This document shows, in pieces, positions 1-64,000 of a stretch of DNA of 64,000 nucleotides. Position 1 is the first letter of the stretch, and the number at the start of each line of letters is the position of its first letter. The position numbers and the translations under genes were made by a program. The stretch is from Chiloscyllium plagiosum. Its lineage: Eukaryota. The DNA lies in assembly GCF_004010195.1 (NCBI RefSeq), contig NC_057718.1, positions 69,711,213-69,775,212 of the forward strand, written 5' to 3'. The notes beneath the pieces were generated by a model. That model saw nothing but the letters and a program-made list of their open reading frames with translations, ran no database searches and was not told where the DNA came from.

Positions 1-800
1 TTGGTTGTGAAGACTCTCACAATGTTAAGTGTCAACCTGCCTCTGTAGTCCACTCAACAATGCTCTCAAGTTTATTGCCATGCTCAGCTTGAATGGATCC
101 CTATAGCAACACATCACCCATGCAGCAAATAATTCTACGCAAGTTCGCTAAAGAATTAAACATTGTTCCTGAAAGCTTTTCTGGTGCTGATGATATTCGA
201 AAAGAGAACCTACTAAAAATCAAAAATTCTAAACGCGGTTATAAATCCCACAATAAATCTAGACTCCTCTTCTGATGATATTTTCCTGAACCTGCTGTTA
301 GCATCAAATTCAGAGATCATGAGTTCTACCCTAATTTCATGAAGCTGTCACATTGATATCATCGGATGGACTTCTCTTTCCACAGATTTGTTGAATTCTG
401 CACAATCATTGTTTACTCTTAGACATTTGGTTGACATCAGAACTAAACCCACATGAATGTCAACTCATTGTTTTTTTTTAAAACCGCTGGAATGACATCT
501 TGTCTTACCACTAAGTTGTTTTCTTTCTTCACCTCTAGAAGTAAGTGGTGTGGAACCGGTGTGCATGCAGCATATTGATTTCACTTCTGTGCGATCGTGT
601 TCAAATAATGACCAAAATCATTGAGTGGTGAAAATAGCCTCTTTTATCCAGAAACTACAAGAGCACAAGTTTGAGGAAGCAATTGAATCCCCAAATACAG
701 TTCTTACAAGAGCCCCTGTATACACAGTTCTTACGTACAGTAAAATTCCATTAGTATGATGTTATATTGCTTCATCTACAGTAGGTAAACCTACTAGTAG
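1..800 (-). mobile_element. Degenerate Ty3/Gypsy pol (reverse transcriptase) fragment
   Basis: Manual minus-strand translation across frameshifts gives VPHHLLLEVKKE, EFNKSVEREVHPM, EFDANSRFRKI..EESRFIVGFITAF and FRISSAPE...ICCMGDVLL. These match Gypsy RT motifs (LDANSGFWQI, PFGISSAPE, xMDD). Confidence 0.8.
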
Positions 801-868
801 TTGAGGGGCTTCTGTCCTGAGAGACAGAAGATGGGTTAAAACGTGCTAACTGCTGGCTGCTATTTAGA

Positions 869-1169
869 TTACTTACAGTGTGGAAACAGGCCCTTCGGCC
901 CAACAAGTCCACACCGACCCGCCGAAGCGAAACCCACCCATACCCCTACATTTACCCCTACCTAACACTACGGGCAATTTAGCCTGGCCAATTCACCTGA
1001 CCTGCACATCTTTGGACTGTGGGAGGAAACCGGAGCACCCAGAGGAAACCCACGCAGACACGGGGAGAACGTGCAAACTCCACACAGTCAGTCGCCTGAG
1101 GCGGGAATTGAACCCGGGTCTCAGGCGCTGTGAGGCAGCAGTGCTAACCACTGTGCCACCGTGCCGCCC
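869..1169 (-). mobile_element. HE1-type tRNA-derived SINE, full length
   Basis: Minus strand starts GGGCGGCACGGTGGCACAGTGGTTAGC (A box), has GGTTCAATTCC (B box) and a CR1-like 3' tail. ATTTAGA direct repeats at 862-868 and 1170-1176. Confidence 0.9.
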
Positions 1170-1172
1170 ATT

Positions 1173-2050
1173 TAGAGTCATAGAGATGTACAGCATGGAA
1201 ACAGGCCCTTCGGTCCAACCTGTCTATGCCAACCAGATATCTCAACCCAACCTAGTCCCACCTGCCAGCACCCGGCCCATATCCATCCAAACCCTTCCTG
1301 TTCATATACCCATCCAAATGCCTCTTAAATGTTGCAATTGTACCAGCCTCCACCACTTCCTCTGGTAGCTCATTCCATAAACGTTGCCCCTTAGGTCTCT
1401 TTTATATCTTTCTCTTCTCACCCTAAACCTATGCCCTCTAGTTCTGGACTCCCCCACCCCAGGGAAAAGACTTTGCCTATTTATCCAATCCATGCCCCTC
1501 ATAATTTTGTAAAACTCTATAAGGTCACCCCTCAGCCTCAGATGCTCCAGGAAAAACAGCCCCAGCCTGTTCAGCCTCTCCCTATAGCTCAGATCCTCCA
1601 ACCCTGGCAACATCCTTGTAAAACTTTTCTGAACCCTTTCAAGTTTCACAACATCTTTCCAATAGGAAGGAGACCAGAATTGCACACAATATTCCAACAG
1701 TGGTCTAACTAATGTCCTGTACAGCTGCAACATGACCTCCCAACTCCTGGTACTCAATACTCTGACCAATAAAGGAAAGCATACCAAACGCCTTCTTCAC
1801 TATCCTATCTAACTGTGACTCTACTTTCAAGGAGCTATCAACCTGCACGCCAAGGTCTCTTTGTTCAGCAACACTCCCAAGGACCTTACCATTAAGTGTA
1901 TAAATCCTGCTAAGATTTGCTTTCCCAAAATGCAGCACCTCGCATTTATCTGAATTAAACTCCATCTGCCACTTCTCAGCCCATTGGCCCATCTGGTCAA
2001 GATCCTGTTGTATAATCTGAGGTGCCTCTCTTTGCTGTCCACTACACCTC
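1173..2050 (-). mobile_element. CR1 LINE, 5'-truncated 3' portion
   Basis: ORFs WAEKWQMEFNSDKCEVLHFG and LYRTLVRPLLEYCVQFWSP; 3' tail at 1173. Confidence 0.9.
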
Positions 2051-2530
2051 TGGTGGGATTAGGAGTGTCTGTCTGGTCTGCTCACATAATTAAGAGGTGT
2101 TAATCCTAGTCTTTTAAATTAGTAAATGTTCGTAAACATACTAGGCCTTTATGCTGTAAATAAGTTAGAAATTGTACCTGTATTTAATAAAAGAATAATG
2201 GATATTAAACTGAATACCGCAGCTGGGTTGTGAGATTTGTTTACTATTTGCTGGTGCGAGTTTCAATCATTCAGGCAATTTCATGGACGATAGTTTCTTA
2301 AAGGGATAACAGCCCAGTTAAAAAGGTATTTAATAGGTACTTACAAATTGTAGAAACTGTTTGGTGTTAAGTAATCTATCCAGGCCCGAGAGACAGTTGG
2401 TAAGGGCTGATTAATATTATAATGTTTCGTGGAGACTTGACGTTATTGTTTACGATATTGACACTTATTCAGAGGTGGCCAGGGCTGATAAGATGTGAAA
2501 ATGCAGTAATGGGTTTGAAAGGGCTGTTTT

Positions 2531-5080
2531 GATTAGTATGGGCTGAGGTTAGAAACAGGAAAGGAGAGGTCACCCTTTTGGGAGTTGTCTATCGGCCTCC
2601 GAATAGTTCCAGAAATGTAGAGGAAAGGCTAGCAAAAATAATTCTGGATAGAAGTGAGTGTAACAGGTTAGTTGTTATGGGGGTCTTTAATTTTCCAAAT
2701 ATTGGCTGGAAATATTATAGTTTGAGTACTTTAGATGGGTCAGTATTTGTGCAATGTGTGCAGGATGGTTTCCTGACACAGTATGTAGACAGGCCAACAA
2801 GGGCCAAGGCCACATTGGATTTGGTACTGGGTACTGGGTAATGAACCTGGCCAGGAGTTAGATTTGGAGGTAGGTGAGCACTTTGGTGATGGAACCGAAT
2901 TGTGGTCACTGTTTCCTCTGATGAAAAGGAATAGGTACACTCGGCAGGACAAAAGCTATTGCTGAGGGAAAGGCAATTATGATGCAATTAGACAAGATTT
3001 AGGATGCATAGGATGGGGAAGAAACTGCAGGGGATGGGCACAATTGAAATGTGGAGCTTATTCAAAGAACAGCTACTACTTGATAAGTATGTACCTGTCA
3101 GGCAGGGAGGAAGAGGTTGAGCGAGGGAGCTGTGGTTTAATAAAGAAGTTGAATCCCTTGTCAAGAGGAAGAAGGTGGCTTATGTTAGGATGAGACATGA
3201 AGGCAGAATTAGGGCACTTGAGAGTTACAAGTTAGACAGGAAAGACCTAACGAGAGAGCTAAGAGCCAGGAGGGGACATGAGAAGTCATTGGCAGATGGG
3301 ATCAAGGGAAACTCTAAAGCTTTCTATAGGTATATCAGGAATAAACGAATGACTGGAAGGAGGTTAGGGCCAATCAAGGATAGTAGTGGGAAGTTTTGCG
3401 TGGAGTCTGAGGACATAGGGGAAGCGCTAAATGACCACACTGGAAAAAAACAATGTTGTCGAGGAGAATACGGAGGTACAGGCTATTAGACTAGACCGGA
3501 TTGATGTTAGCAAGGAGGAGGGGTTAGCAATTCTGGAAAGTGTAAAACTAGATAAGACCCCTGAGCCAAACGGGATTTGTCCTAGGATTCATATTTGCAG
3601 GGAGGAGATTGCAAAGCCTTTGGCTTTGATCTTTATGTTGTCATTATCTACAGGAATAGTGCCAGAAGACTGGAGGATAGCAAATGTTGTTCTCTTGATC
3701 AAAAAAGTAGTAGAGACAACCCTGGTAATTATAGACCAGTGAGCCTTACTTCAGTTGTGAGTAAAGTGTTGGAAAAGGTGATAAGAAATAGGATTTATAA
3801 TCATCTAGAGAGGAATAAGTTGATTAGGGATAGTCAACATGGTTTTATGAAGGGTAGGTCATGCCTCACAAACCAAATCTTTGAGAAGGTGATCAAACAG
3901 GTGAATGAGGGTAAAGTGGTTGATGTGATGTATATGGATTTCAGTAAGGCATTTGATAAGGTTCCCCACAATAGGCTATTGCACAAAATACAGAGGCATG
4001 AGAGTGTGGGCGATTTAGCTGTTGGGATCATATATTGGCTAGCTGAAAGAAGATAGAGGGTGATAGTTGATGGGAAATATTCATCCTAGTATTCATACTA
4101 GTGGTATACTGCAAGGAACTGTTTTGGAGCCATTGCTTTTTGCCATTTTTATAAATGACCTGGATGAGGGCGTAGAAAGATTACTTAGTAAATCTATGGA
4201 TGACACGAAGGTCGGTGGAGTTGTGGATAGTGCTGTAGGGTGTCACAGGTTAGAGGGACATAGATAAGCTGCAGAGCTGGGCCGACAGGTGGCAAATTGA
4301 GTTTAATGCGGAAAAGTGAGAGGTGATTCACTTTGGAAGGAGCAAAGAAATAAAGAGTACTGGGCTAATGGCAAGATTCTTGGTAGTGTAGATGAGCAGA
4401 GAGATCTGTGTCCACGTACATAGATTCTTGAAAGTTGCCATCCAGGTTGACAGGGTTGTTAAGAAGGCATACAATGTGTTAGCTTCTGTTGGTAGAGGGA
4501 TTGGGTTTTGGAGCCATGAGGTCATGCTGCAACAGTACAAAACTCTGGTGCGGCCGCACTTGGAGTATTGCATGCAGTTTTGGTCACCATATTATAGGAA
4601 GAATGTGGAAGCTTTGGAAAGGGTTCAGAGAAGATTTACCAGGATGTTGCCTGGTATGGAGAGAAGGTTTTATGAGGAAAGGCTGAGAGACTGGAGGCTG
4701 TTTTTGTTAGAGAGGAGAAGGTTGAGATGTGACTTAATTGAGACATATAAGATAATCAGAGGGTTAGATAGAATGGACAGTGAGAGCCTTTTTCCTCGGA
4801 TGGTGATGGCTAGTACGAGGGGACATAGCTTTTAATTGAATTTGGTAGATATAGGACAGATGTCAGAGGTAGTTTCTTTACTTAGAGAGTAGTAGGGGCA
4901 TGGAGTGCACTGCCTGCAACAGCAGTAGACTTGGCAACTTTAAGGGAATTTAAATGGTCATTGGGTAAATATATGGATGAAAATGGAATAGTGTAAGACA
5001 GATAGACTTTAGATTGGCCCTCGATGTTGCACCGATCTATGGAACCAAAGGGCCTGTACTGCACTGTAATGTTCTATGTT
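2531..5080 (+). mobile_element. CR1 LINE ORF2 (endonuclease + RT), decayed
   Basis: GVVYRPPNS, GVFNFPNI, NYRPVSLTS, YMDFSKAFDKVPH, RPHLEYCMQFWSP; TGTTCTATGTT tail. Probable TSD AAAGGG(C/T)TGTTTT at 2518-2530 and 5081-5093. Confidence 0.92.
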
Positions 5081-5351
5081 AAAGGGTTGTTTTAAATTTG
5101 GTCGATCTTATGACAGCAAAATATAATGCAGAATCACAGTTTTATGAATGAATTAATTAATCCATGTTACAGCAGGGATTTATGAATGAATGAAACAGAA
5201 ATGCAGTGTTCACTTCACTTGTGAGTGGGTTATTAAAAGAGTTATGAATGAATTAACAAAGAACTTGAGAGTGGGAAATATAAAGCATTCGCGAGTTGGT
5301 TAGCAAAGGGCCGAGAATACAATGTGTCTCACTTTTTAGCTTTGTCTTATA

Positions 5352-6010
5352 GAAAGTTGGGTGAGCAAGTTTGCGGATGATACGAAAGTCAGAGGAGTTG
5401 TAGACAGTGAGGAAGGATGTGGCAGGTTACAGCGGGATATAGATAAGCTGCAGAACTGGGCAGAAAGGTGGCAAATGGAGTTCAATGTAGCTAAGTGTGA
5501 GGTGATTCACTTTGGTAAGAGTAACAAAAAGATGGGNNNNNNNNNNNNNNNNNNNNNNNNNNNNNNNNNNNNNNNNNNNNNNNNNNNNNNNNNNNNNNNN
5601 NNNNNNNNNNNNNNNNNNNNNNNNNNNNNNNNNNNNNNNNNNNNNNNNNNNNNNNNNNNNNNNNNNNNNNNNNNNNNNNNNNNNNNNNNNNNNNNNNNNN
5701 NNNNNNNNNNNNNNNNNNNNNNNNNNNNNNNNNNNNNNNNNNNNNNNNNNNNNNNNNNNNNNNNNNNNNNNNNNNNNNGGGGGGGTAGGTATAGGAGAGA
5801 TGTTAGGGGTAGGTTCTTTACTCAGTGAGTCGTGAGTTCATGGAATGCCCTGCCAGTAGCAGTGGTGGACTCTCCCTCATTATGGGCATTTAAGCGGGCA
5901 TTGGATAGGCATATGGAGGATAGTGGGCTAGTGTAGGTTAGGTGGGCTTGGATCGGCGCAACATCGAGGGCCGAAGGGCCTGTACTGCGCTGTATTCTTC
6001 TATGTTCTAT
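5352..6010 (+). mobile_element. CR1 LINE 3' portion spanning an assembly gap
   Basis: KFADDTK...WAERWQMEFN; TTCTATGTTCTATG tail. Confidence 0.88.
5537..5778. other. Assembly gap (N run)
   Basis: Ns in the sequence. Confidence 1.
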
Positions 6011-6959
6011 GACACACTGCTTTCAGTTTGCCCAATCCCACCCATAACTTCAGAAATTCTTCTCTGGAATCTCTGATTGTCCTACACTATTAATGATTAA
6101 ACTCATTTGTCGAATAGAGACAAATTCCATATATGCCTTTATATGCTTTCGGGTGATGTCACAACTCTAATGGAAATTGTGCACATCATTCAATCCCAAT
6201 ATTCCACAAGCCATCATAAATACCTAAACAATAAAGTTAATTGCTAAAGTGGTTAATTTGTCTTACTTTGACAGCTAAGATAAAAGAAACTGATCCCAGG
6301 TTTCATCAATGTACAAGAAAGCAAAATTTACTATAAAGTGGCAAAATGGATTAGTGATACTAACACAAAAACTAAAAATATGTCCCCTTTAAATCACAAC
6401 ACACATTACATTCACACAAAAAGACAAGTCAGAGTTCTGCAGAATATTGTGGTTAGAAAATATGGACAAAAATGAAACAGTTTCTGTGGATTAAGAGTCC
6501 AAACCATGAGATACCTTTCTCACAGTTCTTTTGTTTTCTGTTGCTTGTTAATCGCAGAAGATTCTCATTTTACTAGCTTGTTGGTTGGACCTAGGTTTTT
6601 GTTTGCTTTAGAATTTTCTTTTCCAGACTCTGTGCTCTGGGTTTCTTCTAGTCAGAGGGTGACAGGCAGAGATCTATCTTTACTTGCAGGCTTTCTATAA
6701 GTCTTGGAACTAAGAAAGTAGGTACACTATGTTAAATGCAACTAAAAAGTCCAAAAGCCTCTTGCTCGGTGTTTTTTTTTAAATCAAAGACACTTGAGGT
6801 CAACTTGTCTCACAGAAGTATCATAGTTTCTCCAGAAAGTACATAACTTTGTGCAACCAGTAAGTGAACACCACACAATTCCATCTTTGGTCTTCACATT
6901 GTTTTTAAAATAAACGGACGTGGTACTTGCTTTGCAACACAGTGGTGACCAAACTTCCA

Positions 6960-8350
6960 TTTCGTAGCTTTATAGTTTTAAAATGCCTTTACAGTAAACA
7001 ACTCCAATCAGAAGTTACAATTATTTTCTGTGCTTTTAAAGTTGCTGCTTGTTCTGTTAGAAACTTCAGTGCTGTTTATTCAGCTTGTTTAACAATGTTT
7101 CAACATCCAAAAGAACTGAAACTGAGGCTCCACCCCACATAACTTGAATTGTCGTGACTTTCTACCAGGGCCACTGAATTCCAACAATTTCAACTTGATT
7201 TCTTAGTCTCCTAAGGAGGGTATCTCAGTATCTTGTGAACCGTCTACCTCATGGACTATTTCCTTTTAAAATTTGATCTCTTGGCATGCTCTGCTATTTT
7301 GTTTATGTAGCATACTGCCTGAAAAAGCCCCAATTCTTTTACAATAAAGTTTTACTCTTTTTTAGATTTTAGATTAGATTCCCTACTGTGTGAAAACAGG
7401 CCCTTCGGCCCAACAAGTCCACACCGACCCGCCGAAGCGTAACCCACCCAGACCCATTCTCCGACATTTACCCCTTCATCTAATACTGTGGGCAATTTAG
7501 CGTGGCCAATTCGCCTGACCTGCACATTTTTGGATTGTGGGAGGAAACCAGAGCACCCGCAGGAAACCCACGCAGACACGGGGAGAATATGCAAACTACA
7601 CACAGAGAGTCGCCGGAGGCGGGAATTGAACCCGGGTCTCTGGCGCTGCGAGGCAGCAGTGCTAACCACTGTGCCACCGTACCGCTTTGATGAGACAATT
7701 CCAACAACCATGCCTTTATCTGCCACACCAACAGCAGCTAGTCTGGGCTGGGCTGCCATCAGATGCTTTCCTTCTATTGGTCATCTGTTTACCTGACAAA
7801 TTGAACCATATTTGTTACGTTGAGATTTGGAATGTTTGTCTCTTTTTTGCTGACTATCAATCAGTTCTGCCTCCTGAGCTCAGACTGTTTATTTTATTGA
7901 ATCATGTTCACCAGGATCAAGTTCTCTCAGGATTGCAAATGATCTGATTATGCATCATTCATTGCTCCAACAAATATCATGAATTAGCTTCTCTTTCAGA
8001 TTATGATTTACTGTTGTGCTAACTGGTTGTAATCATTAATAAATACGTTGATGAGTTGTCAACATCTCTGGGTATGTTTATTAATTGGCACGTGTTCCAT
8101 GACAATGATATTGTGAAGATTAAACTATGTCATCGCAAATGCATCAATAACTTGAGCACCTCAGGCATTCTCCTAACTGATCCCCAGACAACGAGATTGA
8201 CGTCCACATAGTTATCTATTGCATGCAAAAATGTGCTGAATTGCTTATGGTCTGCTTTTGCTGCAAATCCAACAGAATACAAAATCAAGAGAATGCAATG
8301 TACCACTGTGGCCATGCTTCAGACTGAGGCCTGCAACTGTCTGAAAGCAC
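6960..8350 (-). mobile_element. Degenerate Ty3/Gypsy gag-protease, interrupted by a SINE
   Basis: Frameshifted minus-strand translation gives LKEKLIHD..VGAMNDA*SDHLQS*ENL..KQSELRRQN (gag), zinc-knuckle remnants CCWCGR*RHGCWNC and ELGLFQAVC, then QFKL..GASVSVLL (protease DTGA region). Confidence 0.7.
7362..7685 (-). mobile_element. HE1-type SINE
   Basis: Same sequence as 869-1169 with TTAGA tail. Confidence 0.9.
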
Positions 8351-8638
8351 TTTTGAGATTTTATCATGTTTTTATTTTTACTACTATTGTCATCATATAT
8401 TGCATTTTTAAATAGGTGTAGTTCGAATAATTGTGAAAGACAACTTGTTGCAAAACTTGCTAACTTTATTTTGCCATTTTTATGTTTAAATAAATAATTC
8501 CAAACACTAGCTCATGTCCAGGTTTACTTTTCTACAGTTTCAGTTTTTATGAATACACATCACTTCTTTCTATGACATCACAGACTGTTACAATTAATCC
8601 CTGATGAGACTTAATCTACCATACTTGATTGTACTATA

Positions 8639-8821
8639 CAGGTCGTTCTGATATAATGCGCATTTCGTTAATACAAATTGGCTATCACATGATTGATGAA
8701 TTATGGATGCTGTTTCTACTCAATAGGACCTGTATATTAATTTTCTATGCAGTTTTCCATTGCGCGATTTTCCACAGCACAAGGTTGCTGAAGAATGCAA
8801 CTGTTGTCGCAGAACGACCTG
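8639..8821. mobile_element. Tc1/mariner (Tigger-like) MITE
   Basis: TIR CAGGTCGTTCTG...CAGAACGACCTG flanked by TA on both sides. Confidence 0.8.
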
Positions 8822-9249
8822 TAGCTTGTTTGTATCTTCCTCACAAATGTTGAATATTTTGCACTCAGTTCCCTCATAAGAATCATTGTACTGATTGTAA
8901 ATAGCTTTGACCAAATGACTGACCCTAGTTTTACTCCATTAATTGCAATCTACAGAGTTAAAGAAGAACAGCACAGCACAAGACTGAGCTGACATATGAT
9001 GCCTTTTTGAACTAAAAATCTTTTGCTTCTATGCTGTCTGTATCCCTCTATTCCCTACCTATTCAAGACGCCTCTTAAATGTTTTTATTTCATCCACTGG
9101 CAAAACATTCCAGGTACTTGCGACCCTCTTTGTAAAAAAAGGGTCTGTATCCTCCTGCAACCCTCCTCACTATCCACAGTTTACCTCAGTATTTGTGCCA
9201 TCCACAAGCATATTAAGAAGGACATTACATTTTCTCCAAATCATTATAT

Positions 9250-10270
9250 TACAAATAATAGGGGTTCCAGCAGTGATCCCCACTGAACACCATGGGTCAT
9301 AAAACACCCTTCCACCACTACTCTCTGCCTTCAATGGCTAAGTGAAAAATCACACAAATAAACCTGTTGGACTATAACCTGGTGTTGTGTGATTTTTAAC
9401 TCTGTCCACCCCAGTCCAACACTGGCACCTCCAAAACATGACTAACACAGTTCTGTGTCCATCTTACCAGCTCATCATGTTTCCCATGTGATTTCAACTT
9501 TTGTATCAGCCTGCCATGAGGGTCTTGGTCAAAGGGCTTGCTGAAGTCCATACAACCAACATCTAACACCCTAACCTCAATTATCTTTGTCACTTCCTCA
9601 AAAAGCTTGAGTTTGTGCAACACGACCTTCCCCACACAAAGCCATTCTGCCTATCGTTAATAAGTCCACATTTTATAAAGTGTGAGTAAATCCTGTCCCT
9701 AAGAATCTTCTTCAATAATGTCCCTACCACTGATTCATCAGCCTGTAATTTCCTGGATAATCCCAATTGCCCTTCTTATACAAAGAAACAATGTTGTCAA
9801 CTCTCCAGTCCTCTAGGAACTCTCCTATGACTAGAGTATACAAAGATTTCATACAAGGCCTTAGCAATTTCCTTCTCTGCCCCCTTCAACATTCTAGGAT
9901 AGATCCCTTCGGGTCTAGGGGACTTGACTACTTCAATGCTTTTCAAAACACTAACGCTACCTCCTTTTTTTATGTCAATATGCCCTGGAATATCAACATA
10001 CTCCTCCCGCGACTCATTATCTACCGTGTCCTTTGTGAATACCGATGCAAAGTATTTCTTGAGGATCTCATTCCCTTCTTCACCTCCACCCATACATTCC
10101 TCTTTTGTCCTCAAGTGGATCTACCCTTTCCCCAGCTACTTTTTTGTGCCTTAGATACAAATAAAACGCCTTGAGATTTCCCTAATTCTATTTGCCCAAG
10201 ACATTTCATGGCCCCTTTTAACACTCCTAATTCCGTGTTTATGTTCTTTCCTGCTGGCTTTGTATTTTTG
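9250..10270 (-). mobile_element. CR1 LINE fragment, with a Penelope-type terminal repeat inserted at ~9345-9438
   Basis: MDFSKPFDQDPHGRL, KSPRPEGIYPRMLK. The insert AAATAAACCTGTTGGACTATAACCTGGTGTTGTGTGATTTTTAAC recurs at ~37486-37530. Confidence 0.8.
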
Positions 10271-10379
10271 AGGGCTCTGTCTTCAGTATGGTTTTTATAC
10301 ATTATATAATCCTCAACCTAACAATGCCCACAACCCATGAATGAATTTTTAAATATCTAAGTTAACATATTATCCCTAA

Positions 10380-11990
10380 TCCCATGAGCCCAAATCTTGT
10401 GCAACAGCCTTATCTGTAACAACAGATGATATACTTTGGTTTGAAGAATATTGAAAGGAAACATAAAATAGGGAGTACAATTCTGAAGAAGGTGCCAGGA
10501 GTAGAGGAACCTGGGTTTATATGTGCACAGACCATTGAAGATGGCTGGACAGGTGAAGAGAGCAGTTAATAAAGCATACAATGTTCTCAACTTTATTAAT
10601 GGTGCATAGAATACAACAGCAAGGAAATGTTGAACTTTTATAAGACACATTTTTCAAACTATGATCGAACACTGTATAGAGATATGGGACACTATGTTAT
10701 ACAAAATAAGTGAATGCAGTAGAGAGAGTACATATGCATTATACAAGAATGGTTCCAGAAATGAGAAATTTCAGTTAGGGGGATAGATTGATGTTGTTAA
10801 CAGTAGGATTCTGAACAACACTGACGTACAGAGGGATCTTGGGGTTCAAGTCCATAGCTCCTTAAAAATAGCCGCATATGTGGATAGGGTGGTAAAGAAG
10901 GCATATGACATGCTTGCCTTCTTGAGTACAAGAGACAGGATGTCATGTTGCAGCTTTATAAGACTTTGGTTAGGCCACACTTATAGAATGGCATTCAATT
11001 CTGGTTATCACTTTGCAGGAAGGATGTGGAGTCTTTGGAAAGGGTGTTGGATGCTACCTGGATTAGAGGGTATGAGCTATAAGGAGAGACTTGAGAAAAA
11101 TAGGGTTGTTTTCTCTGGAGCAGCAGAGGCTGAGGGGAAACTTGATAGAGGTCTGTAAAATTATGATAAGCATAGAAAGGGTTGACAGACAGAATCTTGT
11201 AGGTAAAAACAATGACGGCAATCTTGTTCCCAGAGTTGAAATGTTTAATACTCAGGGGATGCATTTATGGTGATGGCGGAAGTTCAAAGGAGATCAGAGG
11301 TAAATTCTTTACGCAGAGAGTTGTGAATGCATTGCCAGCGGTGGTGGTGGAAGCAGAGTCATTAGGGACATTTAAGCGACTGCTGGACATGACATGGACA
11401 TGGCCAGCAGTGAATTGAGGGGTGCATCGGTTAGGTTATTTTATTTTAGATTAGGAATAATCCTCGGCACAACTTCGTGTGCCGAAGGGTCTGTTGTGTG
11501 CTGTACTTTTCTATGTTCTATGTGAAGGGCAAGCTTTTTTTTTTTTACACAGAGTGTGTTAGGAGTCTGGAACACACTGCCAGGGTGGTGATGGAGGCAG
11601 AAATGATAGGGGTTAAAACGGACTTTTAGATAAGCACATGAATACGCAAGGAATGGAGGCATATAGACTAAGGGCACGCAGAAGAGATTAGTTTCACTTG
11701 GCAACATGTTCAGCACAACATTGTGGGCCGGAGGACCTGTTCCTGTGCTGTACTCTTCTACAGCAAGGGTAATACACAGTGAATAACAATAGCATGGAAT
11801 GCACTGCTTGGAAATGTGGTGCAGGAACATTCAATTGACGCATTCAACAGGGCACTGAATGATCATTTGGATAGAAATACTGTTCAAGGATAAGATGAAA
11901 ATGTAGGAGATTGGCATTAAGTAATGATTCTTGTTTGAAGAATTGGTGCAGGCACTATAGACCAATGTCTCTTTCTGCATAATAACAATT
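10380..11990 (+). mobile_element. Cluster of nested CR1 3' fragments
   Basis: DRVVKKAYDMLAF, LRGNLIEVCKIM, GKFFTQRVVN; several TTCTATG-type tails. Confidence 0.8.
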
Positions 11991-13197
11991 TTGTGATCTT
12001 AACAAAAGCCTTCAGAAAACGCACTAAAGCTGCTTTCACCTGTCCCACCACTATCTATGTAGGAACTATATAGACTCACAAATAACAAAAAATGATTTTC
12101 CTTTCATAAATTACATTTTCTTTGCAAATCATAATATATTTAGGCAAAGAACCCTGCTACCATGTAGCGAGAAGTAGAAAGAGGAGCAGGTTAGTAGAGA
12201 AATTGCTGAGAACGTGGAAGAACTAAAAATGACTGGTAAATGTCAACATAATTAACCAGTCATAAAATCATATCAATTCTGCAATCAGCAATGTATACCA
12301 TTACACAATCATTTCATTACTCCAAACCTCTTGCACCCTTAACACATGCGAACTTAAAATCCTCCTGCTAACAGCAATTTGAAGGCTTTATTATTTAACA
12401 CGAGAACACAAAGTCTCAGTCTCAAACAAATTGCTCTCTCATGGGCTGCTGCTGGAGCACTGATGCCAGAAGATTTTGTTAGATGCGTAAAACCTTGTAC
12501 TCTCTGATACTGAGCTCTATTTAAAAAAGGCAATACTGAGCTGGAATCTGTTTATTTTAGCTTCTGGTCTCAGACAAGATTACACAATTAACAAAACTTT
12601 AGAACAACATGCTGTCACTACCCAGTAAAAGCAGCTTGTAATTAATTCACTCCAAAGTTGGTTAACAGAAGAAAATGCGAGGGGAACTAAAATTATACCA
12701 CATCTGTAGTGAAGAGTAGCGGGTTGGCAGCAGCAAGAGGAACATTCTTGTCCAACATGTATTAGACAGGCGAAACCTTCCATGGGTTAATTTAAAACAT
12801 TAGCACAGCCACTTAATACAACACAGTATAAAAAATGTTATATTACATCAGGGTATGGGGTGACAATTACCAAGTCATAGCTGTAGGAGGACTACAAATC
12901 GGAACTGAACATCCAGGCATATTCAGTTTTTAGAGAGGATGAAAAGAAAAAGATGGTGAAGTAACATTGGTGGTTAAAGATGACATTAGTGCAATAGTGA
13001 GAAAGGATATTCGCTCTAAAAAAGTGGAATTTGTCTGGATAGAGCTTAGAAACACCTTTGGGCAGAAACTGATATTGGGAGCTGTATACAGACCCCCAAA
13101 ACTGATGTGGCAATATTGGAGAAGGCATTGAACAGGAAAATCAGAAGCAAGCAGTTAAGGTACAATTGTAATTATAAGCAACTCCAATTTGTATATA

Positions 13198-13808
13198 CAG
13201 AAAAACCTCAATTATCCGAATGTTGGATTATCTGAAGGAGATCTCGAGGTCCCAATAGAAACATTACATCAAAGATGTGTTTCCAACACTGATCGTGTCT
13301 TTTGTTTACAGTGATTAAACAGGACCTCCTGACCTCTCTCCCTGCCTCACTTTCCCTGGAGTGCTACAGAGGGGGTGTACCCTAAGTTCCCCTTCCCCAA
13401 ATAATCTCTCCAACATTGTCCTGTACAGGGTAAAGGTGGAACCTGTCAAAAAGTTGCAGTAAAAAGTTTGTGTGTGCATGCGCTATTTGGAGACTTATCT
13501 CACAAATGCAGCAACAACAGCAGTCTTGCTGTTGGTGTCCAGTCCGGCTGCCCTGGAGGGGGGGCGCACACAGTGTGGAGGTGTTGAGTGTTGGACGAGG
13601 TTGGAGGGCAAGGGGCGGGCAGTGTTGGGCAGGGACAGGAGGGGGGTGTTGGGCAGAGGCAGAGGCTCCCGTGCGGTGTGCTGCAGCCTTGTCTCCCAAT
13701 CGGGGAGCAGACTTTAAAAACTTCGAGCCCCAGAGGAAAGGCATTTAATCAATTAACTGAACAATCGATTATCCGAATGAAATAGTGCCCACCCATCTCG
13801 TTCCTCTG
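13198..13808. mobile_element. Tigger/pogo-like MITE with GC-rich interior
   Basis: TA|CAGAAAAACCTCAATTATCCGAA ... ATTATCCGAATGAAATAGTGCCC..TTCCTCTG|TA. It splits the CR1 codons LYI/DCGNQI at a TA. Confidence 0.85.
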
Positions 13809-14137
13809 TAGATTGTGGAAATCAAATCAATAACAAAGCTGTAGAGGAGGAATTCCTGTGATGTAAATGAAATAGTTTTCTACATCAATATACTGAAGAA
13901 CTAACTAGAGAACAGACCACCCTGGACAGGTTACTGTGTAATGAGCTGGGCACAATTGACAATCTAAATGTGGGTAGAGTGAACAAAATATGACGATTCT
14001 TCATGAAAGATGCAGTTTATTCTGCAACTAAAGTCTAAATCCTCTGAAACTAAAGAAAGAAAAGTAGGATGTTTTGAGAAATGAGCTGGCTGTTATCAAT
14101 TGAGGAGCACTACTTTTACGGATTACAGTGGATAGGC

Positions 14138-14408
14138 AAGAGACAAAAAATACTTCAGGAGCTGGAATCCAAAGGTAGAAAGGCAGGAGGCTGGAAGAAC
14201 ACAGCAAGCCAGGCAGTATGAGGAGGGGGAGAAGTCGACGTTTCGGGTATAACCCTTCTTCAGGAATGGAGGTGGGGGTCGGGGGAGCTGCACGTTTGGT
14301 TGGATGAGTGTTATGGGTGGGGAGAGGGGCAGAATAGCGAGGTAGTGATAGCGATAGGTGAATACAGGTGGTAGGTCGATGGGAGGAATGAATCTGGTTG
14401 GTAGCGGC
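14138..14408 (-). mobile_element. Penelope-like element terminal repeat with hammerhead motif
   Basis: Minus strand ATTC-CTGAAGA-AGGGTTATACCC-GAAAC-GTC-GAC, followed by the tail shared with the other Penelope ends. Confidence 0.8.
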
Positions 14409-15151
14409 AACTATTTAAAAGAATGCATGGAGGAACTGTTCATTTCTGTCCAATACAAAAATAAAACATAAAAGGAGGCCTGACCACGGCTAACAAGGGA
14501 AATTAGGGATAGTCCTAGATCCAAGAAAGCAAACAAATTGACCAAAACAAATCAGCAGACCTGAGGATGAGGAGCAGTTTAATATTCAGCAAAGGAAGAC
14601 AAAGGGATTGATTAAGAGCGGCAATACAGAAATAGATTGCAAATGTTTCTGAAAGTACAAGAAGAGATAAAGATTTGTGAAGACAAGTACAGGCCCCTTA
14701 CATTCAGAAACAGCAGGAGTGGAACAAAGAGATGGCAAACCAATTAAATACATATTTTGCTTCTATCTTCACAAAAGGAAGATACAAATAATTGCCCCAA
14801 AATGTTGAAAAACACAGGATACAGTGACAGGGAGGAACTGAATAAAAGCAGTATTAGCAGGCAATTGGTCTTGGGACAATTGATGGGATTAAAGGCTGAT
14901 AAATTCCCAAGACTCAATTTTCTGCATCCCACAGTATATAACAAAGTGGCCCTAGAAATAGTGGATGTATTGGTGGTCATCTTTCAAGATTCTGTAATCT
15001 CTAAAGCAGTTATTATGCGTTGGAGGGCAGTTAATATAATCCTATTATTTAACAAAGTTGGTGAGAAAACAGGAAATTATAGGCCAGTTAGCCTGACATC
15101 AGCAGTAAGGAAAATGTTAGAGCCCATTATAATAAATTTAGTAGTAGCAAA

Positions 15152-15690
15152 TTTGATTTGATTTGATTTATTAATGTCACATGTAGCGAGATACAGTGAA
15201 AAGGTTTTGCATGCTTTTTGGACAAATCATACGTATTTCAGGTTACTAGAACAGATTGCAGAATCTAGTGTCAAAGCTACAGAGAAGGTGCAAAGGAAGA
15301 TCAACTCTAATATACAAGAGGTCTGATCACAGCAGGGAGAAGAAGCTATTCTTGAATTTATTGATATGTGTTTTTAAACATTTGTATCTTCTGCCTAATG
15401 GAACGGGATGGAAGAGAGTATAAATAGGGCGAGAGGTGTCTTTGATTACTTAGGATGGTTTCCCGAGGCAGCAGGAAGTATAGACAAAGTCAATGGAAGG
15501 AAAGCTGATTTGCATGATGGATTGGACTGTGTTCACAACTCTCTATAATTTATTGCAGTCTTGAGCACAGCAGCTGCCATACCAAGCTGTGATGCAGCCG
15601 ACAAGATGCTTTCTATAGTGTATATATAAAAATTGTTAAGTGTCATTGCGGTGTGGACATGCCAAATTTCCTGAGCCTTCTGAGGACAGT
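15152..15690 (-). mobile_element. Rex1/Babar LINE 3' end
   Basis: (TTTGA)n tail; homologous to the 3' part of the 28380-31015 element. Confidence 0.7.
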
Positions 15691-18194
15691 GACAGAATCA
15701 GATGAGTCAGCATGGATTTTCAAAAATAAATCATGCCTGAAAAATCTACTGGAATTTTTCAAGGACCTAATTAATAGAATTTACGAGGCAGTGCATTTGA
15801 CGTGGTTTACTAATGGCAGGCAACATGGGGTTCCACAAAAATAAGTACTTCGACCTCAGCTATTCACAATATATTAATGATTTCGACAAGGGAACTAAAT
15901 GCAATATCTTCATGTTTGTAGATAGCACAGAGTTGGGTAGGAGATTGAACTGTCAGGAGAATAGAGATGCTTCACTGTGATTTGAACAAGTGAGTGGGCA
16001 AATGCATAGCAGATGAAATATAATGTGGTTACATATGAATAGTAAAACCAAGGCAGCAGATTACCATGTGAATGATGACAGATTGGGAAAGGAAGAAAGT
16101 GCAATGAGACTTGGGTGCGCTTGAACACCAGTTGCTGAAAGTAAGCATGCAGATGCAGCAGGTGGTGAAGAATGTAAATGATCTGTTGGCCTTGCTCGTG
16201 AGTGAATTAGAGTACAGAAGTAGGGATGTCCTACTGCAGTTATACAGGGCATTGGTGAAATCAAACCTGGAGTGTGGTGTGCAATTTTGATCTCTTTTTC
16301 TGAGGAAGGATGTTCTGGCTATAGAGGAAGTGCAACAAAGGTTTACTGGACTGATTTCTAGGGTGACAGGACTGACATATAAAGACAAACTAGATGAGTT
16401 AGGTCTCTATTCACAAGTTAGAAAAATGTAAAAGGACTAGACAAAGTACACACAGGAGGGATGTCCCCAATGACTAAGAACAACAAAACCCAGGGCTCAC
16501 AATCTCATGATATAGGTAGGCTCCTTAGGAGAAAACGAGGAGAACTTTCTTCATCCTGAGGGTAGTGAACCAGAAAGTTGCTGAGGCTAAAACATTGAAG
16601 AACTTTTCAAGGAGGAATTAGACAGAGTTCTCAAGGCTACAGGGGGTCAAAGGGTATGGGCAGAAAGTTGGTACAGGTACTGGGCAGGATGAGCAGCCTT
16701 GACCTTATTTGAATAATGGAGCAAGCTCAAATGACCTTCTCCTACTCCTATTTTCAATGTTTTTGTAAAAGCATGCTTCCGGAGATGATAACATTTTCTG
16801 ATAAATGAAACTTAGCTTCACATTCAAAAAACCTGCAGGAAGTTTGAAACCTCAGTGGGATACACGCTGGCATCAGCTCACCTCAGGCCCTTGAATACTG
16901 TCCAAGCCTGACAAAGAATCTGAAAAGGTGCTCCTTTTGGGAGTGTATCAAATTTGAAAAGCTGTAGACATTGTTGCAAAATTGGTAAAAGTCCTCTCTC
17001 TCTCTCTGTAAATCCATAAACCTGATATTGCACAGATTGTGCTGGAGGTGTGAGTGGTAGTGGCAGAGGAATGAGATACAAACGTTAATTGTTTCTGCCC
17101 GAGATGCTGAGTATTTCTAGCTGTTTCTGATTGTATTTCAAACTTGTGGCATTTTGCTTTTATAAAACCGTTCACTGTTGTCCTGTGTAAAACTTGAAAT
17201 TGTCAGCCAACCAGACAGAACCTTATTTACAGATGTTGCTGTGGACATGCAACAAATGATTCTAAATCCATGCTCCTCACACATTTATTTGGATAATTCT
17301 ACTCATTTCCCCATACCAAGACAATTAAGCTGACTGCCTATTTCTTTTATTCTTTGCAGGTGTGGTCAAATGAAATGGATTAGGACACTTGCAAAACTTA
17401 TACCTCTTTTGGGAACTTTCTTATCTGAACAGACAGACAGAATTTTGATTTAAATATAGTTAAAAAATCACATGACACCAGGTTATAGTGATAAAATATT
17501 GGGGTATCAATGGTTAAAAACCTCCATTTTGTAAATCTCAATTTTGCAATAATAATTTGCCTTATAAGTTTAAAATGGCAGTCAGTGATGATGAAAACAA
17601 GAATTAAAGAATGCAGGGGACTCAGCATAACCTTGAAGATGTTCATCCTCAGGCTGAGCTGTCATCATTTCAATGACTAGAATATTGATAGCTGCTTTGC
17701 TTTATCTGCTTATATGCAAGAGAATGGCACCAGATGTAGTAACATCTAAATCAATAGCTTTGTTTTGACTTATGTGAACACCACTAGATGTATTGATTAA
17801 CTATTTTTGAATTATGAGAACTTTATTAGAGATAGTAACATTAAATTTTGTGGGAATATGAAACATGTGAATTAGTCACACGAGGGCTATAAAATACACT
17901 GCCTTTCTGCTAGAAATCAAGGATCTATCAAGAGTTCATCCAGAGATAGCTTGATTGCTACTCTAGAATATAGACTATTGATCTCTCGCCAGCTTAATCA
18001 AAATAAAGTGTGTTGAAACTAAAATTCTTGTGTGGTCTGAGATTTTTTGATTCAACAATAGTTCAACAGCTTTATTTGTAAGCACAAGCTGTTTTTTTGG
18101 GGGGGAGCGCAAGGGGCCTACCTGGGAAAGGGGGGGGGGGAAAGAGAGGGTATGCGTGTAGGATAGTGTGTCTGAGTGCACCTGAGTGTGAGAA

Positions 18195-18910
18195 TGTGCA
18201 TGCACACGTGTTCAAACAAGACTTCTTTGCTGCACAGGACCTCCGACCAACACTATATACCAGATACATTGACAATATTTTCTTCCTCTGGACTACATAG
18301 CGATAACAACAAGTTTCACCTCACCATCAGACTTACCATGGACTACTCCTTAAAATCAGTCTCATTCTTGGATAAGCACATCTTCATCAAGGACAGATGC
18401 CTCAGTACCTCACTCTATCGCAAGCCAACAGACATCCTCATGATGTTGCACCTCTCTACGTATTAAAAAAGCCATCCTCTATGGACAAGTCCTATGCATA
18501 CCCAGGATCTGTTCAGATGAGGAGGAATGTGCCGGACACCTGAAGGTGATGGACGTCCTCATGCGAACATGATACAATGCTCAACTCATCGATCGCCAGT
18601 TCCAACGTGCCACAGCTAAAAACCGTAATAACTTCCTCAGGAGACAGACACATAATACGACCGATAGAGTACCCTTCATCGCCCAGTACTTCCCAGGAGT
18701 GGAGAAACTATGCAGAGTCACCAAGCAGAGGCTGATAGCCAAGTTCAGTACCCATGAGAATGGTCTCAGCTGTGATCTTGGGTTCATGTCACACTACAGG
18801 GGACCCCACCACATTATGCACACCCTCTCAAAACAAAAATACATACACACACACACACACAGGCCCTCTTTCTCACACACACCCTCTCACAGGCATATAC
18901 ACTATCACAT

Positions 18911-18942
<32 letters not shown>

Positions 18943-19135
18943 GTCTATGGTATGAATTTGCATCTGCAGATACATTCTATTCCAATCAAAAAGCACACAA
19001 TCCATAGGCAGTCAACTCCATGTGATATTTTATAAATTCCTACTTTGGAAATAAAACTAGTCTTATTCAAGGTTGGGATACAGACAAACTTTAACCTCAC
19101 ACCTTTAGAGCATTGTCTGAGCTGAAAGGTCACTT
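18195..19135 (+). mobile_element. Penelope-like element (RT + GIY-YIG remnant)
   Basis: YTRYIDNIFFLWT, SVSFLD, TSLYRKPTD, QRLIAKFSTHENGL; (CA)n-rich 3' region. It probably resumes at ~20750-20822. Confidence 0.8.
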
Positions 19136-19199
19136 TTTTAATTTAAGGTTTTAATCAGTATATTATCTCCACCAGGTTAATAGGCTTGAATATATTGAT

Positions 19200-20750
19200 A
19201 TTAAAAAAGTTAATGTGTTGGAAACTCTGGGAAGCATCAAGATAGGTAAGTCCCCAGGGCTAGACCAGATATATCCAAGTTACTACGGGAAGGGAGGAAT
19301 GAGATTGCTGCGCCTCTGGCAATGATCTTTGCATCCTCACTCTCCACGGGAGTAGTACCAGGGAGTGAGGCAAATATTGTTCCTCTGTTCAAGACAGGGA
19401 AATAGGGAAATCCCTGGTAATTATAGACCAGTCAGCCTTACGCCTGTAGTAAGCAAGGTACTGAAAAGGATCTACTGATAGGATCTAGGAGTATTTGGAA
19501 AAACATATAGATTGATTCAAGTCAGCATGGCTTTGTGAGGGGCAGGTTATGCAATGGCATCCAGTTTTTTGTGGATGCGAAAAGACAGTTGACAAAGGTT
19601 GAGCAGTGGATGTAATGTATATGGATTTCAGTAAGGCATTTGATAAGGTTCCTCATGGTAGGATCACTCAGAAAGTTAGGAGGTATGGGATCAGGGAAAT
19701 TTGTTAGTCCAGATACAGAATTGGCTAGCCAAAAGAAGACAGAGTGGTAGTGGATGGAAAATATTCTGCCTGGAGGTCAGTGATCAGTAGTGCCCCGCAG
19801 GGATTTATTCTTGTGCCTCTGCTCTTTGTAGTTTTTATAAATGGATTTGGATGAAGTGAAAGGGTGGGTTAGTAAGTTTGCCGATGACACAAAGATTGGT
19901 GGTATTGTAAGTGGTGTAAAGGGCTGTTGCAGGCTACAAGACATTGACAGGATGCAGAGCTGGGCCAAAAAATGGCAGATGGAGTTTAACCTGGATAAAC
20001 GCAAAGTGATTGATTTTGGAAGGTTGAACTTTAATGTTGCAGACAGGGTTAAAGACAGGATTCTTGGCAGTGTGGAGGAACAACAGCATCTTGGGATCCA
20101 TGTACATGGATCCCTCAAAGTTTCCACCCAAGTTGTTAGGGTGGTTAAAAAGGCATATGGTGTTTTGGCTTTCATTAACAGGGCGATTGAGTTTAAGAGC
20201 CACGAGGTTTTGCTGCAGCTCTATAAATCCTGGTTAGACTACCCTTGGAATATTGTGTTCACGCATCCTTCGCATCATTATAGGAAGGACGTAGATGCTT
20301 TAGAGAGAGTACAGAGGAGATTTACCAGGATGCTGCCTAGACTGAAGGGTATGTCATATCAAGAAAGATTGAGTGAGGTAGGGCTTTTCTCACTGGAGAG
20401 AAGAAGGAAGAGAGGTGCACAAGGTAATAAGAGGCATAGATAGAGTAGATAGCCAGAGGCTTTTCCCCGGGGCAGAAATGGTTGTCATGATGGGTCATAA
20501 TTTTAAGGCGATTGGAGGAAGTTATTAGGGAGATGTCAGAGGTAGGTTCTTTATGCAGAGAGTGGTGGATGTGTGGAATGCACTACGGGCAGTGGTTGTA
20601 CAGTCACAGACATTACGGATATTTAAGCAATTACTGGACAAGCACATAGATGGCAGGTTGTAAGTTATGTTGATCTTAAATAAAGGTAAATGCTTGGCAC
20701 AACATCATGGGCCAAAGTGCCTGTACTGTGCTGTACTGTTCTATGTTCTA
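19200..20750 (+). mobile_element. CR1 LINE RT/3' portion
   Basis: 200-aa ORF with KFADDTKIGG and WQMEFN; TGTTCTATGTTCTAT tail. Confidence 0.9.
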
Positions 20751-20822
20751 TCTTGGCACAGTGACTTGAAAGAAATTTTGGGATTTACATAATCAAATTG
20801 AAACTTGCATCTCCATTTTAAG

Positions 20823-21600
20823 TAAGCTAGCTCACTGAGCTTGAAGATTTGTTTTCAGATGTTTCGTCACCATACTAGGTAACATCATCAGTTAGTGTCT
20901 CAGGTGAAGCGCTGCTGTTATGTCCTTCCTCTCTATTTATAGGTCTTGGTTTCTTAAGGTGGGTGATGTCATTTCCAGTTTTTTTTTCTTTTCAAGGTAA
21001 GGTAGATAGGGTCTAAATTGATGTGTTTATTGATGAAGTTCTGGTTAGAATGCCATGCCTCTTAAAATTCTTGTACATGTCTTTGTTTCACCTTTCCTAG
21101 GATGTGTGTGTTGTCCCAGTCAAAGTGGTGTCCTTCTTTGTCTGTACATATGGAAACTAGTGATAGTGGGTTGCATCTTTTGGTGGCCAGTTGATGTTCA
21201 CGTATCCTGGTGGCAAGTTTCCTGCTTGCTTGTCTGATGTAGTGTTTTTTAATAGTCCTTGCATGGTATCTTGTAAATTATGTTAATTTTGCTGGTGGTA
21301 TCTAATGGATCATTTAGGTGGATTAGTCGCTGTTTAAGTGTGTTGGTAGATTTGTGGGCTACCATGATGCCAAAGAGTCTGAGTGGTCTGGAAGTAATTT
21401 CTATTAGGTCTTTGATGTAATGTATGTGGCTCTAGGTTTTGGTTGCATTGTGACTGCTTGTTTGGATTTGTTTCTGAGGAATCAGCAAATTGTGTTTATT
21501 GGGTACCCGTTTTTCTTGAAAATATTGAGAGATATCTTTCTCCCGCTTTTTGTAGTTCTTGGGTGCTGCAGTGTGATTAACTCATTGAAATAATGTCTGG
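20823..21600 (-). mobile_element. Penelope-like element GIY-YIG 3' part (second family)
   Basis: HYIRQASRKLATRIREHQLATKR; hammerhead motif at 20858-20892. Confidence 0.8.
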
Positions 21601-21974
21601 ACTAGGGCATGGAGTAGACATGGCGGAAGAAGAGCTCCATATCATGGTGGGCCCAGAATTTGTTGAAATGGGGACTGACATTTATGTATATTAGTCCTTT
21701 CCTGAGGACAAACCGTTCGGCCTTAGAGTTCAAGATGAGGGGGGATCTATGGCAAGGCTCAAGATGAGGTTTTGGGGGTGGGGAAGGGAGTTCCTCAGGG
21801 GGAGAGGTGTATTGTGAGATGGTTGGGTAAGGAGGTAGAGCTGGTGTGCTAGCTGGCTGCCTGCAGGTAGGTAATAGGACTCCGGGGTGAGCCTGGGAAA
21901 TATAGTCAGAGTTTTGATTGCAGAGTGGGTGGAGGCAGAAGCTGGAGGGAAGTCAAAGCTGGTCAGAGTGTTTA
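21600..21974 (-). mobile_element. Penelope ORF N-terminal fragment (target of the Tx1 insertion; continues ~23503-23560)
   Basis: AERFVLRKGL..PHFNKFWAHHDMELFFRH. Confidence 0.6.
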
Positions 21975-23502
21975 ATTTTTTTTATTTCAAAAATATACTT
22001 TATTCATAAAATACTTTGATGGTCTGCACAGTTGGACATGCCATAGATACGTAAACATTCCATTTCTTTGCATACCGAAAACAGAGTAATCATTCCTATT
22101 TACAGGTCCGTACGATTACATTTTTAGCTGAGGTGTCAGCAGAGCCCAAATGACTGCTTGGGCCCCCTGTTCTTCTTTAGGCAGGCAGACGTTACACAGT
22201 GGTCTTTCCCCACCGCGCCTTGGCGGCAGCTGCCCCAAGCGTCAGCGTGTCCCTCAACACGTAGTCCTGGACCTTGGAATGTGCCAGTCTGCAACACTCA
22301 GTCGTGGTCAACTCCTTCAGCTGGAAGATCAACAGGTTTCGGACCGCCCATACAGCGTCCTTCACCGAGTTGATGATCCTCCAGGCACAGTTGATGTTCA
22401 TCTCGGTGTGCATCCCGGGGAACAGGCCGTAGAGCACAGAGTCCCGTGTCACAGCGTTGCTCAGGACGAACCTTGACAAACATCACTGCATTTCTCTCCA
22501 GACTTCTTCTGCGTAGGCACATTCAAGAAGGAGGTGTGTGACAGTCTCGTTCACCCCCCGCAGCCACTTCGAATGCAGTATGCGGTGCGGCTGAGAGTTC
22601 AGGCATGCATAAAGGATCTCACAGGCAGAGCCCTTCTCACCACCAGCCAAGCCATATCTTGGTGCTTGTTGGAAAGTTCTGGCGATGAGGCATTCTGCCA
22701 AATGGCTTTGACAGTCTGCTCAGGGAACCGCTCGACAGGATCCGCCCTCTCCTTTTCCCGAAGGGTCTCAAGGACACGACGTGCTGACCACTTCCTGATG
22801 GACTTGTGGTCAAAGGTGTTTTTCTTCATAAACTTCTCACCGAAGGACAGGTGATCTTTTATGGATGTTGGGCAGGCTTTGAGAGTCAGGAAGTCAGTCT
22901 TCTGTTGCAGGCTTCCCAGCGTCTGACCTGCTGTTGTATCCACTGTATTGATATGGTAAGTACAATTCAATTGCTGGTCAATGATAAATTACCAAATTAT
23001 TAATCAAATTGTTCATTATTCAGTTACTGCAAACAGCTCCCGAAATTCTTAATCCATTTCTTTAAAGATACCTCAAAGAGTTAATGCAAAGTGTGATTAG
23101 TTCTGGTTATAGAAAGCTGAATATGCTGAATCTCACTCAATTATTCCCAGAGGAGATCTTACATAGTGACAGCAATGTCCAGGTGTGAGGTGGAAGTGGC
23201 TCATGAGGCACAGTGTTGTAACTGCCTTGTTGCAGTTTTACTGTCAGATTAGTGTGTTTTACATTTCAGCAGATATTCAGGCATTCGAACTGGTCACAGA
23301 TGCACATGAGTCTGCGCATGGATAGCGGATCCGAGCAGAAAACGGCGACGTCATCCATGTACAGGGAGGCCTTAACCTGCAGGCCCCCGCTGCCAGGAAT
23401 AGTCACCCCTCTCAGGCTCGCATCCTTCCTGATGGACTCGGCAAATGGCTCTATACAGCACACAAACAAGGCAGGAGAGAGAGGGCAGCCCTGCCTGACT
23501 CC
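21975..23502 (-). mobile_element. Tx1/L1-clade LINE, 5'-truncated, with an internal foreign segment
   Basis: GVRQGCPLSPALF..LYMDDV; C-terminus ETVTHLLLEC..ARWGKTTV*; A-rich tail; TSD AGTGTTTA at 21967-21974 and 23503-23510. Confidence 0.88.
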
Positions 23503-23739
23503 AGTGTTTAGTGGGCAGAATCCAGGGCAGCATTGCCAGAGATGTAGTGATGGCAAATGTTAAACCAACTGGCCATCTCTATCTACTTATTTTAGCAAGC
23601 AAGCCATCAGGGATCTTATCAGTCTTCAGCCCCATTAAGCATACTAGTTATTTTCTCTGACTAGAGAAAATGGAGTCAGATGTCTACATCACATTAAGTC
23701 TGCTTTAGCCCATTAAGTTTGCACCAGTGAAAAACAACC

Positions 23740-25105
23740 ATCAAACTATTCTAATTCCACTTTCCAGCACTTGGCCCATAGTCTTGTATGCCTTGGCACT
23801 GCAAGCATTTATCTAAATACTTCCAAATGACATGGGGGTTTCTGCCTCTACCACTTTTACAAGCAGCGAATTCCCAATTCCAAAGACAAGTTGTATTTCT
23901 TTCCCCACTACTGCCACCTTAGACCCTTGATTATTTAGATTTTTTTTTGGAATGCTACTGTCTTCCATCCTGATGAATAACACAAAGGATTTATTCAACT
24001 CTTCTGCCATTTCCTGGTTCTTCATTTTCCCATCCTCAATCTCCAAGCAGCCAATGTTATCCTTTGACCACTCACTTCTTTATTTATTTAAAAAAAACTT
24101 TCATTGTCCATCTTCATAATACTTGCAAGATTACCTGCAACATTTAATTTCATCCTCTCCATTTTGATCATCTTTCATTAGTCCTTAGATCTTTGCTGTC
24201 ATCTAGCTTATTATTAATCTTTGCCACATTGAATGAGAAAAAAAAACATGCAATTGGATGCTATCCTTAACTTCTTCGGTTTACCATAGTTGGCTTATGC
24301 CCTTCCCAGAATCCTTCTTCCTCACTGAAATATATCTTTGTTGTGTGTCATGAATTGTTTTCTTAAACATATGCCATTTTTTCTCAATCATCTTTACTGC
24401 TAAACATCTTTCCAAGTTCACTGCAACTAACCTGAATTTCATTCTTCCTAAATTGTTTTAGCATAGTTCTACTATATTGTGACCACTTTTTTCTATGGAT
24501 CTTTTATTTTAGAGATAGATTTAATAAATCTCATTATACTTTACCAAGTCCAAAACATCCGGTTCCCTGATTGGATCCACGCATTGATCTAGGAAACTGC
24601 CCAAATGCTCTCTATGAATTTTTCCATGTGGCGACCTGTGGCAAACTGACTACCCCAATCCAAATGAAGATTTATCTCAATGATTAAATGTACTGCCATT
24701 CCATATGCCCTCATTATCTCTTGATTTGTTCTCTCTCCAATAGTATAGATTAGATTAGATTAGATTAGATTACTTTCAGTGTGGAAACAGGCCCTTCGAC
24801 CCAACAAGTCCACACAACCCTCCAAAGAGACCCATTCCTCTACATTTACCCCTACACCTAACACTACGGGCAATTTAGCATGGCCAATTCACCTAACCTG
24901 CACATTTTTGGACGGAGAGAGGAAACCGGAGCACCCAGAGGAAACCCACGCAAACACGGGGAGAATGTGCAAACTCCACACAGACAGAGACCTGAGTTCA
25001 ATTCCTGAGGCAGGAATTGAACTCAGGTCTCTGGTGCTGTGAGGCAGCAGTGCTAACCACTATGCCTTCATGCCGCCTAAACTGTTAGGGGGCCTACAGA
25101 CTACA
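23740..25105 (-). mobile_element. Old CR1 fragments interrupted by a SINE
   Basis: NQEMAEELNKSF; VVCRPP flanking the SINE. Confidence 0.65.
24748..25077 (-). mobile_element. HE1-type SINE
   Basis: (TTAGA)n tail and tRNA-like head. Confidence 0.9.
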
Positions 25106-25324
25106 AAATAGATGAACTCAGAACTAAATTTACCTTCCAGAGAGAACTGAGAGACTTTACAAGGATTGGTGAATATTTCTAGTTAGGTATTCGGTTTGTG
25201 TTTAGATCTGTCACCTTGCTCTTCTGTCTCATCTTGTTTAAAACTTGTTAAGCATAAGATTTTTGTATATTAAAATAATTACAAATACCAAGAAAGAAGT
25301 GTAAAGACAAGTAATTCTAGAGTA

Positions 25325-25982
25325 CAGAGGAATCTCAATTATCCGAATATCAATGATCTGAATTTCGGATCATCTGAACAAAATCAAGGTACCATAAAGA
25401 CATTACATCAAAGAGGTACGTGTATTCAGATTAGCTGTACGGAAGAATATATGAAAACGCTGGTAAAAACATAGAAACACAAGCACTTAAAGCAACAGCA
25501 ATTGGATTTTTTCTAACGTAAGAGTTAGTTTCACAGCCCTTTGCAAAAGTGCTTTATTGCCGTCACTTTAAACAGGGCATTCATGAAAAAATTGGCAGAG
25601 AAAGTAAACGCATGAGCCAGGTGGTGCTCCTGTCTTTCTATCATGACACTGAGTTCAGCGGAAACTGACAAATATTCTTGTGATTGTGGAAGCTGTTTGG
25701 GACCTTGCTTAATGTTGGAATTTCATATTTTATATATACATATATGTGTGTGATGGTAAGGATTTAGTCCTTCTCCGTTTAACCTGCAATACACAGAATG
25801 TAAAGATTAGTCTGTTTAAATAGCAGACTCATCAAAATTATAGATTTAAACAAACTCTCCGGTAGAGCAGTGTTAGATCAGCATGGTTTCCCTTGTTTAA
25901 GGTCAAATCACCTAACCAAATAATCAATTATCTGAATGAAATAGTGCCCGCCCATCTCACTTGGATAATCGAGGTTCCTTTG
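25325..25982. mobile_element. Tigger/pogo-like MITE with the same termini as 13198-13808 but a different interior
   Basis: TA|CAGAGGAATCTCAATTATCCGAA ... TTGGATAATCGAGGTTCCTTTG|TA. Confidence 0.85.
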
Positions 25983-26009
25983 TAATTGATTAATTAAATC
26001 AAACATAAA

Positions 26010-28025
26010 GAAGAACGGGTGATGTGTGCTGCTGCACGTGGGACACTGTGATAAAGAAGGAAGGCATCTACAGTTCAAGACATTTTGGATCAGAGTTGAG
26101 CTGGAGTTTAAGCTACAGACATTACATCACATCAAGTTATTTGGACCCTTTCTTCCAGCAGACAGTTAAACACATTGGGTGAGGCAGGAATGGAGACCGT
26201 TTGTCTAGCATTAGAGGAGCTCACAGCCAGTAATTGTCCAAATGGTTACGCGATTCTTGCAAGCTGTATGGATGAGAGTTGGGTCTGCAGGGAGAATGAG
26301 TAATCTGACCATGGCACTGTGGTACAGGGACCCATTCAAGCAGGAAAATGAAATAGGAATGTAGAAAACAGTATAATTGGCAGGCCAGATACTGTCTCTG
26401 TAACTGCAATCAGGAGTTCTGAATGATGGGCTATGTATGTGGGAAATCATGTCTCACGAACTTGATGATTGAGTTTTAAGGAGAAATAAAACCGAGGATT
26501 GAGGGCAGAGTTGTAGATGTGATCTATATGCCTTTGGTAAGGCATTTGACAAGGTTCCCCATGGGAGATTGATTAGCAAGGTTGGATCTCATGGAATACA
26601 GGGAGAACTAGCCATTTGGACACAGAAATTGTTTGAAGGTAGAAGTCAGATGGTGGTGGTGGAGAATTGCTTTTCAGACTGGAGGCCTGTGACCAGTGCT
26701 GTGTCACCAGGAACCGTGCTGGGTTCACTACTTTTCTTTTATGTAAATGATTTGGATGTAACATGGGGGTTATGGTTAGTAAGTTTGCAGACGATACCAA
26801 AATTAGAGGTGCAGTGGAGAGGGAAGAAGATTACCTCTGAGTACAACAGGATGTTGATCAGATTGGCAAATGGACTGAGGAATGGCAGATGGAGTTTAAT
26901 TTAGATAAATGCAAAGTGCCACATTTTGGAAAAACTAATAAGAGCAGGACTTAAACTTAATGGTAAGGTCCTGTGGAGTGTTGCTGAGCAAAGTTACCTT
27001 GGAGAGCAGGTTTATAATTCCTTGAAAGTGGAGTCGCAGGTAGATAGGATAGTGAAGAAGGCATTTGTTATGCTTTTCTTTATTGGTCAATCATTGAGTA
27101 TAGCAGTTGGGAGGTCATGTTGTGGCCATACAGGACATTGGAGTAGAGTGTGGTGCTGGAAAAGCACAGCAGGTCAGGCAGCATTCGAGGAGCAGGAGAA
27201 TAGACGGTTCAGGCGAAAGCCTTTCAGGAAGAATTCCCTTCATTCCTGAAGAAGGGCTTATGCCCGAAACATCGATTCTCCTGCTCCTCGGATGCTGCCT
27301 GGCCTGCTGTGTTTTTCCAGCACCACATTTTTCAACTCTGGTACTCCAGCATCTGCAGTCCTCACTTTCTCCTTCCCTACATTTCTGCCATGCTTTTCCA
27401 GCACCACATACTCAACTCTAATCTCCAGCATCTGTAGTCCTCACTTTCACCCTGTATTGGAAACTGGTTAGGCCACTTTTGGAATTTTGCGTGCAATTCC
27501 AGTTGTCTTCCTATCGGAAGAATGTTGTGAAACCTAAAAGGGTTCAAGAGATTTACAAGGATGTTGCCAGGGTTGGGGGATTTGAGCTGTAGGGAGAGAC
27601 TGAAGAGGCTGGAACTGTTTTCCTTGGAGTGTTGGAGGCTGAGGGGTGACCTTAGAGGTTTATAAAATCATGGGAGACACGAATAGGATATATAGACAAG
27701 GTCTTTTCCCTAGGTGGTGAAGTCCAGAACTGGAGGGTATAGGTTTAGGTTGAAGAGGAGAAAGATATAAAAGGAACCGAAGGGGCAACCTTTTCACACA
27801 GAGGGTGGTGTGTGTGTATGGAATGAGCTTCCACAGGAAGTGGTGGAGGCTGGCACAATTACAACATTGAAAAGGCATCTGGATGGATATATGAATAGGA
27901 AGGGTTTAGAAGGATATGAGCCAAGTGCTGGCAAATGGGACTAGATTGGGTTGGGATATCTGGTCGGCGTGAACAGGTTGGACCGAAGGGTCTGTTTCCG
28001 TGCTGTACATCTCGATGACTGACTC
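26010..28025 (+). mobile_element. CR1 fragments (ORF1-like remnant + RT/3' end)
   Basis: FGKAFDKVPHGRL, DWRPVTS, KVESQVDRIVKKAF; 3' tail at ~28020. Confidence 0.82.
27143..27452. mobile_element. Penelope terminal repeats in inverted (foldback) plus tandem arrangement
   Basis: GCTGGAAAAGCACAGCAGG...CCTGCTGTGTTTTTCCAGC palindrome centred near 27235; hammerhead core at 27247-27273. Confidence 0.8.
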
Positions 28026-28379
28026 TAAATAGAGTCAGAAGTGGGAAGTATGGTAAAAAGGCAACTTTAATACATCATTACTTAACTGTGTGTCATATTT
28101 GTAGCAAAATAAACTAATTAATAGCACACATACAAGTCGATGGGTATGAACTTATGGCCATTTCGCAAACATGGTAACAAGGAGATCAAAGCTGGGAACT
28201 AAATCTTCAGGGGTACATTATCTCTGAAAGGGTAGGAAGGAAAGGATGTCTGGATAGCTTAATTAGTGAGAGTTAAAATAAGTTCAGCAGCAAGAAATTA
28301 TTTTGAATTATAAGATGTACTTTCCACATGGATGGAGGTTAAGAAATTACAAAGGAGTGATGATAATGGGAGGATTTGA

Positions 28380-31015
28380 CTTGATTTATTGTTATTACAA
28401 TTGCCTAAGTATCATGAAAAGCTTTGATTTAGGTGCAGTATAGGGAGGTCACAACATACAAGGATATACAGATCATAGGGTGTTTCGACAAAGCGAGGCA
28501 TACAAGGTTATGGCTGCACTGGAGTTGCACAAAAGCAAGATAAAATTTAGAATTGAAATTAGAGACGTCCATTAAGCAGTCTGATAACAGCGGGCAAGAT
28601 AATGTTCTTGAGCCTGTTGCCACCTGAGTTTAAGCTTCGGGATCTTCTGCCTGGTGGAAGAGGTTGGAAGAGAGTATAAAATTAAAGTGGGAGGGGTCTT
28701 TGGCTGCCTTTCCACAGCAATGAAAAGTGTAGATGGAGTCCAGGTTAACTTGCGTGATGATCTAGGATGTGATCACACCTTTCTGTGGTTTCTTATGTTC
28801 CTGAGCAGAGCAGTTGTTGTACCAAGTAGTGATGTACCCAGATAGAATGTTTTCTATAGTGCATCTATAAAGGTTAGTGAGGGTCCTTATGGACATGCTG
28901 AATTTCCTAAGCCTCCTGAGGAAGAAGAGGCATTGGTGTGCCTTCTTGACTGTCACATCCACACGGGAGGACCAGAGCAGAATGTTTGTTGGTGACCATC
29001 ACTCCCAAGGACTTGACCCTTGACCCTCTCCGTCTCCGCTCCACTGATGCAGATGGGGGTGTGTTCTCCTTTCTTCCTGAAGTCATTGATCAATTCTTTA
29101 ATTTTGCTGACACTATGGGAGAGATTGTTATCTTTATACCACAACATCAAGCATTCTATCTCCTTGTATTATGACTTGTCATTGTTTGATATTCAGCCTA
29201 CAGAGGTGGAGTTGTCTGCACACTTTGATGGCTTGTAACAAAATTTGGCCACACAGTCATGAATGCACAGCAGGGGATGGATCTTTGTGGGGCAATGGTT
29301 TTGAGGATTATTGCGGAGGAGATGCTGTTGTCTATCTTCACTGATTGCCATCCATGGCTCAGGAAGCTGAGGATCCAGTTGCAGAGAGCAGAGCTGAGAC
29401 ATAGGTGTCTGAGTTTGGAGATTAGTTTGGTTTGACTTATAGCTTGGTGAAGGCAGAACTGCAGTTGATAAGTAGAAGCTTGATGTAGGTATCCTTACTA
29501 TCCAGATGCTCCAGGCTTGAGTTGATGTGAGCCATGACTAATCTCTCTGAAGTATTTCATAATTATGGAGGTCAGAGCCACTGGGCAGTAATTGTTGTGG
29601 CATGTTACATGTGTTGTCTTTGGTACTGGAATGATGGTGGTCTTCTTGAAGCAGGTGGGGACTTCAGATTGTAGCAAGGAGAGGTTAAAGATGTCAGCCA
29701 ATACTGTTGCTAGTTTGTCCACGCAGGATCTGAGTGCATGGCTGACTCAAACGAGGTTCCCAGTCATTTTCCTCAGGTTCACTCGTAAGCCAATCAGTTG
29801 TCTATAGCAGTGATTGAAGGAACAAGTACATCCAGAGCTGTCAGAGCCGAGACACCATTCCACTGGAATTCTGCTCGAATTGAGCACACCAGGGAAGGAT
29901 GTGTTTTTGTCTCCTATTTTGTCATGCTTAATTTTGTATATTATTTTGTGTAGGCCTTGCCACATGTAGTTAGTTTGGGCCTTTAACTTAATCCGGTAAT
30001 ACCTCTTGGCATCTCTAATGGCTGTGCAGAGGTCATGTCTCTATTTCCTGTAAAGTTCTGAATTATCCAACACGAATGTCACTTGCATGGTCTTCAGGAG
30101 GCAATGGATTCTGAGACATCGACTCTCCTGCTCCTCAGTTGCTGCCTGACCTGCTGTGCTTTTCCAGCGCCACACTTTTTGATCTCAGCATCTGCAGTCC
30201 TCACTTCCTCCCAATGGATTTCCCAGTTCTTCCAAGGTCTCCAGTTGGGAAACATGTGGATTGACTTCTCTTGGCATGGAGTCCTGTATACACTTGCTAA
30301 TGAAGTCTGTGATGGTGGTGGAGTACTCGTCGAGGTCATCAGCTGAATTCCTGAATATGGTCCAGTCCACTGATTCCAAGCAGTTACTGAGAATCTCTTC
30401 TGCTGCCTCAAACTGGCATCATATTACTTTCTGTACTGGGTCTTCCTGTTTCAACCTCTGCTTGTAGGCTGGGAGGAGGAACACAGTGTTCTGATCTGAT
30501 TTTCTAAAGTGTGGACGGGATATGAATCAGTAGGCATCTTTGGTTGTGCAGCAATGGTCAAAGGATGATCGACCCCCTGGTATGGCAGGAGACGTGTTGA
30601 TGGCATTTTGGTAGCACTCTCTTGAAGTTGGCCTGGTTGAAGTCACCAGCCACTATGAATAAGGCCTTGGAGAATTTAGTCTCCAGTGCACTAGTAACGG
30701 TGCAAGTTTCATCCAGAGCATTCTTCACTTCACCTTCGGTAATATGTAGACTGCTGTCAGGGTGGCGGGGGGTAAACTTACGTGGCAGATAGCAGGGATG
30801 ACGTTTCACTAAGATATTCTAGGTCTGGGAAGCAGGAACTCGCGAGTTGTGTCTGAGCACCTGGCAGTGTTGATTAGGAGGCAGACTCTAATGCCCCTTG
30901 CCTTACCCGAAGACACTGCAGTCCATGTGATGTCTGGAGAAACCTTCAGCTTGCAAGGCACAGTCAGGTGTAGAAGGAGTGAGCCATATCTCTCCTAGCA
31001 GAGTGCGCAGCAGTC
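28380..31015 (-). mobile_element. Rex1/Babar LINE (endonuclease + RT), decayed
   Basis: IVAGDFNQAN, DIFNLSLLQSEVPTCFKKTTIIPVPK, KKAHQCLFFLRRLRKF, LYRCTIENILSG. Penelope end at ~30110-30210 with CAATGGATT TSD. Confidence 0.85.
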
Positions 31016-31019
31016 TCGC

Positions 31020-31578
31020 AGATTTGGATGTGGGTTTGCTCGCTGAGCTGGAAGGTTCATTTCCAGACATTTTGTTACCCTACTAGGTAACAACTTCAGT
31101 GGGCCTCAGATGAAGCAATGCTGAAAATTCTTGCTTTCTATTTGTTTGGGTTGGCGATGTCACTTCCTGTGGTGACATCACTTCCAGTTCTCTTTCTCAG
31201 GGGTGGTAGATGGGGTCTAACACGGTTGGAATGCCATGCTTCTAGGAATTCTCGTGCGTGTCTTTGTTTGGCTTATCCTAGAATGGGTGTGTTGTCCCAG
31301 TCGAAGTGGTGTCCTTCCTCATTCGTAAGTGAGGATACTAGTGAGAGGGTCATGTCTTTTTGTGGCTAGTTGGTGTTCATGTATCCTGGTGGCTAGTTTT
31401 CTGCCTGTTTGTCCAATGTAGTGTTTGTTACGGTCCTTGCACAGTATTTTGTAAATGATGTTAGTTTTGCTCATTGTCTGTATAGGATCCTTCAAGTTCA
31501 TTAGCTGCTGTTTTAGTGTGTTGGTGGGTTTATGGGCTACCATGATGCCAAGGGGTCTGAGTAGTCTGGCAGTTATCA
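31020..31578 (-). mobile_element. Penelope-like GIY-YIG 3' part
   Basis: NIIYKILCKDRNKHYIGQTGRKLATRIHEH. Confidence 0.88.
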
Positions 31579-31584
31579 GACCAG

Positions 31585-34500
31585 ATGCATTTAAAAGGCA
31601 TCTGGATGGGTACATGAATAGGAAGGGTTTAGAGGGATATCAGCCAAGCACTGGCAAATGGGACTAGATTAATTTAGGCTATCTGGCCAGCACGGATGAG
31701 TCAGACTAAAGGGTCTGTTTCCATGATGTACATCTGTGATTCTATGGCCCTTAGCCTTGTATGCTTTGGCAACACAAGAGGACATCTAAATATTTCTGAA
31801 ACGTGGTGAGATCTACCTCTACCACTCTTATAGGCAATGAGTTGTAGATTCCCACAAGCCTCTGGGTTAAATTGTTTTTCCTCATATCCTCTGACTCCCC
31901 TAGCCCTTACCTTTAATCTCTGCCCTGATCATGGATCCTGCCAAAGGAAAAGGTTTTTTCCTCTCTTCCCTCTATATGCCCATTCTCTTCTACATCTCGA
32001 TTATGCCCCCCCCCCCCCCTCCCCCCCTCATTTTCCTCTGTTCTCAGGAAAATAGTCCTATCTATCCAATCCCTTTCATAACTAAAGCTCCCTAGCCCAG
32101 GCAACATCCTGGCAAATCTCCTCTGGACCATCTCCAGTGTAATCACATCCCTCCTTTAATGTGGATTCCAGAATTGCACAGAACACTCTAGCTGTGGTCT
32201 AACCAATGTTTTATACAGTTCCAGCATAACCTCCCTAGTCTTTAACTCTATGCCTCAGATAATAAAGGCAAGTTGGTTGTGGTTCAGCAGTAACGTCTCT
32301 AGTCCCAGATTCAAAGCAAAAGAGAAAATGCTGGAAAATCTCAGCAGGTCTGGCAGCATCTGTAAAGAGAGAAAAGAGCTGATGTTTCAAGTCTAACTGA
32401 CCCTTTGTCAAAGCTTTTGTCCCAGATTCAAATTCCATCTGCTCCAGACATGTGTAATAACATTTCTAAACAGGTGAATTCATAAACAAACTCCCATATG
32501 CCGCCTTACTCACTTTATCTACCAGTCTCACTACCTTAAGGGACTGTTAACATGCACAACAAGGTCCTACCCATGCATCAGGTATTCAACTACCTTGTTT
32601 GTCCTGTCCAAGTGCATCTTCTCACATTTACAGAATATTGAACATTACAGTGCAGTATAGGCCCTTTATGTTGCAGCGACCTATGGAACCAATTTCGGTT
32701 TCATCCATATGTCTATCCAATGACAATTTAAATGCCCTTGAAGTTTGCAAGTCTACTACTGTTGCAGGCAGGGTGTTCTACTCCCCTACTACTGAATAAA
32801 GAAACTACCTCTGACATCTGTCCTATATCTATCATCCCTCAATTTAAAGCCATGTCCTCTTGTACTAGCCATCACCATTCAAGGAAAAAGGCTCTCACTG
32901 TCCACCCTATCTAACTCTGTGATTACTCCATGTATCTCAAATAAGTTACCTCTCAACCTTCTTCGCTTCAATGAAAACAGCCTCAAGTCCCTCAGACCTT
33001 CCTCATTAGATCTTCCCTCCATATCAGATGATAACCTGGTAAATCTCTTCTGAACCCTTTCCATAATTTATCTGGATTGAATTTGATTTTCCATTGATCA
33101 GTCCATCTGACCAGCTGGTCAATATTCTCCTGTAATCTAAGGCTACCCTCCTCATTTACCACCATACTGTTTACCACTCAACTAATCTTTGAGTCATCTA
33201 CAAACCAACTGACTAACCTCCTTACATTCAAATTTAAATCATTTATATATAAACAAAAGCAGCACGGGTCCCAACACTGACCCTTACAATACCCCAATGG
33301 GCACAGGCTTCCACCTCAAAAAAGCCCTCTGCTTCCTGCCAGTCACCCAAATTTCCTTTGATCCCACAGAGTCTTATCTTTGCTATCAGTCTTCCCTGCA
33401 GGACCCTAGCAAAAGCTTTGCTGAAGTCCAAGTTGACTAAGTTGAATGCATTGCCCTCATCTACAAACCTGAAATATTCAGTCAAGTTGGTCAGACACTA
33501 CCTCCTTTCAACAAAAATGATGCCGACTGTTGATAATTAATGCCTGCTTCTCCAAATGCAAGCTAATTCTGTCCCTCAGATTTGCTTCCAATAGTTTCCC
33601 ACCACAGTGATAAAACTAACTGGTTTATCCCATGTTTCCTTAGAGTCAGTCATACAACATGGAAACAGACCCTTTGGTCCAACCAGTCCATGCTGAATAT
33701 AATCCCAAACTAAACTAGTCCCACCTACCTGCTTCTGGCCCATATCCCTCCAAACTTTCCCATTCATGTACTTATCCAAATGCCTTTTATAATTATATAT
33801 CCACATCCACCACTTCATCTGGAAGTTCATTCCACGCACGAACCACCCTCTGTGTAAAACTTTTGCCCCTCATGTCTTTTTTGTTTTACAACTCTCTCCT
33901 CTCGCCCCTAGTCTTGAAATCTCCCATCCTCAGGAAAAGACAACTACCACTAGCTCGGTACCTCTCACTATGTATGAAACTTCTGTCCAGCCTTTCTTTA
34001 TAACTTAAACCTTTCATACCTCTTCTGAACCCCCTCTGGCTTAACAATATCCTTTCTGTAACTGGGCAACCAGAACTGGACACTATTCCATAAGAGACCT
34101 CACCAATGTCTTGGGCAATCTCAACATGACTCCCCAACTCCTATAGTCAAAGGACTGAGCAATGAAGGCATTCTTCAGTCCTCTGGAATCTTTCCTGTAA
34201 CTAGACAGCAATCAAAATTATTGCCAGCATTTCTGATTAGTCCTTCCTTGCCTCGCACAACAGCCTGGTAAACATATCATACCAAGAGATTTATCTCATT
34301 TAACCCTACCTACCCTCTCAGAACATCTGCTAAGCTAATTTCTTTAATTATTACCTAGTTCTTTGACCAGATTGCAACACCCACATCATTGCTCTTAAGT
34401 GAATGCCAACACAAAAGATTCACAGACCCTTACCTATGTCCTCCAGCTCCACGCACAAATTATCATTTTAAAAAGCAGACTTGCCCTAGTTTATAACTTT

Positions 34501-37500
34501 GATTTCAGGCCTATTCTTGTCCTTTCCCACAACTACCTGGAATCTAAAGGAATTATGGTCACTGTCTGCAAAATGTTCTCCCACCGCTATTTCAACTACT
34601 TGCCTCGTTCGTTACATAAAATTAAGTCCAGGACAGCCCCCTCTCTTATAAGGCCTTTAATATACGGCTTTTAAAAGCTCTCCTGGATGCACTTTAAGAA
34701 TTCTGTTTACTAAAAATCTTTAATACTATTATTATCACAGTTAATGGAGAGGAAGTTGAAATCCCTCCCTATAACTACCCCATTATAACAAAGAACAAAA
34801 GAGAAGTACAGCACAAGAACAGGCCCTTTGGCCCTCCAAGCCTGTGCCAATCATCATATCCTAACTAAACTAAAAAAAACCTTCTGCCCTTATTCAGACT
34901 GTATCCCTCTATTCCCTCCCTATTCATGTAACCATCCAGATGTCTCTCAAATGTTGCCAATGTGCCTGTTTTCACCACCTCATCTGGCAGCGTATTCCAC
35001 GCTCTGTGGAAAAACGTCCCTCGCCCATCTCCCTTATACTTTCCCCTTCTCACCTTGAACTTGTGCCCCCTTGTAATTGAAACTTCAAACCTGAGGAAAA
35101 AGCCTCTGACTATCCACCCTATTTATGCCTCTCATAATTTTGTAGATCTCTATCAGGGCTCCTCTCAGCCACAGTCTTTCCAGTGAAAACAGTCCTAGAC
35201 TTTTCAACCTTTCTTCATAGCCAATACCCTTTCTCTGCACTCTCCTGAAGCTTCTATGCCCTTCTAGTAGGGTGGTGACCAAAACTGCACACAATACTCC
35301 AAATGCGGCCAAACTAGTGTTTTACATAGCTACAACACAGTTCGCCAACTCTTCTATTCCATGCCCCGGCCAATGAAGGCAAGCATGCCATAATGTCCTC
35401 TTAATCATCTTGTCCATCTGTGTTGCCACTTTTAGGGAACTGTGGACCTGCACGCCCAGATCTGTCTGTGTGTTAATGTTCCTGCCATTTACTGTATAAT
35501 TCACAACTAAACTTTATCCTCCAAAATGCATTTCCTCACTTTTATCTGTATTAAATTCTATCTGCTCTTTCTGTGCACAAGTCACCTATCTATATCTTGT
35601 TGTATCCTTTCACAATCATTCGCACTATCAACAACTCTACCAACCTTCATGTTACCTGCAAATTTACTAATCCACCATCCATATCTTCCTCCAAATAATT
35701 TAAATATACTGCAAACAGATGACCTAGGATTGATCTCTGTGGAACACTATTAGCTATGGGTCTCCATTCTGAAAAATACCCTTCCAACTCTACCCTCTGT
35801 CTTCAACAACCAAACCAGTTTTGTATCCACCTAGCCAGCCTACTCCAAATCCCATGTGATTTCGGTTTTTGTATCAATCTGCCACGTTAGACTTTGTTAA
35901 ATGCTTAAAACTCCATATAAACTACATCCACAGCCCTTCCCTCAATTATCTTTGTCAACTCTTCAAAAAATTCAATCAGATTGATGAGACAAGACCTATT
36001 ACTATTAGACTGCTCTGAAATTTGCATACATATCTGATCTTCCATTTCTTTCCGGCAGTTAGGAGGCCAATAGTACACTCCAAGTACAGCCAGCTTCACT
36101 GAGCCAGATGCATCCCTAGGCTTTCCCTGAGCTTCAACCTTGCTTTATTTTATGAATTAAATTTGGCAAAGGGACTTTTCAACTTCCTCTCAATTGGCTG
36201 CGCAGAATCATGGAGACTTTTTTCTAACCTCTTGCAGCTTCTCCAGCACAAAGCCAGCAATTTCCCATTTTCTCAACTTTCCATAATTTCTTCTGAGTTC
36301 TGACTTCTACTTTTAACTGCTAATTCCTAGACACAAGAAACTTTGCACCACATGAGGCGGTCATTTGGCCTTTGTGCCCATCTGGTCACAAGCATGACTA
36401 CACTGATCCAAATACTAAAAGACTTTCTGATTCAACCTCCCGTTCAGGCAGTGACTTCAGATTCTCACCAACCTCAGTGAAATAAAATTCTCCTCCACTC
36501 TCCTCTTGGTCTTCAACTTCATCTTTAATCTATGCTCTCTAGGTATTGACCTCTCAACTAATGTAATGTAATGTGAAGAAGGGCTTATGCCCGAAACGTC
36601 GACTCTCCTGTTCCCTGCATGCTGCCTGACCTGCTGCGCTTTTCCAGCAACACATTTCCAGCTCTGATCTCCAGCATCTGCAGACCTCACTTTCTCCTAA
36701 TGTAAAGGAAATGCCTTACTGTTGGGACCCTCAATCTTATAAACTTGTCTGATGCCTCTCAAACTTAGCCGCTCCAAAGAAAACAAGTCCAGCTTATCCA
36801 ATCTTTCCTCTTAGCTCAGACCTTGCAGCATCCTAGCAATTTTCTTCTGCACCCTCTCTAGTGTAATCATGTCCTTGCTATGATGTGGTAACCAGAACTT
36901 TATACAGTACTCCAGTTACATCTAACCAGGACTTGAACCCTGGCTTCTGACCCAAAGGTAGGGACACTACTACCATGCCACAAGACTCTAAAGTTATAGC
37001 CATTATTTTGTACAGTCCCAGCATACAGCTATCCACCTCAGTAATTACCAACTTACTAATTTTTATGTCATCCATGAACTTCTTGCTGATACCACGAACA
37101 TTTAAATCCAAATCATGAACATGCACCGCAAAGAGCAAGGGACACAGCAGCAAACACTGTGGAATCCTACTGGAACCAGACTTCCATCCACAGAAACATT
37201 CCTCTACCATCTCTGCTTCCTGCCTCAGCAAATTTGGATCCAAATGTGCAACTCTGCCTCAGTTCCCATGGGCTTTTACTTTCTTGCCCAATCTAGCAAT
37301 GTCATAAAAACTATTGATGAAGTCTATGTAGACTACATCAATTACATTACCCTCATCAACACTCAAATATCTTCTCAAAACATTCAAAAAAGGTTTTTCA
37401 ACACATTCTCTTAACAAATCCATGCTAACTATTCCCGATTAATCAGTATGTCACATGTTGAAAGAACAGTGCCCCACGTACCTCCAAATAAGCCTGTTGG

Positions 37501-37600
37501 ACTACAATCTGGTGTTGTGTGATTTTTAACTTTCAATTCTGAAACACAGAATACCATTCTAATAACTTGCCTATCACTGAGGCTCCACTGACTGGCCTTC
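31585..37600 (-). mobile_element. Stack of nested, mostly minus-strand CR1 fragments with small Penelope ends
   Basis: Repeated LDFSKAF, LRGNLFEI, LFSLERLWLRG, GVYYWPPN. Penelope-type inserts at 32316-32418 (TSD GTCCCAGATTCAAA) and 36574-36697 (TSD CTAATGTAA). Confidence 0.78.
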
Positions 37601-39750
37601 TCCATCCTGAAATTGTTCTAACAGAAGACAGCCATCCAAACTGCTTGTCCAACAATATCAGCAATCCAAAAATGAAATCTGCCTTCCCCTTCTCTCAAAC
37701 ATATTTCATTTGCTGAGAAGTCTTGTGACATATCCTGAAATGATTGAAAAAGTCAGACAAATCTCATTTGAGAGCCCTTATGGTGCAGTGGCAGGACCCT
37801 ACCTTTGAGCAATGTATAACATCTCTGAACAGGCTGATTAGAAAATATGTACAAATGTGCTTTTATTTTCTTTTAAATGTTAATGAACAGACATACATTT
37901 ATATTATTTTTCATTTTTCTTTAGGAAAATTGTCCATCTTTCAGAATCTAATTAACATACTGAAACGGGCTGATTTAGCCCTGGGAATAATCATCAAGCT
38001 TAAATTCCAACTCTTTCCAAAATAGCATGAACACACTGACTGCTTTAGTAGAATAACTGGCCAAAAGAGTCATGGAAAATAGTACTATTATTCTACTGAA
38101 CGGGTAAGTTATGTTTCATGCTTCACAGAGGATAAAGTTGCGGAACTCTATGTTGGCCACTGAGTACATTCTATTGGTCAGTTTCCATCATTCTACCAAT
38201 GATAACTTACAATGAAACAGTGGCACCTGTTACTGCAGCAGGATTAACGTATTTATTCTCAAATTCACAGGATTTTTTTTTGCGTCTCCGCTGCCCCCAA
38301 AAGAATAACAAACACACACATATTCTAATAACTGCCAAATATCATCCAAACTGCCCTGCTTGACACAGGAGCTAGTGAAGACTTCAGTAGCTTCCCAATA
38401 AGGCACGGTATGTTGGAATGTCTTTTTAAAAAATCATTTAAAGTTTTTGTGATTACACAAAATAAAACTAAACTTCTATAAAACGATAGTCTGAATATAA
38501 CAAAATATTTATCAGGAACTCGTACACAATACATAAATCACAATAAGTTTATATCAAGAAGGTTTAAATAACTCGAAAACAAATCTCACATTCAATAAAT
38601 TCAAAAAATGGATTCAAAGTCTGTCTGTCGGTATGGAATAGACATAGGTATGTGGACTGGTATCACGGATTGGAAAGTTTACATTAAACGCCATGAGCTG
38701 GTGTCGATAAAACATGGAGCTGGAGAAGCACAGTAGCTCAGACAGCATCCCGCTCCGCTGAAGCTGTTTAACCTGCTGTGCTTCTATAGCACCACATTTT
38801 ATCGACTCTGACTTCCAGCAGCTGCGGTCCTTAATATCGCCAAACTATGTGCCGGTGACTCCTCTTAACGCTCAGCTAGGATTCTTGCACTAAATTTAAA
38901 ACTAAATCGCTGCTAGAAATTTACAGACGATAATAATTTGGATGCCAACGGACCCAGCAACATTATATTAAAATCGTAAAACAAAATTGGCTTTGGCTCT
39001 GCTCGTCACAGTCACTCGAACTAAACTGAACTAAAAGAAATGCAGAGTTCCACAATGACTGAAGACGGAAAACTGAATCGAAAGAATTTCCAGCAAATTT
39101 CCAGACGTTTTCAATATCACTTGCCAAATGCAGGACTGCCCGAGCACCGCTCATCCGAAGACGTTTTAGAATGAAACGAAAAACCTGAGAATTGCAGACT
39201 AGCATGGTGGGCGGCCGGGTGATTGAAGAAATTAATTTAAAAAAACCTTGAGACAAAATGTTTCTCAGAATGACATTTAAAACTATTGTCAACTTATGCG
39301 GCTTTAAAAACGGTTTTAATGTGGCAAATACTCTGCTTTGATTACAAGTTCAAAGTTAATCCGAAATTGATTTTTTTTAAATGATTAAAACTCTCGGAAT
39401 TACAGAGGCTAAAGTAGTGCTAGTGGCAAGACAACAATTTAAACCAAAAGAAGTCCGCTCAGCACACCACACTTAAACTGATGTCAACTGTTGTGACTAC
39501 TTTGCGTTAAAACTCGGCCCGTGAGGAGAAAATGCCTCTGACTAATCAATCACTGTCTGAAAATATCATTGAATTTTTAAAAAGCGGGGTACAACTCAAA
39601 TTATTGCCCAATGAACCATATAACGTTCGTTAAAAATTAACAGAAAATGTTGTTCTTCCCGCTCATAGCTGTTTGGAAAATTAAATTACGCCTTTAAACT
39701 TTTTTTCTTAAACTCAATAGTATAAACAGAATGCCCAGCCTTCTCCCTAC

Positions 39751-39814
39751 CTCTTTGAGGTTCGACAACAAGAAGAATGATCATAAATGTGAAACAACTT
39801 GCCGCTGCGAACAT
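39751..39814 (-). CDS. Putative first coding exon (signal peptide MFAAASCFTFMIILLVVEPQR, phase-1 intron) of an unidentified secreted or membrane protein gene
   Basis: ATG at 39814, hydrophobic core, donor GAG|GTAGGG. It lies in the only repeat-poor, CpG-enriched region, just downstream of promoter motifs. Confidence 0.6.
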
Positions 39815-39959
39815 ATTTAGGTTTCTGTGCCGAAAGCAACAACTAATCCGGACTGCGTCTGCCACACTCTCTGCTCACAACCAACAGACGGTCTCAGGTA
39901 ACCAAAGGAAGACTATCCACACGCACACACTTCAATAACCTCTCCGCTTCACAGGTCCC

Positions 39960-40045
39960 AGTCATCCAAAAGCCACTATCTCCCCCTTCCGGCTGACAGT
40001 GTAAACACCACGTCTCTTAATTCCACCCCCCGCCCCCAATCCTAT
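39960..40045 (-). promoter_or_regulatory. Putative Pol II promoter
   Basis: ETS motif CCGGAAG (39986-39992), forkhead motif GTAAACA (40001-40007), GC box (40028-40036), CCAAT (40036-40040); CpGs retained over ~38600-40170. Confidence 0.5.
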
Positions 40046-40271
40046 CGATCAAATGTAATTATCCCGAAACCATAAAGATTCTTATAATGGACTTAATATG
40101 GAAGAAATAGGAGTTCTGTAATTCATAGGTACTAAAGCGAGAGTCGATTGAAGGGGGACAGTTTCCACGTAGAGGTCACTTCTGTGAGAAGGGAACTGAT
40201 GGATTGCTCACACAGCATACCTGTATAATATAAGGTTTATTTTCATACGTATCAAAATTATGTTATATATA

Positions 40272-43200
40272 GTTATTGAGTTGTACAGCACGGATGCAGA
40301 CCCATCGGTCCAACTCATCCATGCTGACCAGATATCCTAAATATATCCAGTCCCACTTAACAGCATTTGGCCAATATGCCTCTAAACCCTTCCTATTCAT
40401 ATACTCATCCAGATGTATTTTAAATTTTGTAATCGTACCAGACTCCTCCACTTCCTCTGCAGCTCATTCCATACACGCACCACCCTCTGTGTGAACAAGT
40501 TGCCCTTAGGTCCCTTTTAAATTGTTCTCCTCTCACCTTAAATCTATGGCCTGTAGTTTTGGAGTTCCCCACCCAAGGGAAAAAAAAACTTTGTCTATTC
40601 ACCCTATCCATGCCCCTCATGATTTTACAAACCTCTATAAGGTCAACCCTCAGCCTTTGACACTACAGGAAAAATAGCCCCAGCCTGTGCGGTCTCTCTC
40701 TATATCTCAAGCCCTCCAATCCTGGCAACACCCTTATAAATCTTTTCTGAACACTTCCTACAGTAGGGAAACCAGAATTGCATGCAATATTCCAAAAGAG
40801 ATCTAGCCAAAGTGCTGTACAGCCACAACATGACCTCCCAACTCTTATACTCAATGCACTGACCAATCGTGGGAGAATTTGACCAAAACTGACACAAAAC
40901 TGTGTAGAAGCCATTATGCTTTGTGATAAAACGGTTTCTATACAGTTTTGTGTCAATTTTGGTCAAATTCTCCTAGACCAATAAAGGCAAACATACCAAA
41001 CACCTGCTTCACTATCCTGTCTACCTGGCATTCTACTATCGAGGAACTATGCACTCCAAGTTCTCTTTGTTTATCAATACACCGCAGAGCCTTACCAATA
41101 AATATATAAGACCTGCCCTGTTTTGCCTTTACAAAATGCAGCACCTCACATTTATCTAAATTAAACTGCATCTGCCACTCCTCAGCCCATTGGCCCATCT
41201 GATCAAGATCGCATTGTACTCTGAGGTAACCTTCTTTGTTGTCCACTAAACCACCAATTATTTATATAAATGACGAAAAGCTGTGGACCCAGCAGCAATT
41301 CTTGTGGCACACCACTGTTCACAGGCATCCAGTCTGAAATGCAACCCTGCACCACCCCCCTTTGTCTTCTACCTTTGAGTCAGTTCTTGTTCTCCCTGTA
41401 TTTCATGAGACCGAACCTCACTAACCAGTCGACCATGAGGAACCTTGTCAAATGCCTTACTGAAGTCCATATTGATAATGTCTACCACTCTGCCCCCATC
41501 ATTACTTCTTCATTACTTCTTCAAAAATTTCAATCAAGGCAGTGAGACATGATTTCCCATGCACAAAGCCATGTTGACAATCCCTAAACAAATACGTCTA
41601 AATACATATAAATCCTTCCCTCAGGATTCCATCCAAAAATTAGCCCACCACTGATGTCAAGCTCACCGGTCTATAGTTCCCTGGCTTTTCCTTACCACCT
41701 TTCTTAAATAGTGGAACCATGTTAGCCAACCTCCAGTCTTCCGGCACCTCACCTGTGGCAATCAATGATACAAATATCTTAGCAAGGGGCCCAACAATCA
41801 CTTCCCTAGCTTCCCACAGAGTTCTAGGGTACATCTGATCAGGTCTGATCTGATTTATCCACCATTGTGCATTTTAAGATATCCAGCACCTCCTCCTCTG
41901 TAATATGGATAATTTTCAAAATATTACCATCTATTTCCCCATGTTCTCTGTCTTCCATGTCATTCTCCACAATAAACACTGATGCAAAATACTTCTTTAG
42001 TATCTCAACCTTTTCCAGTGGTTCCACAGGTAGATGGCCTTGCTGATCTTTAAGGAGCCTATTTTCTCCCTAGTTACTCATTTGTCTTTAATATATATGT
42101 AGATTCCCTTTGGAATCTTCTTAAGCCTATTTGTCAAAGCTATCTCATGTCCACTTTTTGCCATCCTGATTTCCCTGTTAAGTATACTCCTACTGTCTTT
42201 ATAGTCTTCGAGGGATTCACTCGATCTCTGCTGTCTGTACCTGACATATGCTCCTTTCTTATTCTTGACCAAAACCTCAATTTCTCCAGTCATGCAGCAT
42301 TCCCTACTCCTACCAACCTTGTCCTTCACCCTAACAGGAGTATATTGTCCCTGGACTCCCGTTATCTCATTTTTGAAGGCTTCCCACTTTCCAGTCGTTC
42401 CTTTACCTGCAAATATCTACCCCAAAGCTTGTGAAAGTTCTTGCCTAATATCAGCAAAATTGGACATCCTCTAATTTAGAACTTTAACTTTTAGATCCGG
42501 TCTATCATTTTTGATCACAATTTTAAAACTAATAGAATTACGGTCACTGGCCTCATAGTGCTCCCCAGTTGACACCTCAGTCACCTGCCCTGCCTTATTT
42601 CCAAAGAGTAGGGCAAGTTTTGTATTCCTCTATTAGGTACATCCACACACCAAATCAGAAAATTTTCTTGTACACACTTAACAAATTCCTCTCCATCCAA
42701 GCCTTTAACATTATCGCAGTCCCAATCTATGTTTTGAAAGTTAAAATCCCCTACCATAAACATCTTATTATTCTTACAGATATCCTGACAAATTTGTTTT
42801 TCATTTTCCCTCTGACTGCTGGGGAGGTCGATAGTGCAATTTAAATACAGTGACCTTCACTTTCTTATATCTCAGTTCCACTCAAATAACTTCACTGGAT
42901 GTATTCCCTGGAATATCCTCCCTACATTCATCTGTAATGTTATACCTATCAAAAATACCAACTCTCAACCCTTCCCCTCCCCCCACCCTCCACCCCTTAC
43001 TAGTTTTACATCCTCCTGAGCAGCTCTAGCAAATCTCACCTCCAGTATACTAGCCCCTTTCCAATTCAGGTGCAATCCGTCCTTCTTATACAGGTCACTT
43101 CTTCCCCAGAAGAGATTCCAATGAACCAAATGTATGAATCCTTCTGCCCTGCACCAGCTCCTCAGCCATTCATCTGCTCTATACTCCTATCCCTACCCTG

Positions 43201-43690
43201 ACTTGCTCATGGTACTGAGAGTGATCCAAATATTATTCCCCTAGAGGACGTATGTTTAATTTCTGCCTGACTTCCTATATTCTCTCCTCAGAATCTTGTC
43301 CTTTTCTCTTGCTAGGTCTTTAGTTTTAGACCTCCTGCTGTCCCTCTCCCCTTTTAGAATATTCTGTAACCTCTCCAAGACATCCTTGATCCTGCCATGA
43401 GAGAGGCAACACACCATTCTGATTTCTCATTGTCGGCTACAGAAACATATGTTTGAGCCTCTGCCTAGAGAGTCCCCTATCACAATTGATTGCTTGGAAC
43501 CTGACACACTCCTTATTATGTTAGAACCAGTCTTGGTAGCAGAAACGTGGCTGCCAGTGCTACATTCCCCCTGAGAGTCCATCACCCCCTATTTTTTGAT
43601 GTGGGGATGCCCCCAGGAGATTCATGCACTACCTGCCTTCCTCTCCTACCTTTCCTGGAGGTAACCCACCTACCTCTCTATTCAGTATCT
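40272..43690 (-). mobile_element. Long CR1 LINE (ORF1 esterase-like part + ORF2), decayed
   Basis: IVIGDSL (SGNH-type ORF1), VGDFNFQNIDWD, NYRPVSLTSVVG, WAEEWQMQFN. Confidence 0.9.
40868..40975. mobile_element. Small foldback/MITE-like insertion
   Basis: ~41-bp inverted arms GGAGAATTTGACCAAAA...TTTTGGTCAAATTCTCC flanked by a GACCAAT direct repeat. Confidence 0.75.
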
Positions 43691-43734
43691 ATTGTCCCTT
43701 CAATGTTTCAAATCTGTTGGATCTTTCAATTATT

Positions 43735-45640
43735 GTAGTAACTGTTCCCTTGTTCAAGAAGGGAAGTAGAGACAACTTCAGTTGTGGGTAAAGTTTTAGG
43801 AAGTGTTATAACAGATAGGATTTGTCATTACCTAGAGATGAATAAGTTGATTAGGGATAGTCAATACGGTTTTGTGAAGGGTAGGTCGTGCTTCACAAAT
43901 CTTATTGAGTTCTTTGAGATGGTGACCAAACAGGTGGATGAGAGTAAAACGGTTGATGTGGTGTATATGGATCTCAATAAGGCGTTTGATAAGATTCCCC
44001 ACTGTAGGCTTTTGCACAAAATATGGAGGTAGGGAATTGAGGGTAATTCAGTCATTTAGATCATAAATTGGCTTGGTGAAAGAACACAGAGGGTGGTGGT
44101 TGATGGGAAATATTCATCCTAGAGTTCAGTTATTTGTGGGGTACTGCAAGGATCTGTTTTGGGTCCACTGTTTTTTGTCATTTGTATAAATGACCTGGAT
44201 TAAGGCCTAGAAGGATTGGTTAGTAAATTTGCACATGACACTAAGGTCGGTAGAGTTGTGGATAGTGACGAAGGATGTTGTAGTTTATAGAGGGACATAG
44301 ATAAGCTGCAAAGCTGGGCTGAGAGGTGGCAAATGGAGTTTAATGCAGAAAAGATTCACTTTGGAAGGAGTAACAGGAATGCAGAGTACTGGGCTAATGG
44401 TAAGATTCTTAGTATTGTAGATGAGCAGAGAGATCTCAGTGTCCAGGAACATAGATCCTTGAAAGTTGTCACTTAGATTTATAGGGTGTTAAGAAGGCAT
44501 ACAATGTGTTAAATTCTATTGAAAGAGGGATTGAGTTTCGGAACCATGAGATCATGCTTAGCTGTACAAAACTCTGATGTGGCCACATTTGGAATATTGC
44601 GTACAGTTCTGGTCACCGCATTAGAATGTGGATGTGGAAGCTTTGGAAAAGGTTCAGAGGAGATTAACAAGGATGTTGCCTGGTATGGAGGGACAGTCTT
44701 ACAAGGAAAGGATGAGGGACTTGAGGCTGTTTTCGTTAGAGAGAAGAAGGTTGAGAAGTGACTTAATTGAGACTTATAAGAAAATCAAAGGATTAGATAA
44801 GTTGGACATTGAGAGCCTTTTTCGCCAGATGGTGATAGCCAGCACAAAGAGATATAGCTTTAAATTGAGGGGTGATAGATATAGGAAAGATGTCAGAGGT
44901 AGTTTCTTTACTTCTAAAATAATAGGGGCATGGAACGCACTGTCTCTGGGACACCCGCACCATTCAACCCCACCACCCCGTGGCCAAACACTTCAACTCC
45001 CCCTCTGCTGAGGACATGCAGGTCCTGGGCCTCCTCCATTGCCACTTCCTTACCACACAATGCCTGGAGGAAGAACGCCTCATCTTCCGCCTCGGGACCC
45101 TTCAACCCAATGGCATCAATGTGGATATCACCAGTTTCCTCATCTCCCCACCCTCCACCTTACCCCAATTTCAACCTTCCAGCTCAGCACCGTCCTCATG
45201 GCCTATCCCACCTGTCCAACTTCTTTCCTACCTATCTGCTCCACCCTCCCCTCCGACCTATCACCTTTACCTCCACCTCCATCCACCTATTATACTCTCA
45301 CCTACCTTCCCCCCCAGCCCCCCCCCTCCCATTTATCTCCCCACCCCGAGGGTCCCAGCCTCATTCCTGATGAAGGGTTTTTGCCCAAAATGTTGATTTT
45401 CCTGCTCCTCGGATGCTGCCTGATCTGCTGTGCTTTTCCAGCACCATGCTCTTTACTCTAATCTGCAGTACTCACTTTTGCCTCACCAACTTTAAGGGCA
45501 TTTAGATGGTCATTGGATAGGCATATGGACAAGAATGGAATAATGTAGAGTAGATGGACTTCAAATTGGTTCCACAGGTTGGCACAACATCGAGGGCTGA
45601 AGGGCCTGTACTGCGCTGTAATGTTCTATGTTCTCTGTTC
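43735..45640 (+). mobile_element. CR1 LINE RT/3' portion
   Basis: QYGFVKGRSCFTNLIEFF, YMDLNKAFDKIPH; tail at ~45630. Confidence 0.9.
44943..45485 (+). mobile_element. Penelope-like 3' end nested in CR1
   Basis: AKHFNSPS..EEERLIFRLGTLQPNGINVD; CTGATGAAGGG motif at ~45368. Confidence 0.85.
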
Positions 45641-45934
45641 AACCTGACAGAATGGTAACTTGTCCCCATATGACCCTCTTAGAATGGATGATGAAGCAAA
45701 GACATACTTCTTGCTACTTTTGACATTCATTCTAATCACCTCTGAACTGTCCAAAGACCAACACACCCAGACCCAGCTCTCATCATTCCACATTCTTTGT
45801 AGTTACATCAGATCTTGAAACACCTGATTCTATCCAATATCTCATAACAAGATCAATAGGGCAGCAAGGTTTTCTCTGGGCATGCACTATATGCACTGGA
45901 TCATACAATCCCCAGTGTCTTACATTGGAAGAGT

Positions 45935-46258
45935 AGATTAGATTAGATTGGGAAGATTACTTACAGTGTGGAAACAGGCCCTTCAGCCCAACAAGTCCAC
46001 ACCGACCCGCCGAAGCGCAACCCACCCATACCCCTACATTTGCCCCTTATCTACCACTACAGCAATTTAGCATGGCCAATTCACCTGACCTGCACATCTT
46101 TGGACTGTGGGAGGAAACCGGAGCACCCGGAGGAAACCCACACAGACACGAGGAGAATGTGCAAACTCCACACAGTCAGTCGCCTGAGTCGGGAATTGAA
46201 CCCGGGTCTCTGGCGCTGTGACGCAGCAGTGCTAACCACTGGGCCACCGTGCCGCCCA
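45935..46258 (-). mobile_element. HE1-type SINE
   Basis: Full-length copy with AGTAGAT flanking repeat. Confidence 0.9.
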
Positions 46259-46536
46259 CAGTAGATACTTTGGTTTGGATTTTGTAAGCATGTGCTAGAC
46301 AATCTAATGTTCACATTTTTTGATTTTGTTATTGTAAAATTCTTTAAACTATGAACCTAGTGGCTTGAATCTTTTAGTAATCTTTTGGATTCGAAACAGA
46401 AATCCTGATCTCTACAAAAAGAACAAGAGTTTGATGCCTGACTAAGTTTCTAGTATGACAAGAAAATGATTATAGAGAGTGTAAGCATCATACAGAAAAT
46501 TTTATGGAAATTAAAACATGCTGCACTTTATGAATT

Positions 46537-47130
46537 AGAATCCCAACAGTGTGGAAACAGGCCCTTCAGCCCAACACTCTGATTAACCCACTCCTGACTA
46601 ATGCACCTAATTTAGGCATCCCTGAATGCTATGGGCAATTTAGCATGGCCAATTCACCTTTCCCTTCTTTGGATTGTGGGAGGAAACCAGAGCATCTGGA
46701 GGACAGGGGGAGGATAGTTACCCAAGGCTGGAATTGAACCCTGGTTCCTGGCACTGTGAGGCACTGAGCCATTGTGGTGCCCCGTACCTTTGCTACATAC
46801 TAAGAATAATTGCATAAAATGCAGTTAGAAATTTGGATACTTGTCTTGTTCCTTGTCTGTGAAATCATTTGGCCCATTGAGTCTGCACCAACTGTCCAAA
46901 GACCAACACACCCAGACCCAGCTCTCATCATTCCACATTCATCATGACTAATCCACCTTGCCTACACATCTCAGCACACTATAGCATGGCCAATCCACCC
47001 AATCTACAGAGCTTAGGCTGAAACCAGGACATTTGGCAGAAACCCATACAGACACAGGGAAAAATGCAAATTCCACACAGATGAAGCTGGAATAAAACCT
47101 GGGTCCCTGGCACTGTGAGGGAACATTGCT
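46537..47130 (-). mobile_element. Two older degenerate SINE copies
   Basis: GCATGGCCAAT(T/C)CACC and GGCACTGTGAGG motifs each occur twice. Confidence 0.7.
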
Positions 47131-47247
47131 TTGCTTCTTTGTTGCTCCCTATTCTCTACTTTCTGCAAGGGTCTCTTGTGGTCTGTTGGATATGTACAGT
47201 TCCATGCTTAGAATAAAGAATACTTCTCATTAGGGCCTTTCTCATTT

Positions 47248-47583
47248 GATTAGATTAGATTAGATTAGATTAGATTAGATTAGATTACAGTGTAGAAACA
47301 GGCCCTTCGGCCCAACAAGTCCACACCGACCCGCCGAAGCGAAACCCACCCATACCCCTACATTTACCCTTTACCTAACACTACGGGCAATTTAGTATGG
47401 CCAATTCACCTGACCCTGCACATCTTTGTGATGTGGGAGGAAACCGGAGCACCCAGAGGAAACCCACGCAGACACGGGGAGAACGTGCAAACTCCACACA
47501 GTCAGTCGCCTGAGGCAGGAATTGAACCCGGGTCTCTGGCGCTGTGAGGCAGCAGTGCTAACCACTGTGCCACCGTGCCACCC
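47248..47583 (-). mobile_element. HE1-type SINE with (TTAGA)n tail
   Basis: Pentamer repeat at 47248-47287 plus SINE body. Confidence 0.92.
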
Positions 47584-47805
47584 ACTAATTTGGATTGACT
47601 TCACTTGCACCTTGTGGAAATAAGAAACTTCCCTGAGTTACATCTTCACTGTAGTTTTGGCTAGATGATAAGATTCTAAACACTGTTAGGATGCTATTCT
47701 GGATTTTATGGGAACATTATTATTTGGAGTGTGATGAAGTCAAGGGACAAATTTGCTGTAAATTAGATTATGTGATGCAAAGTGAGTATGGGATGCACTT
47801 ACCCA

Positions 47806-49290
47806 TAAGAACATAAGACATAGGAGCAGAAATTAAGCCATTCAGCTCATCGAGTCTGCTCTGCCATTCAATCATAGCTAATAAGTTTCTCAACCCCATT
47901 CTCCCACTTTCTCCACGCAACCCTTGATCCCCTTGACAATTAAGAACCTATCTAACTTGGTCTTAAATATACTCAATGACCTGGCTTCCACAGCCTTCTG
48001 TGGCAATGAATTCCATAGATTCACCACTCTCTGGCTGAAGAAGTTTCTCCTTATCTCCATTCTAAAAGGTCTTTGCCTTTACTCTAAGGCCTTGGGTCCT
48101 AGTCTCTCCTACCTTTCCAACATCTACTCTGTCTAAACTATTCAGTATTCTGTATGTTTCAATTAGATCCCCCCTCATCCTTCTAAACTCCATCAAGTAA
48201 AGACTCAAAGTCCTCATATGCTCTTCACATGTTCACCTTTTCATTCCTGGGACCATTCTCGTGAATCTCTTTTGAACACACTTCAGGGCCATACATCCTT
48301 CCTGAGATATGGAGCCCAAAACTGCACACAATATTCCAAATGTAGCCTGACCGGAGCCTTATAGAGCCTCAGAAATACATCCCTGCTTTTATATTCAAGT
48401 CCCCTTGAAATAAATGTCATCATTACATTTGCCTTCCTAACTACTGACTCAACCTGCAAGTTTACCTTGAGGGAATCCGAGACTAGGACTCCCAAGTCTC
48501 TTTGCAGTTCGTACTTAGAATTTTTCTCCCCATTTAGAAAACAATCCATGCCTCTGTTCTTCATACCAACCTGCATGACCTCCCACTTTCCCATGTTTGA
48601 ACTCCCTCTGCCACATCTTTTCCCACTCTCCTATCTGTCCAAATCCGTCCGCAGCCTCCCCAACTCCTCATTGTCCTTTTATCTATCTTTGTATCATCTA
48701 CAAACTTAGCCAGAATGCCTTAGTTCTTTTCATCGAGATCATTAATGTATAAAGTGAAAAATTGTAGTGCCAACACTGAGCCTTGTGAAACACCACTTGC
48801 CACCAGCTGCCACTGTGAGAAGGATCTTTTTATCCTCACTCTGCTTTGTGCCACACAAGCCAAACTTCTAACCATGCTAGCACCTTGTCCCTAACACCAT
48901 AGGCCCTTATGTTATTCAGTAGCCGCCTATACGGTACCTTGTCAAAAGCCTTCTTGAAGTCCAGGTATATAAAATCCATTGGCTCTCTTTGGTCTAACTT
49001 GCTCATTACTTCCTCAAAGAATTTGAGCAGATTTGTCAGGCATGACCTCCCCTTGATGAAGAAGGGCCTGTGCCCGAAACGTCGAATCTCCTGTTCCCTG
49101 GATGCTGCCTGACCTGCTGTGCTGTTCCAGCAATAAAGTTTCAACTTTGATCTCCAGCATCTGCAGACCTCACTTTCTCCTCCCCTTGATGAAACTATGC
49201 TGACTTTGCCATATTTTACCATACAATTCCAAATATTCAGAAATCTCACCCTTCACAATGGATTCCAGGATCTTACCCTGGAATCCTGGT
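47806..49290 (-). mobile_element. CR1 LINE fragment with a Penelope end inserted at 49061-49178
   Basis: YLDFKKAFDKVPY, RLHLEYCVQFWAP; insert flanked by the 15-bp TSD CCTCCCCTTGATGAA. Confidence 0.88.
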
Positions 49291-49715
49291 AAACAGTTTT
49301 CCAATAGACACCTTATTATTAATGAGAGTTAGGAACAGAAGTAGACTATTCAGCCCATTGAATCGACTGCCATTCAATGAGATTATGGCTGGTCCAAGAC
49401 TGTTCAACTCCAATTTCCTGTCTTTTCCCTGTAATCCTTGATTCCCTTACTAATTAAAATCTTTTTGTCTCAGCATTAAACATTCTCAACAGCCCAAGCT
49501 ATACAGCCTTTTGCAGAAAAGAATTTCCTCTAATCTGTCATATTGTGAGGAACTCCTTACACTTGGATTATGCCATGTGGTCCCAGACTCTCCCATAAAG
49601 TGAAATAACCTTTCCACATTTACACTATCAGGTCCACTGGGACTCTTGTATGTTTGAATAAGGTCACCTTTCATTTTTCTAAGTTCCAATGAACACAGGA
49701 CCAATCTACTCAACC

Positions 49716-50273
49716 TTTTGCAGTTGTATAAGACTCTGATGCGGCCGCATCTGGAGTATTGTGTGCAGTTTTGGTCGCCATACTATAGGAAGGATGTGGA
49801 GGCACTGGAACGGGTGCAGAGGAGGTTTACCAGGATGTTGCCTGGTATGGTAGGAAGATCGTATGAGGAAAGGCTGAGGCACTTGGGGCTGTTTTCAATA
49901 GAGAAAAGAAGGTTTAGGGGTGACTTGATAGAGGTGTACAAGATGATTAGGGGTTTAAATAGGGTTGACCATGAGAATCTTTTTCCATGTATGGAGTCAG
50001 CTATTATGAGGGGGCATAGCTTTAAATTAAGGGGTGGTAGGTATAGGACAGATGTTAGGGGTAGATTCTTTACTCAGCGAGTCGTGAGTTCATGGAATGC
50101 CTTGCCAGTAGCAGTGGTAGACTCTCCCTCTTTATGGGCATTTAAACGGGCATTAGATAGGCATATGGAGGATAGTGGGCTAGTGTAGGTTAGGTGGGCT
50201 TGGATCGGCGCAACATCGAGGGCCAAAGGGCCTGTACTGCGCTGTATGTTTCTATGTTCTGTGTTCTATGTTC
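49716..50273 (+). mobile_element. Young 5'-truncated CR1 inside an older minus-strand CR1 (49325-50390)
   Basis: Uninterrupted 156-aa ORF2 C-terminus; near identical to 5779-6010. Confidence 0.92.
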
Positions 50274-51329
50274 TTTCCTCATGAAATAATCCTTTCATAC
50301 CCAGGATCATCCCAGTGAACCTTCTCTGGTTCACTGTCAATGCTAGTACATGCCAGTATTCCTTAGATAATGGGACAAATAATACTTGCTACAGTCCCAT
50401 AGAAGCATAGGTCTGTTCTCTTGTTAGAGACAGAAAACTGGTGGTGGTTGACTGTTGATAAAAGAAAAGGAGGAAATACCCTTTAATTCTAATTAAGGGA
50501 CAATGAGCTACTGAACAAATACAAGTCAAACACTTTCTGAGTGAGAACAAAATAGTCTAAGATCATTTGACTGATTCCTTTATTATTGACAACTATTAAC
50601 ATATCTATAACATAAACATTGTTTGCATAACAACATTGAACAAAAGGGTAGAATGCTTGAATGACATGAGTAACAGTGAGGTTTATGGTATAATTGCTCG
50701 AGATGTCCAGTGAGATGCATCTTAACATCAGAAGTAATTCACTGCATCTTTTCTGCATCTTCTGGGTGTTGAGCCAAGTTTCTAGCTTAACAGTGACAAG
50801 ATGCCTTTTAATAATGATTATTGCTGTTAACTACCTTATGAATAGCACATTTTGCCTCATAAATATGCAGCTTCCCATTTTAGAAAATGTACTAAAAAAC
50901 CTGATATCAAGAATTCTCAACATAGTAGTTAGAGTAGGTACTTGGCAACTTCAGCTCACCATTTGCTCTAAAGAACCACTAGGATAGACATAGGGCACCA
51001 ACATCTCAGGGAAATCTGTGTGTGCACTGGATGTGAAGGGAAATAGTCAGGGGGGCAAATAATCAAATGTTGAGTGGCCCACTACTCTTCATGATTCTTT
51101 TTGTCCTATTTTGGTCTGTCTCCTGGAATGAGAGATGGATAAGTACTAAGGGATGAAAGAGGATGGCACGGCTATTCATTTTGGTGCAGGTAGGGATGTG
51201 TTCCCAGAAAGTGCATGGAGTGGGTGAGCACAATTTGAGGGAAGATGATACAGGCACTAGTGAAAGTTGGTGTAAGGTAGACATAGTAGCACAGATAGAG
51301 TGAGTATGAAATTTCAGAGAAAGTGTGGT

Positions 51330-51570
51330 GGCACTTACATGGCAGAGTAGATGTAGTCATTGACTTTCTTCTTACATTGCTGTGCATTCCTCCAGACATC
51401 TGAGTCTGCACTGACCCAGGTGACAATCTCAGACCAAGCTGGTACTGACTGTTGTGGCCTCCTGAAATGTTTCTGGAAGAAGAGGACATCCCACATCTGT
51501 ACCATCTCATCCAGAAGCCCTTCAGGTCTCTGCCCATATCATGAGGCATCATATTTCCCTTGTATGCCAT
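51330..51570 (-). mobile_element. PIF/Harbinger Myb/SANT-like gene remnant
   Basis: After one frameshift: LLDEMVQMWDVLF..AWSEIVTWVSA..WRNAQQCKKKVND, followed by a GTAAGT donor. Confidence 0.65.
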
Positions 51571-54003
51571 TTATGGTGCAATTGTCAGGAACTATTGCAT
51601 GAGAGCTCTGGACAAGCAATGCATGGTCACAGCACAACTGACTTTTAAAGATGGTGCTGGTACCAGGGATGCCAATCAAGTTTAGGATCCCAGCAGTGGC
51701 AAATATGGAAAGGTGGAGATGGAATTGGATGAGAAGGGAAGGACAAGTAGTTAATAAGGTTAATTGGCAAGATACAGTGAGAACTCTGGCTAGGCCTTGA
51801 AGAAAAATCTATAAAATCCTGTGCAACTAATAGGCGAAAAAATACCATGTAGCCTCAAGTCTTCATTGAGTACACAATGTTTGAACAACAAAATGTAAAT
51901 TGGATCAAAGGGCATAACCTCATGGGTCTGATATTCCTCACAGGAATCTTTATTGAAGTTAAGATTTTAAATCTCTGTCATCTAGAGAAGTTGGCCACAC
52001 ATTGCTGCTTTATTCAAAACTTGCAGTTCCTCTCATTTTCCTCTCATTTCCTCTCATGCCTTGTCTTTAACAATGTCTAGACTTCATCATTTTTTCCTGA
52101 AACTTGAAATAGACATGATGCAGAACATTTATATTATTTATTAAATATTCCTCTGCTTTATTTGTAGCTTAATTTGATAATTTCCAATTATATCTTAGTG
52201 CTTAATCTTATTTCTGTAATTGTGACATAGTTGTTTATATCAAAGTTGTGACTGTTGTTTGTATGTTTTTTATGTTATAATGGTAAAATTTATGTACCAG
52301 AACAAATGTAAATAGCTTAATCTTAGTTTACTTCTTGATTATTTTATATTGAAGAACTAGTCCCATCTACTAAGTAGTCAATCTATTATTTATTATTATC
52401 TATTATTTAATTGAAGGTATGAACTAACGCAAAGTTACAACATTAAAAATGAAGAAAATTATCTGATATGTAGCAAAACTAATGAATATTATTCTGCTTC
52501 ATAGGTGTTGTTCTAGTTTTGAAACATTTTACTACCCTTCTTTATCTCTTATCTTTTACACATTTTGTTCATAAAGACATAAGCTTATTTCATCTTAAGT
52601 GATGACGTGATATTTGTGGGCATACTAGTAGAAACTTAAGACTCGGTGACAACAGAGGAATCTGGTAACGTAATGCCTTCTGGTTCCTCTTTTTGTAAGG
52701 TTAGTTTAGTAAAAATGTCTGTCAGGTTGGAAGGTTGCATTGTCAAGATAACATATTTAAAAATTAAATAATTTATTTGTGGTTGAAGAGAAAGGAATTT
52801 GTGATAAGGTAGATGTGCCTCTGTGTTGTCACTACAGTCTGTAATATCTCATTGGTTTTGTTAGGCCACGTGGGCATCCACGCATTTCCAGCCCTTGAGT
52901 CCTGTCTTGTGCATTATGGGTACCGGATTAAATGCTACCTTGTTAACAAACTGCAGTGACAAGAAACATTTCCCTTTAGATTCACTACTGGTTGAAAGTG
53001 GCATCCAGCAGGCAGAGGAATCGTCCTGGTAGATTTGAAATGAGTAGAACATACTTTTGTTTAATTAGAAGCTTTGTTGGACCACAGAAGCGACAATTTG
53101 CACTGAAACTGGGGCTGCCTGTGTAAGGATGTTCAGAACATAGCTGACGAAGACAAAGAGGGAGGATAGCAATGGGCCAATGAGAAATCATAGGTTATCA
53201 AGGGAGAAAGCTGCACTGTAGAGGCAACATCTGTGTCTACTGATGGGTCACGAAGCATGATTGTGGGAAATACGGTGTTATTGAGGAATGCCAAAACGTC
53301 ACTAATGAGGTTGTGAGAGTTGGAGATAAGAGAGAACAGGATCAGTGCAATAGTTTGCAGTATGATGACAATGGCTGATGGGACAATGGATTAATGGGGT
53401 GTGGAGCAGGTGGAGACTGCTTTGGACAGGGGGAAGAAACTCTTATTGTTGCAGGACAAATTGAAGGAGAACTTGGAGGAAGGCATTGCTAAAATATAGG
53501 TCCACTTGATGTTTGCTCTGAGACATAATTTTAGAATAAACAGGTTGGCAGCAGTTGAGGTTACTTAGGGTTGGGGTAGATAATCAGATAGTAGCAAAAA
53601 TGTATCAAAATATAGTATAAGAGAGCATTCAAGGGGCAACGTTAGGCTTACCAAAATGAGATGTCAACTTGGTGAAGCGACACCACAGGAAAATTTGCAT
53701 TCCCAAACAACGGAAGCAGCATGCATTGGCAGGGCAAAGCAATCCTACAAGTAACCGATTAGATCAAAGTTCTGCAGTCCTGCTACATACAGTCATAAAT
53801 CATGGTAGACAACTGAACAACTAACTGAAGGGGAAGGCTCCATAAATATCCCCATACTCAATGGTAGGGGAACCCAGCACATCAGAGCTGAAATGTTTAC
53901 AACAATCTTCAGTCAGAAGTTCCAAGTGGATGATCCATTTCAGCTTCCTATGTCCCAGGCACCAATTGGTGGAAGCATCAACTGTGAATGCAAGGATGCA
54001 ACA

Positions 54004-54258
54004 GCCTCTGGCAACTCTCTGTGTGAAGTTTGCACATTCTCCCCATGTCTGTGTGGGTTTCCTCCGGGTGCTCCAGTTTCTCCTACAATCCAAAAATGTG
54101 CAGGTTAGGTGAATTGGCCATGCTAAATCACCCATAGTGTTAGGTGAAGGGGTAAATGTAGGAGAATGGGTCTGGGTGGGTTGCGCTTCGGCAGGTCAGT
54201 GTGGACTTGTTGGGCCGAAGGACCTGTTTCCACACTGTAAGTAATCTAATCTAATCTA
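54004..54258 (+). mobile_element. HE1-type SINE, 5'-truncated
   Basis: SINE body with GTAATCTAATCTAATCT tail. Confidence 0.88.
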
Positions 54259-55302
54259 GCTCCATTAAAAATGAGATTCTGAAAGTTTCACAGATGTGGC
54301 AACTTTTCTCCATTTCATCTGACGTGAATTAATTTCCCAGGCATTTTGGGGCTTTCAAGTATGATATCTTATCTCCTTTAAGCCTTGACATGGTGCATCA
54401 AAGGCACAGGTTGGGTGATCAACACCATCTGCACTCTGTTCTCTTGTACTCTAGGCAGCTGTGTTTATCAGTTACAAGATACAAAGCAGGAACACAGCAA
54501 AGCTAATTTGCCTGCAATCTCCAAACCCTCACCATGACCTGCAGGTTACTTTCCAACCACACACCAGCCCGACATTGGACTTGGAAATTAAATTACATTC
54601 CTTCACTGACAGTGACTTAAAATCCTTGAACCCTTCCAAACAGCATTGTGGGAGTGCCTTTGCCATGGGTACAGCAGTGGTTTAAGCAATTGACCACTAC
54701 CTTCTCAAGGGAAATCAAGAATAGACAATTCAGGCTGGCCTAGCCAGCACTCACATCACATTAAAGCAGTAAACCAAATACAGTTGAGGCTATTCAGTTT
54801 GTAAGGGGAGAACGGGAAGATGAGAAGGTAGCAGCAGAAGCTAATGTCATATGGAAAAGGAAAGATCAGAAGGTTCTAACAGCAGTTATATCTCAAGGCA
54901 TCTTCACACAGCCAGGATTGCAGAAAATGCTTGCCACAGTTGTCCTTTAACTATGCCCTTGAATCTTGAAAATCCTTCGGAATGTAGTGATATTGATTTC
55001 TGGCTTGCCCCTACTGCATGATTGGTATCTCAAACTTATGGAAAAATCATATCATTGTGCAAGTGAAAGTGACAAGTCAGATGACTGGTCAGAATACAAA
55101 GATCAGCAGAGAAATTACTAAATGATTAATCAATTCAAATAAATGAGTGCATGAAAGGAAGCTTGCTAGAAATATAAAAACAAGAAGCGGTACTGAGCAA
55201 CCTGATGATGCTGTGGGTTGATACGTCTCTGGGTCTTTATAGACTTCACCTATTACTTTCAAAACTTTCATGTTTCATATATTAAGTATTTCTGGAATTC
55301 AT

Positions 55303-55685
55303 AGAGTCCATACAGTGTGAAGCAGGCCAGTTGGCCCATTGAGCCCACACAGGCCCTGTTAAGAGCATTCCTCCTAGACCCACCATCTACACTATCCCTG
55401 TAAACCTGCATTCCCCAGGGCTAATTCATCTAGTCTGCACATCCCTGGAACACTATAGGGCAATTTATATGGCCAATCCATCCAATGTGCGCATCTTTGT
55501 AGAGATGAGCCTACAAGTAACCGATTAGATCAAAGAGATGAAACCAGAGCGCCAGGAGGAAACCTACGTAGTTACGGGGAGAATGTGCAAACTTCATACA
55601 AACAGTTGCCTGAAGGTGGAATCGAAATTGAATTCCTGGCACTGTGAGGCAACAGTACTAACCACTGAGCCACTGTGACACCTCG
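55303..55685 (-). mobile_element. Older tRNA-derived SINE
   Basis: GGAGAATGTGCAAAC and AACCACTGAGCCAC motifs. Confidence 0.75.
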
Positions 55686-55814
55686 CAATAGACTTCATCT
55701 GAAGTTCTTAGAAAGGGTTGCTAATGAGGTAATACTGCTGTTAATTTTCCAAAATTCATTACATTTTGGTAAGGTTTCATGACCCCAGAAGAAAGTAAAT
55801 ATAAAGACAATCTT

Positions 55815-56027
55815 ACATGAGAGGTAGCTTCCCAGGCAGGGGAAATGTTCCACATTTGGCAGGATTTCTCCATTAATCTTAATGAAGAGATAGACCAGAA
55901 CTTGACCTGGGATGTATTGATAAAGGGGTTGAGTCTTCTTGACGTTGAAGCTGAGACCAATTCTTCAGTATGCATCCACAAGGCATTTTGTAAGGCTTGA
56001 AGATTCTCGTCTGAGAGAGCAGATATG
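55815..56027 (-). mobile_element. RTE-clade LINE RT fragment
   Basis: AY*RIGLSFNVKKTQPLYQ..IKINGEILPNVEHFPCLGSYLS. Confidence 0.7.
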
Positions 56028-56262
56028 TGAAATAACTCCACAGAAGCTGGTATCAGTTCACCAAGTCACCCCTTATTTAAACATGCATAGTATGTGGACT
56101 CTGTTCAGCTAGCTTAGAGCCAGTCCTTAGAGTGAGGAGACTTTTGAATCTCCTGTTTATATCTGTCAGCTAGGGTTCCCTGATTATCTCAGGTTAACAG
56201 CCTTAATCAGGGAAATCATACTTGATGAGATCCTCCTGGCCAACCTTGTTCCAATCATGACA
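56028..56262 (-). repeat. 3' LTR of the Gypsy element
   Basis: TG...CA termini, adjacent polypurine tract (plus strand TCCCTCCC at 56263), homologous to 62546-62670. Confidence 0.8.
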
Positions 56263-57814
56263 TCCCTCCCACACTATGTCTGGAGATGTTAGCCTGTTCT
56301 TTTTCTTGAAGCTCCTCTTGACACTTTTTCGCCCCAGGTCCATTAGCTCTGACTCTGACTCAGATACAGGTGGCATGTATTGGATCATAGCCCGTCTCTT
56401 GCACCTGGAGCATCTGAAAGGAAATTCATCCTCTTCTTCAGGTGGTAACAGTATCAAGGCTGCGATATTAACTGCATTTTTCTTGGACTCTGAGGTTTCT
56501 TTGAAGCTAGACAGAGAGGGAGAACCCATGTTTTGTGACAGCCTTTCTGGCTATTCGAAGGGACCGGGTATGTTTTTCTCCAGCCCTGTTTGCGAGATAG
56601 CAGCTTTCATGTGATCCACATGTTTGTTCAGGACCACCTCACCTACCTGAACTTTGTATGTCACAAGACCTAGCATCAACCTTGCCTTGTACCATGCACA
56701 GCCATGTCCGTGGTTTCAACACCAAACCTTGTCCCATGAAGTAAACTATCTTAAAAAAAGGCATATGGCTGGCCTGGCATTCTTGATACAATTTCACTCT
56801 CCCTTCCAGATCCAGGAATATCAGGTTTAACCTGGTACAGAGTTTTCCTCCCATCAGCACTCTGTTTGAATTATTGCTGTAGATGCATGAGAGGTAGTTC
56901 TATAATTAAACAGGAATTGGGACAATTTGGTATCAAGTGAAGCATTAAGCTTCTTTAAGGCTGCCTTTAATGTTTGGATTGCTCTTTTCACCAGACCATT
57001 TGAATGGAGCTGTTCGAACATGCGAAATGCCTTTCAATTTTAGGAAATACTTGAAATCCCTGCTGGTAAATAGCATCCCATTTTTGGCTACGTCTGCATT
57101 CAATCCTGGTCACCAAAAATAAAGTCTGCTAGCATCCTCATTTTGGAAACCCCTGGATAACTCTTGTGTCTGGCATTGACCTTTACTCTTCATAATAATA
57201 TGTCATCCTCAATGCTGATCTGGTCTCACCAGGTCTAGAAAGGTTTCAATCCTAGTTGTGATGGCCTTTTTAATTTCCCCATCATCACCAGTTGTTTTAG
57301 TTTTACCAAGACGGGATCTTTTCGTGGCCACAGTTGGATATTATCAGCAGTGACCGGAATATGGTCCAAAAAATTTAAAACCAGAACAGACTCTCCCAGG
57401 GATGCACTACTAGTGGTGATCTGCCAGTGGGAAGCAGCTGAAGGTACCTGCATTTACCCCTTGGCCTCCTGGTACTGGTGAAACTTTCTCACACAAAAGG
57501 TAACCAGACCTTCCTTCTGGTGCATTTGCAATCAGCATCAGCCAACATCTGGGATGCATATGCTTTTGGATGTTCCTCTCCATTAAGCCACTGGTGAGTC
57601 ATCACTACTCCCATACTACACAGAGAGGCATCACCTGTCAGCAGCACATCTCGCTTGGGATCGTAGTGGGCCAACACCTCTGACAATGATAGCTACTTTT
57701 TTACTTCCCTAAAAGTCACTTCTTGGCAATGTGACCATTTCCAAGAATGACATTTTTTCAGTAGCATGTGCCAAGATGGAGGCCAAGTTACCTATAAATT
57801 TTCCGTAATATCCA

Positions 57815-59345
57815 GTCCCTCTACACCTCCATCCACCATGACCAGGACCTCCAAGCCCTCCGTTTCTTCCTCTCCCGACGTCCCCAACAGTACCCTTCCA
57901 CCGACACTCTCATTCGTTTGGCCGAACTGGTCCTCACCCTTAACAATTTCTCCTTCGAATCCTCCCACTTCCTCCAGACCAAAAGGGTGGCCATGGGAAC
58001 TCGTATGGGCCCCAGCTATGCCTGTCTCTTTGTTGGCTACGTAGAACAGTCCATCTTCCGTAATTACACCGGCACCACTCCCCACCTCTTCCTCCGCTAC
58101 ATTAAAGAGTGCATTGGTGTCACCTCGTGCTCCCGCAAGGAGGTTGAGCAATTCATCAACTTCACCGACACATTCCACCCTGACCTTAAATTTACTGGAC
58201 CATCTCTGACACCTCCCTCCCCTTCCTGGACCTCTCCATCTCCATTAATGATGACCGACTTGACACTGACATTTTTTACAAACCCACCAACTCCCACAGC
58301 TACCTGGATTACCTCTTCCTACCCTACCTCCTGCAAAAATGCCATCCCGTATTCCCAATTCCTCCGCCTCCGCCGTATCTGCTCCCAGGAGGACCAGTTC
58401 CACCACAGAACACACCAGATGGCCTCCTTCTTTAGAGACCGCAATTTCCCTTCCCACGTGGTTAAAGATGCCCTCCAACACATCTCGTCCACATCCCGCA
58501 CCTCCGCCCTCACACCCCATCCCTCCAACCGTAACAAGGACAGAACGCCCCTCGTGCTCACCTTCCANNNNNNNNNNNNNNNNNNNNNNNNNNNNNNNNN
58601 NNNNNNNNNNNNNNNNNNNNNNNNNNNNNNNNNNNNNNNNNNNNNNNNNNNNNNNNNNNNNNNNNNNNNNNNNNNNNNNNNNNNNNNNNNNNNNNNNNNN
58701 NNNNNNNNNNNNNNNNNNNNNNNNNNNNNNNNNNNNNNNNNNNNNNNNNNNNNNNNNNNNNNNNNNNNNNNNNNNNNNNNNNNNNNNNNNNNNNNNNNNN
58801 NNNNNNNNNNNNNNNNNNNNNNNNNNNNNNNNNNNNNNNNNNNNNNNNNNNNNNNNNNNNNNNNNNNNNNNNNNNNNNNNNNNNNNNNNNNNNNNNNNNN
58901 NNNNNNNNNNNNNNNNNNNNNNNNNNNNNNNNNNNNNNNNNNNNNNNNNNNNNNNNNNNNNNNNNNNNNNNNNNNNNNNNNNNNNNNNNNNNNNNNNNNN
59001 NNNNNNNNNNNNNNNNNNNNNNNNNNNNNNNNNNNNNNNNNNNNNNNNNNNNNNNNNNNNNNNNNNNNNNNNNNNNNNNNNNNNNNNNNNNNNNNNNNNN
59101 NNNNNNNNNNNNNNNNNNNNNNNNNNNNNNNNNNNNNNNNNNNNNNNNNNNNNNNNNNNNNNNNNNNNNNNNTCCTCTCATTTATCTCTCCACCCTTTAG
59201 GCATTCTGCCTGTATTCCTGATGAAGGACTTTTGCCCGAAACTTTAATTTTACTGCTCCTCGGATGCTGCCTGAACTGCTGTGCTTTTCCAGCACCACTA
59301 ATCCAGAATCTGGTTTCCAGCATCTGCAGTCATTGTTTTCACCAA
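57815..59345 (+). mobile_element. Penelope-like element RT (spans gap)
   Basis: VAMGTRMGPSYACLFVGYVE, LRYIKEC (decayed YIDD), AIPYSQFLRLRRICS; terminal repeat with CTGATGA..GAAA at ~59218-59242. Confidence 0.92.
58568..59172. other. Assembly gap (N run)
   Basis: Ns in the sequence. Confidence 1.
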
Positions 59346-59711
59346 ATCAAGGAAAGACCTAAGTTCTGGTATAGACATGGGAGCTGGGACACATTTGATC
59401 GCTTTTATTTTATGTTCCAATGGGTGTAACCTTGAATGAACAACTCTGTAGCCCAAGTAGTCCACTTGGGGTGCTTAGAACACACACTTTTCCCATCTAG
59501 GACCTATGCCTGCCTGAGAGAAATATTTAAACACCATGTCTATGTACTCCAAATGCATTTCATTGGTCTTTCTGATTACTAGCACGACTTCCAGATAAAT
59601 GGCAAACTGGGGTTAACCTTGCAAAATGTTGTCCATCATCCACTGGAAAAGGGCACAGGGTGATAATACCCCAAATGGCAGTCTTCTATATTGGTTCAAG
59701 CCCTTATAGGT

Positions 59712-60019
59712 ATTAGATTTTTAGATTAGATTACAGTGTGGAAATAGGCCCTTCGGCCCAACAAGTCTACATCGACCCGCCGAAGCGTAACCCACCCATA
59801 CCCCTACATTTACCCCTTACCTAACACTACGGGTAATTTAGCATGGCCAATTCACCTAACCTGCACATTTTTGGACTGTGGGAGAAAATCGGAGCAAACC
59901 CACGCAGACACAGGGAGAATGTGCAAACTCCATACAGTCAGTCGCCTGAGGCAGGAACTGAACCTGGGTCTCTGGCGCTGTGAGGCAGCAGTGCTAACCA
60001 CTGTGCCACCGTGCCGCCC
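59712..60019 (-). mobile_element. HE1-type SINE
   Basis: Full-length copy in Gypsy pol. Confidence 0.9.
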
Positions 60020-60677
60020 ACTAATTGTGGCAAACTTCAGGGACTCCTCTTCATACACAATTAGAGGTATGCATGGCTCATGTTCTGCTTTGTGACAGAC
60101 AGCTCCCTCCCCTCTAGGCAAGGGACAGGGTAATTACTCAGCTACAAGAAGTGGTTTACTATTGGCTTAAAATCCCCATGACGGCAAACCAACCCATCAG
60201 GCTTCACAATTGGTATAATTGTCCCAATGTCATTTGCCTAGAAAAAAAAACACATTCTTTTCACATGCAGGGCTCAGTCTTCAGAGGCAGCATCAAACTA
60301 GTCAAGCTTCCCAAATAAAGGTGCTGCCCATTCCACAAATTGTACTAATTGTTTGTTGATCCCTTCATTTTCCAGCCTCATTTCTGCCTCTACATTTGCA
60401 CATAAGGCACTGGGTGAGTCTTGCAGAAACATGGTTTGTCTTCCTGACCACTATGTAAGGTAGTCTTGGCTCCTTTGGAAGTCCCTAGACCTTCCTGAAA
60501 ATCTTTCAGGTATTTAATTCAGGCAGCCATTTTCTAACTGAAAAATGTTGAGTCAATCAAGGTGAATCATTCTCAACCAATTCTGCCCCATCACGCTTGA
60601 GCCTGAGAATTTTACCACAATCAGTGGTGATTGCACCAACTACTTCTCATGGGACAGTGGAACCAAAGTTGAACCTG

Positions 60678-60985
60678 TGGGTGGCACGGTGGCACAGTGG
60701 TTAGCACTGCTGCCTCACAGCGCCGGAGACCCGGGTTCAATTCCCGCCTCAGGCGACTGACTGTGTGGAGTTTGCACATTCTCCCTGTGACTGCGTGAGT
60801 TTCCTCCAGGTGCTCCAGTTTCCTCCCACAGTCCAAAGATGTGCAAGTCAGGTGAATTGGCCATGCTAAATTGCCCGCAGTGTTAGGTAAGGGGTAAATG
60901 TATGGGTGGGTTTCGCTTCAGCGGGGCGGTGTGGACTTGTTGGGCCAAAGGGCCTGTTTCCACACTGTAATGTAATCTAATCTAA
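60678..60985 (+). mobile_element. HE1-type SINE
   Basis: A and B boxes; (TCTAA)n tail. Confidence 0.9.
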
Positions 60986-61700
60986 TGTTAATCTGTGGAA
61001 CCTTAATCTGTAACAAAACCCCGATTATACATTTTCAGTCTGACCAAGTTCATGTGTAAACTTAAGGGTTAGAGTCCAGAGCAAATCTTGTTAAAGACTG
61101 GTTCTGCAATCACTGACACAAGCTGCACTGATATTGACCTCTATTAGCAGCAGGTGACCATTTCACCAGGCATTTATTTTGGTTGGTTCTGATTTTGATG
61201 TTGCTAAGCAATTTAACTGTTCCAAACTACATGTAGGTGGACTTGCCAAAGTGTGCACTATTCTGGATACTGGTCTATGAATTCTCTTACTCACATCAGG
61301 CCTCATAGGGCACCTTTGCTGCTTCAAGTCCACATACCAACAGCGACAACAATGGCTTGCCGGCCTGGATTCTGAAGAAAATTGTAGCCGACTTTATTTT
61401 CAGGTTTTGCTGTGTGCTAACCTAGGGTCCTTCTGCTCAGGATATGTCCTGTGTGAGGCTATGCAATTGAGTACACTCAAGTGGTGTTCCCCACACTCAG
61501 TCAGACAGGTGAGGATGTCTATTTCCATCAGGGTACCCTGTAGCTCACTTGCTCCTCTTGCCACATTTTCTATTGACTCAGCTAATTGTTGTATCTGTTT
61601 GTAGTCCACTTGGGCTTTGTTTAGTAGATATTTTCGCAAGATTAATCCCACATTCCAAATGGTCTGTCAGCATCTCATTCAGTGTTAAACCAAAATCACG

Positions 61701-61832
61701 TAGAGTCATGGAGATGTCTAGCATGGAAACAGACCCTTCGGTCCAACCTGTCCATGCCGACCAGATATCCCAACCCGATCTAGTCCCACCTGCCAGCACC
61801 CGGCCCATATCCCTCCAAACCCTTCCTATTCA
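61701..61832 (-). mobile_element. CR1 extreme 3' end
   Basis: Matches 1173-1305. Confidence 0.8.
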
Positions 61833-62051
61833 TTGTCTTAATTACGTCAAAAATCCGAATATAGATTCCCCTGGTTTTTGAATTGCTGAGTAAAGCTGAA
61901 AGCATCACAGAATTGGGGTTGTAATATTCTTTAATTAAATCCAGTAACTCTTGAAAGACTTTTGAAAACTCTTTAGTATCTGGTGCCTCAGAGAAATTTA
62001 GGCTCCTATTAACCAAAAGTGCTCAGGCCCACAAGCAATCATAAGAATTTT

Positions 62052-62357
62052 GGGCATCATGGTGGCTCAGTGGTTAGCACTGCTGCCTCACAGCGCTAGG
62101 GATCCAGGTTTAGTTCCAGCCTCAAGTGTTTGTCTGTGTGGAGTTTGCACATTCTCCCCATGTCTGGGTGGGTTTCCTCCCACAGTCCAAAAATGTACAA
62201 GTCAGGTGAATTGGCCATGCTAAATTGTCGATAGTGTTAGGTGTGTGAATCAGAAGGAAATAGGTCTGGGTAGGTTACTCTTACTCTGGGAGGGTCAGTG
62301 TGGGCTTGTTGGGCCAAAGGGCCTGTTTCCACACTGTAGGGAATCTAACCTAATCTA
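62052..62357 (+). mobile_element. HE1-type SINE
   Basis: GGTGGCTCAGTGGTTAGC head; CTAATCTAA tail. Confidence 0.88.
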
Positions 62358-62545
62358 ATTATTTGTTGCTTTTTCAACTGCCCCAATGTCATTTGCCCAG
62401 ACAAAAAACATATTCTTTTCATATACAGGATTGAACTGGTCAAGCTTCCTAAATAAAGGCATGATCCTAGAAAGGCTTACCACTACTCAAAGATGACTTT
62501 TGCAAGCAAAATGTCTAGGAGTGTACAGTTTTATTTCGTCACCAC

Positions 62546-62670
62546 TGAAATAACTCCATGAAGGCCGGTATCCCATCACCAAGTCACCCTTAATTTATAT
62601 TTGCTCAGTACATGTAGCTGGCTCAGAGCCAATCCCGAGAGTGAACGTAAACTCTGACACTCCTGTTTAT
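62546..62670 (-). repeat. 5' LTR of the Gypsy element (R/U5 side), interrupted at its TATA box
   Basis: Aligns to 56028-56160 up to CTCCTGTTTAT, where the alignment breaks. Confidence 0.8.
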
Positions 62671-62807
62671 TTATTTTTTTCTTTTCTTTTTCTTTCAGTT
62701 TCTACCACTAGGAAGAAAAGAAACACTCAAGTGGCCAGTGACAAGCAATGCCCTTCACATCAAAACACTCCTGGTTTTTTTTGTTTGTTTTTTTCTCTTC
62801 TTTTTTT

Positions 62808-63094
62808 CAACAGGCCCTTCGGCCCAACAAGTCCACACTGACCCTTCGAAGAGTAACCCACCCAGACTCCTTTCCCTCTCACTAATGCACCGAACACCAT
62901 GGGCAATTTAGCATAGCCAATTCACCTGACCTGCTCATCTTTGGACTGTGGGAGGAAACCGGAGCACCCGGAGGAAACCCACGCAGACACGGGGAGAATG
63001 TGCAAACTCTACACAGTCACCAGAGGCTGGAATCGAACCTGGGACCCTGGTGCTGTGAGGCAGCAGTGCTGACCACTGAGCCACCATGCTGCCC
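62808..63094 (-). mobile_element. HE1-type SINE with poly(A) tail (array unit B)
   Basis: Complete tRNA head; body ends at GGGCCTGTTG followed by an A-rich tail instead of (TCTAA)n. Confidence 0.88.
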
Positions 63095-63107
63095 TCACAC
63101 TCCTGTT

Positions 63108-63460
63108 AATTTTTAAAAATTTTTTGCTATACCAATTTCCATTTAATTAGTAGTAAGAAAAAGACTGAGGAATTAGTGACAGCTATTGCGTTTTCATACA
63201 GAAGGCACAGAATATCCCATATGACAGGGAATCACAGATTGCAGTCAGTTCAGTCACTCTCCCCCCACGGTGAGCCTGTCAAACAGGTACTCTCCCAGGC
63301 CATTCTCAGGGGCTCCCAATCTCTTCAGGTTGGTGATATGATCTCCCAGATTCTTGATCATCTTCACTTGCTTATCCAGGTAGTGTCCCTCCAGGAAGTC
63401 ACAAAGATGAGGGTCCATGTGGTCAGAGGAGAATTTGTGCAGATCCAGCAGACTCTAGTT
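63108..63460 (-). pseudogene. Ferritin (heavy/middle-type) processed pseudogene, 5'-truncated (array unit C)
   Basis: [63 protein letters not shown], then 3'UTR, ATTAAA and an A-rich tail. Confidence 0.95.
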
Positions 63461-63559
63461 ACACTCCTGTTTTTTTTTGCGGGTGTGAGACACAGTGAGA
63501 GACACAAGGTGTATGAATCTTTATTCAATTTCCACCACCAGGAAGATACACTCCTGTTT

Positions 63560-63977
63560 TTTTTTCTTCTTATTTTTTAACCCCCACACTACCGCCTAAC
63601 TGTGGTAGTGCTTATTTTTTCCCCAGCACCCATGGTGTGCGTGTGCAGGTGTGAGACACAGTGAGAGACACAAGGTGCATGAATCTTTATTCAATTTCCA
63701 CCACCAGGAAGATAGGAAAACACCCGGGTGGCCAGTGACAAGCACTCCCCTTCACATCAAAGGGCAGTGCTGTGTGATCAAACAGTGAGGGGGAGGGTAG
63801 GGACTAAATCAAAATAGAGTTGGAGGGAGAAATAATGCACTCCACTCCCTGCGGCGCCCACCTCTCCCTGAACAACTCCAGGGTGTTGGTGGACACCCCA
63901 TGCTCCTTCTCCAAGGACACCCGGGCCCTAACGTAACTGCGGAAGAGGGGCAGGCAGTCGGCACTAACGACCCCCTA
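63560..63977 (-). mobile_element. Tx1-clade LINE 3' end (array unit E); shorter copies at 62669-62764 and 63473-63547
   Basis: ORF2 C-terminus DCLPLFRSYVRARVSLEKEH..LELFRERWAPQGVECII, stop at 63804-63806; 3'UTR shared with units A and D. Confidence 0.8.
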
Positions 63978-64000
63978 TCACTCCTGTTTATTTTTTAAAA

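Follow-up and report, generated by a model that had tools for sequence, protein, structure and literature searches.

The right-hand end of a 64,000-nucleotide stretch of the genome of the shark Chiloscyllium plagiosum (hereafter the window) carries one short motif over and over, and raises the question of what kind of process sets copies of unrelated RNAs side by side at a single site. The array very probably consists of retrotransposition products, stacked at a site that is one copy of the target preferred by a Tx1-clade LINE. The motif CACTCCTGTT is found exactly at 62658, 63098, 63462, 63549 and 63979 of the window, and in a form with one mismatch, CACTCCTGGT, at 62766. Six copies had been counted in a preliminary description made from the sequence alone, and six are present; the mismatch ascribed to the second copy is correct, but that ascribed to the third is not, as the 10-mer at 63098 is exact and deviates only in the bases that follow it (..GTTAA). 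The copies span 62658..63988, and the exact motif is absent from the rest of the window, where four further matches with one mismatch are dispersed, three of them on the opposite strand. The window-wide count with up to one mismatch is unremarkable (10, against a shuffle mean of 6.1). However, six copies on the same strand within 1.33 kb, with a T tract after each, are not due to chance. Every one of the six is followed by a T tract and an insert on the minus strand, which bears out the single orientation first reported.

The anatomy of the array is set out in Table 1. The first assignments stand for units A and D (pieces of Tx1 3'UTR), C (the 3' part of a ferritin mRNA) and E (the end of Tx1 ORF2 with its UTR). 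The tail of unit D starts past an internal AATAAA signal. The coding part of unit C, about 63254-63454, comprises the last 66 ferritin codons and the stop codon (Pfam Ferritin E 8.4e-6). Unit B had been called a full SINE; its 5' end is present, but the final ~21-32 nt of the normal SINE tail are missing and an A-rich tail stands in their place. The sixth unit announced at the window edge does begin there, and the array runs about 2 kb further.

Table 1 Features of the array and of the retroelement that bears its target, in window coordinates
Feature	Position	Strand	Remarks
Empty, diverged copy of the target repeat, site unoccupied (..TCTCCTGTTTATATCTGTCAGC..)	56028..56260	+	followed by internal retroelement sequence
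RT-like frame of the retroelement bearing the target repeats	57798..58559	+	RVT_1 only, E 0.078; followed by a stretch of N
Left half of the occupied target repeat	62546..62657	+	preceded by internal retroelement sequence from ~62357
Target copy 1, CACTCCTGTTTA	62658..62669	+	joined to native left flank
Unit A	62670..62765	-	A-rich tail and ~72 nt of Tx1 3'UTR; 85% identity to the matching part of unit E
Target copy 2, CACTCCTGGT	62766..62775	+	one mismatch
Unit B	62776..63097	-	tRNA-type SINE, 5' end complete; A-rich tail (62776-62808) replaces the normal 3' tail
Target copy 3, CACTCCTGTTAA	63098..63109	+	
Unit C	63110..63461	-	5'-truncated intronless ferritin mRNA copy: coding end, 3'UTR, A-rich tail
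Target copy 4	63462..63471	+	
Unit D	63472..63548	-	71 nt of Tx1 3'UTR; 97% identity to 63644-63714
Target copy 5	63549..63558	+	
Unit E	63559..63978	-	C-terminal end of Tx1 ORF2, full 3'UTR, tail
Target copy 6 and beginning of unit F	63979..64000	+	

A different retroelement supplies the target, which lies within its ~235-bp LTR-like terminal repeat. The empty repeat copy upstream in the window matches at least 17 of 20 empty-site loci, and its internal sequence is common to L074, L066 and L069. This copy and the occupied one beginning at 62546 bracket an RT-like frame; their mutual likeness is only 70%, and the internal sequence beside both is also found at other loci. The repeat ends read TG..CA in the alignment, and a clear target duplication of the host element was not seen. 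In Pfam the RT-like frame has no match at E 0.01, RVT_1 being reached at E 0.078, and its nearest Atlas clusters are of the RVT_1/HTH_animal kind, mostly from rotifers. This likeness points to a Penelope-like element with pseudo-LTRs, and we offer a Penelope-like identity of the host retroelement as a lead only. An Rfam scan of 55500-64000 returned only two sub-threshold snoRNA-like matches, and no ribozyme or tRNA-type family.

Judged by similarity of its ORF2, the inserting element belongs to the Tx1 clade of non-LTR retrotransposons, as had been proposed. Over 949 aa the ORF2 shares 51% identity with Xenopus Tx1, with which it is colinear, Tx1L being the closest named protein, and the RT region is 59% identical to that of Xenopus YTX2 with 100% coverage (E 4.8e-181). 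Pfam recognizes RVT_1 in the ORF2 (E 4.5e-33) and, just under the cut-off of 27.5 bits, zf-RVT (E 1.8e-5, 25.8 bits); a CxxC..H..C stretch is visible in P0002. The endonuclease part is 41% identical over 110 aa to residues 101-210 of Tx1, an APE-type N-terminal domain. The Pfam Exo_endo_phos match is below the cut-off (E 0.0013), and the LINE copy examined is frameshifted in this domain.

The preference of this LINE for the motif is evident throughout the 3.56-Gb genome. The motif followed by a T tract, ACACTCCTGTTTTTTT, is in strong excess, with 513 occurrences against 2 for the reversed control, and for the pattern of the LINE 3' end the count is 5922, with 0 in the control. When 30 LINE 3' ends were drawn regardless of flank, 13 carried the motif (at most one mismatch) just upstream of the T tract. 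Most of the others seemed to carry degenerate versions of the target, and about 6 of the 30 had no recognizable target, the printed flanks being read by eye. This distribution indicates a preference for a decaying repeat family and not an absolute specificity, so that the site-specific Tx1 first postulated is better called strongly site-preferring. The fraction with the motif lies above the threshold for regarding a Tx1 family as target-specific, namely a single kind of sequence in over 20% of flanks (PMC4494074). The target is duplicated over 10-13 bp on both sides of inserts, and the 5' border of the 12-mer varies by 1-3 nt; the duplication agrees with the earlier statement that target-primed reverse transcription regenerates the target as a target-site duplication.

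The preliminary description had envisaged one fixed locus. The target is instead a dispersed repeat: the empty site CTGACACTCCTGTTTATATCTGT occurs 5251 times genome-wide with up to two mismatches, a lower bound, against 0 in the control. Among eight filled sites, which were selected by the motif and are not an independent sample, all adjoin at least one half of the target repeat, five adjoin both halves, and seven hold at least two units. With similar stacks at most sampled filled sites, the array in the window is not a single fixed locus. Repeated Tx1 insertion at this target is real and widespread in this genome, and is a known kind of transposon behavior.

The cargo of these sites is dominated by the LINE. 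Its own 5'-truncated tails account for 37 of the 41 sampled units (about 90%), and non-LINE cargo is rare, with two family I units and one classed as 'other'. The rarer cargo types are a ~360-nt non-autonomous retroposon, the tRNA-type SINE and intronless ferritin copies. The family I retroposon is found at the same target in L010, L030, L031, L037 and L046. An mRNA 3'UTR was considered as the origin of unit I and ruled out, as unit I is a high-copy retroposon with 2398 first-look candidates, of which the 40 scored were 72-100% identical, most of them 92-99%. Junctions of the SINE head with the target number 11 genome-wide, against 0 in the control.

Unit C has the marks of a processed pseudogene, namely no intron, an A-rich tail and target copies on both sides. 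It is contiguous over query positions 53-55, where the C39 ferritin genes are split by an intron of ~265-320 bp, and its best other match is 93%. There are 13 intronless ferritin copies, that in the window included: six adjoin the target or a variant of it, three are ambiguous and four lie elsewhere. The L047 copy at the target is accompanied by both repeat halves and by a duplicated AGCAGGAATG, and one of those elsewhere has a different duplication, of 15 bp. The copies elsewhere indicate that other machinery or off-target events also make retrocopies. The earlier claim that unrelated RNAs are copied into the same site is upheld for both the SINE and the ferritin mRNA. The presence of an mRNA and a SINE at one defined site, and the recurrence of ferritin retrocopies there at independent loci, suggest site-specific insertion with relaxed template choice.

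Past the window the array continues as units F1, F2, G, H, X and I, with target copies at window-equivalent positions 64057 (CACTCCTATT), 64426, 64807, 65733 (CATTCCTGTTTA) and 66005 (L009 4218). The last is followed by the right half of the target repeat, the missing LTR half that had been predicted to lie there. The 5' junction of unit E (..CCCCCTAT joined to CACTCC) is common to F2 and G and occurs three times genome-wide, all inside this array; a similar tandem pair is present on C16. A junction confined to this array means that local duplication also adds units, and the notion that every unit is an independent insertion does not hold for E, F2 and G. The same confinement ruled out microhomology as an explanation for their common truncation point. 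Units E, F2, G and H are mutually about equally similar (95.4-97.1%), so the shares of duplication and re-insertion in the right-hand part are judged by the shared junction alone. In L007, in L008 and on C16, too, adjacent units are truncated at a common point. From these duplicated junctions it is formally conceivable that unequal crossing-over or slippage amplified a single composite unit in tandem, in the manner of a satellite, to give the whole array, with no series of separate insertions. We consider this improbable, since units A, B, C, D, E, H+X and I are unlike one another in what they contain (LINE extents, SINE, ferritin, other retroposon), in both junctions and in tail position, single units stand between both target halves at L003 and L004, and ferritin copies occur at the same target in independent loci.

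The tailed 3' ends of the units differ (A, D and G vs E and H), which indicates poly(A)-based initiation. A one-off template switch was ruled out for the joining of X to H, as the same X-LINE junction exists at C24; X also matches at 100% on C17. The X+LINE unit illustrates that flanking sequence can travel along with an insert. Chimeric retrocopies of the L1 type are exemplified by the U6-L1 copies.

A short constant repeat alternating with variable inserts in a single orientation, with unrelated RNAs among the cargo, resembles a CRISPR array, and the array might be imagined as a 'retro-array' used by the host, recording germline RNAs in order and yielding small RNAs, in function like CRISPR or piRNA clusters. 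This is very unlikely. Unlike CRISPR arrays, the array lacks genes for acquisition or interference and shows no polarity from a leader, it lies in a eukaryotic genome, and its inserts are poly(A)-tailed retrotranscripts, most of them derived from the LINE itself. The target is dispersed in thousands of copies, empty and filled, and structures of this kind likewise number in the thousands. When age was crudely approximated by the median identity of each unit to those at other loci, no polarity was detected along the arrays, the right unit being higher in 22 adjacent pairs and the left in 22. The predominance of the LINE's own tail and this lack of age order also leave the proposed archive of germline RNAs without support, and part of the array has grown by duplication. 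The likeness to CRISPR is architectural only, as the preliminary description had itself cautioned. The array is a by-product of retrotransposition that does not imply a host function, and it does not amount to a new kind of system.

The region consists of high-copy repeats, in which reads from many Tx1-occupied sites could have been mis-joined into a stack. Such an assembly artefact is equally hard to credit when the flanks match the halves of a single target repeat, the left one accompanied by shared internal retroelement sequence, when unit contents and junctions are unique, and when most sampled loci on other contigs show the same architecture. It is less credible still that the 12-mer came in with the inserted RNAs, for instance through read-through at an earlier site, instead of being a target-site duplication: source copies within the target site could yield transcripts that include a flanking target copy, and the X+LINE unit does show flanking sequence carried along, but the same 12-mer lies beside unrelated cargos (ferritin, SINE, family I), runs on without a break into the native repeat at either end of the array and in empty sites, and has just the variable 5' border that staggered cuts predict.

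We propose the following model for the stacking of retrotransposition products at this target, in which we infer the exact nick positions, the choice of template by poly(A) tail alone and the order of events. The APE-type endonuclease would nick the plus strand within ..CACTCCTGTTT/A/TATCTG.. of the LTR-like terminal repeat, and the T-rich 3' end would prime reverse transcription on the poly(A) tail of an RNA. A cut of the second strand ~10-13 bp upstream would duplicate CACTCCTGTTTA and thus leave an intact target copy on each side of every insertion. Later insertions could reuse a regenerated copy, so that inserts of a single orientation would build up with a target copy between each. The copies would mostly be of the LINE's own RNA, heavily 5'-truncated and ending at several alternative polyadenylation points. 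Since initiation apparently requires just a poly(A) tail, the LINE's own RNA would be the usual template and others would serve occasionally, among them the ~360-nt non-autonomous retroposon, the SINE transcript, ferritin mRNA and RNAs that are chimeric or extended at the 5' end. Extra copies, such as E, F2 and G, would then come from neighboring units that recombine unequally or slip during replication.

Reuse of a regenerated target is familiar from the R1 and R2 elements in rDNA, site-specific LINEs whose head-to-tail copies arise in this way; they differ from the shark array in clade and target, and we know of no mixed cargo in R1/R2 arrays. The closest known systems include Tx1-8_Crp and Tx1-4_AMi, and the Tx1-Mar LINEs of crocodilians with their SINEU-3 are a published precedent of the same logic, according to the available part of that report (Kojima 2015, PMC4494074). 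As described there, these too are Tx1-clade LINEs that favor a site within a different transposon family, non-autonomous poly(A) retroposons gather at the LINE's site, and tandem insertions 'sandwiching a TSD' were read as sequential insertion (PMC4494074). In the same account the Tx1-Mar target is a Mariner, whereas here it is a ~235-bp LTR-like repeat of other sequence; the shark locus also differs from what is reported there in its stacks of up to ~11 units, its ferritin mRNA and tRNA-type SINE cargo, and some local duplication (PMC4494074). Tx1L of Xenopus laevis likewise has an APE-type endonuclease and one site inside another mobile element, Tx1D, but in the sections available to us Tx1D is a non-autonomous piggyBac DNA transposon, whereas the target here belongs to an RT-bearing retroelement (PMC4494074, PMC1950540). 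L1-type mobilization in trans, as far as the accessible portion of its description goes, shares with the shark array the copying of poly(A) cellular RNAs, truncation at the 5' end, duplicated target sites and nicking where a T run meets an A; L1 inserts almost anywhere, whereas the products here gather at one defined 12-mer (PMC3747384). Searches of the open-access literature returned no paper that describes the target of a shark Tx1 or the accumulation of mRNA retrocopies where a Tx1 inserts.

The array adds a Tx1 family of cartilaginous-fish type, whose newly defined target is a 12-mer that lies in a different retroelement's terminal repeat, and it displays unusually clearly how a regenerated target lets insertions accumulate. 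It bears on which LINEs generate retrocopies in non-mammalian vertebrates, and on efforts to find enzymes in nature that place RNA-encoded cargo at fixed sites in DNA. We regard it as an evenly balanced possibility that this family combines a strict choice of target with an L1-like choice of template by tail only, and that the 12-mer, present in thousands of copies, provides landing pads for a large share of the processed pseudogenes in this genome. If so, the ORF2 protein would be a natural enzyme able to write any polyadenylated RNA, in trans, into a defined site in DNA. About half of the examined ferritin retrocopies sit at the target 12-mer.

The array identified in the preliminary description is borne out and extends beyond the end of the window. 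Exact plus-strand copies of the target CACTCCTGTT stand at 62658, 63098, 63462, 63549 and 63979, with a one-mismatch copy at 62766, and each leads into a T-rich tract and then minus-strand sequence resembling an RNA copy; outside the array, the 64-kb window holds zero further exact matches and four other, scattered matches with one mismatch. Past the window end (window-equivalent coordinates, extrapolated above 64000), more target copies occur at 64057 (CACTCCTATT), 64426, 64807 and 65733 (CATTCCTGTTTA). The array ends at 66005, where the sequence continues as CACTCCTGTTTATATTTGTTGGCCAAGGCTCCCTGATTGG, essentially the other LTR half that had been expected from an empty paralogue at 56150. In all, it comprises approximately 11 units and 3.35 kb.

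Features of the window, of the array and of related loci (L009 is the locus covering the array's continuation; C17 is a contig)
Feature	Position	Strand	Description
Target repeat copy	56028-56260		Empty, diverged; then internal sequence common to other loci
Inverted repeat in target repeat	e.g. window 56163-56210; L062-L081 about 1530-1570
RT-like frame	57798-58559	+	Between the two target repeats; breaks off at N stretch
Unit A	62658-62765		~72 nt LINE 3'UTR, A-rich tail
Unit B	62766-63097		tRNA-type SINE, 5' end complete; last ~21-32 nt of other window copies missing, A-rich tail in place
Unit C	63098-63461		Ferritin mRNA, last 66 codons and 3'UTR (Pfam Ferritin, E 8.4e-6)
Unit D	63462-63548		71 nt LINE 3'UTR; tail starts past internal AATAAA
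Unit E	63549-63978		ORF2 end and entire 3'UTR
Unit F1	63979-64056		Very small LINE fragment
Unit F2	64057-64425		LINE tail; 5' junction that of E
Unit G	64426-64806		LINE tail; 5' junction that of E
Unit H	64807-65225		LINE tail; 5' end joined to X without intervening target copy
X	65226-65732		507-nt stretch
Unit I	65733-66004 (L009 3946-4217)		3' portion of another retroposon (family I)
X loci	L009 3439-3906; L082 521-1387; C17:1502863-1503330
SINE copies in window	864-1170, 7362-7678, 24754-25081, 45937-46260, 47269-47578, 54002-54258, 59712-60020, 60676-60986, 62051-62359

What follows the T tracts is LINE 3'-end sequence in reverse complement; this LINE has at least 5922 occurrences in the 3.56-Gb assembly, and its initial assignment to Tx1 was correct. 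In a long copy, ORF2 aligns with the 149-kDa Tx1 protein of Xenopus laevis over the entire RT region with 59% identity and over 949 colinear residues with 51%, and part of its endonuclease matches Tx1 residues 101-210 at 41% identity; a Pfam search of ORF2 found RVT_1, with zf-RVT slightly under the cut-off. The longest uninterrupted ORF2 frames among the copies reach 1438 aa; a listed frame of 2149 aa contains an internal TAA and is not uninterrupted. One near-full-length locus (L061) is partly N.

The target motif followed by a T run occurs 513 times genome-wide, against 2 for the reversed control, and the empty site CTGACACTCCTGTTTATATCTGT has 5251 matches with at most two mismatches, against 0 for its reversed control. 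Among 30 LINE tails picked regardless of flank, 13 carry the motif with at most one mismatch directly upstream of the T tract; most of the others have a recognisable degenerate motif and approximately six have none, the flanks having been read by eye. Each of the eight sites selected by motif and T run has at least one target-repeat half beside it, and five have both halves. The random flanks named at the outset as evidence against a site-specific element are thus not what these tails and sites display. The site preference of the LINE is real, but it is for a decaying repeat family and is not absolute specificity.

At the left ends of arrays, the native flank ..CTCTGA runs without interruption into the 12-mer CACTCCTGTTTA and then the T run, and at the right ends the insert 5' end is followed by CACTCCTGTTTA and TATCTG.., continuous with the native right flank. 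Because the 12-mer is continuous with both native flanks, is duplicated (as AGCAGGAATG) at a ferritin copy possessing both target-repeat halves (L047), and has a 5' border that varies by 1-3 nt from locus to locus, we infer that the plus strand would be nicked first, at the TTT/A/T step, that reverse transcription would then be primed on the poly(A) tail, and that the second cut would lie 10-13 bp upstream of the first.

The data support the core of the mechanism originally proposed, namely that the Tx1 prefers a site, that the target is regenerated and that RNAs are copied in trans. They do not support the CRISPR framing, the "archive" or the "fixed locus", the last because arrays are the rule: seven of the eight motif-selected sites carry two or more units. 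In five loci (L010, L030, L035, L037 and L038), the array holds five or six LINE tails. Of 41 filled target copies, excluding those used for selection, 37 contain the LINE, two the family I retroposon, one target-repeat sequence and one an unidentified insert. The window's array represents the large, diverse end of this sample and is of the same kind as the others. Not every unit is a new insertion. Because the junction of CTAACGACCCCCTAT with CACTCCTGTT is confined to this array (three genomic occurrences, every one within it), at least two of its units arose by local duplication or unequal exchange. Units E, F2, G and H are mutually 95.4-97.1% alike, and contig C16 has two tandem occurrences of a similar junction. 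Ordered growth along arrays was not detected (adjacent pairs, 22 vs 22).

The 468-nt non-repeat part of X, to which the LINE is joined at L009 3438, is 100% identical at three loci, and in the window's array a 39-nt family I piece is attached to the 5' end of X. Because the fusion of X to a 5'-truncated LINE tail recurs at the same nucleotide, with an identical junction, on contig C24, X and H together are read as the copy of a composite RNA and not as a unique accident. Transcription of this RNA probably began outside a truncated LINE copy, in the DNA flanking it on the upstream side, and the composite looks like a recently retrotransposed one with a 5' extension from its source locus.

The array also contains foreign cargo. 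On contig C39, at about 4.62-4.72 Mb, the genomic ferritin genes form a tandem cluster of at least 12 intron-containing genes or parts of genes, with 91-94% identity to unit C; their match to unit C is split in two, with approximately 265-320 bp between the parts. Intronless copies, contiguous across the split point, number 13 (unit C and twelve other loci). Six of these adjoin the target or a variant (the window, L042, L045, L046, L047 and L085), with a truncated LINE next in L042 and L045 and family I units next in L046. In three (L041, L044 and L087) the tail precedes a short target-like remnant, after which comes a same-orientation SINE; the 3'UTR end is identical in L041 and L087, which may be duplicates of one composite. 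The remaining four (L043, L083, L084 and L086) lie elsewhere, L043 with a different 15-bp duplication. SINE-head-to-target junctions number 11, including the window's own and two from one locus; the control gives 0. The window holds about ten more copies of the SINE, mutually 71-84% identical; unlike unit B, these have the normal 3' tail. Family I is a young, non-autonomous, high-copy retroposon, approximately 360 nt long, that carries AATAAA and a poly(A) tail. It yielded at least 2398 first-look candidates, of which the scored ones are mostly 92-99% identical. It is often tandem and uses the LINE's target (array unit I; L010, L030, L031, L037 and L046); no similarity between it and the LINE was found. 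Because the LINE units also differ in their tailed 3' ends (A, D and G vs E and H), and given the foreign cargo, the data suggest that initiation by the LINE requires a poly(A) tail only.

Related cases are described by Kojima (2015; PMC4494074): Tx1-Mar families target a Mariner family, poly(A)-tailed SINEU retroposons use the Tx1-Mar target too, sequential insertion is invoked for SINEU-3 tandems "sandwiching a TSD", and two Tx1 families prefer LTR retrotransposons. Xenopus Tx1L targets the piggyBac-type Tx1D (PMC4494074 and PMC1950540). The logic is alike here, but the target is new, the stacks are longer and more mixed, and mRNA cargo is present at the site. Searches of an open-access library gave no report of mRNA cargo gathering at a Tx1 site. 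A 2026 preprint relates retrocopy numbers in non-mammals to their Tx1 and CR1 content.

Alignment of 20 empty-site loci gives a target repeat of approximately 235 bp with ends TG..CA. The left flank of the array is preceded by internal sequence common to yet other loci, and by its sequence context the array is placed in a retroelement bearing an RT, within the terminal repeat on the downstream side. The window's two target repeats are only 70% alike. Within the retroelement, between the repeats, there are 847 N (window about 58560-59400). "LTR" is a fair label for the repeat, and an equally possible owner is a Penelope-like element with pseudo-LTRs, as suggested by the RT-like frame, which lies nearest to Atlas clusters of mostly rotifer origin with RVT_1 and HTH_animal; a Pfam search of the frame gave no significant match (RVT_1 E 0.078). 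The insertion site overlaps a conserved TTTATAT of the target repeat, and just downstream of it a perfect 10-bp inverted repeat, CCCTGATTGG .. CCAATCAGGG, with approximately 20 nt between its arms, is conserved.

Follow-up and report, generated by a model that had tools for sequence, protein, structure and literature searches.

We describe a stack of retrotransposed inserts lodged in the long terminal repeat (LTR) of a Gypsy-like element in the shark Chiloscyllium plagiosum, and propose, with a probability of about 0.8, that a LINE family of the Tx1 clade targets this LTR site. The site overlaps a TATAAA that, judged by its position alone, is likely the TATA box of the LTR. All coordinates refer to the window, the whole stretch of 64,000 nucleotides of contig NC_057718.1 that was analysed. 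A preliminary description of this DNA had proposed that a LINE strikes the Gypsy LTR at its TATAAA and inserts in the same orientation; our analysis bears this out, assigns the LINE to the Tx1 clade, and finds the association repeatedly at this locus and also at other shark loci.

The Gypsy-like element and the stack in its broken LTR

The two LTRs belong to an old, decayed and dead Gypsy-like element on the minus strand, which is riddled with stops and other insertions. The intact 3′ LTR (56028–56262, minus strand) is 235 bp long, has TG...CA ends and is homologous to 62546–62670. Just ahead of it, read on the minus strand, lies a polypurine tract (56263–56274), which, like the putative primer-binding site named below, was recognised by sequence. 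The decayed pol region (57522–59720, minus strand) retains reverse transcriptase (RT, ~59442–59720; RVT_1, E = 1e-8) followed by RNase H (~57522–57737; RT_RNaseH_2, E = 9e-11), and is broken up by an N gap and a further LINE-like insert; in its decayed frames, Pfam detected no integrase, gag or protease. A putative primer-binding site that starts with TGG (62533–62544, minus strand) lies one base past the end of the 5′ LTR, whose R/U5 side (62546–62670, minus strand) terminates in the first target copy (62657–62670). The hallmarks of a Ty3/Gypsy element, namely two direct LTRs, TG...CA ends, a motif resembling a primer-binding site and a polypurine tract, are present, and the start of the 5′ LTR lies beyond the window. 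The beginning of a gag-like region is duplicated internally on the minus strand, with one copy of ~105 bp within the RT region (60217–60321) and another, shorter by 20 bp, in the normal place (62376–62459).

From 62671 to the end of the window, the broken 5′ LTR is occupied by at least six inserts with poly(A) tails, stacked head to tail, every one of them sense to the LTR and accompanied by a copy of the target. Three are 3′ pieces of a Tx1 element; the others are a SINE, a ferritin retrocopy and an insert of which only the tail is visible. The copies of the 14-bp target begin at 62657, 62765, 63097, 63461, 63548 and 63978 and carry zero to two mismatches; six near-identical copies thus fall within 1.3 kb, and every copy separates a tail from the 5′ end of the next insert. 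All components lie on the minus strand. Insert A (62671–62764), which adjoins the R/U5 side, is a stub of the Tx1 3′ UTR with an A-rich tail and is 86% identical (66/77) to insert C. It is followed by target copy 2 (62765–62778; two mismatches relative to copy 1), the SINE (62779–63096), target copy 3 (63097–63110), the 5′-truncated ferritin retrocopy (63111–63460) and target copy 4 (63461–63474). Insert B (63475–63547), a second 3′ UTR stub with 97% identity (69/71) to insert C, is separated by target copy 5 (63548–63561) from insert C itself (63562–63977), a 5′-truncated Tx1 copy that retains the last 56 codons of ORF2 (63974–63804), a 3′ UTR with AATAAA and a terminal hairpin. At the edge of the window (63978–64000) stand target copy 6 and the tail of one more insert, which extends past the window. 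The three Tx1 pieces (62671, 63475 and 63562) end at differing distances from their common poly(A) signal region, namely at it, ~45 nt after it and ~125 nt after it, and the longest-ended piece terminates past a hairpin.

Two of the inserts are passengers of other origin. The ferritin retrocopy comprises the last 65 codons (63451–63254; Pfam Ferritin, E = 8e-6), a 3′ UTR, ATTAAA and an A-rich tail, and together with the flanking target copies these features mark it as a putative processed pseudogene. The SINE, which we take to be of an HE1-like family, has exchanged its usual tail for an A-rich one. A search for its 3′ motif returned 15 rows in the window, nine of them of the same SINE type; the eight that lie outside the stack all have the usual tail, and the A-rich tail occurs only in the copy within the stack. 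This switch would be expected if the copy had been moved by a poly(A)-dependent LINE.

No further pieces of insert A, insert C or the ferritin copy were found in 1–62600. This region contains 544 TTTA[AT] sites, none of which carries the Tx1 pieces of the stack, and the stack therefore represents a hot spot far beyond chance. A different, L1-type element with a poly(A) tail lies at ~21970–23530 on the minus strand, and its flank is unrelated to the target. A scan of 54000–64000 against Rfam gave a single match at E = 0.94, so the target corresponds to no known RNA gene.

The target site and its counterpart in the 3′ LTR

The strings on which the preliminary description relied proved exact: 56147–56165 reads AATCTCCTGTTTATATCTG and 62657–62670 reads ACACTCCTGTTTAT. 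The former is the empty target site of the 3′ LTR (minus strand), with TATAAA at 56161–56156, and differs from the occupied site by two bases. The segment 56028–56160 has 62546–62670 as its sole significant match within the window (blastn, E = 4e-12). Similarity of the 5′ LTR ends at 62670, the site homologous to TATAAA, and an A-rich tail starts there. For the U3 half of the 5′ LTR there is no match in the window; the stack reaches 64000 and the break is visible from one side. The 9-mer CTCCTGTTT occurs four times in 62600–64000 and, with both strands considered, once elsewhere in the window, namely in the 3′ LTR.

TATAAA is the only TATA in the 235-bp 3′ LTR (LTR position 102), and an AATAA follows 84 nt downstream. 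The 5′ LTR has a second TATAAA at 62594–62599, where the 3′ LTR carries AATAA; decay of a poly(A) signal is the likely origin. The U3 region also contains an inverted repeat with 11-bp arms (56176–56214) that ends ~15 nt upstream of TATAAA; its arms are possible paired factor sites and may help to mark the target.

Across the LTR pair, 95 of 123 ungapped columns are identical (77%, K2P 0.28). Given this background divergence, two or more differences within three bases have a probability of P = 0.13, and the two-base difference between the occupied and the empty site is expected from decay because the LTRs are only 77% identical.

Tx1 identity and the association with Gypsy at other shark loci

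The ORF piece of insert C aligns with the C-terminus of Xenopus Tx1 ORF2, with 18 of 42 residues identical (43%; E = 7e-9 for the C-terminal 52 aa). A protein search with the piece returned 18 proteins, two of them false: a mucin (P0003) and an immunoglobulin-domain protein (P0017), neither of which had a tblastn match to the window, were dropped. A profile built from ten sequences yielded 57 and then 8 further rows, including the Xenopus Tx1 149 kDa protein. The profile search returned YTX2 at E = 8e-24. The piece also matches the C-terminus of an alligator protein bearing Exo_endo_phos, RVT_1 and zf-RVT domains, and an APE endonuclease and RT are present in the homologues P0020 and P0071; the 5′-truncated copy in the window has neither. 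Among named relatives, shark gene models come closest. By sequence homology, then, the LINE in the stack is a member of the Tx1 clade, and the hallmarks of such elements (poly(A) tail, 5′ truncation and target site duplication) are all present. A single-sequence protein search and the ESM Atlas returned nothing, the LTR and Tx1 motifs had zero matches each in viral contigs, and profile scans of viral and prokaryote contigs gave no confirmed match. One match of the Tx1 motif in metagenome contigs had unrelated flanks and was dropped as chance.

For indirect evidence of targeting we turned to chimeric gene models. Of the 75 proteins retrieved, 29 bear a shark label: 26 are EukProt models, 11 of them confirmed as whale shark, and three are named records. 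In four of these 29 models, the Tx1 piece is accompanied by part of this Gypsy or of its LTR in the same orientation. In P0014 (whale shark), Tx1 follows a stretch of the Gypsy 3′ end that reaches 56261 and thereby just enters the 3′ LTR; in P0035 (whale shark), the segment 56670–56599 precedes Tx1; and in P0009, Tx1 precedes pol (RT) in the same sense as Gypsy. Predicted introns hide the distance between Tx1 and Gypsy in these three models. Judging by P0014 and P0035, 3′ LTRs may be struck as well, and the empty 3′ LTR in the window therefore reflects no rule of 5′ versus 3′.

The fourth model, P0008 (XP_072422303.1), is a CutA model of Chiloscyllium punctatum. In an extra segment of this model, residues 88–115 follow the U3 from 56256 to 56158 and end in TATAAA; the Tx1 part starts just past this point, at residue 118, in a junction that is read through protein rather than DNA. 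In a codon-aware scan the U3 match scored 42.8 bits, compared with 22.2 for the next best among 140 scans, and none of 1500 shuffles reached it; plain protein alignment of 71 proteins with the LTR translations gave weak matches only and missed P0008. The CutA exon is absent from the 64-kb window, and the P0008 junction thus probably represents another locus. The junction forms an in-frame segment of a RefSeq CutA isoform. Insert C (63974) and P0008 (residue 118) start at nearly the same ORF2 codon, perhaps through microhomology with the end of the target, or perhaps because a short non-autonomous form exists.

In the other 25 of the 29 shark models, no significant Gypsy or LTR piece was detected; models mostly omit flanks, hence this count gives neither a rate nor a refutation. 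None of the 46 other proteins matches the Gypsy element itself at E = 0.05. Other repeat types of the window gave two weak matches in the shark models (E = 0.009 and 0.015), excluding one L1-type RT homology. Two further models are suggestive only. P0013 reads from Tx1 through A-rich codons into a peptide that fits the target and R, ranking third and second of 13783 anchored starts, but when the scan was unanchored 13 of 60 shuffles reached its score, and it was left out of the count. In P0034, the Tx1 3′ UTR stands ahead of Tx1, an arrangement whose score was reached by 5 of 500 shuffles. A search of sequencing runs listed 24 runs, eight of them with DNA of the window, and no RNA run was among the matches listed.

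Proposed mechanism, alternatives and known systems

We propose that a Tx1-clade LINE with a sequence-specific APE endonuclease would recognise a site of ~11–15 bp overlapping the likely TATA box, nick its T-rich strand at a T-A step of TTTATA, prime reverse transcription on the poly(A) tail and cut the second strand after CAGGAGTG(T). With the positions of nick and cut fixed, the insert would always lie sense to the LTR. Each insertion would duplicate the target and so renew the site for the next insert, giving rise to a head-to-tail stack, and the same machinery may have copied other polyadenylated RNAs, here the SINE RNA and the ferritin mRNA, in trans. On the T-rich strand, GTTT precedes the start of the tail in target copies 4 and 5, and GTTTAT does so in copies 1 and 6. 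These starts coincide with the two T-A steps of the TATA complement, and the insert 5′ ends follow CAGGAGTG(T), which amounts to a duplication of 11–15 bp. Such junctions agree with target-primed reverse transcription. As described in PMC1950540, the Tx1L endonuclease nicks almost only its own site in vitro on naked DNA, and L1-type endonucleases favour poly(T)-A junctions.

Since target duplication renews the site, the U3-side copy should keep a whole TATAAA, and target-primed insertion would leave the TATA box intact ~10 nt upstream of the first insert. The LTR promoter would then survive but point into the newest insert, and Gypsy would lose its U3-R link. The idea in the preliminary description that the insertion disables the Gypsy element is logical in itself but moot at this locus, because the element already carries many stops and other insertions. 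The respective identities of inserts A and B to insert C hint weakly at growth of the stack toward U3. It is conceivable, but on the whole unlikely, that Tx1 aims at the TATA itself, captures the LTR promoter, silences Gypsy and places mRNA retrocopies in a promoter-ready site, with the U3-ward stack recording the order of events.

Several other readings share parts of this evidence. The LINE might simply like a short motif, or its own duplicates, anywhere, with an abundant LTR supplying sites and the hot spot feeding itself; the motif is indeed short and regenerated by every insertion, and most shark models with a Tx1 piece show no LTR piece. Yet four of 29 models carry one and the same Gypsy/LTR family in the same sense, against two weak matches to other repeats, and P0008 joins U3 to Tx1 at TATAAA, which makes a preference without dedication to the LTR quite unlikely. 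We also think it improbable, if less strongly so, that the nick is placed by TATA-binding protein or by open chromatin at the promoter, with adjoining bases of minor importance and inserts arriving only at the U3-proximal copy. The nick would fall within the TATAAA complement, the insert adjoining R/U5 is the most diverged (86% versus 97%), a weak age gradient, and the core of target copies 2 and 3 is more decayed than that of copies 4–6. However, a plain preference for T-A steps yields the same polarity, the gradient is drawn from three stubs that may belong to different subfamilies, TTTAT is kept in two of the six downstream copies, and the Tx1L endonuclease is specific on naked DNA (PMC1950540).

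A further possibility is that the stack arrived as one read-through transcript of an array at another locus, or arose in a single event through template jumps. The likeness of inserts B and C (97%) speaks for such an origin, and transcription of such an array could start from a U3 promoter lying upstream. But a target copy stands at every joint, whereas template jumps make none; internal poly(A) signals would cut a read-through RNA; the component parts differ in decay; and site-specific events would still be required at the source. We consider this origin highly improbable. A reading raised by the preliminary description is that of a protective variant, in which the two-base change left of the core shields the 3′ LTR. 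The change does sit where the second strand would be cut and the duplication ends, CACTCC is found in all six occupied target copies, and a near-site at 43506 with two core mismatches is likewise empty. Against this, the six occupied copies share descent from one site, and a single empty copy without an occupancy rate is uninformative. As one old copy whose difference arises with P = 0.13 by decay alone at 77% LTR identity, the sister LTR does not serve as the empty-site control that it had been taken for, and protection by the variant is a tentative idea that we would bet against, though not heavily. Dedicated targeting of this Gypsy LTR site by the Tx1 family remains our preferred reading.

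That Tx1 elements home to other transposons, LTR elements included, is an already published principle, and the habit is known from frogs and crocodilians; the fresh details here are the TATA position and the mRNA passenger. The shark family adds a precise target, the putative core promoter of an LTR, to the Tx1 target list, in a lineage for which we found no such report. Our literature search turned up no shark or TATA-box case of Tx1 targeting in a coverage that leaves out most subscription journals and Repbase, and for the target 9-mers only unrelated papers were among the matches listed. Natural variants across thousands of LTR copies would give a ready map of endonuclease recognition, which would help the study of site-specific retrotransposons. 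The presence of ferritin and SINE passengers points to an ability of site-specific LINE machinery to bring cellular mRNAs to one site.

Target-specific Tx1 elements are listed in PMC3747384, as are the shark SINE HE1 and HER1, the LINE that partners it. In crocodilians, according to PMC4494074, Tx1 families prefer a Mariner element, form tandem stacks and carry SINEs in trans, and flank-driven transcription has been proposed; the Kojima criterion given there for a target-specific LINE is that over 20% of flanks lie in one repeat. Tx1-8_Crp and Tx1-4_AMi are named there as preferring LTR retrotransposons and differ from the shark Tx1 in their crocodilian host; the text consulted leaves the type and position of their LTR unnamed, and a TATA site is possible there too (PMC4494074). 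Tx1-Mar with SINEU in Mariner-N4_AMi resembles the shark Tx1 in its fixed position within another transposon, its frequent tandems and its SINEs brought in trans to the same site, and transcription from its flank has been proposed, but its target is a DNA transposon and its passengers are snRNA-headed SINE families, as opposed to one protein-coding mRNA piece here (PMC4494074). Tx1L of Xenopus laevis in Tx1D (P0071) shares a homologous ORF2 C-terminus (43%) and site specificity within another mobile element, which in its case is a piggyBac-type DNA transposon and not an LTR promoter (PMC1950540). Keno in U2 snRNA genes and R2 in 28S rDNA are likewise site-specific in a repeated, transcribed target (PMC4494074). 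R2 depends on transcription of its target, whereas use of the LTR promoter by the shark Tx1 is putative; and unlike the Gypsy LTR, the targets of Keno and R2 are host RNA genes (PMC4494074).

What the first reader, a model, noticed from the sequence alone, without database searches (positions are those of the whole stretch)
63108..63472. Host ferritin mRNA retroposed into the Tx1 target site
Seen: ferritin C-terminal ~70 codons with a premature stop and a terminal frameshift, 3'UTR, ATTAAA and A tail, bounded by the same target repeat. Established: vertebrate ferritin genes have an intron at DPH|LCD, and it is absent here. Inference: a site-specific Tx1 enzyme mobilised a cellular mRNA in trans, producing a processed pseudogene at a predetermined address.
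Basis: partly seen in the sequence, partly recalled or inferred. Interest (0 to 1): 0.72.

Follow-up and report, generated by a model that had tools for sequence, protein, structure and literature searches.

The report
Ferritin retrocopy in Tx1 target stack
A dead, partial DNA copy of a shark ferritin messenger RNA sits at the exact spot in an old mobile element where a target-seeking jumping gene has landed several times, which suggests that this enzyme can aim at one DNA address and yet copy unrelated RNAs into it.

Summary
Confirmed. Minus strand 63460-63108 is a 5'-truncated ferritin copy: 70 codons, an early TAG, a one-base frameshift, 124-nt trailer, ATTAAA and a degenerate A tail, between two copies of an 11-nt motif. 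It is one of five same-direction inserts, each closed by A tail plus motif, at the TATA box of a Gypsy-like LTR. The others are three pieces of a Tx1-like LINE and a SINE that ends in an A tail, where 9 of 9 other window copies end in their normal tail. The closest ferritins belong to a large bamboo-shark gene family whose gene models break at DPH|LCD, so an intron was lost. Limits: the parent gene was not found, other intronless ferritin copies exist, and the family's genome-wide specificity was not measured. Most likely the Tx1-like protein copied the mRNA in trans (about 70%). Tx1 targeting of other transposons and trans-mobilised SINEs are published (crocodilians). This scan already noted the LTR targeting elsewhere in this genome. 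I found no report of a protein-coding mRNA at such a site. It is a single neutral event; its value is as a footprint of the enzyme.

The parts
63250..63460 (-). Ferritin coding remnant, from the N of (DV)NQSLL to the old stop after GESD; TAG at 63457-63455; extra G in run 63266-63261; exon junction DPH|LCD at 63407|63406
63126..63249 (-). Putative ferritin 3' UTR with ATTAAA at 63147-63142; not matched to a parent gene beyond its first 10-35 nt
63108..63125 (-). Degenerate A tail of the ferritin insert (11 A, 7 T)
63097..63107 (-). Target-site duplication, 3' copy for the ferritin insert (AACAGGAGTGT)
63461..63471 (-). Target-site duplication, 5' copy; three related contigs stop matching exactly at 63460
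63472..63547 (-). Short Tx1-like 3' UTR piece (97% to 63644-63714) with its own short A tail, ending about 100 nt before the 3' end of the longer copy
63548..63558 (-). Target motif copy
63559..63978 (-). 5'-truncated Tx1-like LINE: last 56 codons of ORF2 (63974-63807), 3' UTR, A tail
63979..64000 (-). Target motif copy (one base shorter at the 5' junction) and an A-rich run that leaves the window
62776..63096 (-). SINE copy (HE1-like; name recalled) lacking its normal 3' tail and ending in an A-rich tail
62765..62775 (-). Target motif copy with one mismatch
62668..62764 (-). Third, more diverged Tx1-like 3' UTR piece (85% over 72 nt) whose A tail starts at the place of the AATAAA of the longer copy
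62546..62667 (-). Last motif copy (62657-62667) and the downstream half of the interrupted LTR
56026..56262 (-). Uninterrupted relative of the LTR (70% over 135 columns): TG...CA ends, purine tract at 56270-56263, TATAAA at 56161-56156 running into a 2-mismatch variant of the motif; follows a decayed pol with RT_RNaseH_2

Best explanation
A ferritin mRNA from the large, clustered shark ferritin family was copied into DNA in trans by the ORF2 protein of a Tx1-like LINE that prefers one site at the TATA box of a Gypsy-like LTR family. The endonuclease nicked the T-rich strand within TATAAA, the freed T end primed on the mRNA's poly(A), synthesis stopped after about 350 nt, and the second cut 11-12 nt away duplicated the motif. 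Each insertion rebuilds the motif, so the site was reused at least five times: three times with the element's own RNA (three different 3' ends), once with a SINE RNA and once with the mRNA. The insert had no promoter or start codon from the outset and has decayed neutrally. Shown: identity, junctions, motif, stack, LTR context, presence of the same insertion in two coded organisms. Inferred: the enzyme, the order of the cuts, poly(A)-only template choice, ovary as source tissue.
For: Six motif copies in one orientation bound five inserts, each with an A tail on its 3' side. The 5' junction falls after the same base at the ferritin, the third Tx1-like piece and the LTR remainder, is compatible with it at two more junctions, and is one base shorter at one. 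All 3 copies of this LINE's 3' end in the 64-kb window lie in the stack. The ORF2 end is 46% identical (26 of 56, E 5e-13) to the last residues of a 1308-aa endonuclease-RT-zf-RVT protein, whose relative is named 'transposon TX1 uncharacterized 149 kDa protein'. The SINE in the stack ends in an A tail, whereas 9 of 9 other window copies that reach that point continue with TCCACACTG-like sequence and AATCT repeats: a second foreign RNA at the same site. In run X4, five different contigs carry the LINE's 3' end, a tail and the motif; a joint 63624 to 63461 in X1 and X2 shows another LINE-motif-LINE stack. Breaks in 119 ferritin gene models pile up at three places, residues 34-36, 81-83 and 124-129, the last at DPH|LCD; 14 of 120 proteins have an insertion or join right after DPH, 4 of them starting with V as a read-through GT donor would give. 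Contig depth falls at the junction (112-229) against 606-2113 on either side. Shark ferritin clusters are ovary-expressed in Greenland shark (10.1101/2024.09.09.611499, section 6 read), which would give access to the germ line.
Against: No parent gene with this 3' end was seen: 63126-63239 has only single-copy depth, mostly on contigs of this same insertion, and one ferritin contig departs 10 nt after the stop; 0 of 151 ferritin proteins read into the trailer. Five of 14 listed pieces cross DPH|LCD without an intron, and no loose end at the junction is among the 18 rows shown (587 more hidden); the depth dip could partly come from a cluster of mismatches there. The LINE's 3' UTR has depth 2e5-2e6 against about 4-20 for single-copy DNA, so the family is very large and its share at this motif is unknown; the five X4 contigs are the longest pieces and so selected for carrying the motif. 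The nick site resembles the loose T-rich site of ordinary L1 enzymes (recalled). The tail is not pure A. No RT or endonuclease domain of the element lies in the window.
Confidence: 0.7

Rival explanations
1. Generic hot spot. The ferritin retrocopy was made by some other poly(A)-recognising L1-type enzyme that nicks T-rich sites; the LTR TATA box and the A tails of earlier inserts simply offered such a site.
For: The nick lies in a T-rich stretch like the loose L1 site (recalled). The Tx1-like family is very abundant and may not be confined to this motif; one earlier scan note (e1-7788809) reached that view for a similar stack. Retrocopies are common in cartilaginous fishes (14,081 counted; 10.64898/2026.06.26.734816, passages).
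Against: A loose enzyme should give duplications of varied length and cut within the long A tails; here every 5' junction falls at the same base or one base short. No L1 fragment is in the stack, and 3 of the 5 inserts are this LINE's own RNA.
Confidence: 0.17
2. Passenger of a read-through transcript. The ferritin piece entered a stack elsewhere, or was joined by template switching, and part of the stack moved here as one unit that ended at the ferritin ATTAAA.
For: The pieces lie head to tail in one direction downstream of an LTR promoter, and stacks exist elsewhere. Template switching and co-transcription are discussed for Tx1-Mar and SINEU (PMC4494074, parts 3 and 4 read).
Against: The motif and a separate A tail lie between the ferritin and the upstream piece, which a template switch would not leave. 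The trailer has single-copy depth, so no second copy of the ferritin unit was seen. A first insertion at the motif is still needed, so the main conclusion would stand.
Confidence: 0.08
3. DNA-level duplication or break repair with a piece of an intronless ferritin locus.
For: Intronless ferritin sequences exist in all three DNA-like runs (5 bridging contigs, 10-25 differences); the parent was not found; the tail is degenerate.
Against: The flanking motif is shared with non-ferritin inserts and with the LTR, so it is not ferritin flank. Three intronless relatives stop matching exactly at 63460, with no shared bases at the junction. Signal, tail, duplication and orientation all follow the pattern of the other four inserts.
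Confidence: 0.05

Closest known systems
Crocodilian Tx1-Mar LINEs and SINEU (Kojima 2015, PMC4494074; passages and parts 3-4 of 5 read, supplements not read)
   Same: Tx1-clade LINEs that prefer sites in another transposon; foreign RNAs (SINEU) inserted at the same sites and attributed to them by shared target; tandem insertions; Tx1-8_Crp and Tx1-4_AMi prefer LTR retrotransposons. The closest full-length protein I found is also from alligator.
   Different: The passengers there are SINE families with snRNA heads. Here the passenger is a protein-coding mRNA, plus a SINE whose listed partner is another LINE, in a shark, at an LTR TATA box.
L1-made processed pseudogenes of mammals (PMC3747384, passages; PMC2912911, abstract only)
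   Same: 5'-truncated, exon-joined mRNA copy with A tail and target-site duplication, made in trans through poly(A) recognition.
   Different: L1 inserts at a loose site throughout the genome; here the site is a fixed motif reused five times with a nearly fixed duplication.
Tx1L of Xenopus laevis in Tx1D (known here only from its mention in PMC4494074 and from memory)
   Same: Endonuclease-RT LINE of the same group that inserts at a set site in another transposon.
   Different: Target is a DNA transposon; I saw no report of mRNA passengers.
Vertebrate retrocopy survey (10.64898/2026.06.26.734816, passages; bioRxiv supplements closed)
   Same: States that CR1 or Tx1 elements sustain retroduplication outside mammals; counts 14,081 retrocopies in cartilaginous fishes.
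   Different: In the passages read the link is a correlation with genome content ('target site' occurs 0 times in the main text); this locus offers a junction-level attribution.

Membership tests
Processed pseudogene (TPRT retrocopy) | Derived from a cellular protein-coding gene | tested here: met
   Ferritin, E 8.8e-27; 91% to bamboo-shark ferritins
Processed pseudogene (TPRT retrocopy) | Lacks an intron present in the source gene family | tested here: met
   Contiguous at 63407|63406; gene-model breaks cluster there. Indirect: no genomic intron sequence was seen, and intronless copies also exist
Processed pseudogene (TPRT retrocopy) | A tail after a polyadenylation signal | tested here: met
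   ATTAAA 16 nt before an 18-nt tail with 11 A; tail degenerate
Processed pseudogene (TPRT retrocopy) | Target-site duplication | tested here: met
   11-nt AACAGGAGTGT on both sides
Processed pseudogene (TPRT retrocopy) | 3' end coincides with the poly(A) site of an identified parent gene | tested here: inconclusive
   Parent trailer not seen in three contig sets, which have holes; the one raw RNA run gave 1 read, not on ferritin
Tx1-clade LINE (neighbouring element) | ORF2 of endonuclease-RT-zinc finger type related to Tx1 | tested here: met
   Last 56 aa match the C-terminus of such a protein, 46%, E 5e-13; its relative is named TX1 149 kDa protein
Tx1-clade LINE (neighbouring element) | RT-domain phylogeny places it in the Tx1 clade | not testable with these tools
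   No RT domain in the window, no genome held
Target-specific Tx1 family (criterion of PMC4494074) | More than 20% of copies flanked by the same target | tested here: inconclusive
   3 of 3 in the window; 5 selected contigs in X4; no unbiased tally; metagenome scans empty
RNA mobilised in trans by that Tx1 family | Same site, orientation and duplication as the element's own copies | tested here: met
   Junction table
RNA mobilised in trans by that Tx1 family | The protein inserts unrelated poly(A) RNA at the motif in an assay | not testable with these tools
   Needs a retrotransposition assay

The most novel reading that the evidence does not exclude
This shark Tx1-like protein combines a sequence-specific endonuclease with L1-like relaxed template choice: it writes any poly(A) RNA into one 11-12-nt motif that it rebuilds each time. 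LTR TATA sites would then be stacked archives of germ-line RNAs, and a measurable share of shark retrocopies would sit at this motif, just downstream of an LTR promoter.
Probability: 0.4. Interest if true: 0.68.

Novelty: new variant of a known kind. Interest (0 to 1): 0.46.

Why it matters
The insert itself is a dead fragment. It matters as a footprint: which enzyme makes retrocopies outside mammals is mostly inferred from correlations, and a fixed target motif lets a retrocopy be assigned to one LINE family. It makes that question directly countable in shark assemblies. It also bears on whether target-specific LINEs must recognise their own 3' ends strictly: three different 3' ends of the element's own RNA, a re-tailed SINE and an mRNA at one site point to poly(A)-only recognition. 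An enzyme with a fixed DNA address and open RNA choice would interest people building RNA-templated insertion tools.

Tried and rejected
No genome is held for this window, so the parent search and the genome-wide tally could not be run. Run search: no RNA holder listed, best share of words 0.21. The raw single-cell RNA run X22 gave 1 read, on the LINE tail: no evidence on expression. Two scans of metagenome contigs, by DNA pattern and by protein alignment, found nothing. The word-indexed protein search with the 54-aa ORF2 end found nothing; the unindexed search found 24 proteins, of which P0123 and P0142 are repeat-rich chance hits. Pfam has no family for the 56-aa piece itself. Rfam: 0 matches in the window. 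I considered a 5' microhomology between motif and ferritin (an SV-N reading) and rejected it: the closest relatives read DVNQ and three contigs stop matching at 63460. The sequence look-up of earlier findings returned nothing. No paper giving the shark ferritin exon structure was found (listings); the Squalomix preprint has 0 mentions of ferritin. Joints that put a SINE head next to LINE pieces without ferritin (63086 to 63522, 63087 to 63580, one contig each, sides of 25 and 22 letters) are too weak to call an empty allele.

Full report
Verdict. The insert is a processed ferritin pseudogene fragment, and the best explanation is trans-mobilisation by the Tx1-like LINE that shares its site (about 70%). 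Both halves of that story are known separately; I did not find the combination with a protein-coding mRNA in print.

What is there. On the minus strand, 63460-63250 encodes the last third of a ferritin (PDB E 8.8e-27; Pfam). The second codon is TAG where 109 of 115 matching relatives have Q. One extra G near the end shifts the frame; related copies lack it at depth 410 of 423, 147 of 168 and 387 of 430. A 124-nt trailer follows, with ATTAAA 16 nt before an 18-nt tail of 11 A and 7 T. The 11-mer AACAGGAGTGT stands on both sides. The fragment has no start codon, so both lesions are later decay.

The stack. The 10-mer core occurs 5 times exactly, all on one strand within 1.4 kb, against 0.11 expected in the window; a sixth copy has one mismatch. 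The six copies bound five inserts in one direction, each ending in an A tail: a LINE end (63978-63559), a short piece of its 3' UTR, the ferritin, a SINE, and a third LINE piece. The 5' junction lies after the same T at the ferritin, the third piece and the LTR remainder, is compatible with it at the SINE and the short piece, and is one base shorter at the long LINE piece. The stack runs off the window at 64000.

The target. The DNA after the last motif is 70% identical over 135 columns to 56028-56160. That copy is part of an uninterrupted 237-bp LTR with TG...CA ends and a purine tract, following a decayed pol with an RT_RNaseH_2 match (E 4.8e-09); 'Gypsy-like' rests on that order of parts and on recalled motifs. 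There TATAAA runs into a variant of the motif with two mismatches. So the address is the TATA box of an LTR family, and this variant copy has no insertion.

The LINE. Its last 56 codons match the C-terminus of a 1308-aa alligator protein with endonuclease, RT and zf-RVT domains (26 of 56 identical, E 5e-13); a relative of that protein is named 'transposon TX1 uncharacterized 149 kDa protein'. All 3 copies of its 3' end in the window are in the stack, and they end at three different places. In public contigs its 3' UTR reaches depth 2e5-2e6 against about 4-20 for single-copy DNA. Five listed X4 contigs carry 3' end, tail and motif, and one joint in X1 and X2 shows another piece-motif-piece stack. 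These pieces are the longest ones and so favour the motif; four other listed pieces stop in the tail and say nothing. Genome-wide specificity remains unmeasured.

An internal control. The SINE in the stack (HE1-like, name recalled; HE1 is listed with the partner LINE HER1 in PMC3747384, table passage) stops short and ends in an A-rich tail. All 9 other window copies that reach that point continue with a TCCACACTG-like sequence and AATCT repeats. So a second foreign RNA entered the site by way of an A tail.

The source. The closest proteins are bamboo-shark ferritins at up to 91%, in clusters of 54 and 127 members. Contig depth on the coding part is 350-7000, so the genomes hold many copies. 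The Greenland shark preprint reports 155 and 179 ferritin gene copies, about 80% in three clusters, with ovary-specific expression of the largest (10.1101/2024.09.09.611499, section 6 read). An abundant ovary mRNA is a natural substrate for a heritable retrocopy; that the same holds in this species is inferred.

The intron argument. Breaks in 119 gene models aligned to one reference pile up at residues 34-36, 81-83 and 124-129, the pattern of three introns, the third at DPH|LCD. Fourteen of 120 proteins have an insertion or join right after DPH (four further rows were point changes or an unrelated match and were not counted). Depth at the junction is 112-229 against 606-2113 beside it. Against this: 5 of the 14 listed pieces on the coding part cross the junction with no intron (10-25 differences from the window), no loose end at the junction is among the rows shown, and mismatches cluster there. 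The family has the intron, but intronless copies exist too, so the tail and the duplication carry more weight than the missing intron.

Parent and age. The trailer 63126-63239 has only single-copy depth. Two contigs run from it through the motif into the SINE (X2, 1 difference in 107; X4, 7 differences and a gap over 63072-63265), so the same insertion is present in coded organisms A and B and is older than their split. A second X4 contig covers only about the first 35 nt of the trailer, and one X2 contig departs 10 nt after the stop. The parent was therefore not found; the contig sets have holes even over this locus, so its absence is weak evidence.

Comparison with what is known. Kojima 2015 (PMC4494074; passages and parts 3-4 of 5 read) describes crocodilian Tx1 families that prefer sites in a Mariner element or in LTR retrotransposons, tandem insertions, and SINEs assigned to them by shared target. 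A 2026 survey names CR1 or Tx1 as drivers of retrocopies outside mammals, by correlation in the passages read. Searches for a cellular mRNA at the site of a target-specific LINE (listings only, except the papers named) gave no such report; the library lacks most subscription journals and Repbase, and supplements were not read. Earlier notes of this scan describe the same LTR targeting at other places in this genome (unchecked); none listed an mRNA passenger at such a site, and a report on my own stretch was withheld.

Score. Real, cleanly built, but one neutral event within a known kind of targeting: interest 0.46. It would rise if a genome-wide count shows many RNAs written at this motif.

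Noticed in passing
window 62776-63096: SINE copy in the stack has lost its normal tail and carries an A-rich tail; 9 of 9 other window copies keep the normal tail.
   Followed up: yes
window 56026-57800: Decayed Gypsy-like element on the minus strand with an uninterrupted 3' LTR whose TATA-box site differs from the target motif at two bases and carries no insertion.
   Followed up: partly
window 63478-63548 and 62694-62764: The Tx1-like RNA was copied from three different 3' ends; the 3' UTR region has contig depth up to 2e6, so it may also move as a short non-autonomous form.
   Followed up: partly
runs X1, X2, X4 on window 63270-63460: Several other intronless ferritin sequences (contigs of 127-2568 nt, 10-25 differences) exist in these genomes, probably further retrocopies; their flanks were not seen.
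   Followed up: no
protein P0144: A Heptranchias gene model joins a Tx1-like ORF2 end to a ferritin; possibly a LINE next to or inside a ferritin gene, or a prediction artefact.
   Followed up: partly
window 57798-59429: Reverse-transcriptase-like open frame (Penelope-like by recalled motifs) interrupted by a 605-base run of N at 58568-59172; another N run at 5537-5778.
   Followed up: no
window 60217-60321 and 62376-62459: A short diverged direct repeat (70% over 105 columns) about 2.1 kb apart, unexplained.
   Followed up: no
protein P0150: A 90-aa record filed as Salmonella ferritin clusters with shark ferritins, probably a mislabelled or contaminating sequence.
   Followed up: no
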